64,000 bases of DNA from Candidatus Thermosaccharophagus tengchongensis (GTDB lineage: Bacteria; Armatimonadota; Fervidibacteria; Fervidibacterales; Thermosaccharophagaceae): the NCBI GenBank assembly GCA_032161105.1, contig JAVHTD010000008.1, one strand, 5' to 3'. Shown here one piece after another: positions 1 through 64,000 of this stretch. The stretch's first letter is position 1. Each line of letters begins with the position of its first letter. The notes beneath the pieces were generated by a model. That model saw only the letters and a program-made list of their open reading frames with translations. It made no database searches and had not been told where the DNA came from. Position numbers and translations under genes: made by a program.

Positions 1-258
1 CTTGTAAAGGTTATCGTAAACTTCAACTGGAATTTGCCTTCCCCTTGACCAACCTATCTCGGTTCCGACCATGCTCACAGGTCCCCAGTGAATGAAGATG
101 CCGAACCTTGCCTCCCTCCACCATTTCATTCTCGCTTCGTATTGCTCCCTCGTCTCACCGGGCACGCTTGAGATAACCGCTTGCGCCTGTAAGGGCAAAA
201 CAGCCCACAATGTCAGGAGGAACATTGCCCACTTAGCGCAAGCTGCGGGCTTGTTCAT
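1..258 (-). CDS. Alpha-L-fucosidase (GH29), 5' part; runs off the window edge
   Basis: Not in the ORF track. Manual translation from ATG at 258 gives MNKPAACAKWAMFLLTLWAVLPLQAQA...RMKWWREARFGIFIHWGPVS...EIGWSR: a signal peptide plus the GH29 WWxxARFGxFIHWG motif. GGGGTGA RBS upstream. Confidence 0.88.
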   Translation of the reverse strand, partial: MNKPAACAKWAMFLLTLWAVLPLQAQAVISSVPGETREQYEARMKWWREARFGIFIHWGPVSMVGTEIGWSRGRQIPVEVYDNLYK

Positions 259-419
259 TTTAATCACCCCGCCAATTCCATCACAGTTTGCGCAGTGAGG
301 CTGTTTAGCACACCGTGCATTGTTGCGCACGACGCTCAAAATGCCTAACATGCCATTATGGTTGCCTTACCGAGGCATTGCCATTGACTCAAGGTTGACC
401 TGTTTCAATTCGCTAAGGA

Positions 420-1412
420 GTGATGTGCATGAGTGAGCATGGCGATGTTGAAAGGGCTGTCATTGGGTTAGATGTGGGCAATACGCGCATAACTGCTGCC
501 ATCGTAGCGGTGTCGGGGAATGTGCTTGCGATGATTCGCCGCCCAACTGATGCTGTAGGTGGTGCAGCTGCATGCTATAGGCAAATTGATGAGATGGTTA
601 GCCAGTTAGTCTCTATGGCACGAGAACGGTGCATACCCGTGAGTTCCATCGGTGTCGGTTTTGGTGGTCCGGTGGACTATGAGCGTGGGCGAATTGTGCG
701 TTCGCATCATGTTGCCGGCTGGGAGGGTTTCCCGCTGCGCCAATTGCTCTATGAAAGGTTCAACCTGCCCGTTGTGCTTGACAATGATGCCAATGCCGGT
801 GCGCTCGGTGAGTTGCTGTTCGGAGCTGCAAGGGGGTGCAGGAATGCGCTTTATGTTAACATTGGCACGGGCATTGGTGGCGCAATCATCTCCGATGGAA
901 AGCTTGTGCGTGGCGAAAATAACCTCGCCGGTGAGATCGGTCACATCGTTGTTGTGAGGGGCGGTCCAAAATGCGGCTGTGGCAAGAGCGGTTGCCTTGA
1001 AGCTGTGGCAAGCGGCTCTGGCATCGGCAGGCGTGCGACCGAATTGATACAGCGTGGCGATGTTGAGACATCGCTCCCGAAGCGCAGCGTCACATCAAAG
1101 GAGGTTTTTGAAGCAGCGCTACAAGGAGACAAGCTCGCAGTGATGGTTGTTGATGAAGCCGTTGAACACCTTGCGCATGGTCTCGGGATAGCCGTCACAT
1201 TGCTCAATCCGAGAATCGTCATCATTGGCGGCGGTCTTTCCGAAGCCCCCGAGAGGTTGCTCCTTGAGCCGCTTCGTGAGCGCATTTCAAAGTATGCACT
1301 TGATGTAGCGCTGAGTGGCTTGGAGATAGTTAACGCCAAATTGCGCTATGATGCAGGTGTGCTTGGAGCAGCAGCGCTTGCGATTTTGGAAGGAGGTGCT
1401 GAATATGATTGA
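420..1412 (+). CDS. ROK-family sugar kinase (glucokinase-like)
   Basis: GLDVGNT, DNDANAGALGE, GTGIGG, GEIGH and CGCGKSGCLE Zn motif. Probable start at ATG 429. Confidence 0.92.
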   Translation: MMCMSEHGDVERAVIGLDVGNTRITAAIVAVSGNVLAMIRRPTDAVGGAAACYRQIDEMVSQLVSMARERCIPVSSIGVGFGGPVDYERGRIVRSHHVAGWEGFPLRQLLYERFNLPVVLDNDANAGALGELLFGAARGCRNALYVNIGTGIGGAIISDGKLVRGENNLAGEIGHIVVVRGGPKCGCGKSGCLEAVASGSGIGRRATELIQRGDVETSLPKRSVTSKEVFEAALQGDKLAVMVVDEAVEHLAHGLGIAVTLLNPRIVIIGGGLSEAPERLLLEPLRERISKYALDVALSGLEIVNAKLRYDAGVLGAAALAILEGGAEYD

Positions 1413-2253
1413 CCTGAGTGAGCGGCTGGGTCTGCCAATAAAACTCGTCCAAACGGACAGTGGGTGGATGCTTGAGCTCGGCAGGGAAGTGAAAAGCGCA
1501 AAGCCACAACCGAGGCACATTAGCGACTTGAAACCGGTCTTGCGCAACCCACAGGCGAATACGCCCGATGTGCTCTATTGGATGTTTAGGGATGTGAGGT
1601 TAGCCGGTGATGAAGGCGCATTGCGTTCAAGCGTGCCATTGCTTCGCTATGACATCTCGCTCTTTATGCCCGGTGTCATGTCGGTCAATGGTGAGGTGAA
1701 GGACGGGGATGAGTTCATCAAGGCGTTTGGACACTACCATCCGTATCTCCGCAGTGGGTATGTCACATTCCCCGAAGTCTACGAGGTTGCCTACGGAAGG
1801 ATGCTGTTCATCTTTCAGGAGCCGGAGGATGTGTTTCAGCCAATGAAGGGCATACGCAGAGTGCTCATAGTTGAAGTTGATGCTGTAGACGAGAGGAAGC
1901 TTGTGGTTGTGCCGCCGAACTTTGGTCATGTGGCTGTCGTAGTCGGCGATGAGCCAGTTGTCACTTCAAACTGGGTTGCGCGCATCTTTGACTCGCAATA
2001 CGCGCCATTCGCAATGATGCGCGGCGCCGCTTACTACATCATCAAGAGGGGCAACGATTGGGCATATGAGCCAAACCCAAGTTATGGTCGCTTGCCATTG
2101 CCGGAAGTCATCCCGTCAACTGCGCTTGATACATTCGGCATACCGACAGATGAGCCAATCTATTCCGCATGCCTGCGCCAGCCAAAGCCCTTCTCGGTCT
2201 TGACAGAACCTCCGGTGCCGCCGCTTGAGGCTCAAGCCATGCAACAGCTATAG
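1405..2253 (+). CDS. Cupin-type (archaeal-like) glucose-6-phosphate isomerase family protein
   Basis: YWMFRDV, LRYDI, GHYHP...PEVYEV...PPNFGH cupin metal ligands. ATG 1405 follows AGGAGGT and overlaps the ROK gene stop. Confidence 0.8.
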   Translation: MIDLSERLGLPIKLVQTDSGWMLELGREVKSAKPQPRHISDLKPVLRNPQANTPDVLYWMFRDVRLAGDEGALRSSVPLLRYDISLFMPGVMSVNGEVKDGDEFIKAFGHYHPYLRSGYVTFPEVYEVAYGRMLFIFQEPEDVFQPMKGIRRVLIVEVDAVDERKLVVVPPNFGHVAVVVGDEPVVTSNWVARIFDSQYAPFAMMRGAAYYIIKRGNDWAYEPNPSYGRLPLPEVIPSTALDTFGIPTDEPIYSACLRQPKPFSVLTEPPVPPLEAQAMQQL

Positions 2254-2255
2254 CA

Positions 2256-5200
2256 TCACCTGACCAACTTGAGGATGAGCACATCATCCGGCGGGAGCTT
2301 ATGGCGCACCGTTATTGTGTTCCCATGCCAGCTGATGGGCATCGCGATTTCCCGTTGCTCATCCAAGCTCAGCACCATCACTTTTGTTCGCTCATTCAAG
2401 CGCAGCGCAGCGGCATCTATTGTGAGCGTGAATTCCTGTGGCGCATCGCTATCGTTGAGGACGGTGAGAAAGATTTCCCCTGAGGCTCCATAGCGTTCAA
2501 CATACACTTTCTCGTTATCCGTCCATGCATGCGTTATCGGCTCCCAGCCGGCTTTGGCGAGCGTTTGTATCAACGGGATGTAGCGCTTGAACAAATCCCT
2601 GTCTCGCTCATACCATTTCTTTGGCGATGCCCAATATGGGTCTTTTGATGCAGCCTCCTCATCAAACATGCTCGGGAAGATGGCATAGAATGCGCATCGC
2701 TTCATGTATCGTTCAACGAATTCGCGCTTGAATCGTTCGTAGTTTGTGTTCATGAGCAGGCAATATGGCTTTCGGTATGACAGCGCACGCCAATAGCTCA
2801 TCATCTCATCGCGTGTTGGCTCATACTTATCGCCGCGCATCCAGTTCACCTCAACTCCCATCACATCAAGCAAGTGTGCCGGGAAGGGAAAGCGCTGCAA
2901 GACAGCATTGGCAAACATCAATTTGTTCCGCCCGTGCATCTTTTCAGCGAGCCATCTTGCAAACTCATAAACGGAAAAGAACAGCATCTGGCAGGGTGTG
3001 CCGTGCGCATCAAAGACGAGTGGCAGTTTGGCATAGCGCCAATGCTCACGCCTGTAATTCAAAGTGGTTGCACCCATTTCAAGCGAGTCAAGATAGACGC
3101 CGTCAAGCTCCCCCTTCGCCAATTCCTCAAAGCTTTCGTTGACAAGGAGGTTCTCCCCACCGACCTCGCCAAAGAAGGCGTCGTCAAACCAAACGGTGCC
3201 AGAATGTGTTCTCCTGAAAAGCAGGTGCAATGTGGCTCTTTCCACCGGGCGCTTCGGTTGGAAGAGCCTTTCCGCCTTCTTCCAATCATGCGTGCCAGTC
3301 TCAAACTCAGCCGTTAAGCCCCAATGGGGAGTTCCGTCATCGTAAATCAAGTCAACATAGACCGCGTAGTTTGAGCTCGGCTTCCCCGTGACAGCCTCTG
3401 CTTTGCTCCAAGCGTTGAACAGCAGCGGTCTTGGTTCCTTTTGATTGAGCACAACGGTTTGCGAGATGCCGAGCTCCATCCCGAGCTTCTCGGCGCTGCA
3501 CCTTATTGAATGCTTTCCGGTGCGAGCCACCCTATCATCAAGCGAAAAGCCAGCGCCATATGCTACCCATCCTTTAACCAATCCCCTCCTTGAGCGTTCA
3601 AACGCGCCCTCAATTGTTTGCATCATGATGCTTGCCTTCGTTTCCTTCCCGTTTGGCGTTCCGATGTCCGGGTCTGGATTGAGCAATATGAGTGCGCCAT
3701 CGCACCACGGCGCCTTAGTTATGGAGAGGACAATTTGTCCGTTGCGCCCATGAACTCCGCTTGTGAAGGTGGCTATAGCCATCCGGCGGCGAAGTTCACC
3801 CCTTGCACCTTCGGCATCCATCCTCAGGGTTTCAATCACAGCTTCGTAAGTTCGCGGCGTCTCCTTTGGCAACGGCAGCCAGTGGCTCATTGGCTCAACA
3901 TAAACGAAGCTGTATATGCCATGCTGTTCATCAAACGGGACATTGTTGTCACCTTCGTGGAAGGCAAACCCAAAGTCCTCAAAGTTGCGCACAGTCGCGA
4001 TGTCGGTGAAAGGCATCCAAATACCCTCTCGCTCCACGCGCTTGATGAAAGCCTCGGGGAAGAGGTCGTAAAATTTTTGAAGAGCTGAGCGCATGCGCCA
4101 TCTCGGCTCAAATCGGTAAATGACAAAGCTGAAGCTCGCCCGCGATGGGAAGTTGATTGTTTCCCGTGAGAGCCCCAAGTCGAAGGCGCAATACAGTTCA
4201 CGGCTCGCTGCATTGTAGGCTATGCGAAACAGCCTTGGGACATCCAATGGTATGGCTAAACAAAGTCCGTCTGTGTCGCTGCTGATAGCCCCAATCGGAT
4301 ACCAAGACATCTTTCCATTCGCGCCGGCACCGACATTGATGGAATTGATGTATTCTCGTTCACCATCAATGCGCTCATTGCGTCTGATGTCATTTGACCA
4401 GAACCAACCGATTGCGTTAACCGGCAGAGCGAAGTAAACCGTTACTGCCCTATCAGTTCCGCTCAAGTCCTCAATTTCTCCGTCCACTCGCACGCATTGC
4501 TTCACGGCTTTAAAATCAGCCCGCAGGCGAAGCTTCAACTCATCATCGGTTGCGCTCAGTTGAGCGCCATAACTTGTTAACTTGACCTTCCCAAGCGGTT
4601 GACGGAAGTGCGAAGCGGCTGCCACATCACGGATATAGAATCCGCCAATGCCATGGTCAGTTATGACCTGTCCCGTATTCGCATCTATGCTTATTGCCAT
4701 TCCGTCATCGGTGCGCAGCGTGATCAACTTCGGTTTCCCAACTGGCTTGTAAGCACCTGTGGTGACTGGCACGCCGTCAAACCTGTATGCGCCCTTGGGC
4801 AGGGCGAGCTCAACCAGCTTAATGTCATCAAACCAGACCGTTCCAGTGTGCCCACGAAATAGCGCATAAACATTAACCCTACCGATTGGCTTGTCTGGGA
4901 GCACAATAACACGGCGCACTTGCCAGTCATGTGAGCCGCAATCAAAGGGAGAGTTTTGTCCCCACAGCGGTGTGCCATCGGTGTAGATTATGTCCAAGTA
5001 AAGCGAGTATCCGCTTGATGGCGTCCCACTTACACCCTTTGCCATGCTCCAACACTCAGCGATGATCGGCGTCGGCTCGCGTTGGTTCAACTCAATGGAC
5101 TGGAAGATGCCCAATTCATCCCTCGGATCGCTGCTTTCGCACCTTGCAGAACGCTTTCCCGTGCGAGCAACCCTCTCGTCAACCTCATATCCGCGTTTCC

Positions 5201-5375
5201 ACGCCTGCCAAAACGAGTGTTGCTTCGCATCACCGATCTCAAAGCTCTCGTTCTTGAGCAGGTTGGGCAAACCCGCAATGTCGGCAGTTATTGAGCGCTT
5301 GACGACAATGGATTGGGAGTAGGCACTGCATGGCATCGTCACAAGTGCCATTAGAGCGAAGATGTTGCGCCGCAT
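2256..5375 (-). CDS. Large secreted putative glycoside hydrolase with two CBM4/9-like modules
   Basis: Signal peptide from ATG 5375 (GGAGGTGA RBS). Two homologous jelly-roll modules ending in TVWFDD, and a DGVYLDS barrel-like motif. Confidence 0.65.
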   Translation of the reverse strand: MRRNIFALMALVTMPCSAYSQSIVVKRSITADIAGLPNLLKNESFEIGDAKQHSFWQAWKRGYEVDERVARTGKRSARCESSDPRDELGIFQSIELNQREPTPIIAECWSMAKGVSGTPSSGYSLYLDIIYTDGTPLWGQNSPFDCGSHDWQVRRVIVLPDKPIGRVNVYALFRGHTGTVWFDDIKLVELALPKGAYRFDGVPVTTGAYKPVGKPKLITLRTDDGMAISIDANTGQVITDHGIGGFYIRDVAAASHFRQPLGKVKLTSYGAQLSATDDELKLRLRADFKAVKQCVRVDGEIEDLSGTDRAVTVYFALPVNAIGWFWSNDIRRNERIDGEREYINSINVGAGANGKMSWYPIGAISSDTDGLCLAIPLDVPRLFRIAYNAASRELYCAFDLGLSRETINFPSRASFSFVIYRFEPRWRMRSALQKFYDLFPEAFIKRVEREGIWMPFTDIATVRNFEDFGFAFHEGDNNVPFDEQHGIYSFVYVEPMSHWLPLPKETPRTYEAVIETLRMDAEGARGELRRRMAIATFTSGVHGRNGQIVLSITKAPWCDGALILLNPDPDIGTPNGKETKASIMMQTIEGAFERSRRGLVKGWVAYGAGFSLDDRVARTGKHSIRCSAEKLGMELGISQTVVLNQKEPRPLLFNAWSKAEAVTGKPSSNYAVYVDLIYDDGTPHWGLTAEFETGTHDWKKAERLFQPKRPVERATLHLLFRRTHSGTVWFDDAFFGEVGGENLLVNESFEELAKGELDGVYLDSLEMGATTLNYRREHWRYAKLPLVFDAHGTPCQMLFFSVYEFARWLAEKMHGRNKLMFANAVLQRFPFPAHLLDVMGVEVNWMRGDKYEPTRDEMMSYWRALSYRKPYCLLMNTNYERFKREFVERYMKRCAFYAIFPSMFDEEAASKDPYWASPKKWYERDRDLFKRYIPLIQTLAKAGWEPITHAWTDNEKVYVERYGASGEIFLTVLNDSDAPQEFTLTIDAAALRLNERTKVMVLSLDEQREIAMPISWHGNTITVRHKLPPDDVLILKLVR

Positions 5376-5439
5376 GATGCTAATCACCTCCATCGCTGTG
5401 AAGCGTCGCATTTATGCACTTGGCGAAGCGCGAGCCGTC

Positions 5440-6027
5440 TCATTGTGGATGTGCTGCCGAGAGCTTGTGAGCAAGTTTTTTTGCCTCCCTCAGCGCATTT
5501 GGGTGATTGAGCACATCGCCCTTTCCCTCAACACCTCGCACGAGCAATTCGCCGGCATACTCAGCGCCGATGGCTTCAAAGAAATACTTGACCGTTAGTC
5601 GGACACCATCAAATAGCCTTCGCCCAGATGTTGCCCCGACGGCTATAAGATAGCCCTTGCGCTTTGGTGCATCATCGGCGACTTTAAGCTTATGCTTCCT
5701 CGCCCAAAGTGCCTGCGCCCTATCAATGGCGCATTTAAGCTGCGCTGGCACATGATAGAAGAAGATCGGCGTTGCAATGACTATGGCATCGGCGCTGTCA
5801 AGCTTTTCGTATATCAACTGCATCTCGTCCTCAATGACGCACCTTCCAGTTGTCTCGCATGAGCCACACTCAATGCATGGCGAGACCTTGAGCTCCCTCA
5901 CATATATGCGCTCAACCGATGCCCCAAGCATTTCCGCCTCGTTGAGCAGCGCATCAAGTAACAAGTCGCTATTTCCGCCCTTTCTCGGGCTCCCGAAGAT
6001 GCCCAACACCTTCACTCGTGCTTGCAC
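5440..6027 (-). CDS. Flavodoxin-fold iron-sulfur flavoprotein / NADPH-dependent FMN reductase
   Basis: GSPRKGGNS, PCIECGSCETTGRC Cys cluster, ATPIFF, KCAIDR. Confidence 0.88.
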   Translation of the reverse strand: MQARVKVLGIFGSPRKGGNSDLLLDALLNEAEMLGASVERIYVRELKVSPCIECGSCETTGRCVIEDEMQLIYEKLDSADAIVIATPIFFYHVPAQLKCAIDRAQALWARKHKLKVADDAPKRKGYLIAVGATSGRRLFDGVRLTVKYFFEAIGAEYAGELLVRGVEGKGDVLNHPNALREAKKLAHKLSAAHPQ

Positions 6028-6157
6028 CCCATTTGCGCGTCATTGAAAATTCTCACTGTCGCTCTCGCTTGATGCTCGTCATGGTTGATTATAGCCGTAA
6101 ACCCAATCCCGCCGCGTGCGATAAGGCGCTGTCGGAGAAGCAGCGCATCGGTGTAAC

Positions 6158-7315
6158 ATGTTTTGTGAGGTGATGGCGATGACTGGATATGAGCGCTTTA
6201 TGGCTGCGTTAAGGCGTGAGGAGCCAGACAGAGTCCCAATTTGGGAACTCGTTATAAACGAACCGACACTGACTGCGTTTGGCGCCTCGTCGCTTGAGGA
6301 GTTCGTTGAGATGGAAGACCTTGATGGCATTTGCATATTTGAGGACATGCGCCTCAGACCGATTGAGGCTGAGGAGAAGGAAGAACTTGTGTGGCGTGGC
6401 AGGACAATTCACGGTGGTGAGGGCAGGCTCGTCGTTGACGAGTGGGGCATCGTTTGGGGCATGTCTGAGTTTGGCATCCCATACCCAGTTGATGGACCAA
6501 TAAAGTCGCGTGAGGACTTAAAGCGCTATGAGCCACCGAACCCAAATGATGAGCACCGCTTGCAATCGCTCCGAGAGGCAGTAAAGCGCTTTAAAGGCAG
6601 GAAGGCGATTGTCTTCCTCACGCACGATGGGTTTGAGTTTCCGCACTACCTGCGAGGTGGCATGGAAAATTTGCTTGCCGACTATATTGAGGACCCATAC
6701 ATGGCACATGCCGTTGCCGAGATTGTCATTGAATACAAGATCAAGTTGATGCAGCGCGCCATTGACGAGGGAGCCGATGTAGTTGTATCTGGTGATGACT
6801 ACGCCACGAGGAAGGGGTTGATAATGTCGCCAAAGCACTTCCGGGAGTTCATCCTGCCGTATTTGAAGCGAAGCATTGATGCAGCGCATGAGCGCGGTGC
6901 TTACTACATCAAACACACCGACGGAAACATATGGGCGATACTTGATGACCTTGTTGAAGCCGGAATAGACGCTATTGACCCGCTTGAGCCGATAGCCGGA
7001 ATGGACATCGGTGAAGTGAAGGCAAAGTATGGTGACAGGATTGCGGTCGTTGGAAATGTTGATTGCTCATATCTGCTCTGCTATGGGACAGTTGACGAAG
7101 TGGTTGAGGCAGTCAAGGAGACGATTGCAAAGGCATCCTGTGGTGGTGGTCACATACTCGCTTCAAGCAACTCAATTCACCCAGCCGTGAAGCCGGAGCT
7201 TTACAAGGCAATGGTTGAGGCTGCGAAGGAATTCGGGCGTTACCCAATTGATCAGGAGCTCATCTCCGCATATCGCAGCAGGAATTACATCGCAAAATAC
7301 ATCGCGGGCGGATAA
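6158..7315 (+). CDS. Uroporphyrinogen decarboxylase/methyltransferase (UroD/MtaA) family protein
   Basis: EPDRVP, VDEWG, GDDYA, HTDGN, GNVDC, GGHILASSNSIH. Confidence 0.85.
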   Translation: MFCEVMAMTGYERFMAALRREEPDRVPIWELVINEPTLTAFGASSLEEFVEMEDLDGICIFEDMRLRPIEAEEKEELVWRGRTIHGGEGRLVVDEWGIVWGMSEFGIPYPVDGPIKSREDLKRYEPPNPNDEHRLQSLREAVKRFKGRKAIVFLTHDGFEFPHYLRGGMENLLADYIEDPYMAHAVAEIVIEYKIKLMQRAIDEGADVVVSGDDYATRKGLIMSPKHFREFILPYLKRSIDAAHERGAYYIKHTDGNIWAILDDLVEAGIDAIDPLEPIAGMDIGEVKAKYGDRIAVVGNVDCSYLLCYGTVDEVVEAVKETIAKASCGGGHILASSNSIHPAVKPELYKAMVEAAKEFGRYPIDQELISAYRSRNYIAKYIAGG

Positions 7316-7448
7316 AATTGTGGCGGCGGATTCCGCCTTCCCGTTGACGCCGTGGGTGAACCGAGTTGCAGATGTTGCAGGGTTCCGTTGGTGGGAATGG
7401 GGCGTGCGTTTAAGCGGTTGTTAATTTCGCCTTTTGGGGGTGGTAGTG

Positions 7449-8519
7449 ATGACACGCCGTCAGATGCTGACAGCGTTTGGCGGTGCAGCGTTAGGCGCTG
7501 TAGTCTCCTCCGTTGTTGCTCCACAGGTGCGTCAGTTGCCTGAAGCAACTTCAAAGAGGTTGCCCCGTTGGCGCGGCTTCAACTTGCTGGAAAAGTTTAA
7601 TGTCGGTCGCAATCAGCGCTTCGTTGAGAGTGACTTTGAGTGGATAGCTGAGTTGGGCTTCAATTTTGTGCGTTTGCCGATGGACTATAGGTGTTGGATT
7701 GAGCCCGGCGATTGGACGAAGTTGCGTGAGGAGGTGCTCAGGGAAATTGATGAGGCAGTTCGGTTTGGCGAGAAGTATGGCATTCATGTGTGCATCAACT
7801 TTCATCGCGCCCCGGGATACACTGTTGCTCGTCCGCCAGAACCAAAATCGCTTTGGACTGATGAGGAGGCACAGAGTGTCTGTGCGATGCATTGGGGGCA
7901 CTTTGCGAAGCGCTACAGTGGTATTCCGAATTCGCAATTGAGTTTCAATCTGTTCAATGAGCCGCCTCGCATTGATCCGCAAGTGCATCGCAAAGTTGTT
8001 GAGCGCATGCTTGAAGCCATCCGCAAGCAAGATGAGCAGCGCCTCGTGATATGCGATGGGCGTGATTGGGGCAATACTGCTCCAATGGAATTACTTGGGT
8101 TGAATGTCGCAGCTGCAACGAGGGGCTATCAACCGTTTAGGTTGACTCACTATCGCGCTGAATGGGTTGGCGGCTCAGACAAATGGGCTGAACCGACTTA
8201 TCCGCTGAAGGATGGGGACACCCTTTGGGACATTAACCGCCTGCGCGAGTTTTATCGCCCTTGGAAGGAACTTGAGATGAAAGGGGTTGGCGTCATGGTC
8301 GGCGAATTCGGGGCTTACAACAAGACGCCACACAAAGTTGTCTTGGATTGGATGCGAGATTGCCTGACGGTTTGGAAGGAGATGGGTTGGGGATGGGCAT
8401 TGTGGAACTTCAGGGGTTCATTCGGAATATTGGACAGCGGTCGTAGCGATGTCGCTTACGAAAGTTGGCGTGGTCATAAGCTTGACAGAGCTATGCTTGA
8501 GTTGCTCCAAGCGTTTTGA
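7449..8519 (+). CDS. Tat-exported GH5 glycoside hydrolase (cellulase family)
   Basis: MTRRQML twin-arginine signal; RGFNL, GFNFVRLP, NEP acid/base, VGEFG nucleophile, WALWNF. Confidence 0.9.
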   Translation: MTRRQMLTAFGGAALGAVVSSVVAPQVRQLPEATSKRLPRWRGFNLLEKFNVGRNQRFVESDFEWIAELGFNFVRLPMDYRCWIEPGDWTKLREEVLREIDEAVRFGEKYGIHVCINFHRAPGYTVARPPEPKSLWTDEEAQSVCAMHWGHFAKRYSGIPNSQLSFNLFNEPPRIDPQVHRKVVERMLEAIRKQDEQRLVICDGRDWGNTAPMELLGLNVAAATRGYQPFRLTHYRAEWVGGSDKWAEPTYPLKDGDTLWDINRLREFYRPWKELEMKGVGVMVGEFGAYNKTPHKVVLDWMRDCLTVWKEMGWGWALWNFRGSFGILDSGRSDVAYESWRGHKLDRAMLELLQAF

Positions 8520-8549
8520 GCCGGGTGGGCGCAATCGGTGCGCGTTGGT

Positions 8550-9452
8550 TTAGGCTTCCTCTGAGTGTCCAACATGTGCAAGGACGATGGCGCCATACAC
8601 TCCGGCTTTGTCACCGAGCCTTGCTGGGACAACTGGTGGGCGATAGCGTTTAGGATAAACCTTGAGCATTTGCTCGTAATAGTTTCGCAGCGGCTTTAAT
8701 AGCATTTCGCCTCTGGCGAGCATTCCACCGCACAGGATGAGCACTTCCGCCGATGTATGAACGGCTATGTTAACCAAACCCTGTGCGAGTCTCATGGCAA
8801 TTTCATCCCATGCCCTTTGATCCTCAAGTTCGTGTGGTGGGACACCATAACGGCGCTGTATTCCGGTTGCCGAGACAAAGGCTTCAAGGCATCCCCTTTG
8901 ACCGCAGTTGCACTCCGGACCGTTTGGGTCAATTATTTGATGCCCGGCTTCAACATCCAAAGAGCCGTGATAGATGCGCCCGTCAATGATGTGAAAGTAG
9001 CCGATGCCGGTGCCGAGTGTGAAGCCGGCTACTATGCGCTTGCCCTTGCCGGCACCCAATGTGGCTTCTCCGAGACCGGCTACATTGGCATCGTTATCAA
9101 GCAACACTTTCACACCGAGCTTCTGTTCAAGCTTCTTGAAGCTTACATTGCACCAAGGCAGGTTTGGCGTATCGTATACAAAAGCCTTCCTCCAATCAAG
9201 CGGTCCTGGTGAGCCAATCCCGACGCGCCTAATTTCATCCTTACCCAACTGCCCTATTGCATCGGCGAGCATGTCAATCTGAGTATCAAAGTCGGGTTGT
9301 GTGCGGAACGAGATGAGTTTGAGTCTGCCGTTTGGAAGGACAGTTCCGATGCGTGTGCTTTGTCCGCCTATGTCAACGCCGACGCATCCAACTAAATCGC
9401 TTCGGCGAAGTCCACATGGCATTGTCATCCCTTCGCCACCCCCAATGCGCAC
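8550..9452 (-). CDS. ROK-family protein
   Basis: GVDIGG, DNDANVAGLGE, GTGIG, EAGH, CNCGQRGCLE. Confidence 0.9.
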   Translation of the reverse strand: MRIGGGEGMTMPCGLRRSDLVGCVGVDIGGQSTRIGTVLPNGRLKLISFRTQPDFDTQIDMLADAIGQLGKDEIRRVGIGSPGPLDWRKAFVYDTPNLPWCNVSFKKLEQKLGVKVLLDNDANVAGLGEATLGAGKGKRIVAGFTLGTGIGYFHIIDGRIYHGSLDVEAGHQIIDPNGPECNCGQRGCLEAFVSATGIQRRYGVPPHELEDQRAWDEIAMRLAQGLVNIAVHTSAEVLILCGGMLARGEMLLKPLRNYYEQMLKVYPKRYRPPVVPARLGDKAGVYGAIVLAHVGHSEEA

Positions 9453-9473
9453 ACTGTGGGAGAATCTTTAGGC

Positions 9474-9686
9474 TCACCTTGAGCCACCGTGTTGCTTCAC
9501 TGGCTCAAGCTTTTCAACGCCCAATGGGGCAAGGATGCTCATTGGGACTGATGGCATTGTGAGTGCCGGCGAAGTTGCAGTCGGATGAAATCCCCTCGGT
9601 TTGCGTGTGTTCATCGCCACGATGCACACTGCAGTGAGTATGCACGCTATGGCGATGATGAGCATTGCCAACTCCTTGTTCTTCAT
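9474..9686 (-). CDS. Small hypothetical protein with N-terminal membrane anchor
   Basis: 70 aa with a KNKE lead and hydrophobic helix, GGTGA RBS; fills the gap between two same-strand genes. Confidence 0.5.
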   Translation of the reverse strand: MKNKELAMLIIAIACILTAVCIVAMNTRKPRGFHPTATSPALTMPSVPMSILAPLGVEKLEPVKQHGGSR

Positions 9687-9724
9687 GGCGCATCACCATG
9701 CAAAGTGTGCCATATGCGATTGCC

Positions 9725-10699
9725 TCATTGCTCGTAATCCTCGGTGTCCCAAATTTCCGGGTTTCTTAGCTCGTCAATTGTGAGCGGTTTGACATGCCCA
9801 TCACAGAATGCAACTGTCGCCCTCAGGAAGTGCCTGAATGCAATTGAGCCATTTGGGTATTGCCCTCCCCAAAGCGGCAGCGAACGGACATAGAGAGCGG
9901 TTGCCCACTGCGGCTTACACTCCGGCATGTGAAGCATTGCCGGTGGGTCAACGGTGAAGTAACCGATGTCATAGATGTCGTCGGGTTCGTAGTATGAGTC
10001 AGCCAGCATGACGGTTTGCGTTGGACTATCCACCATGGAAAGCTGCAATGAGGTTGAGTGCAAGGCGCCATCCGGGTGCCCACCCCAAAGCGGTGCTAAG
10101 TAAACCCAATTCAAACCGGTGTGGGCGCAAAGCGCCCAATTTCTCTCATGGTCATATCCAGAGCCCTTTTTCCAAACGCCGTATTTGTCACCGCCAGCTG
10201 TCGGGCAGCGTTGCATTTCCCAACTGCGCGCATACGGTTGAATTAAGTAAGGCCAGAAGACGGGACCTTGATGGTATCGTCCCGGATAGTTCTGGAGCGG
10301 ATAGTAGATGCCATGCGGATCGTAACTTATTGGGAAGCGTTCGTCGTAATCGGCTGCGTATAGCAATATTGCGGACGCCATCTGCTTGAAGTTGGACGCG
10401 CATGATGCGGCGCGAGCCCTTTCCCTTGCACGCGCCATCGCCGGGAAGAGAATGGCGGCAAGCACTGAGATGATGGCGATGACGACGAGCAGCTCAATGA
10501 GTGTGAATGCGCTAATCCGGTTGTGGATTGTAGCCAGACGATGCCGCTCTGGGAAGCTTAGGCGGTAAAGCCGACGCCGAGATGTAGCGCGCTGGCATGC
10601 GCGCCGTTTGACTGTTGCATCTGCATCAATTGGATGCCTGTGCTGCGCCATCTTTCCGTCCACGCCCCATGGCGGTCTTTGGCTCAAACCTTTATCCAT
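9725..10699 (-). CDS. Prepilin-type N-terminal cleavage/methylation protein (DUF1559, C-terminal H-X9-DG)
   Basis: [38 protein letters not shown]-terminal FRH...VAFCDGHVK. True start is probably downstream of 10699. Confidence 0.9.
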
Positions 10700-10910
10700 T
10701 ATGGCTTTCCATCAACTGCTTGTTCAAGATTCCGCTCACCCGTGAAGCATTCATTTGAAACCGAGCGCCAAACTTTAGTTTTGATGATGTGATGATATCC
10801 AATGTGCGCGGCAAGCGCGAAAGGATTCTCCGATGTGGGTGCGGCAATTTGTAAATGGCATCGGTGAGATGGTGATTGAGGAGAAACACCCGCCTTGGAG
10901 GTGAGCGGAA

Positions 10911-12413
10911 GTGGGTAGGGCGATTTCGTTCATCGCCTTTGATTTGGGGGCTGAGAGCGGCAGATGCGTTGTGGGAACATTGACCGATGGGAGTTTGAAG
11001 CTTGAGGAGGTTCATCGGTTTCCAAACGGGCCTGTGCGCATAATTGACAGCTTGCACTGGGATGTGCTTCGCATATGGCAGGAAATGAAGGAAGCGATGA
11101 GGATGTGCGTATCAAAATATGGCAGCGAGATTGAGGGCATCGGTGTTGACACTTGGGGGGTTGATTTTGCCCTCCTCGGTCGTGGCGATGTGTTGCTTTG
11201 CAACCCATACCACTACAGGGATAAGCGCACTGACGGGATGATTGAGGAGGCTTTCAGGCGAGTCCCGAAGGAGGAGATATTTGAGCAGACTGGGATTCAG
11301 TTCATGCAGATCAACACGCTCTTTCAGTTGCTATCAATGGTTGTGAGTGGCTCACCTTTGCTTGATGTTGCTGAGACGCTGCTGATGATGCCAGACCTGT
11401 TTAACTTTTGGCTCACCGGCATCAAGGTCTCGGAATTCAGCATCGCCACAACAACTCAATTTTACAACCCGAGGGAGAAGCAATGGGCAAAGCCACTCCT
11501 TGAGCGCTTGGGAATACCGACGCATTTCCTCCCGCCGATAGTTTCCTCTGGGACGATCATTGGGGAAATGATTTCATCAGTCGCAGATGATGTCGGTATG
11601 CCGAGGGTGAAAATTATTGCCCCGGCATGCCACGATACCGGCTCAGCTGTGGCAGCAGTTCCAGCTGAGGGTGACAACTGGTGCTACATAAGCTGTGGGA
11701 CATGGGCGCTAATGGGTGTTGAGATTGATGAACCAATCATAAACGAGCATAGTCTTCGTCTCAACTTCACGAATGAAGGTGGCTACGGAGGCAAAATCAG
11801 GTTCCTGAAAAACATCATGGGGCTTTGGCTTGTTCAGGAGTGCAGGCGCACTTGGGCAAGGCAAGGCGAGGAGCATTCATACTCGGAGCTCACTGAGATG
11901 GCATCAATGGCGCAACCGTTCAAGGCATTCGTTGACCCAGACAATACAATTTTCTTGCACCCGGGCGATATGCCATACAGGATGAGCAAGTTTTGCCAAA
12001 GCACATCACAGCAGCCACCGGAAACGAAGGGTGAGTTTGTAAGGTGTGCCCTTGAAAGCCTCGCTTTAAAGTGCCGTTGGGTGCTTGACAGGCTTGAGGA
12101 GTTGCTCGGGAGGAAAATTGAGGTGGTGCATGTTGTGGGTGGTGGCTCACGCAACTCGCTGCTATGCCAGTTCATAGCCAATGCCACACACAGACCAGTT
12201 GTAGCTGGACCAGTGGAAGCCACAGCAGCGGGTAGTGTGATGATTCAAGCGCTCACGCTCGGCTATGTTTCCTCACACGATGAGGCGAGGCGCATAATCA
12301 GGCACTCATTTGAGATGTGGCGCTATGAGCCAACCGAATTTGAGGAATGGGAAGCTGCATACGAGCGCTTCAAGACCATACTGGAAGCCTCTGAGAGACT
12401 TGAGCTGGATTAG
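10911..12413 (+). CDS. rhaB: Rhamnulokinase/fuculokinase (FGGY family)
   Basis: AFDLGAESGR, GVDTWGVDF, YRDKRT, HDTGSAV, FTNEGG, VGGGSRN, GPVEATAAG. Confidence 0.88.
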   Translation: MGRAISFIAFDLGAESGRCVVGTLTDGSLKLEEVHRFPNGPVRIIDSLHWDVLRIWQEMKEAMRMCVSKYGSEIEGIGVDTWGVDFALLGRGDVLLCNPYHYRDKRTDGMIEEAFRRVPKEEIFEQTGIQFMQINTLFQLLSMVVSGSPLLDVAETLLMMPDLFNFWLTGIKVSEFSIATTTQFYNPREKQWAKPLLERLGIPTHFLPPIVSSGTIIGEMISSVADDVGMPRVKIIAPACHDTGSAVAAVPAEGDNWCYISCGTWALMGVEIDEPIINEHSLRLNFTNEGGYGGKIRFLKNIMGLWLVQECRRTWARQGEEHSYSELTEMASMAQPFKAFVDPDNTIFLHPGDMPYRMSKFCQSTSQQPPETKGEFVRCALESLALKCRWVLDRLEELLGRKIEVVHVVGGGSRNSLLCQFIANATHRPVVAGPVEATAAGSVMIQALTLGYVSSHDEARRIIRHSFEMWRYEPTEFEEWEAAYERFKTILEASERLELD

Positions 12414-12548
12414 CGCATGGAGGTTGGATGCCAAGTCAACAGCGCTGATTGAGCAGTGCCTGAGCAAGTGGAGATGGAGTGGTTGATTGCAGAGGGTTTG
12501 GCTATAAGTTGGCTTCGCATCGCGATGGTGAAATGGATTGAAAGGGGC

Positions 12549-13007
12549 TTAACTCGTCATCTCGTTTGCGCCGCCCTTGTGGAGGCTTTGTTCAAGCCGT
12601 TTGAGGAGTGATTGAAGGAGCATCCTTTCTTCAGCTGACAGGCTATTAATCAGCGCCATGAGCCGCTCCTTGTATTGTGGGATGACGCGTTCCAACAGGC
12701 GCTTGCTCTTCGGCGTCAGGAAGAGGCGATAACGGCGTCTGTCGGAGGCATCTATGCGGCGTTCAATCAACCCATATTTCTCCATTCGGTCTATCAAGCT
12801 CGCTATATTGCCCTTTGTGGTCAGCATCTTCCTGCTCAATTCCTGTTGCGTTATACCTTCGCCAGTGCTGAGGAGAGCTATGACATCAAGCTGCGTTGGC
12901 GTTAAGCCGTAGTTCCTCAAGAAGCGTTGCCCCTCTTTTAGCAGCCCGCTGTAAATGCGCCACAGGTGGTTGAGCAAATGCATTGCTGAATCGGCAATTA
13001 AGCGCAT
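12549..13007 (-). CDS. MarR-family transcriptional regulator
   Basis: GLTPTQLDVI...TQQELS...KGNIASLIDRMEKYGLIER...DRR...LTPK winged helix. Confidence 0.92.
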   Translation of the reverse strand: MRLIADSAMHLLNHLWRIYSGLLKEGQRFLRNYGLTPTQLDVIALLSTGEGITQQELSRKMLTTKGNIASLIDRMEKYGLIERRIDASDRRRYRLFLTPKSKRLLERVIPQYKERLMALINSLSAEERMLLQSLLKRLEQSLHKGGANEMTS

Positions 13008-13182
13008 CTGGCATCACCACTGGTAACCCATTTGGCTTTGGGATCGTTGGATAAGTTTAACTACACGAGCGGCATTTGAAAAGCCTTACTCGGCGCCGAA
13101 TGTGAATCATCTGTCGCCTTATCCGCCGTTAATATTTTTTCCGCCCATCGCTCTCTATTTGTATCGGTGGTTTGCACCAGCT

Positions 13183-16107
13183 TTAATGGCTGTCAAAGCC
13201 CCTTTGCAACTTCTCAACGAGCCCTTTGAGCGCTTTCCATTCCCGCTCCATTGCTTCCCAATCGCCCCTGCGCTGTGCTTCCTCAAACCTTTTCATGTGC
13301 GCTGAGATTTGTTCGGTAAGCTTGCTTCCCATAGAACTGCGTGGCGATGCCTCGGTGCCGCTCACCTTCAAGGCAGTGCCTGCCGCAATACCTTCAGAAT
13401 CAGCCCCAACTACCATCTCAATTGCCTCGTTCAATGTGTCCGCCATTGCGACTTTATCCTCGGACGCTGCGAGGACTTTCTTGAGCTGCGGCAGTTGCGT
13501 TTGCTCGGATTGCAAAAAGAGCGGTTCAACATAAAGCAGCGAGAACGAGATGGGTATCACAAGTAGGTGCCCCCTTATGACCTGCGAACCGCGTTGATTC
13601 CACAGGCTCAAATATTGCGATATGGTTGGGTCTTGATCTATGCGAGCCTCAATTTGCATTGGTCCGGGTATGAGCGTTCCTCTCGGGAACCTGAAGATGA
13701 CCACCTTGCCGTATTCATCCGGGTCGCAGTGGGCAGCCATCCAAGCGATCATATTTTGCTTCTCCCTCGGCGTGAATGGAAGGATGAGCATGAAGCTCTC
13801 CTTCTTCTCGCCCGGAAGACGCATCACGACATAGTAGGGTTCCATCAGGCGCTGCGAGCCGGCGTAAAGCTCTTTTGGTATCTCCCACACATCCTCCATG
13901 TTGTAAAACTGCGTTGGATCGGTCATGTGATAATGTGTAAACATTATCGCCTGCGTCATGAAGAGCCTTCTCGGATAGCGAATGTGGCGCTGCAGATGCT
14001 TCGGCATCGCCCTCATCGGCTTGAACATGGTCGGGAAGATCTTTTGGTAAGTTCGGATTAGAGGGTCTATCCTGTCAGCCTCTTCAACGACATAAAACTT
14101 CACCTCACCATCGTAAGCGTCAACGGTGACTTTGACCGAATTGCGTATGTAATGGACTCGCCTCGGGTCAAGGACATCGGGCGTTGCATATGGGAAAAAT
14201 GGAGAGGCAGTGTAGGCGTCAATGAACCAATACAATCGCCCGTCGTCCCCTAACACGATGTATGGGTCTGGGTCAAGAAGCAGGAATGGGGCTATGGCTT
14301 GAACTCGCTCGTGTATCTTGCGATACATGAGCACCTTGCTCTCGTTCGTCACAGCGCTTGAGAGGAGAAGCATCAAGTCAGTGAACCGTGCCGAGAAAGC
14401 CAACCTCTTGAGGAAGCTGTCAACCGGGACGCCGCCCTTCCCTTCGTATTTGCAAAACTTTGGACCGTCAGCACTCGGATAATCAAACTCCAACTCGCTC
14501 CCATTCACCACGACATATTCAGGGATCGGCATGCGCTCCCTCGGCGGCGCAATTTCTCTCCTCTGGGCTTGCGGTGTTGGCTTCCCCTCTAACTCCGGGT
14601 GGGCACTTCCGCTGGACGGTTCACCTGAGGAAGTTGTGGTAGCGCCCTCTGGTGGCTGTGGTGCTGCTGGGGTTTTTAGAGGCGGTGATGGTGGGGGTGG
14701 CTGCGGCAGTTGCAATTCGCCGAAGTAAATCTCGGGTCGGCGCACTTTTAAACCACCAACGAGCGATGTTGGTGGGATGTCTTTTATAACGAACCTCGGA
14801 GAGCCATCGGAAGTAGCCTCATTAACGAAGCTCATGACCACTCCGTAGCCGTGCGTATACTTGAGGTGGTCGTTAACCCAAGTCCTCGCTTGCAGGTGCT
14901 GCACGAGTTCTCTTGCGGCAATAGCCACTTGGCGGAGTTTCCCATCAACCGTGTATCTGTCAACATCAACATCAACGAAGGTGTAGTATGGGCGAATTGA
15001 CTGCAGCTGCTCATATGTGCTCCTCAGCGGGCGTGCATCCCAAAGCCTTATGTTGTAGAGTGTCGTGGCGTTTTCCAAGATTGCCTTCCTGCTCAACTTG
15101 CTCACGAAGTATGGCAGCTCCTTAAACCTGTCCAAGTTGTATGCGTATCTCGTGAACTTGATGTTGTGCTCAATGAATGGCTTCTCAAGTTGGAGCTCAT
15201 TCGGGTTGACGATGAAAGCCTGAACCACACCGGGGACAACGAAGCGCCCGATGAAGGAGAGGATGAGCGCAACCCCGGTTGACCACAGGAGTGTCCTTAC
15301 GCTTCCCCATTTGATGTTGAGCAGAAGGATTATGGCTGCGATGGCGAAGACGAACATCAGAGCCCACAGTGCCGGCAGCGCCGCATAGTAATCGGCAAAG
15401 CCGACTCCATAAACTCGCCCGCGCATTGAGTAGAGCAATTTGAACATCCCAAAGCGAGTCCCAACTGAGGCAGCGATGAACCACAGTGCAGCCATGAGTG
15501 TTAAGGTGCGAACGGCATGGCTGGTCATCTCGGTGCCCGTCTCGGTGAAGGAAATGTGGTCGTCAAAGATGAGCAGAAGTATCGCACCGATGATGAGCAG
15601 CGATAGCCCAGTTGAGAGCAAGCCGAAGGCGAAAAGATACAACGGCAGCTTGAAGAGGTAGAAGTCAATGGGTTTGTTGAATATCGGCTCTTTGAGGTCA
15701 ATCGGCGTCGGATGAAAGAATTGGAGGACGGTCAACCACTTATGGCTTGCATAGTAGCCGGCAACCAACGCGGCAGTGAGCGAGAAGAAGAGGACGGCAT
15801 TGTCAATGGCTCTTTCCATCGCCATGCGTTCGTCGTCGTCCAAAAGCCACTTGCGTGAGGATGGCGGTGCCGGCACTCGGCGTATGTAACGCCACGGGAA
15901 GTAAAGGGCGGAAAAGAGGGCGGGGAATGTTATGGAGAAAAGGAGCAGCCTCGTCAGCAGTATCTTACCGTAGACGGACTGATATCCTTCGGAGACAAAC
16001 CAGAGCCATTGAGCATATACCGAGAGCAGCTTAATGGCGATCAGGATTGCGACCACTGCTATGGCGATGAAGCCGACCAAACGCCATCCGCTCATGCTCG
16101 CATTCAC
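13183..16107 (-). CDS. UPF0182 family membrane protein
   Basis: WLWF, PIFNKPIDFYLFKLP, PNELQLEKPFI, NIRLWD, YTHGYG, YIRNSVK, YVEPLFLQ. Confidence 0.92.
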   Translation of the reverse strand: MNASMSGWRLVGFIAIAVVAILIAIKLLSVYAQWLWFVSEGYQSVYGKILLTRLLLFSITFPALFSALYFPWRYIRRVPAPPSSRKWLLDDDERMAMERAIDNAVLFFSLTAALVAGYYASHKWLTVLQFFHPTPIDLKEPIFNKPIDFYLFKLPLYLFAFGLLSTGLSLLIIGAILLLIFDDHISFTETGTEMTSHAVRTLTLMAALWFIAASVGTRFGMFKLLYSMRGRVYGVGFADYYAALPALWALMFVFAIAAIILLLNIKWGSVRTLLWSTGVALILSFIGRFVVPGVVQAFIVNPNELQLEKPFIEHNIKFTRYAYNLDRFKELPYFVSKLSRKAILENATTLYNIRLWDARPLRSTYEQLQSIRPYYTFVDVDVDRYTVDGKLRQVAIAARELVQHLQARTWVNDHLKYTHGYGVVMSFVNEATSDGSPRFVIKDIPPTSLVGGLKVRRPEIYFGELQLPQPPPPSPPLKTPAAPQPPEGATTTSSGEPSSGSAHPELEGKPTPQAQRREIAPPRERMPIPEYVVVNGSELEFDYPSADGPKFCKYEGKGGVPVDSFLKRLAFSARFTDLMLLLSSAVTNESKVLMYRKIHERVQAIAPFLLLDPDPYIVLGDDGRLYWFIDAYTASPFFPYATPDVLDPRRVHYIRNSVKVTVDAYDGEVKFYVVEEADRIDPLIRTYQKIFPTMFKPMRAMPKHLQRHIRYPRRLFMTQAIMFTHYHMTDPTQFYNMEDVWEIPKELYAGSQRLMEPYYVVMRLPGEKKESFMLILPFTPREKQNMIAWMAAHCDPDEYGKVVIFRFPRGTLIPGPMQIEARIDQDPTISQYLSLWNQRGSQVIRGHLLVIPISFSLLYVEPLFLQSEQTQLPQLKKVLAASEDKVAMADTLNEAIEMVVGADSEGIAAGTALKVSGTEASPRSSMGSKLTEQISAHMKRFEEAQRRGDWEAMEREWKALKGLVEKLQRGFDSH

Positions 16108-16291
16108 ACTCCAATGTCACTAATAGCCCGCTGACGGCTAAAATGAACTTCAATCCATGCCGAGAGCCGATGGGATTTGCCGCCGGTCATCTGAGGTTAG
16201 CTGCGTGATGAACTTATGTGGCTATCTTGAGAAGAGAGCCATTCAACCTGCGCCTCTATGAATCGTGCCAAAGTGCCCATCCAAACAGCCA

Positions 16292-17227
16292 TCAGAACGA
16301 GATGTTCAAACTGAGAAGGTGAATGTCATCCTCTGGCGATGGGCGGTCCGCAAAGGCGTAGTCAACATACATGCCCCTCATGAAACCGCCCTTAAATCCG
16401 AATCCGATCGTCAGGCGTCCATCAAGCAAGCCGATGCGCCCAACGAATGACGGTGTAAGGCGCCTCTCAAGTCCGGCTCTTATTGCTATCCCACTTCCTC
16501 TGCCACCCGCCCAATTGGTCGTGTTGTCCTCCAGATCCCAAACATCAAGCGCAAGCAGGGTGTTCTCATCAAACCAATGCGCTATGCCGGCGTTTATCAA
16601 GCGCTCATCGCGCTTCCTCACCGTCCCCATTGTGAATGATGGGCGTGTGGTGTTGATTGAAGATATGCCAATCCATGTTCGGTCAGCGAGCCTCGTCAGG
16701 AAGCCTATGTCAAAGGTCCAATTCGTCCTTGAGCCCTGTCCGGTGATGCGCTGCTGGTGCATTTTTATCGTCGTGCCAAAGTCAATTTCGTATCCACGCC
16801 ACATGCCTATTGGTTGGGTTATGGTGTATAGCAACCCGAAGTGCGTCGTTCGTCCACCCAATGCCAATGGGCTTTCATCCCTCGCCCACATGAGCGTGAG
16901 TCCACCGCCGAGTTTCCCCTCTTGGGAGCCTTTGAGGTGACCGACAAGGAAGTAACGCTCATCAGCCGTGTTGAGCCTGCAGTTGAGCGATGCCACAGGC
17001 TGTGATAACCTCGCCGTTGCAGCCGGGTTGGCAAGCAGTGAGCCAAGGTCTCCAACGACAGCCACCGAAGCGCCACCCATCCCTAAGGAGCGAGCGTTTA
17101 TCCCGTAGCATGGCATACCCAAGACCTCAACTTGTGCGCTGGAGCGTCCGCAAAGCAACCCGCAAAGGCACACCGCTGTTGCAGCGAGCATTGTGCGATG
17201 CTGCTTAAGCGCCCTTGCCAACCACAC
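16292..17227 (-). CDS. Outer-membrane beta-barrel, PorV/FadL-like
   Basis: Signal peptide, ARSLGMGGA...D...NPA plug motif, alternating strands, C-terminal Phe. Confidence 0.7.
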   Translation of the reverse strand: MWLARALKQHRTMLAATAVCLCGLLCGRSSAQVEVLGMPCYGINARSLGMGGASVAVVGDLGSLLANPAATARLSQPVASLNCRLNTADERYFLVGHLKGSQEGKLGGGLTLMWARDESPLALGGRTTHFGLLYTITQPIGMWRGYEIDFGTTIKMHQQRITGQGSRTNWTFDIGFLTRLADRTWIGISSINTTRPSFTMGTVRKRDERLINAGIAHWFDENTLLALDVWDLEDNTTNWAGGRGSGIAIRAGLERRLTPSFVGRIGLLDGRLTIGFGFKGGFMRGMYVDYAFADRPSPEDDIHLLSLNISF

Positions 17228-17332
17228 CGTAAACCACCTCCAGCCAAAGTGTTGTGCTGTGATGCATCAAACTGTGCTGCGTGTATTGTGTCATTGTTAG
17301 CATAACTTGGATTTTCACGCCACGCTACACGC

Positions 17333-19354
17333 TCAATAAACATAAGAACCGATCTCAAGGAACACTTTTCGGCGTGACTTCTGCCAGTTGATGCTCACCC
17401 ATAGATCGCCAAAGCGTCTGGCAATGGAAGCATCATAGTCAATGGTTGACATCCCGCTGTAACCCTGATACGAGCAACCGAGGCGCAGGCGCCATTTGTC
17501 CCCAAATGACCTTACGATGTGCAAGTAACCGTAGACGCTATCGCTTGAAAAAGATTTTGACGCCGAGAGTGCGACATTCCAATTGCGCCCGATGTTGCCA
17601 TAGAAGTTGAGCATGAGAGATTCGTTTGCAGACCGCCAGCCATAAATTGACGAACCACTATCGTAGCTGTAGCTGAGGCTTAGCATGCCGAATCTGCCAA
17701 GTTGATGATTGAGCGAGAGCACCGTGCTCCTGCCGAGCTTAAATCCATCTTTGGAGTTGAAGGCTGATAAGCCGCCGCGAAGTGATAACGATGTTGCTTT
17801 GCCCAATCGGTATGGCGGTGCATAAAAGTCAACATCAATCCCCTGAGAGAATGAGCCGTATGCGTATCTCCCGCTGCCGAGCGCAAGATAGCCGATGACC
17901 GAGTAGCTGAAGCCGCTTTTTCCGATCGGCTTCATTGGCAGTTGAAGCATTGTTTGGGCATTCCAAGAGTTCCCATACGATGTCCTGTTGTAAAAAGCCT
18001 CAATGCCAAGGTCAAACCCGCCGAGCTGCCCAATGTAATCAACCCGTGTCAGCAAGTCCTTCCCCTTGAAGTAGTCCGCACCAATTCGCAACATTGAGTT
18101 GGTTCCAAAACGATGCATGTGCTCCCAGCGGAGGTTTCTCTCAGACCTCGTTAGCGCCTCAAGCAAAATTACACCCTCGCCATTCCCACCGAGCACATAG
18201 TTCTCCTCAAATGAGATTGTAAACCCGGGGCGATAAACGCCAAACCCATGGCTGCCAAAATATTGAAGCCTTAGTGCGCCCGTGCCCTTCGTATCGGCGT
18301 GGAAGTATAGAGGGAAGTCAATCTGCAACCCGCCATAGGAGTTGTATGAGATGATTTGGTTTGCAAAGCCCCTTGAGGTCATGCGCAAGCCGTAGGTTGA
18401 TAGCGGGATGACATGAATTGGAAGCGAAATAAGTTTGTTGCCTTTGGCATACAGCTGCGCCCTACGAAGGACTATTTTCTCGCCCGGGTAGATGACGATC
18501 TCCTTCGCCCTTATCCAAGTTTGGTCAATGCTGTAATCCGGTTCGGGAGCATACACCCTCGGCATCTTCTCTTCGTCCTCAATTACCGTGAGCCATCTTA
18601 TGCCGAGCTTCTTCGGCTGCGGCGCAGTTTGAATCATCGTGCCCTCCTGACGCTCATAGTCAAGCACCAATCTGTCGCAGGAAAGCCTATTCTCGCCGCA
18701 TGTGATGGTGACGGAGTTCTTTCCGGCTTCGCCCTCGGCGATGAGTATGCGCCTGTCCAAGAAGACATTCATCCTGACATCGCACTCAACTGTGACGCCC
18801 ATGTGGATGAAGCGGGCGTAACCGCTTGCGGTGATAAAGCTGTCGCTTGGTGAATACGCCAAGTAATCTCCCTTGACGATGATGAGGTTGGCGTTTCTTG
18901 ACATTGCAGCCTGTGGTGGGAGCAGGCGCACTTCAACTGACTCGCGCGAGACACCGAAGAATGCGGTCACAACAGCTATGCCGGGTGTCGTCCCGCTGCG
19001 CAGCGTCACCCTTGCAACTTTGTTTCGCAGTATGGCACTCGGCTCTATTGTTGTATCCGGCATTGAGCTTATGAAGCGCACCTCAGTCCCATCCGGTATT
19101 GACGGGTCATCAACTTGCACGGTGATGATGCTTGTGCTTTTTCCATTCGCCGGGATCTCCTGAGGCGTGGCTGTGATGAGGAATCTGATTGGTTGGAATG
19201 GTTGTGGCTCACACAGTGCTCTTTGGCACTGAGTTAACAATGACACCAGCAGCGTGTATATGAGCGCATTCAAAATTAGAGCACCCTTATGCTGCATGCT
19301 GTCCATCACCTGCGGATCTCGTTGAAGGGCATCGTCGGAAAAAATTTTGCCCAC
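17333..19354 (-). CDS. Exported protein with an invasin/Big_1-like Ig domain and an LptD-like beta-barrel
   Basis: ATPQEIPANGKSTSIITV Ig-like motif; IRAKEIVIYPGEKIV resembles LptD; aromatic-rich strands with terminal Tyr. Start uncertain. Confidence 0.55.
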   Translation of the reverse strand: MGKIFSDDALQRDPQVMDSMQHKGALILNALIYTLLVSLLTQCQRALCEPQPFQPIRFLITATPQEIPANGKSTSIITVQVDDPSIPDGTEVRFISSMPDTTIEPSAILRNKVARVTLRSGTTPGIAVVTAFFGVSRESVEVRLLPPQAAMSRNANLIIVKGDYLAYSPSDSFITASGYARFIHMGVTVECDVRMNVFLDRRILIAEGEAGKNSVTITCGENRLSCDRLVLDYERQEGTMIQTAPQPKKLGIRWLTVIEDEEKMPRVYAPEPDYSIDQTWIRAKEIVIYPGEKIVLRRAQLYAKGNKLISLPIHVIPLSTYGLRMTSRGFANQIISYNSYGGLQIDFPLYFHADTKGTGALRLQYFGSHGFGVYRPGFTISFEENYVLGGNGEGVILLEALTRSERNLRWEHMHRFGTNSMLRIGADYFKGKDLLTRVDYIGQLGGFDLGIEAFYNRTSYGNSWNAQTMLQLPMKPIGKSGFSYSVIGYLALGSGRYAYGSFSQGIDVDFYAPPYRLGKATSLSLRGGLSAFNSKDGFKLGRSTVLSLNHQLGRFGMLSLSYSYDSGSSIYGWRSANESLMLNFYGNIGRNWNVALSASKSFSSDSVYGYLHIVRSFGDKWRLRLGCSYQGYSGMSTIDYDASIARRFGDLWVSINWQKSRRKVFLEIGSYVY

Positions 19355-19449
19355 AATGTGCGCCCTTGAAACTGTGCCATCACAGCGGCGGAAGGACAGG
19401 CATCATTACATGATGGATGAGTTTTCCAACAGCCCAACCCAAATTATAA

Positions 19450-20133
19450 GTGGTGCTAACTGCGCAAAGCGTGAAGGCATATGGGGTGAGCAAGAGCAAA
19501 GAGCGATATAAGTCGGTGCGCATGTTCATCTATCGCATCCTGATACCGCTTCTGCGCATTGCTGCGAAAGTTCTGTTTGGGTTAAGGGTTTATAATGCCA
19601 ACTTGGTGCCGAGGATTGGCGGGATCATAATTGCATCCAATCACCCAACATATCTTGATCCGCTGTTCATAGGTTGCGCTTGTCCGAGGAGGGTTTCATT
19701 TGTAGCGAAGCGCCCCATCTTCAACATGCCATTACTCAGGACGCTCCTATGGCTTGACGATTGCATTCCCGTCTCAAGGGGCGCAGGTGATATTGGTGCA
19801 TTGCGTGAGTGCATCAAGAGGTTAAAATCTGGCGAGGTCATCGCCATCTTTCCGGAGGGCACAAGGAGCGATCATGGCAGAATGCGCCAGTTCACGCACG
19901 GCGCTGCGCTGCTTGCTCAACTTAGCGGATGCCCGATTGTGCCGTGCGCCATCATTAATGCCTATCCTGCGTGGCGTTTGAATGCGCCGTTGCCAAGACC
20001 GCATTGGCGTGTTGAGGTGCGCTTCGGTGAGCCAATTACGGTTGAGCAATGTGACCCGGAATTGAGGGAGATCATCATCCAAAGGGCGACTGATGAATTG
20101 ATGGCTCGGATGAGGCAGCTCGGGGTTCATTGA
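19450..20133 (+). CDS. plsC: 1-acyl-sn-glycerol-3-phosphate acyltransferase
   Basis: NHPTYLD (HX4D), FPEGTRS, PIVP. Confidence 0.88.
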   Translation: MVLTAQSVKAYGVSKSKERYKSVRMFIYRILIPLLRIAAKVLFGLRVYNANLVPRIGGIIIASNHPTYLDPLFIGCACPRRVSFVAKRPIFNMPLLRTLLWLDDCIPVSRGAGDIGALRECIKRLKSGEVIAIFPEGTRSDHGRMRQFTHGAALLAQLSGCPIVPCAIINAYPAWRLNAPLPRPHWRVEVRFGEPITVEQCDPELREIIIQRATDELMARMRQLGVH

Positions 20134-20195
20134 TCTTGAACTAAGAGTGTTTGCAGCCCTTGCCCAATTAAGGCAAGATGAAGATGAGGTGAGTT

Positions 20196-23100
20196 TTGGC
20201 GATGGGAAGTCAGTGTGATAAACATGAGGGTCAAAACGGCATTGAGAGTGTTGGGGTAAGGCATATAGCCTTTACGGCTGTCGTCGGGATAGCTCTCCTG
20301 CTGCGCTGGCTCAACATCGTTCAGAGCCTCTTCGGGATTGACTTTGCCGCAATCATAGCAGCTATCGGCGGCTACAAATTCTTCTACGAGACCATTTATG
20401 AGCTCCTGTTTGAAAGGCGGATTGCAACAGATGCCGCTGTGGCGGTGGCATCAGCGGCGGCACTTTATGTCGGGGAATACTTCGCCGCCGCTGAGGTCAT
20501 ACTCATCATGCTCATCGGTGAGGCGCTTGAACATTATGCCGTTGGTCAGACGAGAGCCGCATTGAAAGAGCTCGCAAGGGCAGTCCCATCAATCGCTCAT
20601 TTGGTCAGGGATGGCGAAGTTGTTGATGTCCCGGTCAGTGACATCAAAGTGGGTGATGTTGTGCTTGTGAAGCCGGCTGAGCGCATCCCGATTGATGGAG
20701 TTGTGGTTGATGGCTCCTCAAGTGTTGACGAGAGCACGATAACCGGGGAACCGCTGCCGTCGGACAAATCCGCCGGAGACAAAGTTTACGCGGGGACAGT
20801 CAATCAGGCAGGCATACTCTATGTTCGCGCTGAGGCAGTCGGCGGAGAGACAATCGTTGCGAGGATAATGCGCATGGTTGAGGAAGCGCGTGAGCGCAAA
20901 GCTGAAATTGAACGAGTCGCCGATAAGTATGCGCGCTGGTTCTTGCCAGCCGTTATGTTGGCAGCTGCGATCACATTTTTGTTGAGTAGGGATTTGATGC
21001 GCTCTGTGGCTGTGCTCATCATTGCGTGCCCGTGTGCCCTTGTCCTCTCAACTCCGACGGCTATCATTTCAGCCGTTGGCAGGCTCGCAAGGGAGGGCGT
21101 CCTTGTAAAGAGCGGAACTGCGGTTGAGGGGCTTGGGAAAATCAACTGTGTCGTCTTTGACAAGACTGGCACGCTAACAGTTGGATCACCGATGTTGACC
21201 GACATCATCGCGGCTGGCGAGTTTGACAATCGCATGGTGTTGTCCTTAGCAGCATCAGTTGAGGCTGTAAGTGAGCATACGCTCGGACGCTTGATAGTTG
21301 AATCGGCGAAAGATAGGGGAGCAGTTGTTTCCCAACCGATGGATGTGCGAGTTTATCCCGGAATGGGCATTGCTGGAGTTGTGTCCGGAAAAGCTGTATC
21401 TGTCGGCAACCGGAAGCTGCTGTCGGCGTTGAATATAACCGTGTCAGACAAGTTCAACGAGGAATGGCATCGCTTAGAATCCGCCGGAAAGACAGTTGTA
21501 GCTGTGGCTGTCAATGGCGCTGTTATTGGATTGCTCGCCTTTTCCGACGAGTTGCGCCAACAAGCGCCAAGCGCAATTGAGATGTTGCGAGCGCTCGGAA
21601 TGGCGAAAGTTAGCATGCTCACCGGCGATGCGAATGCCGCTGCAAACGCCGTTGCCGCTAAACTCGGCATAACGGATGTCCACTCGGAATTGCTCCCGCA
21701 CGAAAAGGTTGAGCGCATACAGCGATTGCAATCTCAAGGGCTATATGTGGCGATGGTCGGTGATGGTATAAACGATGCACCGGCACTCGCCGCAGCGCAT
21801 GTTGGCATCGCCATGGGCGGCATCGGGACGGATTTAACCGCGGAAGCCGGTGATGTGGTCATCCTGACGGACGACCTGACCAAAGTGCCGCTCGCAATTG
21901 ATGTCGGAAGAGCAGCGCTGAAAAAGATCCATCAAAACATAGCAGCATTCGCCATCGGCGTTAATTCGGCTTCCGTCCTGCTCGCCGGCTTTGGGTATAT
22001 ACCGCCAGTTTGGGCTGCCGTAGTTCATCAGGTAAGTTCGCTCGCGGTCGTTTGTAACTCGCTTATGCTCCTTTCAAGGCGCCGCGCTGAGCTGTTACCT
22101 CGGCTTAACAGGATGGCGCTGCGATTTAAAGCAGCTGCAGGTGCACTGCGATGGGAAAGCATAAGCGCATTCGTTGTGCGGCACAGCAGTGTGATAGTGC
22201 GCTGCAGTGTGCTGGCGTTATTGGTCTGTTATTTGCTCTCAGGGTTGTTCGTTGTCCGGGCAAATGAGCGGGCTGTTGTATTTCGCTTTGGCAAGCTTTC
22301 AAGGGAACTCGCTCCCGGATTGCACTATCGTCTTCCGTCGCCATTTGAAAGTGTGGTTAAGGTTGATGCCCTCAGCAGGCGCAGGCTTGAGATTGGCTTC
22401 AGGAGCAGACCGAATCCGTTGAGCAACGAGCCGGTCGTTTATGAGTGGGCGTTCAAGCATAAGGTGGTCGGTTATGAGCGCCGCCCGGAAGAGGGGTTGG
22501 TCATCACAGGCGATGAGAACATCATTGAAGTGAATGTGATCGTGCATTACAGCATCAGTGATGTTACAGCGCTTCTGTTGCGCTCTGTGTCGCCTGAGAC
22601 AATACTGCTGCCGCTGTCTGAATCAATCCTCCGCAGCGTTCTTTCACGCTGCGGGATGTATGCGCCATTAGTTGAGAGTAGAGAGCAAGTTGAGGAAAAG
22701 TTGCTGCGCGGTTTGAGAAGGGCGCTGATGCGCTACGGGATGGGCATAGCTGTGCACAGCGTCAAGTTGCAAGATGTTCATCCACCGCTTGAGGCAGATG
22801 TCGTGGATGCGTTCCACGAGGTGGCAAGGGCGCTTGAAGCAAAAGCACAGCTCATCAATGAAGCCGAGGCTTACAAGGCTGAGAAGCTGCCCGAAGCGCG
22901 TGGCGAAGCTGCATCACAAATGTCATCGGCATTGGCGTTCAGCGTTGATAGGGTGAAAAGAGCCGAGGGAGAAGCCTCGCGGTTTGTGAATGTGGCTTCG
23001 CAGTATAGCAGGGCGAGGGAGATACATCGGATACGCCTATATTGGGAGGAGCTTGAGGCAGTGCTGCCAAACTTGAGGAAGTATATCGTGACAACGGATA

Positions 23101-23255
23101 AAGTTGGTTCGCAGCGCATAATTTTTCTCCCACCAAGCCCTGACATGGCTGTGGGAGGAAAATCGCAGCCGGTGAAGGAGGAGGCATTAGTCATCCCTAT
23201 GTTGGAAGAGTTGGAACATGCGCCACCACAGGGCAAGCAAGGCGCAGTGAGGTGA
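20196..23255 (+). CDS. P1B-type heavy-metal ATPase fused to a C-terminal HflK (SPFH/band 7) domain
   Basis: ITGE, CPC, DKTGT, MLTGD, GDGINDAPAL; then a TM helix and ERAVVFRFGK-PGLHY-ITGDENII-LQDVHPP-AEGEASRF-RLYWE, all in one uninterrupted 1019-aa frame. Confidence 0.92.
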   Translation: MAMGSQCDKHEGQNGIESVGVRHIAFTAVVGIALLLRWLNIVQSLFGIDFAAIIAAIGGYKFFYETIYELLFERRIATDAAVAVASAAALYVGEYFAAAEVILIMLIGEALEHYAVGQTRAALKELARAVPSIAHLVRDGEVVDVPVSDIKVGDVVLVKPAERIPIDGVVVDGSSSVDESTITGEPLPSDKSAGDKVYAGTVNQAGILYVRAEAVGGETIVARIMRMVEEARERKAEIERVADKYARWFLPAVMLAAAITFLLSRDLMRSVAVLIIACPCALVLSTPTAIISAVGRLAREGVLVKSGTAVEGLGKINCVVFDKTGTLTVGSPMLTDIIAAGEFDNRMVLSLAASVEAVSEHTLGRLIVESAKDRGAVVSQPMDVRVYPGMGIAGVVSGKAVSVGNRKLLSALNITVSDKFNEEWHRLESAGKTVVAVAVNGAVIGLLAFSDELRQQAPSAIEMLRALGMAKVSMLTGDANAAANAVAAKLGITDVHSELLPHEKVERIQRLQSQGLYVAMVGDGINDAPALAAAHVGIAMGGIGTDLTAEAGDVVILTDDLTKVPLAIDVGRAALKKIHQNIAAFAIGVNSASVLLAGFGYIPPVWAAVVHQVSSLAVVCNSLMLLSRRRAELLPRLNRMALRFKAAAGALRWESISAFVVRHSSVIVRCSVLALLVCYLLSGLFVVRANERAVVFRFGKLSRELAPGLHYRLPSPFESVVKVDALSRRRLEIGFRSRPNPLSNEPVVYEWAFKHKVVGYERRPEEGLVITGDENIIEVNVIVHYSISDVTALLLRSVSPETILLPLSESILRSVLSRCGMYAPLVESREQVEEKLLRGLRRALMRYGMGIAVHSVKLQDVHPPLEADVVDAFHEVARALEAKAQLINEAEAYKAEKLPEARGEAASQMSSALAFSVDRVKRAEGEASRFVNVASQYSRAREIHRIRLYWEELEAVLPNLRKYIVTTDKVGSQRIIFLPPSPDMAVGGKSQPVKEEALVIPMLEELEHAPPQGKQGAVR

Positions 23256-23256
23256 G

Positions 23257-24192
23257 TTGGAAGTGATCTTTCGCCAAATCGTTTTTGTGATAGCGCTTGT
23301 GGCTCTTATGGCTTTGCTCAAATCGTTCGTGTTCACGCTTGATGAGCGTGAGGTTGCCATTGTGACGAGGTTTGGTAAGCCGGTGAAGAGGGTCATCTCG
23401 GCTGGATTGCATTTCAAGCTCCCGATTGATTCGGTGGTGCGCTTTGACAGGCGATTGCAGCTGACCGAAATACCGGCTCGCGAGTTGCTCACGCAGGATA
23501 AGAAGAGCTTGGTCGTTGAAACTTTCGTGTGCTGGTATGTGTATGACCCGAAGCGCTTCCTTGAAACGCTTGGGACAATGCAGGCAGTCCCGATAAGGCT
23601 TGAGGATATAGTTGTCTCGGAATTTGCGGCGGCTTTCGGGAAGCGTTCCCTATCGGACATACTCGCACCTGATGGCGGTTCTTCTGAATTGGACAGGATA
23701 GGCGAGGAGGTGTTGAGGAGGTGCCGAGAGCGCATCCGAAATGAGTATGGCATCCCGAATGACCCAAAGAGTGACCCGATAAAGCTCGTTGATGTGCGCG
23801 TGAGGAGGCTCAACTTCCCTGAGCCGACGAAGCAGAGCGTTTATGAGCGCATGAAGGCTGAGAGGCAGCGCCAAGCAAAGCAGTATAGGGCGGAGGGAAG
23901 GGAAGCGGCAATGAAAATTCGCAGCGAGACGGATAGGGAGGCTGCTCGCATACTTGCCGAAGCTTACAAGCGCGCCGAGCAAATCAAAGGTGAAGCCGAG
24001 GCGCAAGCAATGCGCATCTATGCCGATGCATACAAGCGTGACCCGGAGTTTTATCGCTTCCTGCGAACGCTTGAGGCATACAAGAAGGTGCTAAATGACA
24101 AGACCACGGTCATACTGTCGGCTGACTCGGAGTTGATGAAGCTGCTCACACAAGGACAGGAGATTGGGACGAAGGATAAAGGGAAGAGGTGA
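23257..24192 (+). CDS. hflC: Protease modulator HflC (SPFH domain)
   Basis: AIVTRFGKP, GLHFKLP, LTQDKK, VYERMKAERQRQA-YRAEG, DPEFYRFLRTLEAY. TTG start after GAGGTGAG. Confidence 0.93.
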   Translation: MEVIFRQIVFVIALVALMALLKSFVFTLDEREVAIVTRFGKPVKRVISAGLHFKLPIDSVVRFDRRLQLTEIPARELLTQDKKSLVVETFVCWYVYDPKRFLETLGTMQAVPIRLEDIVVSEFAAAFGKRSLSDILAPDGGSSELDRIGEEVLRRCRERIRNEYGIPNDPKSDPIKLVDVRVRRLNFPEPTKQSVYERMKAERQRQAKQYRAEGREAAMKIRSETDREAARILAEAYKRAEQIKGEAEAQAMRIYADAYKRDPEFYRFLRTLEAYKKVLNDKTTVILSADSELMKLLTQGQEIGTKDKGKR

Positions 24193-24199
24193 GCAAGGA

Positions 24200-24961
24200 T
24201 TGAGGCGAAGGGAGTTTTTGATGCTTCCACTCGGCGTGGTGATGTGTGAATTCCTGAAAGGTTGCGGCGGCTCATCAAATGGGTTGCAAAGTGAGCAGCC
24301 GAACATCGCGCAGCCCGACATCATCCTGACCGGTAATGAGAGCGAGCTGGCTGAGCAGGTGCGTCTCGGTTATGCCAAGCTTCACGAGATGGCTGAAGGC
24401 GCAAGGGAATACCTTCGCATCGGCTTTTACGGTAGTAGGCGAGAGGTCTTGAGGATGCACCTTTGTGAGCCAAAAGGGGGCGTTGCAAATTACAAGCATG
24501 TTCGCCTCGTGAGGGAGTCAACTGGGGAGGCTGTTAGGCTTGTTTGGGGCTGGGATAAGCTCAAGCCGCAGATACGATTCGTTAATGATGACGGCGAGTT
24601 GCTCACGATCAATGGCGTGGAGATGGAGTTCTGGGTAACGGATGCCAAAGGGAGGTTGCCAACAAACAGCATTGATTGGCTTTCGCTCGGCGCAAAGTGG
24701 TTGGCAGTTGGATTTGCAATATGGCTTGGGGCGCAGGTGGCAAAGCTTGTGGTGTCGGCGATTGCCTTCCTTGCATTTAGCGCAATGGTTGTTGGTGCTT
24801 TAATGATGGCAGCCGGCATTGCGAAGTCAATACTGGAGCTGACCGGTTGGACTTTTGATGATGTCAAAAACTTCTTGGTGAGGGCAGTTGAGGAACTTGC
24901 CAATGCGCTGCTTGAGGGAGCTAAGTTCATAGAGCAAGTGCTTCCCGGATTGGCTGCATAG
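24200..24961 (+). CDS. Hypothetical Tat-type lipoprotein with a C-terminal hydrophobic hairpin
   Basis: TTG start after GAGGTGAG gives LRRREFL...LKGC (twin-arginine plus lipobox); long hydrophobic C-terminus. Confidence 0.65.
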   Translation: MRRREFLMLPLGVVMCEFLKGCGGSSNGLQSEQPNIAQPDIILTGNESELAEQVRLGYAKLHEMAEGAREYLRIGFYGSRREVLRMHLCEPKGGVANYKHVRLVRESTGEAVRLVWGWDKLKPQIRFVNDDGELLTINGVEMEFWVTDAKGRLPTNSIDWLSLGAKWLAVGFAIWLGAQVAKLVVSAIAFLAFSAMVVGALMMAAGIAKSILELTGWTFDDVKNFLVRAVEELANALLEGAKFIEQVLPGLAA

Positions 24962-25003
24962 AAGAAGGTAACTTACATCGCCATTTGGACATGGGTTGGT
25001 GAT

Positions 25004-26392
25004 TTGCTCATGAGGAGGGCAAGCAGGACAGCCTGTGGCGGTGCCGTGTTAGTCCTTGTGTTAGCCATCATTGCGTTTGTCCATTTGTGCTCTTGCAAGC
25101 GCGCTGAGCGAAGAACAGCCGGAGAGAGTTTGACGCTCATAATCATCTCGCCACATTGGGATGGCATACAGCGTGAATTCACATGGGCTTTCCAAGAGCA
25201 TTACAAGCGGCGCTTTAAGAAGCATGTTGAAATACGCTTCCCAGATGTTGGTGGGACTTCACAATGCCTCCGATACATACGCACCAGCTTTAAGGAGAGT
25301 CCAAATGGCATCGGCGCCGACATGTTTTGGGGCGGTGGAATTGACCCATATGTTGAACTCAAGCGTGAGGGCTTGCTTGTGCCATACAAGCCGCCGGACG
25401 AAATTTTAAATCACATACCGAAACAGGTGGCGGGCATACCGCTCTATGACGAGGATTATTGCTGGTTTGGGACTGCGCTCTCCGGGTTTGGAATATTGTT
25501 CAACAAAGTTGTGTTGCGCGAGCACAACCTCCCGGAGCCAAAAGAGTGGGTTGACTTAGCTGACCCGAAGTTTTACGGTTGGGTTGAGCTTACGGACCCG
25601 AGGCAGAGCGGCGTTGCGCACATGATGTTTGAGATAATCCTACAGGCTTATGGTTGGGAGAAGGGGTTTGAGGTCATAGCTATGATGTCCGGCAATGCAA
25701 GGGCATACAATCGCGGTTCGCAGGAGCCGGTTGAAAGCGTGGCGAATGGACAGGCTGCCTGTGCGCCAACGATTGATTTCTATGCATGGTCAAAGATAAA
25801 CGAGGCCGGCAGTGACATGCTCGGCTTCGTTTACCCGAAGAACATGACGGTGATCAACCCCGATGGCATTTCAATCCTCAAGGGATCGCCACATAAGGAG
25901 GTCGCGCAGGAGTTCATCAACTTCGTCCTTTCAAAGGAGGGGCAAAGGCTCTGGATGCTCCCGAAGGGAGCAAGGGGCGGACCAAAGGAATTCACACTCG
26001 CAAGGATGAGCATACTTCCGGAGTTGTATGATGAGCTGAAGGGAAGAAGCGTTTTGGATGTCAACCCGTTCGAGTGGAAGACTACCATGCACTACGATGC
26101 TAAGCTCGGCGCTGACAGGTGGGAACTGCTCAACAGCCTCATTGGTGCACTATTCGTTGATGCGCATGAGCAAGTGCGTAAGGCATTCTCGGCGTTGATT
26201 GAAGCCGGCATGCCAAATAAGCTGCTCAGAGAGTTTGCGCGAGTGCCATTGGATGAGACACAAATGATGAAACTCGCCCAAAGATGGGTTAGGGATAAGT
26301 TGCTCTCAAGCAAGTATGAGGCTGAGTGGGCTTCTCAAGCGCAAGCAAAATACAAGCGCATAATTGAGCTTGCACGAAAGATGAGAAAGTAG
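25004..26392 (+). CDS. ABC transporter substrate-binding lipoprotein (Fe3+/AfuA-like family)
   Basis: IISPH, ADMFWGGG, PKEWVDLADP, DPRQSG, INPDGISILKG, FVLSKEGQ. Confidence 0.82.
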   Translation: MLMRRASRTACGGAVLVLVLAIIAFVHLCSCKRAERRTAGESLTLIIISPHWDGIQREFTWAFQEHYKRRFKKHVEIRFPDVGGTSQCLRYIRTSFKESPNGIGADMFWGGGIDPYVELKREGLLVPYKPPDEILNHIPKQVAGIPLYDEDYCWFGTALSGFGILFNKVVLREHNLPEPKEWVDLADPKFYGWVELTDPRQSGVAHMMFEIILQAYGWEKGFEVIAMMSGNARAYNRGSQEPVESVANGQAACAPTIDFYAWSKINEAGSDMLGFVYPKNMTVINPDGISILKGSPHKEVAQEFINFVLSKEGQRLWMLPKGARGGPKEFTLARMSILPELYDELKGRSVLDVNPFEWKTTMHYDAKLGADRWELLNSLIGALFVDAHEQVRKAFSALIEAGMPNKLLREFARVPLDETQMMKLAQRWVRDKLLSSKYEAEWASQAQAKYKRIIELARKMRK

Positions 26393-26435
26393 CCGCGCAC
26401 CATCTGAAGTTGATGGCGATGCTTTACGGTGTAAA

Positions 26436-27191
26436 TCAGAGGATGTCCTTCAGCACTTCCCTTTGTAGTTCAAACAGCTTTTCAATCCCAGCCCTTGCAA
26501 GCGCAAGCAGGCGTATGAATTGCTCCTGAGTAAATGGTGCTCCTTCGGCAGTTGCTTGAACTTCCACAAACCTGCCGCCCTCAAGCATTGCCACATTCAT
26601 GTCAACGGATGAGCGTGCGTCTTCCTCATAGCACAAGTCAAGCATTTCCTGCCTGTCAACTATGCCGACGCTTATTGCTGCCAAGAGACCATGAAGGGGT
26701 AAGGCTTTACTTGAGAGCAAGTTTTGTTCGCGCATCTTGTGAAGCGCCTCAACAAGCGCAACGAATCCGCCGGTGATCGCAGCCGTCCTCGTCCCGCCAT
26801 CGCTTTGCAACACATCGCAGTCAATGATGATTGAGTGCTCACCGAGTGCGGATAGGTCAACAGCTGCCCTCAATGCCCTCCCGATTATGCGTCCTATTTC
26901 AACTGAGCGTTCATGCTGGCGACCTCGCTTAGCCTCACGCTCGTTCCTTTGCGTTCCCGACCTCGGGATCATCCCATATTCGGCGGTTATCCAACCGGTC
27001 TTGCTCCCGATGAGGAATGGGGGCACCTTATCCGTTATCGTAGCTGTGCAAACCACCCTCGTGTTGCCCACCTCAATCAGGCATGAACCATCTGCAAACT
27101 TTATCCAACCTCGTGTGAGCCTCACCGGGCGCATTTGGTTTGGCGCTCTACCGTCAGCACGCCTTATCAAGCTGACTTGCGACATCTTCAT
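26436..27191 (-). CDS. rph: Ribonuclease PH
   Basis: RADGR, GWITAEYGMIPR, DCDVLQSDGGTRTAAITG, EVQATAEG. Confidence 0.97.
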   Translation of the reverse strand: MKMSQVSLIRRADGRAPNQMRPVRLTRGWIKFADGSCLIEVGNTRVVCTATITDKVPPFLIGSKTGWITAEYGMIPRSGTQRNEREAKRGRQHERSVEIGRIIGRALRAAVDLSALGEHSIIIDCDVLQSDGGTRTAAITGGFVALVEALHKMREQNLLSSKALPLHGLLAAISVGIVDRQEMLDLCYEEDARSSVDMNVAMLEGGRFVEVQATAEGAPFTQEQFIRLLALARAGIEKLFELQREVLKDIL

Positions 27192-27531
27192 GCGCCCCCT
27201 TGTGCGCTCCGTTGGAACTTCCTTCAACCCGAAATTTGACTGCTACACATTTTGCAGCACTTTGTGCCATCTTGCACCATCGCCTCTGTGCCGGTGCATC
27301 ATTTAGATGACCTTAGCACTTTAACCGCTCCGACAAAAGCTGTGCGCATTTAACTGCGCATCTGATGTGGCGCGAAGAGTGCAAGTTGACTATGCGTCAA
27401 GTTTCAACCATCGCCTCATTGTGAGCCGAAGCACAATTAGCTGGCACAATTAACTGTAGGCTGCCCTCATCCGCCGATGCGATGGAACTGGCAGCAAATC
27501 AGGGGTGCATCACCAAATGGGGGTGAATGGG

Positions 27532-27777
27532 ATGGAGGAAGAGCAATTGCGCAAGCTGCTTGAGATCTTGGACATACTTGCATGCCCCGCATGTAAGAGT
27601 GGCGTTGTGCTCTCGGACGATAAGACGGCGTTGATATGCGAGGGTTGCGGCAGGCGATACAGGATTTGGAAGGGCATCCCGATAATGTTGCTTGATGACA
27701 TTGAGTTGCCGGAAGATGAGCCCTCAAGCAGCACGCAACAAAGCTCGGAGGGGAAATCTTGCAGTGCAAGCCCATAG
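27532..27777 (+). CDS. Trm112/YcaR (UPF0434) family Zn-finger protein
   Basis: LLEILDILACPACK...LICEGCGRRYRIWKGIPIML. Confidence 0.9.
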   Translation: MEEEQLRKLLEILDILACPACKSGVVLSDDKTALICEGCGRRYRIWKGIPIMLLDDIELPEDEPSSSTQQSSEGKSCSASP

Positions 27778-28753
27778 CGTGCTGCCACAGGTTGATGAAG
27801 GGGTTGATGTCTCAGTCTGCATCGTCAACTTCAATACGGTGAATGAGTTAAGCAGCTGCATAGCTTCGCTTGCGAGGGGTGCTTCATCAATAACGCTTGA
27901 AGTCATCGTTGTGGATAATGCATCAACAGACGGCAGCGCACAAATGGTGCGTACAAAATATCCGTGGGTGAAGCTCATCGCAAACGAGAGGAATGTCGGC
28001 TTCGCTGCCGGATGCAATCAAGCAATGCGCCATTCTCGCGGGCGATACATCATGCTCCTCAATCCGGACACGATCGTCCACGATGGCGCAATTGAAGAGC
28101 TCGTAAAGTTCATGGATGAACATCCCGATGTGGCGATTGCCGGACCAAAGCTGCTCAACACCAATGGCACACTGCAATATTCGTGCCGTGCCTTCCCAAC
28201 GCTCCTTACGGGCTTGTTCAGGAACACGCCGCTTGAGAGGCTATTTCCGTCAATCAAGCCCGTGAGACAATACCTGCTTACGAATCACAGCCACAATGAG
28301 CCAATGGAAGTGGATTGGGTTTCCGGTGCTGCGATGCTCGTGCGCAGACGGGCAATTGAGATGGTTGGCATGCTTGACGAGGGCTACTTCATGTATTGCG
28401 AGGATGTGGATTGGTGTTGGCGAATGCGGAAGGCTGGCTTCAAAGTCTTCTATGTCCCAAGTGCTGTCATAACGCATGCCGTCGGGAGAAGCAGCGACCA
28501 ACTCTTTGTCCCGATGCTCATGCAGCGCCATCGCAGTATGCTCCGCTTCTACCTCAAGAACTATAGGCGCATGCTGCCGCTCCCATTTGCGCCATTAATA
28601 GCGCTCGGCATCGGCATTAGGCTTTTTGGTGCGCTCTCAAAAGTTGCGTTGTTGCGCATGGTGCTCAAATGGAGGCATTGGGTTGAGAATGCGTTCAAGC
28701 GCAGGGCGAAAACGGCGCGCTCATTCACCCAAAACCGCAAGGGCGGTTCTTGA
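27764..28753 (+). CDS. Glycosyltransferase family 2 (WbbL-like)
   Basis: VSVCIVNFN, VVDNASTDGS, NVGFAAGCN, LLNPD, DWVSGA, YCEDVDWC. Confidence 0.92.
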   Translation: MQAHSVLPQVDEGVDVSVCIVNFNTVNELSSCIASLARGASSITLEVIVVDNASTDGSAQMVRTKYPWVKLIANERNVGFAAGCNQAMRHSRGRYIMLLNPDTIVHDGAIEELVKFMDEHPDVAIAGPKLLNTNGTLQYSCRAFPTLLTGLFRNTPLERLFPSIKPVRQYLLTNHSHNEPMEVDWVSGAAMLVRRRAIEMVGMLDEGYFMYCEDVDWCWRMRKAGFKVFYVPSAVITHAVGRSSDQLFVPMLMQRHRSMLRFYLKNYRRMLPLPFAPLIALGIGIRLFGALSKVALLRMVLKWRHWVENAFKRRAKTARSFTQNRKGGS

Positions 28754-30935
28754 AAGTCGCGCGGTCACATTGGCACACTGTGCACAGCACATTGGCACAG
28801 CGCCAATTGCTGTGCTTGTGCTCATTGCCGCAGCAGCACCGCTTGTGTGGTCGTTCCCAGAATTTCCGACTCTGGAACTCCACCCGGCGCGCATGCCATC
28901 GGCATTTAGCCTGCTCATCTTCACCCTTGCGCTTGCGAGCATTGTGGCGCATTTGTTGAAACGGAATCTGCGCGCTGATTCGGGGGAGGCGCACATCAGC
29001 GCAATCAATGTTGTGCTCCTTTCGTTCATCGCATTCTGCGCTGCAAGTTGCATTGACTCAATCTCACCGTGGGATAGCGCGATTGAGATGGTCAACACGC
29101 TCTCATTCTGCACCGCCTTCATCATCGCATCATCAGTTCGTGCCGAATGGGCATTGGCGTTGCTCTTGGCGATCTCAATTGGTGGGTATGTTGAAAGCCT
29201 GATTGCGCTGCGCGAGTATTGCGCCTCATATGCTGCTGGTCTGAAGGATTGGCGCGCCTTTGGGACTTTCCAAAATCCGAATTTGCTCGGCGGCTATATG
29301 GCTATGTGCCTTCCCGTTGTTCTGGCGCTCGCGCTTCACTTCAAGCGGGCGTCGTTTAAGTTCGTTTGTTGGTTGGCTTCATTGCTAATCGCGTTGGCAC
29401 TCATAGTGAGCGGCTCAAAGGGGGCATTTGTGGCATTGCTCTTTGCGATGGTGGCGTTTGGCTGGCTATCGTTGAGGCAGTTTCGCTCATGGCGCGTTTC
29501 CGTCCTCTCGCTCGCGGTTGGCTTGATGTTAATTGCTCTCGTTGCATCAATCCCGACGCTGCGCCACAGGATTGTCACGGCATTCAGCGAACAGGCACAT
29601 TCATGGCTGTTCAGGCTTTTCGTTTGGAGGGCAGCGCTGAGCATCACGGCTGCGCACCCGATCAATGGGACTGGCATTGGCACATTCCACCTTGCCTATC
29701 CGAGATTCACGCAAGTCGGACCGACATTCATGGCGCACAACGCCTTCCTGCAGATCGCTTCGGAGTGCGGCATAGCTGCATTGCTCTCCTTCGCCATCTT
29801 CATTTGGTTGTGCCTTCTTCGCTCGGCACGCTCAATTTCGGCATGCAAAGATGAATACCATTGGCTTCGCGTTGGCAGCATCTGCGGATGCATTTCCTTC
29901 GTCATGCACAACCTCGTTGATTGCACTTGGTATGTTCCGGCATCAAGACTTGCCTTTGCGCTCCTTTTAGCTTGCTCCGCAGCGGGGTGCATGGAGCAAA
30001 GTGAAAGCATGTCCAAACAGCACGCCAGCCGCGATGAAGGGGATTTGGGTTTGACCGAGGTGAGATTGCCAGTTCCGATCGTTGTCCGCAATGGGGTTGT
30101 GATCGGAATCGTCATTGCCCTCTTTACCTGCGCCTTCATTTCGCTGAGCCATACCGTTGCCGCGCTGCATGCTCTCAATGGGCGCAATTCCAAAAGCGCT
30201 TTATCAGCCGTTGAGGCATTTGAGAGGGCGATTGCGTGGGAGCCATTTAATGCCCGTCATAGAATCGCGCTCGCCAATGCATGCTTGGCGCTCGCAATGC
30301 GCAATGATGGAGCGGCCTTGAGGCGTTCGCTAAGGGAGGCTCTCACCGCTATCAAGCTGCAGCCGATGAGGGGTGCAAATTATCACACTCTGGCACGAGC
30401 CTACGCCGCACTCGGTGAGCGCTCAAAAGCAATTGAGGCATACAGGTTGGCGCTTAAGGTCAACCCGCATGATACACTCGCTATGATTGAACTCGGTCGC
30501 ATGCTTGAGCTGATGGGCAAAAGTGGAGAGGCAGTGGAAATGTATGAGCGCATCCTCAGCTTGATGCGCTCACCATATGGGAGATACAGGGCTGTTGATG
30601 CGCCAACAGACATTAACGCCGTCACTGCCGCCGTGAACTTGGCATCGTTGAAGCTGCGCAGTGGTTGCACCATGGGTGAGCTATTGCAGCTTAAGGGCGA
30701 TTTGGAATTGGCAACAGGCTTGGGTGAGGAGTATCTTGGCTTCTTCCATCCGCAGATGGGCGATATCGTGCGCCTCACATTGGATGAGGCAAAGCACCAA
30801 CTCTCACTCGCATATGCATACCTCTCGGTGGTGAGTGGTCGTTTGGGGCAAGCGGAGCAGTCGGCGAGGGCTAAGCGCAGGGCATTGGAGCTCAATCCGG
30901 ACATCAGCAAACTTGATTTGGGGGTGGGCAATTGA
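28626..30935 (+). CDS. O-antigen ligase family membrane protein with C-terminal TPRs
   Basis: [33 protein letters not shown]-like helices. Start uncertain, likely near 28750. Confidence 0.85.
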
Positions 30936-31438
30936 TGCCACTAAGGCGCCGCAAATCAAGCAACCTCAAGCGCAGGCTCACTATAGCGGTCTTTCATGGA
31001 CCAAACTTGAACTTGCTCGGTGTGCGGGAGCCATCAATCTACGGCTCTTTGACGCTTGATGAGATCAACCGCAAGCTTGAGGAGCTCGCTGATGAACTCG
31101 GCGTGAGCGTGCGCGCATTCCAAAGCAATCATGAGGGAGAGTTGATTGATGCCATTCATGATGCGAGGAACTGGGCAGATGCAATCATCATCAATGCGGG
31201 TGCGCTCACGCATTATTCAATTGCGCTTCACGATGCATTGAAGGCAGTCGGCTTGCCGGTCATTGAGGTTCATTTGACCAACATCCATGCAAGGGAGCCA
31301 TTTAGGCACACTTCCGTTATAGCACCGATAGCTGTCGGGCAGATTTGTGGCTTTGGCGTGCTCAGCTATCTGCTTGCATTGCGCGCCGCAGCTGCCATGT
31401 TGATGGAAAAGGCAGGGTGCGAAGGTGATGAGGTATGA
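30935..31438 (+). CDS. aroQ: Type II 3-dehydroquinate dehydratase
   Basis: [48 protein letters not shown]. Confidence 0.97.
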
Positions 31439-32532
31439 CCATCAGGATGCCGTATGAGGAGAGGTTGAAGAAGCTGCAGGACAAGTTCCAGCAAATGCGA
31501 ATTGATGCGCTGCTCATCACGCACATGCCGAATATACGCTACCTTGTCGGGTTCACCGGCACATCCGGGATTCTACTTGTCGGGCGCAGTGAATGCGTCT
31601 TCATAACCGATGGCAGGTATGATGCGCAGGCGCATGAGGAAGTGAAGGGGGCAAAGGTGAAGATAGCGCCGCGCCGAAAAAGCTACTTTGATGTTGCGGC
31701 GAGCTTGCTCAGGCGTTGGGGAATTGGCGCCATCGGAATTGAGGCAGAACGGATAAGCGTGGCTCAGTTTGAGAGGCTTAAGGGGTTGCTGCACAAAGCT
31801 AAGGTGCGCAAGCTTGACGGAGTTGTTGAAAGGATGCGCTCTATCAAAGACGAAGCCGAGTTGCAGTTCTTAAGGAAAGCTGCCGGGGTCGCCGATGCTG
31901 CGTATGAGCATGCTCTCTCCGTAATTCGCCCGGGAGTTAAGGAGCGTGATGTTGCTCTTGAGCTTGAGAGGTTCATCAAGTCAAGCGGTGCTGAAGACAT
32001 CTCGTTTGATATCATAGTTGCATCCGGATATAGGAGCGCGATGGCGCATGGGATTGCTTCGGATAAGGTTATTGAGCGCGGCGATTTGGTCGTGCTTGAC
32101 TTCGGCGCTGTGTGCGATGGCTACCACTCCGATTTGACGCGCACGGTAGCCGTTGGGAGAGCCGATAAGATGGGGCGTTCAATATACTCCGCCGTGTTGA
32201 GGGCACAACTTGCAGCCATTGAGGAGGTGCGCTCTGGGAAGACAATGAAGCAGGTTGAAGCTGTAGCGAGGAGGGAATTGCGCTCAAGTGGCTATGAGCG
32301 TCATTTCAAGCACGGCATTGGGCACGGTGTCGGATTGGAAATCCACGAATTGCCCAGCCCAAAACAGAGTGGTGGCGGGTTGATGGAAGCTGGTTGCGTG
32401 GTGACGATTGAACCCGGGGTCTACATTGAGGGTGTCTGTGGTGTGAGGATTGAGGACATGGTTTTGGTCAAGCAGGATGGTTATGAGGTGCTCACATCGG
32501 CTCAAAAGGAAAGCGAACTGCCCGTGCTTTAA
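31435..32532 (+). CDS. pepP: Xaa-Pro aminopeptidase (M24B)
   Basis: [39 protein letters not shown]; follows aroQ as is common. Confidence 0.9.
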
Positions 32533-32775
32533 TTTGCACCAACTGGCAATTGCGCTTTGTGTGGTAATTTGCGGGGCTGCGATATCGGATGCGGTGTATG
32601 ACAAACACTGCGCTGCTGTTGTTCTGTGTTCATCAAATGGCTTGCATCGCTTGGGATTTCCCGCGCGCTGGTAATGCAGCAATTTGCTCCGCAACTTTGT
32701 TGCAGGCGTTCAAATCTTAATGGGCGGATGGGATTGTTCTCCATTGGAAAATTTATCGGAGCGGAGGTGAGTTAA

Positions 32776-33642
32776 ATGGAGCGATATCGTGGCGGCTGTG
32801 TTTCTCGGCGCAGCTTCATTGGGAGCACCATAAGAGGCGTTGCGGGAATGGCGCTTGGCGGTGCTCTCGGGTTTGTGCTATCACATGAAGCAAAAGGTGG
32901 TGAGGCTGCGGTGAAGGAGCCATACTGCGGGTTCAGAGTCGGATTGCAGAGTTACTCGCTGCGCAAGTTTGGTGCTGAGGAAGCGGCTGCAATGGTTGCC
33001 CAACTCGGTCTCAAGTATGTTGAGGCGTATCCGGCTCACCTTCCGGCTCGCAAGGACATAGTTGAGGATGCAAAAGCGGTGCTTGAAAGGCACGGCTTAA
33101 AGGTTGTAGCGTATGGCGTCGTCAGACTGACTAAGGATGAGAAGGCGATGAGGAGCTTATTTGAGTTTGCGAAAGCCATGGGGATTGAAGTGCTATCGGC
33201 TGATCCAGACCCTGACAGCTTTGAGCTGCTTGATAAGCTCACCGAGGAGTATGGTGTTGCCGTTGGAATACACAATCACGGACCCGGACACAGGTGGAAC
33301 ACAACTGAAACAATGCGCAAGGCGATTGAAGGGCACAGCGTCAAAGTCGGCATTTGCCTTGACACCGGGCACTTGGCGAGAGCCGGTGATGACATCGTCA
33401 AAGCCGTGCACATCTTCAAGGAGAGGCTTCATGGTGTTCATTTGAAGGATGTGGATGCAAACAAGCGCGATGTGGTTGTCGGCTCGGGCGTCCTTGACAT
33501 CAAGGGCTTTTTCAAGGCATTGAAGGAGACGCAGTTCAAGGGCTACATTGCTCTTGAATATGAGCTTGAGCCGGATAACCCAATTCCGGGGATTCGCAAG
33601 TCGCTTGAATTCATTCAGAAGGTGTGCGCCGAATTGGCGTGA
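32776..33642 (+). CDS. Tat-exported sugar phosphate isomerase/epimerase (AP_endonuc_2 TIM barrel)
   Basis: SRRSFI signal; QSYSLR, IHNHG, LDTGH, HLKD, LEYE. Confidence 0.88.
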   Translation: MERYRGGCVSRRSFIGSTIRGVAGMALGGALGFVLSHEAKGGEAAVKEPYCGFRVGLQSYSLRKFGAEEAAAMVAQLGLKYVEAYPAHLPARKDIVEDAKAVLERHGLKVVAYGVVRLTKDEKAMRSLFEFAKAMGIEVLSADPDPDSFELLDKLTEEYGVAVGIHNHGPGHRWNTTETMRKAIEGHSVKVGICLDTGHLARAGDDIVKAVHIFKERLHGVHLKDVDANKRDVVVGSGVLDIKGFFKALKETQFKGYIALEYELEPDNPIPGIRKSLEFIQKVCAELA

Positions 33643-33729
33643 AGTTAAGCGGCGCACCAAAGGCGCTTTGCGGTGGAAAAGGCACTGTGGAGTGGGCTTG
33701 CAAAAATGGCAATGATGGTGGTGAGCGGT

Positions 33730-34716
33730 ATGAGAAAGAGGCACATCATTTTGTTGGTGGCTGTATGTGCCGCCTCATTTTTAGCGTTGGCGATTTGCAT
33801 GACGGTTGCGCAACAGGCGAAGCCCGTTAAGGTTCCCATTCGCGGTGCATGTCAAACATGTCACAAGGTGCACGCTGATGAGTGGCTAAAGTCAGCTCAT
33901 GCAAGAGCGTGGATAAGTGAGCTGTTCAAAGAGATGAGCAATGAGTATGAAGATGAGGACTGCCTTCACTGCCATGCACCGGAGCGCTTGCTTGATACAG
34001 GTTATGGCAACGAGCCGAAGTTGCGTGAACGCACAAGGGAAGGTGGCGTCGATTGCTCAGCGTGTCATGCCGACATAAAGGGTGCAATGCATGGTCCTTA
34101 CGAGATTGAGCGTGAGTTCCATGAGAATGTGAAAAATGAGAAGCTTGGCACAGTTGAGATGTGCGCAAGTTGCCACGCCAAGTTCGGAACTATAAGCGAA
34201 TTTAAGGGGAGCAGGTGGGGCAAGAGTCCAAAAGGCTGCGTTGAGTGCCATATGCCGAAGGTTGAACGCCCGATAGGCGAGATACCGACGGTTGAAAAGA
34301 AGTATCCAGTTAGGGCATCTCATGTGCACACATTCAGAGGCGTTGAGGATATTGAGTTTGTCCGAGAGTCACTCAAGCTTGAGGCTGCTGTTGATGGCGA
34401 TGAGCTTTTGGTGAAGTTGAGCAGCCTCAATGTGGGGCACAATTTCCCAACTGGCTTCAATGTGAGTGCAGCCTTAGTTGATGTATCGCTTCGTGATGGC
34501 GATAGGGTTTTGCAATCGTTTAAACATTTGCTCTCCGATGAGCGTCCCAGTGGTGGTAAGGACACTCGCCTGTTGCCCGAAGAAACACTCACGCTCCACT
34601 TCCCACTTGACGGCAAGAAGGGGATTGCTGTTGTGCGCTTGTTATACAAGCGCCCAAAGACGCTTCCCGATGAGAAGGCTCTTGAATTGCTCAGGGTTGA
34701 AGTGCCCGTCAAGTGA
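33730..34716 (+). CDS. Exported multiheme c-type cytochrome (5 CxxCH)
   Basis: CQTCH, CLHCH, CSACH, CASCH, CVECH; signal peptide; GHNFPTG C-terminal domain. Confidence 0.88.
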   Translation: MRKRHIILLVAVCAASFLALAICMTVAQQAKPVKVPIRGACQTCHKVHADEWLKSAHARAWISELFKEMSNEYEDEDCLHCHAPERLLDTGYGNEPKLRERTREGGVDCSACHADIKGAMHGPYEIEREFHENVKNEKLGTVEMCASCHAKFGTISEFKGSRWGKSPKGCVECHMPKVERPIGEIPTVEKKYPVRASHVHTFRGVEDIEFVRESLKLEAAVDGDELLVKLSSLNVGHNFPTGFNVSAALVDVSLRDGDRVLQSFKHLLSDERPSGGKDTRLLPEETLTLHFPLDGKKGIAVVRLLYKRPKTLPDEKALELLRVEVPVK

Positions 34717-34807
34717 TCAAGTAAACTGTCGCACCAGTTCTGCCGTCATCGTGTGGCATTGATTCGGGTGCAGATGGCGGGGCTTTTTCTGCGGCATGAT
34801 GGTCATT

Positions 34808-35734
34808 CTACGAAGCGATGATGCGCATTGGGTTTGTCCAGGCGAAGTTGTCGTCGGCATCTACGCACTCAACCCTCAAAAAGCGTTCATTGCCACGCAG
34901 CTTGTAGTGCGCTTCGGTGAGCATGTCCTTCCCGATTGCCGTCCATTTTTCCCCTTTGCCGTTGTCCGAGATGAATGTGATTGCCCTGACCGGTGATGTC
35001 TCAACATGCACCCATTCATCCTCAATATGCACATTCAGGATTTGTGGTCCCGTGCTTGAGTAAAACATTCCTTCCCGCAGCGCCCCCAGGACATCTTGCA
35101 CTGTCAGTTGGCGGCACTTGACCATGACCCAAGCTCCGCAGATGTCAACCGGGCGATGCTCATTGAAGTGATAATGTGCATCATCCACAGCTACGCCCCA
35201 AATGAAGCGCCCGCGCAGGAGGAGATCATCCCAATGCGTTGTTGAAAAACCCTTACCAACAGCGTGGTGACACGATGTGTTGAATATCTCAATTGCGATG
35301 TAGCCATCAAATGAGAGCATGTCATGCGCTGTCAGCTGTGACCAGTATGGATGGCAAAGGACAGCGACGCCACCTAACGAGCGTATTTCCTCCACAAACC
35401 TGCCCGGTGATATGTCCATTGCTGAAATCCCATCTGGCTTCTCCCATTGGCGTTCAATCCCTATCGCAACAAAATGGAAGTCAGTGCCGGCTTCGGATAA
35501 GCCAACACTTATTTCTTCACCCGGTATGAGTAGCACTCCGTAAGTCTCCTCACCCTCAATCAGGGTTAGTTTGTTATGGTCGGTGATGGCGAGGAAGTGA
35601 TAGCCTGCTTCGGCGTATCGTCTCACCACATCTTTCGGTTCCAAGTCGCCATCGCTTCGTTTGGTGTGAGTATGCAAATTGCCCTTGAACCAAGCCCCAT
35701 CGGATGAGAACGGATTTGGGAATTCAACACGCAT
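34808..35734 (-). CDS. PHP-domain metallohydrolase (CehA/McbA-like)
   Basis: KGNLHTHT-SDG, AITDHN, CHPYW, DDAH, AWTNP. Confidence 0.88.
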   Translation of the reverse strand: MRVEFPNPFSSDGAWFKGNLHTHTKRSDGDLEPKDVVRRYAEAGYHFLAITDHNKLTLIEGEETYGVLLIPGEEISVGLSEAGTDFHFVAIGIERQWEKPDGISAMDISPGRFVEEIRSLGGVAVLCHPYWSQLTAHDMLSFDGYIAIEIFNTSCHHAVGKGFSTTHWDDLLLRGRFIWGVAVDDAHYHFNEHRPVDICGAWVMVKCRQLTVQDVLGALREGMFYSSTGPQILNVHIEDEWVHVETSPVRAITFISDNGKGEKWTAIGKDMLTEAHYKLRGNERFLRVECVDADDNFAWTNPMRIIAS

Positions 35735-35909
35735 TTCAAATCACTCCCCATGCGCCCTCAAAATGCGGCGGAGTTCCGTTTGCCGTGCGGTCATTGAGGA
35801 GATTGTATCTCATGCCTTTTGATGGTTCACTGCGGTATAGTGATTATGGCGTGCCGATGGTTTTGCGCATGCAATGCCGATGCATTTAACACACAGGTGG
35901 TGAGGGAAG

Positions 35910-36464
35910 GTGAACTTCGTGATTTTGGCTGTCGGCGTTTTATTCGTTTTGGCTGCCTTTGTTGTGGTTGCATACAACAGGCTTGTGCGCTTGAGCATGC
36001 TCGTTGATAACGCATGGTCGGATGTAGATGTGCAGTTGAAGCGCCGCCACGACTTGATCCCGAACATCATTGAGGCTGTGAAGGGCTACATGAGTTATGA
36101 GCGGGCAACCCTTGAGAGGGTTGTGCAAGCACGCGGTCAGGCAATATCATCCTCAACGCCTGATCAAAGGGCGCAAGCTGAGGGCTTGCTCACGGCAGCA
36201 TTGAGGCAATTATTTGCGCTCGCCGAAGCATACCCCGACTTGAAAGCCAACCAAAGTTTCCTTGACCTGCAGGCGCAGCTCTCGGAGATTGAGGAGCAAA
36301 TTCAACTTGCACGCCGATACTACAATGCCGTTGTGCGAGATTACAACACCGCAACTCGCACCTTCCCAAGTAACATAGTTGCGGCTCTGTTCGGTTTCAG
36401 AGAGCGGCGCTTCTTTGAATTGCCCGATGTGCACGAGCGCGAGGTGCCTCAGGTGCGCTTTTGA
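35910..36464 (+). CDS. lemA: LemA family protein
   Basis: YNRLV, NAWSDVDVQLKRRHDLIPN, EAYPDLKAN, RRYYNA-FPSN. Confidence 0.95.
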   Translation: MNFVILAVGVLFVLAAFVVVAYNRLVRLSMLVDNAWSDVDVQLKRRHDLIPNIIEAVKGYMSYERATLERVVQARGQAISSSTPDQRAQAEGLLTAALRQLFALAEAYPDLKANQSFLDLQAQLSEIEEQIQLARRYYNAVVRDYNTATRTFPSNIVAALFGFRERRFFELPDVHEREVPQVRF

Positions 36465-36523
36465 TGGTTGGCGGAGCTGCGCAGCGTGGGCTGCAGCGTT
36501 TTTGAGTCAGACTCGCTTTTGAG

Positions 36524-38491
36524 GTGAGTGCAATGGATGTTGCGGTGAGCGGTAAAGTGAGCAGCGTGAATTCAATTTCCGTTGGATGGCTCTTTCGCGC
36601 GTGGTTATGTGTCCTTCTTCAAGTTGGCAGTGCATCAATCCGATGCAGCGGCTGGGAGATTGAGAGGTTCATCACCGATGTAATGGTGCACGATGATGCG
36701 CACATAACTGTAACCGAGCGGTTGAAGGTTGACTTCGGCGGCGAGTTGCGCCATGGCATCTTCAGGACAATACCATACCGCTATAAGCGCCATTTGAAGT
36801 TGCCCATGGGAAGCACGATGCCGCTACTCTACAACCTTCGCATTAAAGTCCGCCATGTGACCGATGGCTTCGGCAGAGGGTTAAAATATCGCGTCTCACG
36901 CAAGAACGGTTACATTGAGATACGGATTGGCGATCCAAAAGTGGTTGTGAGCGGCATTCAGGATTATGTCATCACATACGATGTTTGGCGCGCCCTCGTC
37001 AAGCTGCCGGCACATGCAGCGAGCGTTATGCGGCGTAAGTGGGAAGGAAGTCTTAGTGTTGTTGAACTCTATTGGAATGCCACCGGGAATGAGTGGCGTG
37101 TCCCAATAGGTGAGGCAATTGCGAATGTGATGTTGCCCAACGGCGTTGACGGGCTTGATGAGCGCTCAGTGATGGTGGCATTTTACACTGGACCTTACGG
37201 CTCAGCGGAGCACAAGGGATGGGTGCGGCGTTCCAAGGACTGCATCTCATTTGGGACGGACAGGTTGGAGCCGGGATGTGGATTAACAATTTCCGTCGGC
37301 ATGCCAGTTGATGCATTCTCATTTCCAAGCGCTGTTCAGGAATTGATCTGGGCGCTTCTGGATAACTGGCATTTGGTGGTTGCTTTACTTGCGCCATTGA
37401 TTGCGCTCATCTGCATGCTCACGATGTGGTATCGTTTTGGGCGTGACCCATATTCACACCTCCCCGTAGTTGTGCAGTATGAGCCACCGAAGGACCTGAC
37501 CCCGGCGGAAGCTGGCACATTGGTTGATGAGCGCGCTGATGTGGATGACATTACTGCGACAGTCATTGATTTGGCTGCGAGGGGTTACATCAGGATCCGA
37601 GAACTCAAGACGACCAAGTTCCTCTTCCTCGCAGACAAGGATTATGAGTTTACGCTGCTGAAGCCGCTTGCAGACATGTCAGTTCGGGGGGAAAGCAAGG
37701 GCGCAAAAGGGAGACCCTCAAGTGGAGTTGAGAGGCTGGATGCCGAAGCTGAGGCGAGAGCTGAAGCCTTTCACGGCGTCGGTGATGAGGCGCTTGAGAG
37801 GCATGAATATCTCATGCTCGTTGGGATGTTTGAGAGTGGTGACAGAGTTCTGCTCTCGCAATTGCGCAACAAGTTCTATCGCCACCTACCCGGCATTCGG
37901 GATGCGCTTTATAGGACGCTCTCCAAGCACAAGCGGTTGTTTTATGGCGACCCTGACGAAGTGCGGAATCGCTACCGATGCATCGGAATTATCGGAGCTG
38001 CAGCGCTCTGCGGCGTTGTTTTTGCCCTCTCGCAGTTACTTAATGTGGACTTCGCGTCAATGCTTGTAGCTATGTTTGGCGTCTCAAGCAGCGGTGCGGT
38101 CGTTTGGCTCCTTGCGCCGCTCATGCCCAGAAAAACTTCTCTCGGTGTTGAGGCGTTGCGATACATACTCGGATTTAAGGAGTTCATCATGCGCGCCGAG
38201 AAAGACAGACTTGAAAGGATGGCATCTGAAGACCCGACGTTGTTCGGGCGCATACTGCCGTATGCCGTTGTGCTCGGTGTGGTGGATGAGTGGGCTGAGA
38301 AAATGAGGGACATAATTCGTCATCCACCGGAATGGTATGAGAGCAGCGACTATTATGCCGGTGGGTTCAGTTCAACCCGATTTATTCACGACATTGGGCA
38401 TGCAATGCGAACGATGGGCAGCACTTTCACATCGGCTCCTCGTGAAGTTAGTGGAGGCGGTTTTGGTGGCGGTGGCGGTGGAGCTTGGTGA
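36524..38491 (+). CDS. DUF2207 membrane protein
   Basis: HGIFR, LYWNATG, PPKDLTPAE, LPYAVVLG and a GGGFGGGGGGAW tail; usual partner of lemA. Confidence 0.9.
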   Translation: MSAMDVAVSGKVSSVNSISVGWLFRAWLCVLLQVGSASIRCSGWEIERFITDVMVHDDAHITVTERLKVDFGGELRHGIFRTIPYRYKRHLKLPMGSTMPLLYNLRIKVRHVTDGFGRGLKYRVSRKNGYIEIRIGDPKVVVSGIQDYVITYDVWRALVKLPAHAASVMRRKWEGSLSVVELYWNATGNEWRVPIGEAIANVMLPNGVDGLDERSVMVAFYTGPYGSAEHKGWVRRSKDCISFGTDRLEPGCGLTISVGMPVDAFSFPSAVQELIWALLDNWHLVVALLAPLIALICMLTMWYRFGRDPYSHLPVVVQYEPPKDLTPAEAGTLVDERADVDDITATVIDLAARGYIRIRELKTTKFLFLADKDYEFTLLKPLADMSVRGESKGAKGRPSSGVERLDAEAEARAEAFHGVGDEALERHEYLMLVGMFESGDRVLLSQLRNKFYRHLPGIRDALYRTLSKHKRLFYGDPDEVRNRYRCIGIIGAAALCGVVFALSQLLNVDFASMLVAMFGVSSSGAVVWLLAPLMPRKTSLGVEALRYILGFKEFIMRAEKDRLERMASEDPTLFGRILPYAVVLGVVDEWAEKMRDIIRHPPEWYESSDYYAGGFSSTRFIHDIGHAMRTMGSTFTSAPREVSGGGFGGGGGGAW

Positions 38492-38512
38492 ACATGTGCG
38501 AACGGTCACCAA

Positions 38513-39745
38513 ATGTGTGCGATGGTGAGCGTTATGCGGCATCGGTGGGAAGAAGAACTTCGCGTTGAGGTGAAAGCGCCAGTCGTTGATTTTGAGCAGC
38601 ACAATGAAGAGGTAAAGCGCGTTTGGGAAGCTTACCGCATGAGGAAGCCAATCAGGGTGCCGATGATAATTGGCACAAATGTGCGCTACACGATGCATCG
38701 CAAAGGCGCAAATCCATCCGGCATAACTTTTGAACGCATGTTTTCCGACCCTGAGGCGATGCTGCGAAGGCAGCTTGAACACGAATGGTTTATGCGCCAC
38801 TTCATCACCCAAGATGCCGAGATGGGCTTGCCAAAGGATGGTTGGCATGTCGGCGTTCACTTCCAAAATGTTTACGAGGCAGCTTGGCTTGGGTGTGAGA
38901 TTGTGTTCCTTGAGGGGCAAGTGCCGGATACAAAGCCGATGCTCCCCGATGACGACCGCAAAAATATGCTCTTTGATTTGGGGATGCCAGACCCGTTCAC
39001 CGGCGGTTTGATGAAGCGCAATTGGGAGTTTTACGAGTTCATCAAGCGCAAGCAGGAGGAAGGGTTCACATTTTTTGGCAAGCCGATTGCAAGCGTAATG
39101 CCATGCGGGTTGGGGACTGATGGACCTTTTACAGTGGCATGCAAGGTTCGCGGCGTGGAGAAGTTTTTGCTTGACTTGATTTGTGATACTGAGTATGCGC
39201 TTCGCCTCCTTGACTTCGTCACGACGGCAATAATTGAGCGCATATTGGCTTACCGAAGGCATCTCGGGCTGGAGCTGAAGCCGAAGACATGGGGCTTCGC
39301 CGACGATGCGATACAGTTCATCTCACAGGAGATGTATCGTGAGATTGTCTTCCCATTTCACAAGCGCCTCGTTGACGAGCTCTCTTCCGGTGGACCGATA
39401 AGCATTCACCTTTGCGGTGATGTGGAGCGCCATCTCAAGTTCATCCACGAGAACCTCAATGTCTGGAGCTTTGATACTGGCTTTCCGATTGACCTTGCGA
39501 GGGTGCGCCGTGAACTTGGTCCCGATGTGGAGTTAATCGGTGGACCGACGATCACATTCCTTGAGCGTGCCACACCTGAGCAGGTTGTTGAAGAAGTGAG
39601 GCGCATATTGCAATCGGGCGTTATGGATGGCGGCAGGTTCATACTCCGTGAGGCGAATAATCTGCCACCCGGCGTTCCACTTGAAAATGTGTGGGCGATG
39701 TATCGTGCAGTGAAGCAGTATGGTGTGTATGAATATGTTGGGTGA
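38513..39745 (+). CDS. UroD/methyltransferase family protein
   Basis: DGPFTVA, ADDA, HLCGD, GGRFILREANNLPP. Confidence 0.8.
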   Translation: MCAMVSVMRHRWEEELRVEVKAPVVDFEQHNEEVKRVWEAYRMRKPIRVPMIIGTNVRYTMHRKGANPSGITFERMFSDPEAMLRRQLEHEWFMRHFITQDAEMGLPKDGWHVGVHFQNVYEAAWLGCEIVFLEGQVPDTKPMLPDDDRKNMLFDLGMPDPFTGGLMKRNWEFYEFIKRKQEEGFTFFGKPIASVMPCGLGTDGPFTVACKVRGVEKFLLDLICDTEYALRLLDFVTTAIIERILAYRRHLGLELKPKTWGFADDAIQFISQEMYREIVFPFHKRLVDELSSGGPISIHLCGDVERHLKFIHENLNVWSFDTGFPIDLARVRRELGPDVELIGGPTITFLERATPEQVVEEVRRILQSGVMDGGRFILREANNLPPGVPLENVWAMYRAVKQYGVYEYVG

Positions 39746-39804
39746 TGATGCATCCGATTAGTGGCGCTGATTTAAAGCGCCATCGTTATCAGGGGTGTTG
39801 TCAG

Positions 39805-41568
39805 ATGGGGTCAAAGTTTAAGGTGCTAATCTGTCAGGGCACAAGCGGTCTATCGGGGGGAGCTCACATCGTTGCGGAGGCGCTCAGGAAGAAACTGCAC
39901 GAGAGCGGTCTTGCCGACAAATGCGAGATCAAAAGGGTTGGCGATAGGGGTTTGTTTAGGGATGTGCTCATTGACATCATCTCGCCCGACGGGAAAAGGT
40001 GGACATACGAGAGGGTGAGCGTTGAGGATGTGACCGAGATCGTTGAAAGCCACTTGGTCAAGGGTGAGCCGGTCAAGCGGTTGCTTGCTGGCGATGACTA
40101 CCGAAGGTTCTTTGAAGGGCAGCTGCGTTGGGTGCTCAGAAACTGCGGTGAGATTGATCCCGAGGACATCAACGACTACATTTCAGTTGGGGGTTATGAA
40201 GCGCTCAGGAAGGCGCTCACCGAGATGACGCCAGAGGATGTCATCAATGAGGTTGTGGAGTCCGGACTTCGCGGCAGGGGTGGCGCCGGCTTTCCGACCG
40301 GAATTAAGTGGCGAATATGCAGGGGGCATGAAGCCCCGGCCCGTTATGTCATATGCAATGCTGACGAGGGTGACCCGGGTGCATTCATGGACAGGAGCAT
40401 ACTTGAGGGTGACCCGCACTCTGTCATTGAGGGATTGATTATCGCCGGCTACGCCATTGGTGCGAGCAAGGGCTTCATCTACTGCCGTGCTGAGTATCCG
40501 CTCGCCATAAGGCGGTTGAAGGTGGCATTGCAGCAGGCAAGGGAGATGGGCTTCATCGGTGAGGACATACTTGGGAGCGGGTTTTCGTTTGACATCGCTC
40601 TCAAGGAAGGCGCAGGCGCATTCGTATGCGGTGAGGAGACAGCGCTCATCGCATCAATTGAGGGCAAGCGAGGCATGCCTCGCCCGCGCCCACCATTCCC
40701 AGCCGAAAAGGGCTTATGGGGCATGCCGACAATCATCAACAATGTTGAGACGCTGGCGAATGTGCCGAGGATAATCCTCAACGGCGCAAAGTGGTTTTCA
40801 TCGGTTGGAACCGACAGGAGCAAGGGGACGAAGGTATTTGCGCTTGCCGGGAAGGTGAAAAACACCGGCTTGGTTGAAGTCCCGATGGGCGTCACGCTTC
40901 GCCAACTCATATTCGGGCCGGGTGGCGGTATGGCTCGCAAAGGCTATGCATTCAAAGCCGTTCAAATCGGCGGTCCATCTGGCGGTTGCCTTCCGGAGGA
41001 GCTGCTTGACACGCCGATTGATTATGAGTCGCTTACACAGGTTGGCGCTATCATGGGCTCCGGTGGGCTGATCGTCCTTGACGAGGGCACATGCATGGTT
41101 GATGCAGCCAAGTTCTTTCTCAGCTTCACTTCCGCCGAATCGTGTGGCAAATGCATTCCATGCAGGGTTGGTTTGGTTAGGCTTTACGAAGTGCTTGATA
41201 GGATAACGAAAGGCGAAGGTAGGGAGGGCGACATTGAATTTCTTGAGCGCATGGGCAACGCCGTCAGGGAGACATCGCTTTGCGGCTTGGGCAAGACGGC
41301 TTTGAATCCGGTTTTGACAACCGTGCGCTACTTCAGGGATGAGTATGAGGCGCATATCAAGCATGGTCGTTGTCCAGCTGGCGTCTGCGTGCCATTGCTC
41401 CGCTTTGAAGTTGACGAGGGCAAGTGCGTCAAGTGCGGCAGGTGTGCGAGAGTCTGTCCGGTTGGTGCGATAGCATGGCAGCGTGGCAGCTTCCCCGTCA
41501 TAAACAAGGATGCGTGCATAAAGTGCCGTGCATGCATAATTGAGTGCCCTGAGCATGCTATAAACTGA
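39805..41568 (+). CDS. NuoF/HydB-like NADH-binding flavoprotein subunit, copy 1, with C-terminal 2x[4Fe-4S] domain
   Basis: GLRGRGGAGFPTG, NADEGDPGAFMDR, GAGAFVCGEET, GGPSGG, SCGKCIPCR, CVKCGRCARVCP/CIKCRACIIECP. Confidence 0.92.
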   Translation: MGSKFKVLICQGTSGLSGGAHIVAEALRKKLHESGLADKCEIKRVGDRGLFRDVLIDIISPDGKRWTYERVSVEDVTEIVESHLVKGEPVKRLLAGDDYRRFFEGQLRWVLRNCGEIDPEDINDYISVGGYEALRKALTEMTPEDVINEVVESGLRGRGGAGFPTGIKWRICRGHEAPARYVICNADEGDPGAFMDRSILEGDPHSVIEGLIIAGYAIGASKGFIYCRAEYPLAIRRLKVALQQAREMGFIGEDILGSGFSFDIALKEGAGAFVCGEETALIASIEGKRGMPRPRPPFPAEKGLWGMPTIINNVETLANVPRIILNGAKWFSSVGTDRSKGTKVFALAGKVKNTGLVEVPMGVTLRQLIFGPGGGMARKGYAFKAVQIGGPSGGCLPEELLDTPIDYESLTQVGAIMGSGGLIVLDEGTCMVDAAKFFLSFTSAESCGKCIPCRVGLVRLYEVLDRITKGEGREGDIEFLERMGNAVRETSLCGLGKTALNPVLTTVRYFRDEYEAHIKHGRCPAGVCVPLLRFEVDEGKCVKCGRCARVCPVGAIAWQRGSFPVINKDACIKCRACIIECPEHAIN

Positions 41569-41597
41569 AGCCGTGAAGTTGGCTATATGAGGGGTGA

Positions 41598-42089
41598 TTG
41601 CTGATGGGGTTGGTGGGTGGTGAATTGGAGCGCAGGTTGGAAGAGATTTTGGGCGCCTTCTGCGGCAAGCGCAGTGAGCTCATCCCGATACTTCAGCGCA
41701 TTCAAAATGAGTTCGGCTACTTGCCCGAAGATGCGCTCGTCAAGGTGTCAAGGTTCATCGGCGTCCCAGAAGCACATGTTTACGGTGTGGCTTCATTCTA
41801 CGAACAGCTTCGTCTCAGGCAGTTGGGAAAGAACATCATCACGATATGCAGGGGCACTTCATGCTATGTGTGCGGCTCATCAAAGCTGATTGACGAGGCT
41901 AAAAGTGTGCTCGGCATTGATGAGGGTGAGACGACGCCGGATTTGAAATGGACGCTTGAGACGGTGACATGCCTCGGGATGTGCGCGCATGCGCCGTGCG
42001 CAATTGTGAATGGGAAGGTATACGGCAAGATGACCCCGAAGAAGCTGGTGAGCATCATTAGGGCGGTGGAAGGTGGGAGGCGATCATGA
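41598..42089 (+). CDS. NuoE/HydC-like [2Fe-2S] subunit
   Basis: LIPILQ-GYLP, VASFY, CRGTSC, CLGMC. Confidence 0.93.
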   Translation: MLMGLVGGELERRLEEILGAFCGKRSELIPILQRIQNEFGYLPEDALVKVSRFIGVPEAHVYGVASFYEQLRLRQLGKNIITICRGTSCYVCGSSKLIDEAKSVLGIDEGETTPDLKWTLETVTCLGMCAHAPCAIVNGKVYGKMTPKKLVSIIRAVEGGRRS

Positions 42090-43771
42090 CGGTAGATGAG
42101 CTTGACGAATTGCGCCAAACGGCAATGCGCCAGTGGGATGAGCTGCATTCAAAGCCGCATGTGACGGTCGGTAATGCCACATGCGGGCAAGGTGTTGGAG
42201 CGCTTGAGACACTCAATGCCATTCACGATTTCCTCACCGAGCGCGGTGTTGAGTGCGATGTGGTTGAGGTTGGTTGTATTGGCATGTGCTATGCCGAACC
42301 GATAATGAGCGTTTCGCTTCCCGGCATGCCCGCAGTCTTTTACGGCGAAGCCACGCCGGAGAGGGCTTGCGAGATACTTGAGCTGCATTTGCTCTCCAAA
42401 AAGCCAGTTGCTGAATATGCGCTCGGCACAGTTGGTGAGGGCTCCATTGATGGCATACCGAATTTGTTTGAGACGCCGATGATGAAGAAGCAAGTCAGGC
42501 GCTTGCTCTCACGCTGTGGATTTGTAGAGCCGACGAATTTGATGCATTACCTTGCCACCGGTGGATTTGATGGGCTTAAGAGGGCGCTCAGCATGGAACC
42601 ATCGCAAATCATAGATGAGTTGCGGCGTGCCGGGCTTCGTGGCAGAGGTGGCGTTGGCTTTCCGACATGGCGCAAGTGGTTGACATGCATTCAAACACCT
42701 TCGGACGAGAAGTTCGTGGTATGCAATGCTCATGAGGGCGACCCGGGGATATTCGTGAACAGGGTATTGCTTGAGAGCGATCCATACAGCGTGCTTGAGG
42801 GGCTTTTGATCGCCGGCTACACAGTCGGAGCTTCAAATGGGTTCATTTATTGCGGCGCCGAATACCCGCTCGCATTTGAGAGGTTGACGGCGGCGATAAA
42901 GGCTCTTGAGGGGGTTGGGCTGCTTGGGGACGACATACTCGGAAGCGGCTTCAGCTTCAGAGTGTGGCTTGTTAAGGGCGCTGGCGCATATGTGTGTGGC
43001 GAGGAGACGGCGCTCATCGCTTCAATTGAGGGTGAGCGTGGCATGCCGCGTGCTCGCCCGCCATTCCCGGCTGCAAAGGGTCTTTGGGATAAGCCGACGG
43101 TCGTCAACAATGTTGAGACACTCGCATATGTCCCTCACATACTCCGTCACGGAGCCGAATGGTTTGCCGAGTATGGAACTGAGAGGAGCAAAGGCACAAA
43201 GGCATTCTCGCTCACCGGGAAGGTTGAGCGCCCCGGTGTGATTGAAGTCCCGCTCGGGATGACCTTGAGGGAGATAATCAGTGAGTTAGGCGGTGGCTCT
43301 TCAACCGAGAAGCGAATTAAAGCCGTTCAAATTGGCGGTCCAGGTGGAGGGTGCATACCGGAAAGCATGTTTGACTTGCCCGTGGATTACGAATCGCTTG
43401 CTCCGACTGGCGCAATGATGGGTGCCGGAGGGATAGTCGTCATGGATGAGGACACCTGCATGGTTGACATGGCTCGCCATCTCATTCAATTCTCGCAGTG
43501 TGAGTCTTGTGGCAAGTGCGTCCCATGCAGGCTTGGCACGAAACAGATGCTTGCCATACTTGAGGGCATAACAGAGGGCAATGGCAATGAGAGCGACATT
43601 GTGCTGCTTGAGGAGATTGCGGATGCCATGAAGGTTGGGTCGCTATGCGGTCTCGGGCAAGCTGCGCCAAACCCGGTGCTCACAACTATCCGTCACTTCA
43701 GAGATGAATATGAGGAACACATAAGGTTGCATCGCTGTCGCGCCGGCGTCTGCAAAGCTTTATCAAGTTAG
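42086..43771 (+). CDS. NuoF/HydB-like subunit, copy 2, lacking the C-terminal ferredoxin domain
   Basis: GNATCG, GCIGMCYAEP, GLRGRGGVGFPT, NAHEGDPGIFVNR, SCGKCVPCR; ends at CRAGVCKALSS. Confidence 0.9.
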   Translation: MTVDELDELRQTAMRQWDELHSKPHVTVGNATCGQGVGALETLNAIHDFLTERGVECDVVEVGCIGMCYAEPIMSVSLPGMPAVFYGEATPERACEILELHLLSKKPVAEYALGTVGEGSIDGIPNLFETPMMKKQVRRLLSRCGFVEPTNLMHYLATGGFDGLKRALSMEPSQIIDELRRAGLRGRGGVGFPTWRKWLTCIQTPSDEKFVVCNAHEGDPGIFVNRVLLESDPYSVLEGLLIAGYTVGASNGFIYCGAEYPLAFERLTAAIKALEGVGLLGDDILGSGFSFRVWLVKGAGAYVCGEETALIASIEGERGMPRARPPFPAAKGLWDKPTVVNNVETLAYVPHILRHGAEWFAEYGTERSKGTKAFSLTGKVERPGVIEVPLGMTLREIISELGGGSSTEKRIKAVQIGGPGGGCIPESMFDLPVDYESLAPTGAMMGAGGIVVMDEDTCMVDMARHLIQFSQCESCGKCVPCRLGTKQMLAILEGITEGNGNESDIVLLEEIADAMKVGSLCGLGQAAPNPVLTTIRHFRDEYEEHIRLHRCRAGVCKALSS

Positions 43772-43841
43772 CGCAGCTTGGCTGGATGAGAGGGTGTATC
43801 TCATCTACATCTGAGTTGAATGGTGAAGGAGGTAGCAGGAT

Positions 43842-46505
43842 ATGCCTGTGATTTACATCAACGGCTCTGAGATAAGAGCGAAGGAAGATGCGACAATACT
43901 GCGAACAGCGCTTGATGCCGGCATTTACATACCACACCTTTGCTATCACCCCGACTTGAAGCCAGCTGGAAATTGCAGGTTGTGCCTCGTGGAGGTGGAG
44001 GGGAGGGGAATTGTGGCATCGTGTCAAGCACAAGTTGAAGATGGCATGAAAGTTTGGACTGAGACACCGACGGTGCAAAAGGCGCGCCAAATCTCGCTTG
44101 AGTTGCTGCTCGCAAATCATCATGGCGACTGCCTCTCCTGTCCAAAGAACAACGAATGCAAGCTCCAAGAGGTCGCCTCATACATCGGCATCAGTGAAGA
44201 GAGGTTCAAACAGCTGCGCATGCTTGTGCCGCAGTTCCCGATTGACGAAAGCAACCCTTTCTTCATGCGAGACCCAAACAGGTGTGTGCTGTGCGGGATA
44301 TGCGTTAGGACATGCGACGAGATACAGGGCGTTGGCGCAATAAACTACGCCTTCAGGGGCTTCGCCACAACCATTTCCACATTTGGGAACAAACCCATCG
44401 TTGAATCAGCTTGCGAATCATGCGGTGAATGCGTCGTTAGGTGTCCGACCGGCGCACTCGTCCCGAAGGACTACCTCAAGCCGGCGAGGGAGGTTAAGAG
44501 CGTCTGCACATACTGTGCTGTCGGATGCTCAATCTATCTTGGCGTGCGCGGGAATGAAATTGTATCCGTCCGTGGTGACAGAGAAAGCCCAGTGAATGAA
44601 GGGCAGCTCTGTGTCAAGGGGCGATTCGGGTTCAGATTTGTCAACAGCCCGGATAGGTTGAAGAAGCCCTTGGTGAAGCGCAACGGTGAGTTCATTGAAG
44701 CCTCTTGGGATGAGGCGCTTGATTTGGTGGCGAGCAAATTCTCGCAATACAAGGGTGACTGCTTTGCTGCCATCAGCTCATCGCGTTGCACGAATGAGGA
44801 AAATTACCTCGTTCAAAAGTTTGCGAGGGCAGTCATGCAGACGAACAATGTTGATAACTGCGCAAGGCTATGCCATGCTCCGACTGCCGCCGGTCTTAGC
44901 ATTGCGTTTGGGACTGGTGCGGGCACATCGCCGATAAGCGACATAGATGGTGCCTCATGCATCTTCGTTATAGGTTCAAACACAACTGTAGCTCATCCAG
45001 TTGCCGGGACAAGGATTCGCAGGGCTGTCAGGAATGGTGCAACCCTGATTGTTGCAGACCCGAGGAAGATTGAGCTTTGCAACCGTGCGCACATTTGGCT
45101 TCAACATTATCCCGGAAGTGATGTGGCTCTCATCATGGGCATGGCGAGGGTCATCTATGAGCAAGGGCTGCACGATGAGGAATTCATTCGCGAGCGGTGC
45201 GAGAATTTTGAGGCGTTCGTTGAGTCGTTGAAGCAGTTTGAGCTCGGATTTGTGGAGGAGGTCACGGGAGTCCCGAGGGAGAAGATAATTCAAGCGGCAA
45301 CCCTCTACGCCACAAGGAAGCCATCTCTCATCATCTACTCACTCGGTATAACCGAGCATTCGCATGGGACTGAAAATGTGCTTGCGCTCGCAAACTTGGC
45401 TATGCTCACCGGCAATGTTGGAAAGCCATACGCCGGTGTGATGCCGATGCGTGGTCAGAACAATGTTCAAGGAGCATGCGATATGGGTTGCATGCCAGCA
45501 GCGCTGCCCGGCTATCAGCCGTTGACGGATGATAATGTGCGGGGGAAATTTGAGGATGCTTGGGGATGCAAGTTGAGCGACAAGCCCGGGTTGACGCTCG
45601 TTGAGATGTTACGGGGGGCATTAAGCGGCACGGTGAAGGCGTTTTACATTGTCGGCATGGATGTAGCATATAGCATGCCGAACGCAGCCATTGTTTGGGA
45701 AGCGCTTAGAAGAGCTGAGTTCGTCGTTGTGCAGGATATCTTCATGACTGGCACAGCCGAGTTTGCTCATGTCATCCTTCCGGGGGCGAGCTTCGCTGAG
45801 AAGGATGGCACATTCGTCAACCTTGAAAGGCGAGTTCAGCTCATCAGGAAGGCGATTGAGCCAGTTGGCGATGCCCGTCCCGACTGGTGGATAACATGCG
45901 AGATAGCAAAGCGCATGGGCGCAAGTGGATTTGATTATTCACACCCGTCAGAGGTGATGGACGAGATAGCGAAGTTGACGCCATCGTTTGCCGGGATATC
46001 GTTTGAGCGGCTTGAGAAGGGCGGAATACAGTGGCCGTGCACATCGTATGACCATCCGGGCACATTGAGATTGCATACCGAGACATTCAGCACGCCGACT
46101 GGCAAGGGGCGTTTCTCACCGCTGAAATACAGACCGCCGGCTGAATCGCCAGATGATGAATACCCGCTCATCCTGACCACGGGAAGAAGCCTTTACCACT
46201 TCCACCTTGCGATGACGAGGCGAGTCAAAGGCTTAGTGGCTCTTCACCCCGAGGAACGGATATGGCTAAACCCGCATGATGCACGCAAGTTGGGCATATC
46301 TGATGGCGACAGGGTTAAAGTCATCTCAAGGCGCGGCGAAGTTTTGACGAGGGCGAAGGTGACCGAGGAGGTGGCTCCGGGAACAGCGTTCATGACATTT
46401 CACTTTTATGAGACTCCCACGAATCTCCTTACGGGCGATGCATTATGCCCCATCGCGAAGACGCCAGAATTTAAAGTGACGGCAGTGAGGGTTGAAAAGG
46501 TCTGA
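43842..46505 (+). CDS. fdhF: Formate dehydrogenase alpha subunit (Mo/W-bisPGD, Cys type) with NuoG-like FeS N-terminus
   Basis: [2Fe-2S], HxxxCxxC and 2x[4Fe-4S] motifs; CTYCAVGC, CARLCH, RGQNNVQG, KTPEFK. Confidence 0.93.
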   Translation: MPVIYINGSEIRAKEDATILRTALDAGIYIPHLCYHPDLKPAGNCRLCLVEVEGRGIVASCQAQVEDGMKVWTETPTVQKARQISLELLLANHHGDCLSCPKNNECKLQEVASYIGISEERFKQLRMLVPQFPIDESNPFFMRDPNRCVLCGICVRTCDEIQGVGAINYAFRGFATTISTFGNKPIVESACESCGECVVRCPTGALVPKDYLKPAREVKSVCTYCAVGCSIYLGVRGNEIVSVRGDRESPVNEGQLCVKGRFGFRFVNSPDRLKKPLVKRNGEFIEASWDEALDLVASKFSQYKGDCFAAISSSRCTNEENYLVQKFARAVMQTNNVDNCARLCHAPTAAGLSIAFGTGAGTSPISDIDGASCIFVIGSNTTVAHPVAGTRIRRAVRNGATLIVADPRKIELCNRAHIWLQHYPGSDVALIMGMARVIYEQGLHDEEFIRERCENFEAFVESLKQFELGFVEEVTGVPREKIIQAATLYATRKPSLIIYSLGITEHSHGTENVLALANLAMLTGNVGKPYAGVMPMRGQNNVQGACDMGCMPAALPGYQPLTDDNVRGKFEDAWGCKLSDKPGLTLVEMLRGALSGTVKAFYIVGMDVAYSMPNAAIVWEALRRAEFVVVQDIFMTGTAEFAHVILPGASFAEKDGTFVNLERRVQLIRKAIEPVGDARPDWWITCEIAKRMGASGFDYSHPSEVMDEIAKLTPSFAGISFERLEKGGIQWPCTSYDHPGTLRLHTETFSTPTGKGRFSPLKYRPPAESPDDEYPLILTTGRSLYHFHLAMTRRVKGLVALHPEERIWLNPHDARKLGISDGDRVKVISRRGEVLTRAKVTEEVAPGTAFMTFHFYETPTNLLTGDALCPIAKTPEFKVTAVRVEKV

Positions 46506-46617
46506 AGAGTTGCCGCTGGTAAAGCCGGCGTGCAAGATTTAAGAGTAAGGCAGCCCGAGCTTTGTGCGCAGGGGATGACATTGTGCCGTTGTGGTTTACA
46601 TAAGGGGTGATACAAGC

Positions 46618-47517
46618 ATGCTTAGCGCTATCAAGGGGCGATGTTTCCCCATGTGGCTGTCATGCGTGATGCTCGCATGTGTGGCAGTTTGGTCTGCGTC
46701 CCCGCAGTCTGAGCAGGTCGGCAAGCAAAGCGGCATTGTGTTGCGTTACAAGAGCAGGGTGGGAGATTTGATGCGTTATAGGTCATGGTTTCGCATGCGC
46801 GCTATTGGGGTGAGCGATGGGGAGACTAAGTTGCGCACAACTTTTAGCTATGAGGCGATATACGCCCATGCGGTGAGTTCGGTCTCACCAGATGGGACAT
46901 TTGAGATGGAGACCACAAGGGAGTCTGGAAAAGTGCAGCGCGATGGTCGTGAGGAAGATTTGAGCGGGAAGCCATACAAGCGCATTGTGAGAATGAATGA
47001 CAGGGGCAAAGTGCTTGAGGAAAGGGTTGTTGAGGGCGAGGAGCGCGAGGACGAAAGTAAATTTGCCGACCCAATAGTGCTGATGGATGAAGTCCACTCA
47101 AGGGCTGTCCAGAACATAGCTTTTCCTGAGGGCGCTGTGAACAAAGGGACGGAGTGGACGACAGCATTAACGGAGCGCATTGCTAACTCGGTTGTGAACA
47201 TAACCATCAAGTCAAAGGTGGTTGACTTCGTTGAGCTTGATGGGCACAAGTGCGCTGTCATTGAATCGGAAATAAGCGCCCCTGTGGACATGTCGGTGAG
47301 GGTTGGCGAGTTTGACATAAAGCTTGATGGCGAGTTTAAGGCGTGGACAACGCTCCACTTTGATTACGAGAGGGGTATTGAAGTGCTTTCAGAGGACCAA
47401 ATTCGCGCTGTCATCAACCAAACAGCGCGAGCACAAGGCGGGAGCGTGAACTTACAATTCAAAGTGGCGGCAAATGCAAAATCAGTGCTGCTCAGTTATA
47501 GGGCAGCCGGCAAGTAA
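46618..47517 (+). CDS. Hypothetical exported beta-rich protein
   Basis: Signal peptide, LRYK start and FPEGAVNKGTEW motif; AAGGGGTGA RBS. Confidence 0.65.
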   Translation: MLSAIKGRCFPMWLSCVMLACVAVWSASPQSEQVGKQSGIVLRYKSRVGDLMRYRSWFRMRAIGVSDGETKLRTTFSYEAIYAHAVSSVSPDGTFEMETTRESGKVQRDGREEDLSGKPYKRIVRMNDRGKVLEERVVEGEEREDESKFADPIVLMDEVHSRAVQNIAFPEGAVNKGTEWTTALTERIANSVVNITIKSKVVDFVELDGHKCAVIESEISAPVDMSVRVGEFDIKLDGEFKAWTTLHFDYERGIEVLSEDQIRAVINQTARAQGGSVNLQFKVAANAKSVLLSYRAAGK

Positions 47518-47589
47518 GCTTTTTGAAAACCATCATTTGGCTTCCGGGAAAACTATTCGGGCACATCTTGAAAAGGAGGTTGCAAACTA

Positions 47590-48372
47590 ATGGGTGAACT
47601 CAGGGTGGGCACATCTGGCTACCAGTATGACGATTGGGTCGGATACTTCTATCCACAGGGTTTGCCGAAGCGTGAGTGGCTCAACTTCTACGCACGCCAC
47701 TTCAACACGGTTGAAGTGAATAGCTCGTTTTACACGATGCTCCCACCATCAACGACGGCTCGGCTGGCGAAAAAAGTTCCCGATGGATTTGACTTTGTCA
47801 TAAAGGCTCACAGGTCTTTCACGCATGACAGGAATGCCGATGAAGCTATGGTGCAAGATTTTCATGAAATGCTCAAGCCGTTAGCTGAGTCGGGCAAGCT
47901 TGGATGTGTGTTGCTCCAATTCCCGTGGGAGTTCAGATACGACCAATCCAATCGCGATTACCTGATAAGCGTTTGTCACGCCCTCGCCGATTACCCATTG
48001 GTGGTTGAGTTCCGCAATATTGGCTGGATAAGGGATGAGGTGTTTGACTTCCTGCGGGATTGGAACATAGGCTTCTGCTGCGTTGATGAGCCGAGGCTTA
48101 AGGGCTTGATACCGCCTATAGCTGTGGCTACTTCCGATGTCGCCTATGTGCGCTTCCACGGGCGAAACAAGGAGAAGTGGTGGCAGCACGAGCAGCCTTG
48201 GGAGAGGTATGACTACCTTTACACCGAGGATGAGCTGAGTGAGTGGGTTCCGAAGATACAAAGCCTATTGAGCAACTCCGAGCGATGCTATGTCTTTTTC
48301 AACAACCATTACCAGGGCAAGGCAGCCGTAAACGCACAGATGCTCCTCAAGTTGATGGGCAACAGCGGGTGA
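47590..48372 (+). CDS. DUF72 (YecE/YunF) family protein
   Basis: VGTSGY, FNTVEVNSSFY, LLQFP, VEFRN, YVRFHGRN, YDYLY, FFNNH. Confidence 0.93.
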   Translation: MGELRVGTSGYQYDDWVGYFYPQGLPKREWLNFYARHFNTVEVNSSFYTMLPPSTTARLAKKVPDGFDFVIKAHRSFTHDRNADEAMVQDFHEMLKPLAESGKLGCVLLQFPWEFRYDQSNRDYLISVCHALADYPLVVEFRNIGWIRDEVFDFLRDWNIGFCCVDEPRLKGLIPPIAVATSDVAYVRFHGRNKEKWWQHEQPWERYDYLYTEDELSEWVPKIQSLLSNSERCYVFFNNHYQGKAAVNAQMLLKLMGNSG

Positions 48373-48376
48373 TGGG

Positions 48377-49027
48377 ATGAGTGTGAGTGAGTTGTTAAGC
48401 CGCTTGCAAGTCACTCTCCAACAAATACGCTCGCAGTTGGATGAGATTGATCAGCTGCGTGAGAAGTGTTTTGAGTTGTCTCGCAAGCTGGTAAGACAAT
48501 GCAGCACCGCGATAAAGCATGTCCATCGTGGTGAGCGTTCTGAGGCGGAAGTTGCATTGCGGGAAGCCGGCGCTATGGCGAGTGAGCTCTCCGAAATTGC
48601 GTCAGTGCATCCAGAAGTGTCCTCATGGGGCTTTGTGCAGGATGCGCAGCGTGAGTTTGCTGAGGCAGCGTTATTCTTTGCCATAGCCTTGGGGGATGTG
48701 CTGCCCGCGCTGGATGATTTGAAAGTCACCGGCGTGGCATACATTAACGGGCTCGCCGAAGCAATGGGCGAGTTGCGCAGGCTCATTTTGAGCAAGCTTG
48801 GTGATGGCGATGTTGAATCGGCAAGGGAATTGGTGAGCATTATGGAGAGTGTTTACTACGAGCTGCTCCCGTTTGACCATCCGGATGCCATCACGCTCGG
48901 CTTGAGAAGGCGTGTTGATCAGCTGCGCCACTCGCTTGAAAGGACGAAGGAAGACCTAACACTCACATTGCAATGCGCCGCACTTTTGCAATCGCTCAAG
49001 CGCACCGCATCCGGTGGCGCTCACTAA
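48377..49027 (+). CDS. Translin/Trax family protein
   Basis: All-helical; REKCFELSR...AIKHVHRG, QREFAEA, YINGLAEAMGELRR, LRRRVD. Confidence 0.82.
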   Translation: MSVSELLSRLQVTLQQIRSQLDEIDQLREKCFELSRKLVRQCSTAIKHVHRGERSEAEVALREAGAMASELSEIASVHPEVSSWGFVQDAQREFAEAALFFAIALGDVLPALDDLKVTGVAYINGLAEAMGELRRLILSKLGDGDVESARELVSIMESVYYELLPFDHPDAITLGLRRRVDQLRHSLERTKEDLTLTLQCAALLQSLKRTASGGAH

Positions 49028-49062
49028 CATGGCTTCAATTTGTCAGCTCATGCGAGCTGCCC

Positions 49063-49920
49063 CTATAGCGTTATACGCATGCCGTCGTAAGCCACCAGCA
49101 CTCCCTTCCTTCCGAGCTCCGCAGCAATGATGTGGTGTGGCGGTGTCCAGTGGGGCGAAATGTGAGTCAGGATGAACGGGGCATTGTCTTTGAGCATGCC
49201 CTCTGCAAGCATCCTTCGGCGCAACACCAGCGCAGCTTGAATGTTCATGTGCTCCTTAGTCGGCGCATCCACTCCGTATGTGGCATCAACTATTGCAGCA
49301 TCAAACTGGAACTGGCGCATGTATGACAGCGTTTCCTCGCCCGGAAAACCTGTATCAACCGCATACAGCAGCCACTTGCCAAATCTGCAGATGGCGAATA
49401 TGAGTGCATCTTCACTCCCGATACAATGGGCAGCTGGCATCGGATGCACAACTGTAACCTCATCAATTTGGTGTGGCTCAAATGGCTTCAACTTGATGAG
49501 CCTCACCTTTAAGTCGTGCTTTTGTTGTTCGGCGAGCCATTGCCGGACAAGCATTAATGGGCGTTCATTGCCGCATATCGTGAGTTCGGTGAGCGCCGTG
49601 ACCGGCTTCTTCGGTTTATAAGTTCGGTGCGCTGCCCATATGTTTGCGCGCCTTGAGTAGAGCAGTGTAGGGGATAGGTGGTCCGGGTGTGAGTGCGTGA
49701 TGAGCAATGTCTTGAGGTTCGTCAAGTTGATGCCGTGACGCATCGCCGACGAAATCACATCGGGTGGGCAGTCAATGAGCAAGTCGTCACAGATGAGCGC
49801 ACATGAAAATGAGCGCAGGTCGTTGCCGCCGTGGGCGCGTGCGGCATCGCAATTTTCGCAATTGCAAAATGGAGCCGGGTAAAGGTCCGCTGAGGCGGTC
49901 CCGAGGAGTGTAACGACCAT
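49063..49920 (-). CDS. Metallo-beta-lactamase-fold hydrolase (PhnP-like)
   Basis: LLGT, PFCNCENC, THSHPDH, DTG, HM, THISPH. Confidence 0.85.
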   Translation of the reverse strand: MVVTLLGTASADLYPAPFCNCENCDAARAHGGNDLRSFSCALICDDLLIDCPPDVISSAMRHGINLTNLKTLLITHSHPDHLSPTLLYSRRANIWAAHRTYKPKKPVTALTELTICGNERPLMLVRQWLAEQQKHDLKVRLIKLKPFEPHQIDEVTVVHPMPAAHCIGSEDALIFAICRFGKWLLYAVDTGFPGEETLSYMRQFQFDAAIVDATYGVDAPTKEHMNIQAALVLRRRMLAEGMLKDNAPFILTHISPHWTPPHHIIAAELGRKGVLVAYDGMRITL

Positions 49921-49952
49921 CGTTTGGCAATCCATCCTTAGCACCGTCCCAT

Positions 49953-52109
49953 TTAAGTCAACCCTCTCCATCTGCGAATGAGCCATTCAAACGAAAGCAA
50001 AGCCAACACGGCAAGGTATAGCCACGGGAGCGTGTTAAGCCTCCTCGCGGAGACCTCGGCTTGTTTCAGTTTTTTCGCGACCCTCCCCGCTGCAAACTTT
50101 AAAGCCTCATCCGGTGTTAGGAGCTTGCAATTGAGTTTTTCCGATAATGTGCGAAGTGCTATCTCGTTGCGCCCAACACGCATTCGCTCGCTCAGCTGCA
50201 TTGCAGTCACTACCGATGCGCGGTTGCCATTCATCCCGAGTGGCTTAAGCGTCCATGTCCCAGCTTTGTCAAGCCGCACGCGCCCAATGTAGACGCTGCC
50301 ATGCCTGTCCAGATTAAATGTCGCTTGACTGCCGTCCTCATGAGTTGCTTCCACTTTGATTTCGCTTGGTTGCCCCGAAGCCGGTCCACCGTGCCAGACA
50401 GCTCGCACAGTTAGGGTTTCTTTCACATCCGTGAGCGTCTTATCCGGTGTCAGAGTCACCCAGTTATCAACGAGTGGTGATGGCATACACCTTACAATGC
50501 CTTGCCAGAACTTCAAGAACTCAGTGGGCTGTGCTGAGCGCCTTGCTGCGTCCATCCACCATCGCCATGTATCAAATGGGGCGAAGACCATCACCTTACC
50601 GGCACCATAACGATGCCAAACGAGTGCTGCATCGTTGCTAACTGCAGCACCATCGTATCTGAGGAGGATTTGCGATGCCCCTTTTGGTCTCCCGAGGATG
50701 ACGCCATATTTAAGCTTTGGGAGACCCTTCCAAAGGCGCTTTGATGTTTCCTCTCCAAAGCCCATGTTTATCGCCGGGCACTTTAAACCGATGCCTGTGG
50801 GCATTAGCGAAAAGTCAGCAGTTAAAAAATTGCCTTTAGATGGCTCAACCGGAAGCAGCTGCATCAATGTCCTGTCCCTTGAGTTGAGCAAGCTCCTATC
50901 GCCGCCGAGTATGAGCAATGTCCCGCCACGCTCGCCAACATACCATGCAAGCTCATCAATCGCCCTCGGTGGAAGTGAGCTTGCATCAATGTTCCCAACG
51001 ATGACTATGTCAAACTTGTTCAGCGTTGCCCTATCAATGCTCAGCCTGAGCACCTGTTCGCCGCTTACTAAATCACCTTGCGCCAAGAAGCCGGCTCCAT
51101 CCCTCTCGCTGAGCGAGAGAAGCTCAATTGCGCCATCGCTCTCAAGTGCTCTTTTAATGAACTTGAACTCAGGGTTTGGTGAGCCGGCGATGAAAAGTGC
51201 CCTTACATTGCGCTCAACCGTCCTTATGAATGCCATTGCCCTGTTATCCTCGGTGAGTTGCTCATGCTCACCGGGTGTGCAACTCGCTGTAATCACATGT
51301 TCACCAGGCGGTGTGGAGAGGGTCAACTCAAATGTTTTTCTCGCATCGTGCCTCGTCAGCGCCAATCGGCTTTGATGTATTCGCCTCCCGTCAAGCGAGA
51401 CAGTTAGTTCGCCACTATAGCTTTCACCGCTCGCTAACCTAACTGAGCATCGGACTGATACCGTGCTCTTTGGGAAAGTGAGGATAAATCGCGGTGTCAC
51501 CTCAACTGAAACGCTTTGTGCCTCCCCCTTGCCGACGCCAACGATTGCCCAATTGCCGCCGATTGATAAATTGCCGATGGCACTTATAGCTGTTGATAGC
51601 CTATCGGAATCGGCATCTTGACCATCCGTGAGCACGATCACGATGGGTTCATCGCTGTTGCCAATTCGCTGGGCAAATGTAAGCATGTTGGCAACAAGCC
51701 TTGTTTGCTCATCGGCGAACTTGAGTGAGTTCAGTTCATCCAGGTTGACCTCACGGAGGAATTCCCCGAATGCCCAAATGTGTATGTCCGATGGCTCAAC
51801 TATCTTCCCCAACTTACGCGTCATTGTTTTTAGCACACTCATTGCCTCATCATCAGCTCCGCTCAAGCGCATGCTCAGTGAGGTATCAACAAGTATGTGA
51901 ATGGCGGGGTTATACGAACGCCAATGCTTAACGGTCAGCTCAATCGGGGATAGCAGCAGCCAAAGGAGCACAATGGCTAACATGCGCAAGAATAGCGCTA
52001 TAAGCCATCCCTTGCTGCGCCATCTTCGGCGCTCACTCAGGTATGCATACACTGAAAGCATGGCAACCGCAAGCAGAATGGTTTTAAGCATCATGAAGCG
52101 CTTCACCAT
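49953..52109 (-). CDS. Membrane protein with vWA and glutamine-amidotransferase-like domains
   Basis: LVDTSLSM and LTDGQD MIDAS motif; GGTLLILGG, YGAGKV, TWRW; C-terminal EWLIRR. Confidence 0.75.
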   Translation of the reverse strand: MVKRFMMLKTILLAVAMLSVYAYLSERRRWRSKGWLIALFLRMLAIVLLWLLLSPIELTVKHWRSYNPAIHILVDTSLSMRLSGADDEAMSVLKTMTRKLGKIVEPSDIHIWAFGEFLREVNLDELNSLKFADEQTRLVANMLTFAQRIGNSDEPIVIVLTDGQDADSDRLSTAISAIGNLSIGGNWAIVGVGKGEAQSVSVEVTPRFILTFPKSTVSVRCSVRLASGESYSGELTVSLDGRRIHQSRLALTRHDARKTFELTLSTPPGEHVITASCTPGEHEQLTEDNRAMAFIRTVERNVRALFIAGSPNPEFKFIKRALESDGAIELLSLSERDGAGFLAQGDLVSGEQVLRLSIDRATLNKFDIVIVGNIDASSLPPRAIDELAWYVGERGGTLLILGGDRSLLNSRDRTLMQLLPVEPSKGNFLTADFSLMPTGIGLKCPAINMGFGEETSKRLWKGLPKLKYGVILGRPKGASQILLRYDGAAVSNDAALVWHRYGAGKVMVFAPFDTWRWWMDAARRSAQPTEFLKFWQGIVRCMPSPLVDNWVTLTPDKTLTDVKETLTVRAVWHGGPASGQPSEIKVEATHEDGSQATFNLDRHGSVYIGRVRLDKAGTWTLKPLGMNGNRASVVTAMQLSERMRVGRNEIALRTLSEKLNCKLLTPDEALKFAAGRVAKKLKQAEVSARRLNTLPWLYLAVLALLSFEWLIRRWRGLT

Positions 52110-52171
52110 CCAGTGCGCATCTCATTCAAGTCGGCAATATCATGATCCAGCAGATGGCTGCATGAGGGTGC

Positions 52172-52870
52172 TCAGCCTTTTCCCTCAAGCCACTTTACGA
52201 TGGATTGCCAAAGCGTAAGACCGTCAGTGCTCCCGAGGATGGCTTCCGAGCATCTCTCAGGGTGTGGCATCATGCCGAGCACATTCCTTTGCTCATTGCA
52301 TATGCCGGCGATGTTTGCGAGTGAGCCATTTGGGTTAGCCATTGGCGTTACATTTCCATGTTCGTCACAGTATCGGAACACAATTTGCCCATTCGCCTCA
52401 AGCGCTTTGAGCGTCTGCTCGTCGCAGTAATAATTCCCATCGCCATGTGCGACCGGCATGCGCACAATTTGCCCGCGCCGATATAAGTTCGTGAATGGTG
52501 TATCGGTGGTCTCAACCTTGAGGTGAACAAACTTGCACACGAAATGCAGGCTGCGATTTCGCAGCATTGCCCCCGGGAGAAGACCAGCCTCAAGCAAAAT
52601 CTGAAAGCCATTGCAAATGCCTATGACAAGACCGCCTCGCTCGGCGAACTCCGTAACCGCATCCATGACTTTTGAAAACCTCGCAATAGCTCCCGGGCGA
52701 AGATAATCGCCATATGAGAAGCCGCCCGGAAGGATGAGGCAGTCAACATCCTTTAAGTTGGCATCTTCATGCCAGACATACTTAACCGGCTTTCCGAGGA
52801 CATTGCGGATGACATGGTAGCAATCCTGATCGCAGTTTGACCCGGCAAAGACAACGACACCAAAGCGCAT
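52172..52870 (-). CDS. purQ: FGAM synthase glutaminase subunit
   Basis: [34 protein letters not shown]. Confidence 0.97.
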
Positions 52871-52915
52871 CCAATCACCCCTTTAAGGTGGCGAGTTTGC
52901 GCACATCATCCAGCT

Positions 52916-53167
52916 CTAATCGGTGTTCTCCACGAGCACCTCATATTCCTCAGTAACTGGGTTTGCGAGAAGCCTCTCACACATCTCCCTTACCATCGCC
53001 GTCACTTCGCTCCCATCCTCGGAATCAAGCGTCAGCTCAATTAGCTTGCCCACTCTCACATCGGTGACAGAGTTATACCCAAGTTGAAGCAATGCCCTTT
53101 TAATCACAGCCCCTTGAGCATCCATTAATGAAGGCTTGAGCCGTATGAGCACTATCGCTTTCTTCAT
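52916..53167 (-). CDS. purS: FGAM synthase subunit PurS
   Basis: LKPSLMDAQG, VRVGK, LLANPVTEEY; directly upstream of purQ. Confidence 0.95.
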   Translation of the reverse strand: MKKAIVLIRLKPSLMDAQGAVIKRALLQLGYNSVTDVRVGKLIELTLDSEDGSEVTAMVREMCERLLANPVTEEYEVLVENTD

Positions 53168-53613
53168 GTGAATCACTCCGCCATCAATCTTTGCTCCCGA
53201 AAGTCAACTCCCCGGCGTCTAAGATGCCATTATCCTTGATGCTGCCTTTCCCATTGAGCTCGTGACAGCCCCTTCCATCCCGCCTTAGCGAGGCACTCTT
53301 TAGAGCAGCGCCCTCTCTGCCGTGCACTGGTTGCACCCGCTTTACACCCATTTTGGCGCGCTTGCCGTTGCGGCATCCTTTGATCCCAAACAAAATTTGC
53401 CATCGCAACCGCACCGCATTTGCGCGAGCAATTCTTGAGAGCCATCAAGATCTGTTCACCATGAGAAGCCCAAATATCGCGGACCATTAGCGCAGGCTTG
53501 TGGAGGAGTAAGCCTCACTGCGTCGCAGTAGCATTTGAACCGGCATTGCGTCACACTGATGATGTCAATCAAGCACCCGCGCAAATGCGCGGTTCAAAAG
53601 AGGGGAATGAAGC

Positions 53614-54132
53614 ATGCATCTGATAACACAGGAGCAAGTGGAGCAAGTTTGGAGCGACATGGCAAAGTATGGTGAGCGGGAAGCGGAAGAGCTTGATGCT
53701 CGCGTCACGAGTGCGCAGCCGAATGTCTTGCCCTTCGCCTTCGCCATGTTGGAGGAACTTCCCGAGAGGGCACAGGAGTGGGCTGTGCACCTTTCATATC
53801 TTGTCACTGAGGTCTTTCTGAGGGCGAGCGGTAACGCTTTACCAGTGGTGTCACTTGAAGAATTCTTGGGAGCTTACGAACAAGTTGGCGACAAGCTTTC
53901 CGAACTTGCAGAAGCTGCGCAATCCGCTGAGGAGGGTGCTCCAACCATAACTGTGGATGAGTTGACAGACCAGCCGAATGTGCTCACCACTGTCATTGAG
54001 GTCCTTGAAGCTGGGGAAGAGGAAGGGGCACTCTCCGGTTCGGAAGCATCCACGATATTCTGCCTAATGCTTGCCGTCATAAATGCATACAATGATGCAT
54101 GGGCACGCTCCAGCGGTCATTCACAGGCGTAA
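53614..54132 (+). CDS. Hypothetical acidic helical protein
   Basis: 172-aa ORF with GAGGGG RBS; the QPNVL motif occurs twice. Confidence 0.7.
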   Translation: MHLITQEQVEQVWSDMAKYGEREAEELDARVTSAQPNVLPFAFAMLEELPERAQEWAVHLSYLVTEVFLRASGNALPVVSLEEFLGAYEQVGDKLSELAEAAQSAEEGAPTITVDELTDQPNVLTTVIEVLEAGEEEGALSGSEASTIFCLMLAVINAYNDAWARSSGHSQA

Positions 54133-54191
54133 ACGGCTTCCACACACTTTGAAGGGAGTCGTCGCTATCCTACCTGTGGGAGCGCTTTTGC

Positions 54192-54704
54192 TCAGAAGTA
54201 TCGCGCTAACAAGCGGCGGCTCCGTGAGTCAAGTGCGTCGCAGTTCGGTATCTCGTATCTCCGTCCATCTTCGTCTATGATGAAGATGCGCGGGTAGCGC
54301 GCTTTGTATATGTTGTCGGTATTCGGTATGTGAAGCTCCATCGCCCCGATATCGGTTTCCACTTCCCAAACCATCCCTCCGGATGCCTTCTCATGCCTTA
54401 TGCGGCGGACTCGCTTTATCTTCGGCATCATGTAGATTCGCTCAAGCTCCTCCCACAGGATTGCCCTTGATGCCGGTTCAATGTTCTGCAAGTCCCTTAT
54501 GATTCCGATCTCCCTTCCATCGGTGTCAAGCACCGAAATGTAATGCGACTTATCCGTTAGCGGTAGCAATCTCACCAGCCTGCCGATCTTCATTCTTTGC
54601 CCATCGCAAATGAGCCACAGCTCATTGTTTTCATCGCGCTCAACTTGCACCTCGCATTCGTCCAACCATCGTATTTCTAAATCCGGTTCAATGTCCCCAT
54701 CCAT
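54192..54704 (-). CDS. DUF1854 family protein
   Basis: RLLPLT-YIS-DGREIGII-ELERIYMMPKI-WEVETDIG-DEDGRRYEI-LDSRSRRLL. Confidence 0.85.
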   Translation of the reverse strand: MDGDIEPDLEIRWLDECEVQVERDENNELWLICDGQRMKIGRLVRLLPLTDKSHYISVLDTDGREIGIIRDLQNIEPASRAILWEELERIYMMPKIKRVRRIRHEKASGGMVWEVETDIGAMELHIPNTDNIYKARYPRIFIIDEDGRRYEIPNCDALDSRSRRLLARYF

Positions 54705-54766
54705 GCTCTGTCACCCCCACAGCCGCTTCAAAAAGGCATCCGGCAAGGGATTGACTGGAACTCATC

Positions 54767-56629
54767 TCATGCCCTGGATGCGTTTCCATTTGAGCCATCA
54801 TTGCCTTCACGGTTATGAGCGTTGCTTTCATTTGAGCTATCTAAGTCACCGTCACCTTTGCCGTTGCCATTATCGTTAAGCAAGCTGTTGCTTAGCATCG
54901 CCTGTATTTGAACGAGGCGCTTATATATTCCGTCTCGCTGCATCAACTCCTCGTGCGTTCCCATTTCAACCACTCGCCCGCTGTCAAGCACGATTAGCCT
55001 GTCGGCGTTGCGCAGCGTTGAGAGCCTGTGTGCTATGGCGAAAGTTGTCCTGCCTTTGAGCAGCCTCTCAAGCGCCTTTTGGATAGCATATTCGGATTCG
55101 CTATCCACTGAGGATGTGGCTTCGTCAAGGATGAGTATCTTTGGGTCTCTCAGGATAGCCCTCGCAATGGAAATCCTTTGCCTCTCACCACCGGAGAGCT
55201 TTGTTCCGCGCTCACCGACATATGTATCGTATGCGTCTGGAAAGTTCAGGATGAATTGGTGTGCATTGGCAGCCTTAGCTGCTTTTATGATCTCCTCCAT
55301 CGTTGCATTCGGTCGCCCGTATGCTATGTTCTCATAGATTGTCCCATGGAACAGGAATGGTTCTTGCAACACCACTCCCATCTTCTCACGCAATGCTTTC
55401 AAGTCAAGCTGCCTCAGGTCATGCCCATCAATCAGTATTCGCCCTTCCTTCGGGTCGTAGAATCGCGCGACGAGTGCTGTAAGAGTTGTCTTGCCGGCAC
55501 CGCTTCTTCCGACTATGCCTATGGTCTCCCCGGGACGGACTTTCAAGCTAATGTCTCTCAACGCCGGCACCCCATCATCCCGCTTTCCGTTGCCGTTGTA
55601 TGAGAAGCTGACCCTGTCAAACACAACTTCGCCCTTGAGTTCGCTCAACTTTATCGGTTGTGATGGTTGCTCAATTTCCGGCTTCGTATCCAGTATCTCA
55701 AACACCCTCTCCGCAGCTGCGGCAGTCCTTTGCCACACATCGTTCAGGTATGTGAGGTTTTGGACGGGCACATAGAACTGGCGGAGATACATCGTGAACA
55801 TTGTCAGCACGCCGATGGTTATTTGTCCATCAAGGACTTGATTGCCACCAATCCACCAGACAAGCATCAGCCCAAAGGTGGATATAAAGCCCATTGTCGG
55901 GAAGAAGAGTGTTGAGAGCCTTGCAGCATCAAGGTTTGAGCGCACTATCCTCTCGCATCTTCCCCTAAAGCGCTTCACCTCGCGCTCCTCTTGGTTGAAG
56001 CATTGGATGACCTTGATGCCGGAAAGCGTTTCAATGAGGAATGAGTGCATCTCAGCGATGACATTCCATAGCCTGCGATACACGACGATGGCGAGCTCAC
56101 GATAGTATACAGTGAGGATTGCGAGCAGCGGTGCCGGAAGTAATGCTATCAGGGCGAGGTGCACATTTGTCCTGAAGAGCACAATGGCGATCCCTACGAG
56201 GGTTATGAGGTCAATCAGTATGGATGGGACATTGTGGACAATGAATTGCTCAAGTGCAGTCACATCACCAGTTATGCGCGACATGATCTGACCGCTGCGG
56301 CGCGCTTCAAAGAAAGACATGTCAAGGTTTGCCACATGCTCGTAGAGGCGTGTGCGCAGGTCGTAGAGGACTCTTTGACCGAGCCATGCCATCAAATAAT
56401 TCCTAACCATGCTCAAAAGGGTTGAGGCAAGATACACGCCGAGTAGGGCGATGGTCAGCCACAGCAGCAAAACCCTGTTGTGCTTCATGATTGCGTCGTC
56501 AATCAGTATGCGCATGAGCATCGGTGGGACGAGCGAAAGCCAAGTAAGTGTGACAGCCAAGGTCAGTCCAAGGATTGCTTGCCATGCGTATGGTCTGAGG
56601 AAGCTGACCAATCGTCCAATTAGTGACAT
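54767..56629 (-). CDS. ABC exporter, fused permease and ATPase
   Basis: TM domain, GRSGAGKT, LSGGERQR, ILDEATS; ATG 56629 after GGAGG. Confidence 0.93.
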   Translation of the reverse strand: MSLIGRLVSFLRPYAWQAILGLTLAVTLTWLSLVPPMLMRILIDDAIMKHNRVLLLWLTIALLGVYLASTLLSMVRNYLMAWLGQRVLYDLRTRLYEHVANLDMSFFEARRSGQIMSRITGDVTALEQFIVHNVPSILIDLITLVGIAIVLFRTNVHLALIALLPAPLLAILTVYYRELAIVVYRRLWNVIAEMHSFLIETLSGIKVIQCFNQEEREVKRFRGRCERIVRSNLDAARLSTLFFPTMGFISTFGLMLVWWIGGNQVLDGQITIGVLTMFTMYLRQFYVPVQNLTYLNDVWQRTAAAAERVFEILDTKPEIEQPSQPIKLSELKGEVVFDRVSFSYNGNGKRDDGVPALRDISLKVRPGETIGIVGRSGAGKTTLTALVARFYDPKEGRILIDGHDLRQLDLKALREKMGVVLQEPFLFHGTIYENIAYGRPNATMEEIIKAAKAANAHQFILNFPDAYDTYVGERGTKLSGGERQRISIARAILRDPKILILDEATSSVDSESEYAIQKALERLLKGRTTFAIAHRLSTLRNADRLIVLDSGRVVEMGTHEELMQRDGIYKRLVQIQAMLSNSLLNDNGNGKGDGDLDSSNESNAHNREGNDGSNGNASRA

Positions 56630-56665
56630 CCTCAAGCCGCCTCCAATTTGGTGCTGTGGTGCGGT

Positions 56666-56714
56666 CAAAAATAAACGCCATCCGTGAGAGCGTGTCATAT
56701 GCTCCTCGGATGGC
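56666..56714 (-). terminator. Intrinsic-terminator-like hairpin in the ABC gene leader (proximal)
   Basis: GCCATCCG...CGGATGGC stem (56677-56714) followed on the minus strand by GTTTATTTTTG. Confidence 0.6.
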
Positions 56715-56752
56715 TGAAGCACTGCGCCGTCACGGGTCTCTAATTGTGCATG

Positions 56753-56808
56753 CAAAAATAAAATGGGCTTTGACTGGCGTGCACTTACGGCACGCCATCA
56801 AAACCCAT
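56753..56808 (-). terminator. Intrinsic-terminator-like hairpin in the ABC gene leader (distal)
   Basis: ATGGG-TTTGA-TGGCGTGC / GCACGCCA-TCAAA-CCCAT stem of about 19 bp, followed on the minus strand by TTTATTTTTG. Confidence 0.65.
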
Positions 56809-57145
56809 CACTTTCACAGCCCGTGCGGTTTATCCACTTTCCACCACAGCACCTTTTTAGCTGCTTTGTTGCATATCCCAACTCACCAGCGGGCTTGCCC
56901 TACGACCACCCCATCCTTCAATCTCACCGCAAACTTACACTATCGTGGTGCGTTGCAGTATTTCAGCTGTCCAATGGCAGGTGCCCGCTGTTCAAAAGTC
57001 ATTTTAGCGCGCAATCGGTGAATGTCAAATTTAGCCGCATCAAAATCCGCTGCAAGCGCGTCCCGAAAGGCTTTTGAAGGTGTCATGCGCGGGCGTGTCA
57101 CACCATACTAATTGATGCATCCACTTCCGGCTCGGGAGGTAAGAC

Positions 57146-57805
57146 ATGACCTTGGGTCTTCTTCTGACGGCTTTGTTCATCTCTCTCTGGCATGCAATGA
57201 TGCCGACGCATTGGCTACCATTTGTGCTTGTAGGTAAAGCCCATCATTGGAGCAGGTTAAAGTTGCTCCTTACAACTTTGCTTGCCGGCGCTTGCCACGC
57301 TACAACGATGCTTGCACTCGGGTTGGTTGCGTGGTTCGTTGGGAAGGGAATAGTTGCAATCTTCTCTTCGGTAGCCAAATATGTCGTCGCATCGGTGCTC
57401 CTTCTCGTTGGTGCTGTCTACATAGCGAGCGCATTGCTCTCACCGCCGCACGGCAGCGGTGAATTCATCAACAAGTTCGGTCACATGAGGTGTGGCGAAT
57501 GCCATCCCAATAGCGGGGGAGAAAAAATTGAATGGTTCGCCGTATTGGCATTGATGCTCATGCTCACACTGTCTCCGTGTCAAGCTATACTGCCGCTTTT
57601 CTTTGCGGCTGCTGCAAGCGGTTTTGAATCGCTCACTGCGCTAATGTTGCTTACTGGCACGGTGACGATGCTCGTGATGGCTTCAATGGTCATGTTGGCT
57701 TCGTGTGGACTTAAGTTGCTCAAGTTGCAGGTGAGCGAGCGCATTGAGAGGATGCTGATTGGCTTAGTGTCAATAGCCCTCATTCTATTCGTCTTTCACC
57801 ACTAA
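57146..57805 (+). CDS. Membrane protein of the Ni/Co transporter-like (RcnA/UreH) superfamily
   Basis: About 6 TM helices, HAMMPTHW motif, His/Cys loop, LSPC. Confidence 0.65.
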   Translation: MTLGLLLTALFISLWHAMMPTHWLPFVLVGKAHHWSRLKLLLTTLLAGACHATTMLALGLVAWFVGKGIVAIFSSVAKYVVASVLLLVGAVYIASALLSPPHGSGEFINKFGHMRCGECHPNSGGEKIEWFAVLALMLMLTLSPCQAILPLFFAAAASGFESLTALMLLTGTVTMLVMASMVMLASCGLKLLKLQVSERIERMLIGLVSIALILFVFHH

Positions 57806-58039
57806 TCCGACGGCAACTTTCGTTGGATTGGGTTGAGGTTACGATTTGACAATGCCTTCCGAAAGCCCAACAGTTGCTTCTGAGTTCAAGTGCGCAGCGC
57901 TTGATGAGGTTATCCTTAATCTGGGGTTGCCGGCGAGCTTCTTGGCGAAAACGAAACTATTGCTCAGGCTGGTGAGTTTGGTCAGCCTTAAAGCTGCCTT
58001 ATGATGCGCTGCTTATCCCGCGTGGTGGTGAGCGTCAGA

Positions 58040-58999
58040 ATGGGCACATTCACATCAGACGGTGTCTTTGGCAAGAGAGCTGCTGAGGTATGGTCAGCGG
58101 TTGACGAATTCGTTGACCACATGCGTTCCCTCAAATCCTCCTCCGTGCATACCTTAAGATGCTACGCAAATGACATCATTCAATTCGCTGCATTCCTTGA
58201 AAGGCTATTTGAGGGTGGCGAGCGGTTCTCGTGGGAAGAAGTCAATGCAACTCACGTAAGGCAGTTCGTGATGGAGTTGACGATGAAAGGCTACTCAAAG
58301 CGCTCAATCGCTCGCAAGCTTTCTTCGCTGCGCGCCTTCTTTCGCTACTTGGTCAGCAGGCGTCGCATAAAGTCAAACCCGGCGGTTTTCATCCGCGCCC
58401 CAAAGCTCCCAATGACGCTCCCAAGAGCGCTCACGGTCGCTGAGGTTGAGGCGTTACTTAAAGCGCCTGATGATAGCAGCCCGATTGGGCTGCGCGATAA
58501 AGCAATTCTTGAGGTGCTCTATTCAACGGGAATGCGCGTCGGTGAACTCGTTCGCCTCAATTGCACCGATGTCAACATGGCGGTTGGGGAGATCATCGTC
58601 ACCGGGAAGGGCGGGAAACAGCGGATAGTGCTCCTCGGTGAGCCAGCGCAAATTGCATTGAGGGAGTATCTTGAAAGGGCGCGCCACAAGTTCGCCACCA
58701 GTCGCAGCGGTGTAAATTCTGAGGCGCTCTTTTTGAGCAGACGCGGCACGAGGCTGACAGAGAGGCAAGTGCACAGGATAGTTGTGAGATATGCGCAACT
58801 CGCCGGATTGGGCGATAAGGTCACACCGCATACGCTGCGCCATTCATTTGCCACACACATGCTTGAGGGCGGTGCAGATTTGCGCGTTGTTCAGGAGCTG
58901 CTTGGGCACGCGTCGCTTATAACGACGCAAATTTATACTCGCACATCAATGGCTCACCTTAAGCGCGTCTATGACATGGCTCATCCAAGAGCAAGGTGA
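58040..58999 (+). CDS. xerC: Tyrosine recombinase XerC
   Basis: SIARKLSSLRAFF, RDKAILEVLYSTGMRVGEL, GKGGKQR, HTLRHSFATHMLEGGADLR, LGHASL-TQIYT, HPRA. Confidence 0.9.
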   Translation: MGTFTSDGVFGKRAAEVWSAVDEFVDHMRSLKSSSVHTLRCYANDIIQFAAFLERLFEGGERFSWEEVNATHVRQFVMELTMKGYSKRSIARKLSSLRAFFRYLVSRRRIKSNPAVFIRAPKLPMTLPRALTVAEVEALLKAPDDSSPIGLRDKAILEVLYSTGMRVGELVRLNCTDVNMAVGEIIVTGKGGKQRIVLLGEPAQIALREYLERARHKFATSRSGVNSEALFLSRRGTRLTERQVHRIVVRYAQLAGLGDKVTPHTLRHSFATHMLEGGADLRVVQELLGHASLITTQIYTRTSMAHLKRVYDMAHPRAR

Positions 59000-59109
59000 G
59001 GTAAATGCATGCGCGTGTATTTTGATCAACAGGTTGCATTAAACTCAATGGTGGGTGATGCGCTGTTTTGAAGCGTGATAATGACGGCTGGATAAATTTG
59101 GGGGGCAAA

Positions 59110-59763
59110 ATGCCAATGTCGCAATCCATCATCTCTGAGTTGGCGCAGCGATTGGGAAAAAGCGAGGAGGAAGTTCTCAAGTTTTTTCAACTGCTATGGC
59201 AGGTCATGCCGCCATCCCCTGAAACACAGCCCTATTTTTTCCGTTACCTTGATGAGCGCTTCTTGCGTTTAGAGGACCGTTACACAACGCTGCGACAAGA
59301 AATGCACCAACAGATTGAGGCGCTCAGGAAGGACATGCAGCAGGGCGATGCGGCGCTTCAACAGCAGATTGAATTGCTGCGTGAAGACATGCAGCGCGAA
59401 ATTGGGCTGTTGCGCGAGGACATGCAGCGTGAGGTTGGGCAACTGCGCAAAGATATGCAACAACAGGTTGAGGCACTTAGGAAGGACATGCAGCAGGGTG
59501 ATGCAGTGCTTCAACAGCGGATTGAGTCGCTGCGCGAGGACATGCAGCGTGAGGTTGGGCAACTGCGCAAAGATATGCAACAACAGGTTGAGGCGCTCAG
59601 GAAGGACATGCAGCAGGGTGATGCTATATTGCGCCAAGAAATAGAGGGGTTGTGCAGGCATGTTGAGCGTGTGGAGAAGTGGCTTTTTGCACTTACGGTG
59701 CCAGTGTTAGTTTCAACTCTTGGTATCTTAGCTTTATTCCTTCAAGCCTACTTTAGCCGTTAA
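59110..59763 (+). CDS. Coiled-coil repeat protein with C-terminal TM anchor (DUF1640/CCDC90-like)
   Basis: Repeated LR(K/E)DMQ units and a hydrophobic tail. Confidence 0.75.
   Translation: MPMSQSIISELAQRLGKSEEEVLKFFQLLWQVMPPSPETQPYFFRYLDERFLRLEDRYTTLRQEMHQQIEALRKDMQQGDAALQQQIELLREDMQREIGLLREDMQREVGQLRKDMQQQVEALRKDMQQGDAVLQQRIESLREDMQREVGQLRKDMQQQVEALRKDMQQGDAILRQEIEGLCRHVERVEKWLFALTVPVLVSTLGILALFLQAYFSR
59308..59624 (+). repeat. Intragenic tandem repeat (33/54-nt units, 120-nt higher-order period)
   Basis: 59411-59504 is nearly identical to 59531-59624; GA(C/T)ATGCA recurs 8 times. Confidence 0.9.
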
Positions 59764-59889
59764 AAGAACTTTGTTCATCCGCAGTAGCTCGCAAGCAGGA
59801 TTGGCAAGGAGATGACATTTGATTGGAGCAATCACGGGTGCAACAGCACTTCATCTCACAAATGCTTGTGCAGGGCACGAGAAACGGCT

Positions 59890-61260
59890 TCACTCAATGC
59901 TCGCTGAGGACATCTCGTATTTTCCCTGCACACCCTTTATGAACCTCGTTGGGGCTCGCCTGAATATGCTTCCAAAGTGTGAGGAAAGGCGCTGTGCCTC
60001 CTCGGGATGCTCATCAATCAAGTTGTGCGTCTCCTTCGGGTCTTCAACGAGATTGTAAAGTTCATCTGGTTGACCTTGCGGTCTTTGGACGAAACTCCAA
60101 ACTTCGTCTCTTATGCACCGATCAACGCCCTCATGGTAGCCGCATATTACAGCCTTTCGGTGCTCGTCTGTCTCGCCCCTGAGGACTGGCACGAAGCTTT
60201 TTCCGTGCACAGCAATGTTGTTATTTCCGAAGCCGAGCAACTCAAGTATCGTTGGCATTACATCCGGGAACTGGATAAGAGCCTTCGTTCGTCTGCCACC
60301 ATTCTCACCGCCCGGAAGGCGCACGAGGAATGGCACCTTCAGGAGTTCGCTGTGCATCCTATCGGTGCCCTTCAAAAACTTTCCGTGATCGGCAAGCGGA
60401 TGACCGTGATCGGCAGTCAATATGATGAGCGAGTCATCAAAGTAGCCCAAGTCCTTCATTGCTTCAAACAACGGCTTAAGACAATGATCAACGAATGTCA
60501 CCTCGCCAGCATATAACCCTCGTATAAACCTTATCTGCTCCTCACTTGCCCACTCCTTTGCCCAACCACCCATCGGGAGGATAAGCCTTGGTCCTTTGTA
60601 GCTTGGGTCGGTGTAAGTGTCAAAGCGCTTTGGTGGATCCCAAGGTTCGTGTGGCTCAAATGAATCAATCCAAAGGAAGATGTGCCTGTGAACTCTATTC
60701 CGCTTAAGCCAATCTATGGCTCTGTCAACAACCTTCGCCACAAACCAATCGCTCTCGTCCCTAAAATCATCGGTGTTAGCCAAGAACTGTGCCACCCTCG
60801 CACGCCACTCTGGAGTGTAGTTTTCGTTGACATAGTCATCCACACTTCTTCTCGGCGGTGACGAAAACCAAGGGTCATACTCCTGCCCGCGGATCCATTC
60901 GTATGAATTGAAGCCGCGATGGTAATTCATGTTCGGCGCACGAAAATGGTATGTGTCGCTAATGAGACCGCACACATACCCCTCCTTGCGGAGTATCTCA
61001 GCGAGGGTAATGTCATAAGGTGTCAGAGGCATCCAGCCACGAAATGGCAGTGAGAAGTGCCCCGTCATGAGTTCGTATCGCACAGGCATTGTTGGCAAGC
61101 CACTTGGATATGCATTTTCAAAGATGATGCACTCGCTTGCGAACTCATCAATGTTGGGCGTCTTGCAAGCAGGCACATCGTCAAAGATTGGTTGTCCACG
61201 GTTGTAGATGCTAACATGATCTTGGCGCAGACTGTCAAGCATGATGAAGATCAAGTTCAT
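59890..61260 (-). CDS. Sulfatase-like hydrolase (alkaline phosphatase superfamily)
   Basis: IMLDSLRQD, TPNID, PTMPVR, PHEPWDPP, TADHG, ELYNL-DPKET-NL. Confidence 0.88.
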   Translation of the reverse strand: MNLIFIMLDSLRQDHVSIYNRGQPIFDDVPACKTPNIDEFASECIIFENAYPSGLPTMPVRYELMTGHFSLPFRGWMPLTPYDITLAEILRKEGYVCGLISDTYHFRAPNMNYHRGFNSYEWIRGQEYDPWFSSPPRRSVDDYVNENYTPEWRARVAQFLANTDDFRDESDWFVAKVVDRAIDWLKRNRVHRHIFLWIDSFEPHEPWDPPKRFDTYTDPSYKGPRLILPMGGWAKEWASEEQIRFIRGLYAGEVTFVDHCLKPLFEAMKDLGYFDDSLIILTADHGHPLADHGKFLKGTDRMHSELLKVPFLVRLPGGENGGRRTKALIQFPDVMPTILELLGFGNNNIAVHGKSFVPVLRGETDEHRKAVICGYHEGVDRCIRDEVWSFVQRPQGQPDELYNLVEDPKETHNLIDEHPEEAQRLSSHFGSIFRRAPTRFIKGVQGKYEMSSASIE

Positions 61261-64000
61261 CCTCACCACCTCCGGACTTTTTTATACGCCGACGGACGGC
61301 ATCTTCTTCACTCATTTGCGCCATTGCTTCATCCCTCAACTTGAGCACGGCAGCTTGGATATCGGCAGCCAACTTCCTGTAAGCTTCATGACGACTCATC
61401 TTGCCATCATCAATCAACCGCTTGTATGGCTCTGGGTCAATTGGGGCGCCTATGTGAACCGTTATCTTATGCCGTGATGGTATTCGCCTGTGCCTTGAGA
61501 GCGCTTGGAATGTCCCATGTATGAATGCCGGAACTACAGGGGCACCGGATTCAATCGCGAGCAAGCCCACACCCGGCTTGAACTGTTGCATTTCGCCTGT
61601 GGGTGAGCGTGTGCCCTCCGGAAAGACGAGAAGGGTATAGCCACGCTTAAGCGCATCAATCGCAAGTTGTAGACCCTCGGTGAAGCGAACATGCCTGTCA
61701 AATGGGATGACGCTGAGGAATGTGTGAAATAGCCACCCACGAACCTTTGAGTTGAAGAAGTAATCCTTTGCGCCGAGTATGCGCAGCATGCTTGCATGTT
61801 TTCCGCACGCCAGCAGTATTGCGCATGTGTCAAGGTGGCTGCAATGGTTTGCAGCGATGATGAAACCATCACCCTCCGGCAAGTTCTCTGCTCCGTGAAC
61901 TTCAAACCCGAAATAGGTTTTAAAAGCGAGGTGCATTAGCAGCCTCATTAACCACCTGCACATTCGTTTAAAGACACCGGCTTTTAGCCACCTGTTTGTC
62001 TCCGCAGTTGGCAGCCTTTTGGATTGCAGGACCTTTAAATGCTTTGCATCCATTTCGGCATGGGCATCCTTTGCGCTGGTGATTCGTCTCGCCACAGCAT
62101 CAATCACATCTTGCACGGTGTGCAGTGCCGGAAGAAGAGCCTCAGGGAATGTCGTCTTCAACCTCACTTCAAGTTCAACAAGCAGCTCAAGCCGCATGAG
62201 CGAATCAAGTCCGAGGTCAAATTCAAGATGATGCGTTGGTGAGATCTTGTCGCTCGGTTTATTTGCGACCAGCGCTATGGCATCTATGACGAGCCCCTTC
62301 AATCGCCCATCAACTTCACGGACGCGCGTTGTGGGCAGCTCCAATGGCTTTGATGTCCCTATGAGCAACCCCTTGACAGCAGCCCTGTCAATTCCCAAAG
62401 CGGGCGTCCTCGGCAGCTCGCATGTCAGTATGTGGACTCGTTGAATTCGCTGGTAGGATGGGAGGCGTGAGGAGATTTCCCGTATAGCTGCATGAAGGCG
62501 CTTTGTGAAAAGCTCCAAGCCCTCCTTATCGTTCCATAGGTTCTCATCCGGCACAATGACAGCGTGAATTGCCTCACCCATCGTCTCCTCATCCCATACC
62601 CCGACGACGCACATCTCTTTGACCTCTGGGAGGTTGCCGTATAGGGCTTCAATCTCTTCAGGGTAGACATTTTTCCCCGCCGCAGTGACTATCACATCTT
62701 TCATCCTTCCGCAGATGTATAGGTAGCCGTGTGGATCAATGTAGCCAAGGTCGCCCGTGTGGAGCCACCCATCTTTTATGACCTGCGATGTCGCCGCTTC
62801 GTCATTGAAGTAGCCGAGCATGACATTGCTCCCTTTGACGAGTATCTCACCGATGCCCCTCTCATCTGGCTGTGCGATCCTCACTTGCACTCCCGGCAGT
62901 GGCAATCCCACTGAGCCCCTCTTTTGGCGTTCAATGGGATTCACAGTTACCACTGGTGACGCCTCTGTAAGTCCATACCCCTCGCAGACAACGAAGCCAA
63001 GCGCTGTCAAATCATCAAACACGCTGATCGGGAGTGGAGCACCGCCGCTTATGAGAGCTCTGACCTTGCCGCCAAAGGCTTCGTGCACAAATGGAAAAAG
63101 CACCCTACCAATCCTCAGGTTAGTTGCTCTGTAGAGCAGCTTGCTGATCTTAAGCATTGCTCTGAAGAGCGCCCATTTGAACTTCCCACTCCTTCTAACC
63201 TCGGAGAAGATGGCGTCACGCAATATCTGCAAAGCCCTTGGGACTGCTATTATGCAAGTGGCGCCGACTTGGCGCATCGTTTCAATTACCGCTTTTGAGC
63301 GCTGCGTCGTCAGGTAGGTTATCGTGGCGCATGAATACAAAGGCACAAGAAAGCCGCCGGTGAACTCAAGTGCGTGATTGAGCGGAAGTATTGAAACGAA
63401 GTGGTCATTCTCGTTTGGCTTTAGCATGCGAGATATCGCCAGGACATTTGAGATCAAGTTGTGGTGCGAAAGCATAACTCCCTTAGGTTCGCTCCCGGCT
63501 CCCGAGATCACAATGATTGATGCGATGTCGCTTGGGGCGATCTCCCTCTCATACTCTTCAGTATCAATTGGCTCCGGATGGATCTGGTCTTGTTCTCCAT
63601 ACGGCAGGCACATGTTGTTTATGTCAAGCACTATCGGCGTCGGCTGCATCCTCTCCATCGCGCATTCCCAGATTGCCTTTGCGCATGTAGTTGAAGCCAA
63701 TATTGCAACAGCCCCAGACCACTTTGCGACCCTCAAAACATACTCTGGCGGGAGTTGCCTATCAACATGCACAACCGCAGCTCCAAGGCTTGACGCAGCC
63801 ATGTAAGAGATGCCCCATTCTGGCTGATTCTCGGAGTAGAGCAGAACTTTTGAGCCGTGACCAACACCGTTCTTGAGCAATGAAGCCGCCATAGTTCGGC
63901 GTAAGCGCTCAATATCGCTGTAAGTGTATCTGACCCAAATTCCATCCCGCTTTATTTGCATGGCGACCTTTTCTGGGGAAAGCGATGCAGCCCGTGCAAC
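61235..64000 (-). CDS. Multidomain acyl-CoA synthetase + acyl carrier + PlsC-type acyltransferase; 5' end lies beyond the window
   Basis: EGYGLTE, TGDLG, GKNVYPEEIE; LGLDSL carrier Ser; NHCSHLD and FPEGTRS. The frame stays open to 64000 (VARAASLSPEKVAMQ...). Confidence 0.9.
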   Translation of the reverse strand, partial: VARAASLSPEKVAMQIKRDGIWVRYTYSDIERLRRTMAASLLKNGVGHGSKVLLYSENQPEWGISYMAASSLGAAVVHVDRQLPPEYVLRVAKWSGAVAILASTTCAKAIWECAMERMQPTPIVLDINNMCLPYGEQDQIHPEPIDTEEYEREIAPSDIASIIVISGAGSEPKGVMLSHHNLISNVLAISRMLKPNENDHFVSILPLNHALEFTGGFLVPLYSCATITYLTTQRSKAVIETMRQVGATCIIAVPRALQILRDAIFSEVRRSGKFKWALFRAMLKISKLLYRATNLRIGRVLFPFVHEAFGGKVRALISGGAPLPISVFDDLTALGFVVCEGYGLTEASPVVTVNPIERQKRGSVGLPLPGVQVRIAQPDERGIGEILVKGSNVMLGYFNDEAATSQVIKDGWLHTGDLGYIDPHGYLYICGRMKDVIVTAAGKNVYPEEIEALYGNLPEVKEMCVVGVWDEETMGEAIHAVIVPDENLWNDKEGLELFTKRLHAAIREISSRLPSYQRIQRVHILTCELPRTPALGIDRAAVKGLLIGTSKPLELPTTRVREVDGRLKGLVIDAIALVANKPSDKISPTHHLEFDLGLDSLMRLELLVELEVRLKTTFPEALLPALHTVQDVIDAVARRITSAKDAHAEMDAKHLKVLQSKRLPTAETNRWLKAGVFKRMCRWLMRLLMHLAFKTYFGFEVHGAENLPEGDGFIIAANHCSHLDTCAILLACGKHASMLRILGAKDYFFNSKVRGWLFHTFLSVIPFDRHVRFTEGLQLAIDALKRGYTLLVFPEGTRSPTGEMQQFKPGVGLLAIESGAPVVPAFIHGTFQALSRHRRIPSRHKITVHIGAPIDPEPYKRLIDDGKMSRHEAYRKLAADIQAAVLKLRDEAMAQMSEEDAVRRRIKKSGGGEDELDLHHA

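Follow-up and report, generated by a model that had tools for sequence, protein, structure and literature searches.

A P1B metal ATPase fused to HflK and paired with hflC: a recurring cassette and a candidate cage-linked metal pump

What is a metal pump doing on the end of an HflK protein? The question is raised by a 64,000-nucleotide stretch of DNA from Candidatus Thermosaccharophagus tengchongensis (assembly GCA_032161105.1, contig JAVHTD010000008.1; hereafter the window), in which a P1B metal ATPase and HflK share one reading frame immediately ahead of hflC. A sequence-only reading of the window proposed that the fusion would tether metal pumps to an SPFH cage, giving either a metal-handling membrane microcompartment or control of the pump through FtsH.

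The single frame of 1019 residues, running from a P1B ATPase through a transmembrane (TM) helix into a full HflK, is borne out by the open reading frame and by Pfam and NCBIfam (Table 1). Translation may begin at TTG 20196 or at ATG 20202. Pfam places E1-E2_ATPase at residues 130-299, Hydrolase at 316-535 and Band_7 at 686-893. Both halves score above curated NCBIfam cut-offs: 577.9 bits against 346.25 for the P1B ATPase model TIGR01525 (residues 80-625), and 196.7 bits against 159.4 for the HflK model TIGR01933 (residues 685-971; 199.9 in the genome search). The junction, which the sequence-only reading had marked for checking, also holds. Contigs from 4 hot-spring metagenome runs (4 studies) carry only substitutions over 21700-22700, with no indels, and one 12-kb contig from another study crosses the whole junction with 0 gaps. 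Homologues are encoded as one frame in 20 of the 20 Armatimonadota relatives fetched, at identities down to ~40%, and the first protein search returned 28 fused P1B proteins.

The trivial explanation would be either that an error of sequencing or assembly merged two genes or that the frame is a pseudogene in decay. It is rejected with near certainty: no supporting point was found, and an artefact is ruled out by the gap-free contigs, the single frame in the relatives, the conserved catalytic residues and the 28 fused proteins. To judge from its sequence, the ATPase–HflK fusion is genuine and anciently conserved, with an ATPase that appears from its motifs to be catalytically intact.

Table 1. 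Features of the fusion locus (positions in the window).
Feature	Position	Strand	Basis or remark
PlsC-like acyltransferase, adjoining the fusion upstream	19450..20133	+	Pfam Acyltransferase, 3.8e-31
P1B metal ATPase–HflK fusion gene, 1019 aa	20196..23255	+	open frame; Pfam and NCBIfam domains
ATPase moiety, residues 1-628	20196..22079	+	8 predicted TM helices, A/P/N domains, without HMA
Cytoplasmic linker, residues 629-663 (35 residues)	22080..22184	+	variable length, poorly conserved among fusions
HflK-type TM helix, residues 664-681	22185..22238	+	hydropathy; AF2 helix; E. coli HflK alignment
HflK SPFH domain and remainder	22239..23255	+	TIGR01933; 7vhp_E; AF2
hflC, 311 aa	23257..24192	+	TIGR01932, 206.6 bits against cut-off 134.4
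Genus-specific gene	24164..24961	+	same gene after hflC in 3 same-genus loci
Solute-binding protein, SBP_bac_6/8/1/11	25004..26392	+	Pfam; position kept in 3 same-genus loci

The ATPase half carries TGE at residue 183, CPC at 278-280, DKTGT at 322 and GDGIND at 522. The key residues of these motifs are invariant across 53 aligned fusions, with the proline of CPC kept in at least 90%. Its description as a complete P1B ATPase stands for the catalytic core and the predicted 8 TM helices, but not for the N-terminal HMA metal-binding domain, for which the fusion has no Pfam match (PF00403). An HMA domain is common but not obligatory in P1B ATPases. Ahead of the first TM helix lies a short tail of ~17 residues (by hydropathy) that bears Cys and His. 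Hydropathy finds 7 TM-like segments before the HflK helix, missing M1, and adds a likely false segment at 431-449 in the soluble domain; the helices of the AF2 model are compatible with 8 TM helices in this half. Both ends of the ATPase half would lie in the cytoplasm, as in its family.

The TM signature of the ATPase consists of CPC in TM4, VN in TM5 and HQVSS in TM6. In Cu(I) pumps of the CopA-like P1B-1 type the ligand set is YN in TM5 and MxxSS in TM6, and in Zn(II)/Cd(II) pumps of the ZntA-like P1B-2 type it is a Lys in TM5 and DxG in TM6. Alignment with CopA shows the Cu(I) set to be absent from the window ATPase: YN is replaced by VN, and the TM6 Met aligned with a copper ligand, according to the CopA numbering that we assume here, is replaced by His. 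YN and M..SS are shown by HMA-bearing copper-type matches and not by the fusions. Despite lacking this set, the window ATPase reaches 457 against a cut-off of 397 with TIGR01511. Comparison by eye with ZntA likewise showed no P1B-2 Lys or DxG in the TM5 and TM6 segments. The score with TIGR01512 is 468.7 (cut-off 313.5), and that with the ZntA exception model is 383.6 (cut-off 1240). As far as motifs can tell, the signature is of neither the Cu(I) nor the Zn(II) type. The combination CPCALV / FAxxxN / H(Q,N,E)xxS is common only to the fused proteins and some HMA-less relatives.

The ATPase core aligns end to end with CopA (3J08, 394.7 bits; 3RFU, 356.8 bits), ZntA (4UMV, 320.3 bits) and 7QBZ, a ‘cadmium translocating P-type ATPase’ (350.5 bits). 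It shares their four catalytic motifs but, unlike them, has no HMA domain and a C-terminus that runs on into HflK. When the ATPase half is the sole query, 29 of the 30 best matches carry Band_7, and the two halves therefore travel together.

Between the halves, the linker shows gaps of ~20 residues in an alignment of 27 fusions. Its AF2 pLDDT lies in the mid-50s and 60s, with predicted helices at 630-650 and 653-662. Such variable length and low model confidence would suit a tether. A cluster of strain SNPs occurs at 22190-22227, just 3' of the linker. The HflK-type TM helix would take the chain across the membrane, so that it emerges on the outer face. In the AF2 model (mean pLDDT 83.4), the HflK part comprises the SPFH domain, a coiled-coil helix of 69 residues (871-939), C-terminal strands (961-978) and a disordered tail. 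E. coli HflK (7vhp_E) matches it at 132 bits, with its TM region aligned from residue 80.

As first read, hflC begins 1 nt past the fusion stop. It is the only HflC-type gene above the family cut-off in a whole-genome search, and a separate canonical hflKC pair, for which the sequence-only reading had left room, is thereby not found. The product of the gene after hflC has no Pfam family; it has a lipobox-like N-terminus containing Cys and one strongly hydrophobic C-terminal segment, and its true start is likely a Met at ~24221, as in a relative. The solute-binding protein gene is the last on the plus strand ahead of a convergent RNase PH gene. The upstream acyltransferase keeps its position in 3 same-genus loci only.

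The conserved unit is a three-gene cassette comprising a transporter–HflK fusion, HflC and a free HflK paralogue (K2). It recurs in Armatimonadota, Planctomycetota, Eisenbacteria, Omnitrophota and Aminicenantes, and on one conjugative alphaproteobacterial plasmid. The fusion is accompanied by hflC in 19 of 20 Armatimonadota loci, in 15 of 15 CDF loci and in 18 of 18 Planctomycetota loci. K2 follows hflC in 15 of the 20 Armatimonadota loci and 13 of the 15 CDF loci (both misses being cut by contig ends), and is found in all 18 Planctomycetota loci. FeoB precedes 4 CDF cassettes. The fused partner is a P1B ATPase, a CDF or an ArsP_1 permease, three unrelated metal transporters. The best 150 HflK-domain representatives include 80 long proteins, which the domain scan covered (the remaining 70, <440 aa, lay outside it). 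It gave 36 P1B, 33 CDF and 3 ArsP_1 partners, making 72 transporter–HflK fusions; 8 had no second domain, and no other partner family appeared in these 80. The partners have an even number of TM helices (P1B 8, CDF 6, ArsP_1 8) followed by one extra helix, an arrangement that would leave the SPFH domain outside the cytoplasm, where HflK has it.

Phylogenetic trees separate HflK from HflC (support 100), and recover K2 (99) and canonical HflK (99) as clades. The cassette HflCs, that of the window among them, group together and apart from canonical HflC (92). The P1B-fused HflKs form a weakly supported group (66), and the CDF-fused HflKs no resolved group. HflK_N was seen only in one canonical HflK (L126), and neither in the fusion nor in K2. 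There are also split forms, in which a K–C–K triad neighbours metal ATPases: loci L159 and L160, the Aquibium conjugative plasmid and P. aeruginosa PA2439-PA2435. Within the window, fusion, hflC and K2 do not stand in one row; the genome does encode all three, with K2 on contig C36, and K2 lies on another contig in all 4 genomes of the genus. A third, more distant SPFH gene (80.8 bits, below the HflK cut-off) sits on contig C7 behind a 431-aa membrane-protein ORF.

That three unrelated metal transporters are found fused to one kind of HflK, within one type of cassette, strengthens the proposal that the pump is tethered to an SPFH cage. We lean towards a dedicated mixed HflK/HflC cage with tethered metal transporters, a metal-homeostasis device in which the transporter is interchangeable. 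Family membership suggests that HflK and HflC co-assemble. The fusion, the adjacent HflC and K2 would build a cage of alternating K-type and C-type subunits, with a transporter on some K positions only, attached by a flexible cytoplasmic tether of ~15-45 residues. The tether would hold the membrane domain of the pump at the ring formed by the TM helices of the cage, the simplest position being within that ring, so that metal would be moved across the membrane patch enclosed by the cage. We infer mixed occupancy by K and K2 and a pump within the ring, and likewise which metal is moved and in which direction. The module would serve metal homeostasis rather than general housekeeping as HflKC.

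The E. coli cage, according to a published account, has 24 alternating subunits enclosing four FtsH hexamers, with 2 TM helices per subunit (PMC12048511). With these dimensions borrowed, four FtsH hexamers amount to 48 helices and twelve 8-TM pumps to 96. The latter would not fit, which would explain the keeping of a pump-free K2. A more elaborate version, which we find quite unlikely, makes the kit a protein-walled nanocompartment on the outer face, a vault of HflC, HflK2 and pump–HflK into or out of whose closed chamber the tethered transporters would move metal; it would be an FtsH-free organelle for metal sequestration or loading, spread horizontally across phyla. A recurring kit with three unrelated metal transporters in many phyla points to an unstudied cage-linked metal-transport device.

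The cage might instead hold FtsH, with the fused pump beside the protease. Regulated proteolysis, perhaps acting through an N-terminal tail that senses metal, would then determine how much pump is present. Both SPFH genes do score above the equivalog cut-offs for HflK and HflC, these genomes have no HflK/C set other than the cassette, and the known substrates of FtsH include a P-type ATPase, MgtA (PMC13220708). A single ftsH is present in this genome (contig C6, 792 bits), and FtsH was found in every cassette genome searched, including 5 of 5 with CDF cassettes; FtsH is, however, near-universal, and its presence is therefore uninformative. The window contains no ftsH, as the sequence-only reading stated, and none adjoins any cassette inspected; nor was linkage to hflX seen. 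Of 401 genomes sampled across the phylum, 366 yielded no HflK match with this query (E<=1e-20), so that HflK/C looks accessory there. The N-terminal tails are rich in His and Cys in some fusions, but many have 0-2 such residues in the first 30. Control through FtsH also leaves the restriction of the observed partners to metal transporters unexplained, and the cassette parts form lineages separate from the canonical FtsH-associated pair. We regard it, metal-sensitive tail included, as possible but on the unlikely side.

A plainer role, in which the SPFH ring merely clusters or stabilises transporters, outside the ring or in a lipid microdomain, with neither compartment nor protease, seems quite unlikely. 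A flexible, variable tether would permit either side of the ring, SPFH proteins are widely described as microdomain organisers, and CDFs act as dimers (PMC5357649), which neighbouring fused subunits could favour. Such clustering would not explain the strict limitation to metal transporters, nor the retention of K2, because there is no crowding outside the ring. Metal supply in place of detoxification, meaning zinc or copper acquisition or the metal loading of extracytoplasmic proteins under scarcity, we judge unlikely; it is a matter of physiology and could hold alongside the cage model. It draws on the Zur-regulated, zinc-depletion-induced hflK/hflC–hmtA cluster of P. aeruginosa, on genes annotated PCu(A)C, SCO, DsbB and thioredoxin beside the Aquibium cassette, on the solute-binding protein gene downstream in the genus of the window and on the FeoB genes noted above. 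Against it, CDF and P1B families are mostly exporters, as far as family names and a review text go. Since the possibly related P. aeruginosa operon responds to zinc starvation and its ATPase is reported to be an importer, while the Aquibium cassette lies in what resembles a resistance island, the dedicated cage could work in either direction, for detoxification or for supply.

A close structural counterpart is the E. coli HflK/HflC–FtsH assembly (7VHP, 7WI3, 9CZ1). The C-terminal 340 residues of the fusion align with HflK 80-369, and the AF2 model includes the single TM helix, the SPFH domain, the long helix and the C-terminal strands; Arg191 is a published HflK contact residue. E. coli HflK has a short cytoplasmic N-terminal tail where the fusion has an 8-TM metal ATPase. 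Unlike E. coli, the cassette includes a second HflK paralogue, making three SPFH genes, and its K2 and HflC branch separately from the canonical proteins. Stomatin/NfeD-type pairs similarly encode an SPFH protein with a dedicated membrane partner, as may the SPFH gene on contig C7, whose membrane neighbour we take to be NfeD-like. Unlike that of the cassette, their partner is not a transporter.

The sequence-only reading knew of no functional characterisation of this architecture. No description of the fusion was found in the literature searched, but an unfused, Zur-regulated hflK/hflC/hmtA operon is known from P. aeruginosa and offers the nearest lead. There, PA2439-PA2434 (HflK family, HflC, HflC family, hmtA) likewise brings three SPFH genes and a P1B ATPase together at one locus, in an order resembling that of L159 and L160 above; each gene stands by itself with no fusion, and the genes are only possibly related to those of the window. 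Zinc depletion raises PA2437-PA2439 (HflC/HflK family) and hmtA by 5.6- to 14.4-fold (PMC4542158), proteomics agrees (PMC11761036), and the PA2439 promoter is shifted by Zur in EMSA (PMC8531726). HmtA is reported as a Zn and Cu importer in a review text, and the SPFH genes of the cluster figure in the cited work merely as annotations.

A cultured organism, Aquibium oceanicum B7, has the same three-gene layout on its conjugative plasmid (NZ_CP018172.1), where RefSeq lists HflK, HflC and HflK. The fused partner here is a CDF and not a P1B ATPase: the open frame from 4051 encodes 603 aa, and the annotated start, giving 515 aa, trims part of the CDF domain. The cassette adjoins an integrase, a two-component system, an HMA-type P1B ATPase, PCu(A)C and SCO, surroundings that look like a metal-resistance or copper-handling island.

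The fusion is a single open frame of 1019 codons (window 20196..23255, + strand). Its N-terminal 625 residues are a P1B heavy-metal ATPase (TIGR01525, 577.9 bits against a cut-off of 346), residues 685-971 are an HflK (TIGR01933, 196.7 bits; cut-off 159.4), and the adjoining gene encodes an HflC (TIGR01932, 206.6 bits; cut-off 134.4). The sequence-only reading had described a P1B ATPase and an HflK in one 1019-aa frame, with hflC beginning 1 nt after its stop. Pfam and NCBIfam domains agree with the first statement, and the position and score of hflC bear out the second. The ATPase had also been called complete, which holds for the TGE, CPC, DKTGT and GDGIND motifs, all of them present, but not for an HMA domain, which Pfam did not find in the fusion.

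Features of the fusion and of its neighbours in the window
Feature	Position	Strand	Basis or remark
PlsC-like acyltransferase (lipid synthesis)	window 19450-20133	same as fusion	directly upstream of fusion
Fusion N-terminus			short tail, few Cys and His; hydropathy and AlphaFold2
P1B core			eight helices; hydropathy and AlphaFold2
E1-E2_ATPase	fusion residues 130-299		Pfam
Hydrolase	fusion residues 316-535		Pfam
Linker helices	fusion residues 630-662		two, low confidence; AlphaFold2
HflK-side TM helix	fusion residues 664-681		one; hydropathy and AlphaFold2
Band_7/SPFH	fusion residues 686-893		Pfam
SPFH domain	after TM helix 664-681		AlphaFold2
Long helix	fusion residues 871-939		69 residues; AlphaFold2
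Fusion C-terminus			two strands, then disordered end; AlphaFold2
hflC	window, from 23257	+	311 codons; 1 base past fusion stop
Protein of no known family	window 24164-24961		right after hflC; Cys-containing lipobox-like N-terminus, hydrophobic C-terminal segment
Solute-binding protein	window 25004-26392		follows the 24164-24961 gene

It is scarcely conceivable that the fused frame is an assembly error. Contigs from four hot-spring metagenome runs, belonging to four different studies and not including the window's possible source run, cover 21700-22700 with substitutions only and no indels, which refutes that explanation. One 12-kb metagenome contig traverses the whole interval, the junction (22080-22260) included, with 0 gaps. 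GC content and skew over 18-27 kb show no anomaly at the junction. Where the HflK TM helix begins (22190-22227), five strain-level substitutions lie close together, without indels, and at this same spot they interrupt unitigs from three of the hot-spring metagenomes' runs.

The layout of the fusion is the same by hydropathy and in an AlphaFold2 model (mean pLDDT 83.4, pTM 0.63) that draws on 53 fused homologues. P1B ATPases end in the cytoplasm and one extra helix follows, so the SPFH domain would lie on the outer face of the membrane, as in HflK. In sequence, the C-terminal part can be aligned to residues 80-369 of E. coli HflK (7vhp_E, 132 bits). When the HflK-FtsH contact Arg191 is mapped through this alignment, Ala is counted at 191 and Arg at 185 and 193, in a placement that was made by hand count and is ambiguous. 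Linker length differs by ~20 residues among 27 aligned fusions, and conservation there is poor, as would suit a tether rather than a fixed interface. Complex prediction for the fused HflK part, HflC and K2, a free and pump-free HflK paralogue, with HflC as partner, gave runs of 0.93, 0.20 and 0.26, spread about the mark of 0.32.

The ATPase core is closest to CopA (394.7 bits), followed by the 7qbz chain (350.5) and ZntA (320.3). Its ligand helices were compared with those of CopA through a PDB search using a 141-residue piece, an 81-residue TM5-TM6 piece having found no PDB match. The 'YN' of TM5 in CopA is 'VN' in the fusion ATPase, and the TM6 Met that lines up with a Cu ligand is replaced by His ('HQVSS'). 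In a table of 112 relatives, the combination CPCALV / FAxxxN / H(Q,N,E)xxS is found in the fused proteins and some unfused ones that lack HMA, while HMA-bearing copper pumps have CPCALG / YN / MxxSS. These unusual ligand helices therefore do not assign the pump to a particular metal.

The architecture recurs well beyond the window. A search limited to long proteins matched the HflK part to 47 of them: 28 with P1B and Band_7, 17 with Cation_efflux (CDF) and Band_7, one with the permease ArsP_1 and Band_7, and one with Band_7 alone. An exhaustive, profile-free search with the HflK domain gave 7485 matches. Among the best 150 representatives of these, the partner census covers the 80 of at least 440 aa; it comprises 36 P1B, 33 CDF and 3 ArsP_1 fusions and 8 proteins with no second domain, three of the assignments being taken from the long-protein search. 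The source names of the closest proteins are Armatimonadota and Fervidibacterota. When the ATPase half alone was the query, Band_7 was present in 29 of the 30 best matches, and Verrucomicrobiae, Bryobacterales and Gemmataceae were added to the named sources.

Within the window's phylum, 35 of 401 sampled genomes match the HflK query at E<=1e-20. By eye, 24 of these matches lie in frames of at least 1000 aa; 7 are interrupted, by a contig end or an in-frame stop, and the other 4 are unfused or ambiguous. The fusion is one frame in all 20 Armatimonadota regions fetched, so that its homologues are by no means always encoded as separate genes. Downstream, hflC is present in 19 of these regions (~1 kb off in one), being absent from the stretch fetched for locus L047, and K2 comes right after hflC in 15. 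Three genomes of the window's genus have hflC, the protein of no known family and the solute-binding protein as in the window, with K2 on another contig. The same three-gene cassette of fusion, hflC and K2 is also present with other transporters as the fused partner. A locus search with the 14 closer rows out of a 36-row CDF alignment yielded 15 full-length CDF-HflK loci, from Eisenbacteria, Omnitrophota, Planctomycetota, Aminicenantes and unclassified MAGs; hflC is present in 15/15 and K2 in 13/15, the other two stopping at a contig edge. In Planctomycetota, 97 of 401 sampled genomes have an HflK match, and ~26 of them (hand count) have two HflK-like matches ~2 kb apart on the same strand. 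All 18 such regions fetched proved to be fusion-hflC-K2, with 12 ArsP_1, 3 P1B and 1 CDF partner and 2 of no identified family.

Trees of the SPFH region were built with FastTree (260 rows) and IQ-TREE LG+C20 'quick' (69 rows); both exclude four ambiguous loci, and the smaller one also lacks five long-branch rows. HflK-type and HflC-type sequences are split with support of 100, K2 proteins form one clade (99), canonical two-gene HflKs form another (99), and cassette HflCs are separate from the canonical ones (92). P1B-fused HflKs group weakly (66), and CDF-fused HflKs form no resolved group. These separate lineages indicate that the cassette is a system of its own, and not a housekeeping pair with an add-on.

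The source genome (2.74 Mb, 44 contigs, 97% complete) was searched for a separate canonical hflKC-ftsH set, as the sequence-only reading had proposed. There is no such hflKC pair, since the only HflC over the cut-off is the window's own and K2 (323 aa, 218 bits, on 2.8-kb contig C36) has no adjoining hflC. The one FtsH is on contig C6 (792 bits). A third, more distant SPFH gene, on contig C7, falls short of the HflK cut-off with 80.8 bits. There (24-2235), a 431-aa multi-TM ORF precedes a 270-aa SPFH protein in what we take to resemble an NfeD/stomatin-type pair; if so, it would be a second SPFH system of the genome. Upstream of K2 on C36 (3-281) is an ORF fragment ending in a glycine-rich motif that, to our eye, recalls Cas6 C-termini.

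No ftsH was found beside any cassette inspected. The large genes upstream of cassettes, considered as candidates for it, are DUF3604-like, FeoB, gyrase, peptidase M16 and others, and the window is flanked by housekeeping genes. In seven Armatimonadota loci (L049, L052, L053, L058, L059, L062 and L079, the last duplicating the contig of L052), the fusion is preceded by large ORFs on its own strand that match DUF3604 weakly (24-44 bits). In four loci (L064-L067), FeoB, ferrous iron transport protein B, lies immediately before CDF-HflK on the same strand, a possible sign that some cassettes are connected with iron. A fourth, conserved gene follows K2 in ten Armatimonadota loci (L048, L050-L052, L054, L055, L057, L058, L063 and, again duplicating L052's contig, L079; e.g., L052:7635-8108). 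Its product of 157-229 aa has one N-terminal TM helix and a conserved ~120-residue domain with no Pfam match, and could be a further cage component or cargo. Fervidibacter-type loci have a 135-aa ORF between hflC and K2 (L051:2325-2732, L052:6278-6685, L079:8146-8553). The two genes that follow hflC in the window are kept in 3/3 same-genus loci (L044-L046). The PlsC-like acyltransferase is likewise upstream in the window and three same-genus loci, and is absent in other families; a tie to membrane-domain lipids is only a thought.

Two Planctomycetota loci (L159:1-1461, L160:1-1525) have a separate P1B ATPase gene after K2, whose ORFs run off the fetched stretch with the TM6 motif outside view. 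In both, the genes run HflK, HflC, K2, ATPase, and the N-terminal 290 residues of the first HflK belong to no known family. The Aquibium oceanicum B7 conjugative plasmid (NZ_CP018172.1, locus L162) carries CDF-HflK, HflC and HflK, near genes for an integrase, a two-component system, an HMA-type P1B ATPase, PCu(A)C, SCO, DsbB and thioredoxin. Its fusion frame (4051-5862) is open for 603 aa from 4051, with a full Cation_efflux domain at 96-286, and the RefSeq 'HflK' of 515 aa starts at 4315, inside the CDF domain. The integrase gene (3153-3974) is absent from the plasmid gene table.

An intact metal transporter is thus covalently linked to an HflK subunit in a conserved manner and with a fitting topology. 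It is accompanied by a dedicated HflC and a second HflK, and two unrelated metal-transporter families can replace P1B in the same cassette. The E. coli HflK/C complex, as PMC12048511 describes it, has 24 alternating subunits around four FtsH hexamers. The three SPFH proteins may form a ring of this type, with the K positions divided between K2 and the fusion, and the tether would keep the pumps at the ring. This cage with tethered transporters is, as a whole, the reading towards which the evidence leans; that the pumps sit inside the ring is a more doubtful part of it. At two TM helices per subunit, four FtsH hexamers contribute 48 helices, against 96 for twelve 8-TM pumps, so a pump-free K2 would be needed, and K2 is in fact always kept. 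The limitation of the partners to metal transporters would suit a cassette whose purpose is metal flux at an enclosed patch of membrane. A plain scaffold would leave K2 unexplained, and generic scaffolding hardly accounts for metal-transporter-only partners; it seems distinctly unlikely.

The same narrow range of partners is hardly what generic proteolytic control would produce, and this, together with the lack of linkage to ftsH, makes FtsH-coupled turnover of the pump rather improbable, even if membership of the HflK/HflC family, the absence from these genomes of any HflK/C set other than the cassette, and the citing of the P-type ATPase MgtA as an FtsH substrate (in PMC13220708) speak for it. 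A role in supply rather than detoxification is compatible with the cage model, and is an unlikely option. PA2437-PA2439 (HflC/HflK family) of P. aeruginosa share one cluster with hmtA, a P1B ATPase gene, and this cluster is reported as up on zinc depletion (PMC4542158; PMC11761036). Zur shifts the PA2439 promoter (PMC8531726), and HmtA is an importer according to one review (PMC8456098).

Full-text literature searches turned up no description of either the fusion or the cassette, in keeping with the earlier statement that no functional characterisation of the architecture was known. In the P. aeruginosa papers (PMC4542158; PMC11761036; PMC8531726), the SPFH genes appear as annotations and nothing more. 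Annotation can be corrected, as pipelines name such proteins 'HflK' or 'Cu+-exporting ATPase' and sometimes drop the transporter half. For structural work the cassette provides a complex that is both defined and thermostable, and it poses a testable stoichiometry problem, fused versus free HflK. Cultured or well-studied entry points are the Aquibium plasmid and, in Pseudomonas, the hmtA cluster under Zur control. The field has yet to settle what SPFH cages contain, and why. To our knowledge, FtsH is the only established resident of bacterial HflK/C. Recent papers are split on whether the HflK/C cage blocks or promotes proteolysis. The component families are already known; the combination is widespread and identifies a class of cargo for an SPFH cage. 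Since three unrelated transporter families swap as partner, the link is to metal transport itself, and beside the FtsH of known HflK/C cages the covalent fusion names metal transporters as the cargo of one HflK/C subfamily.
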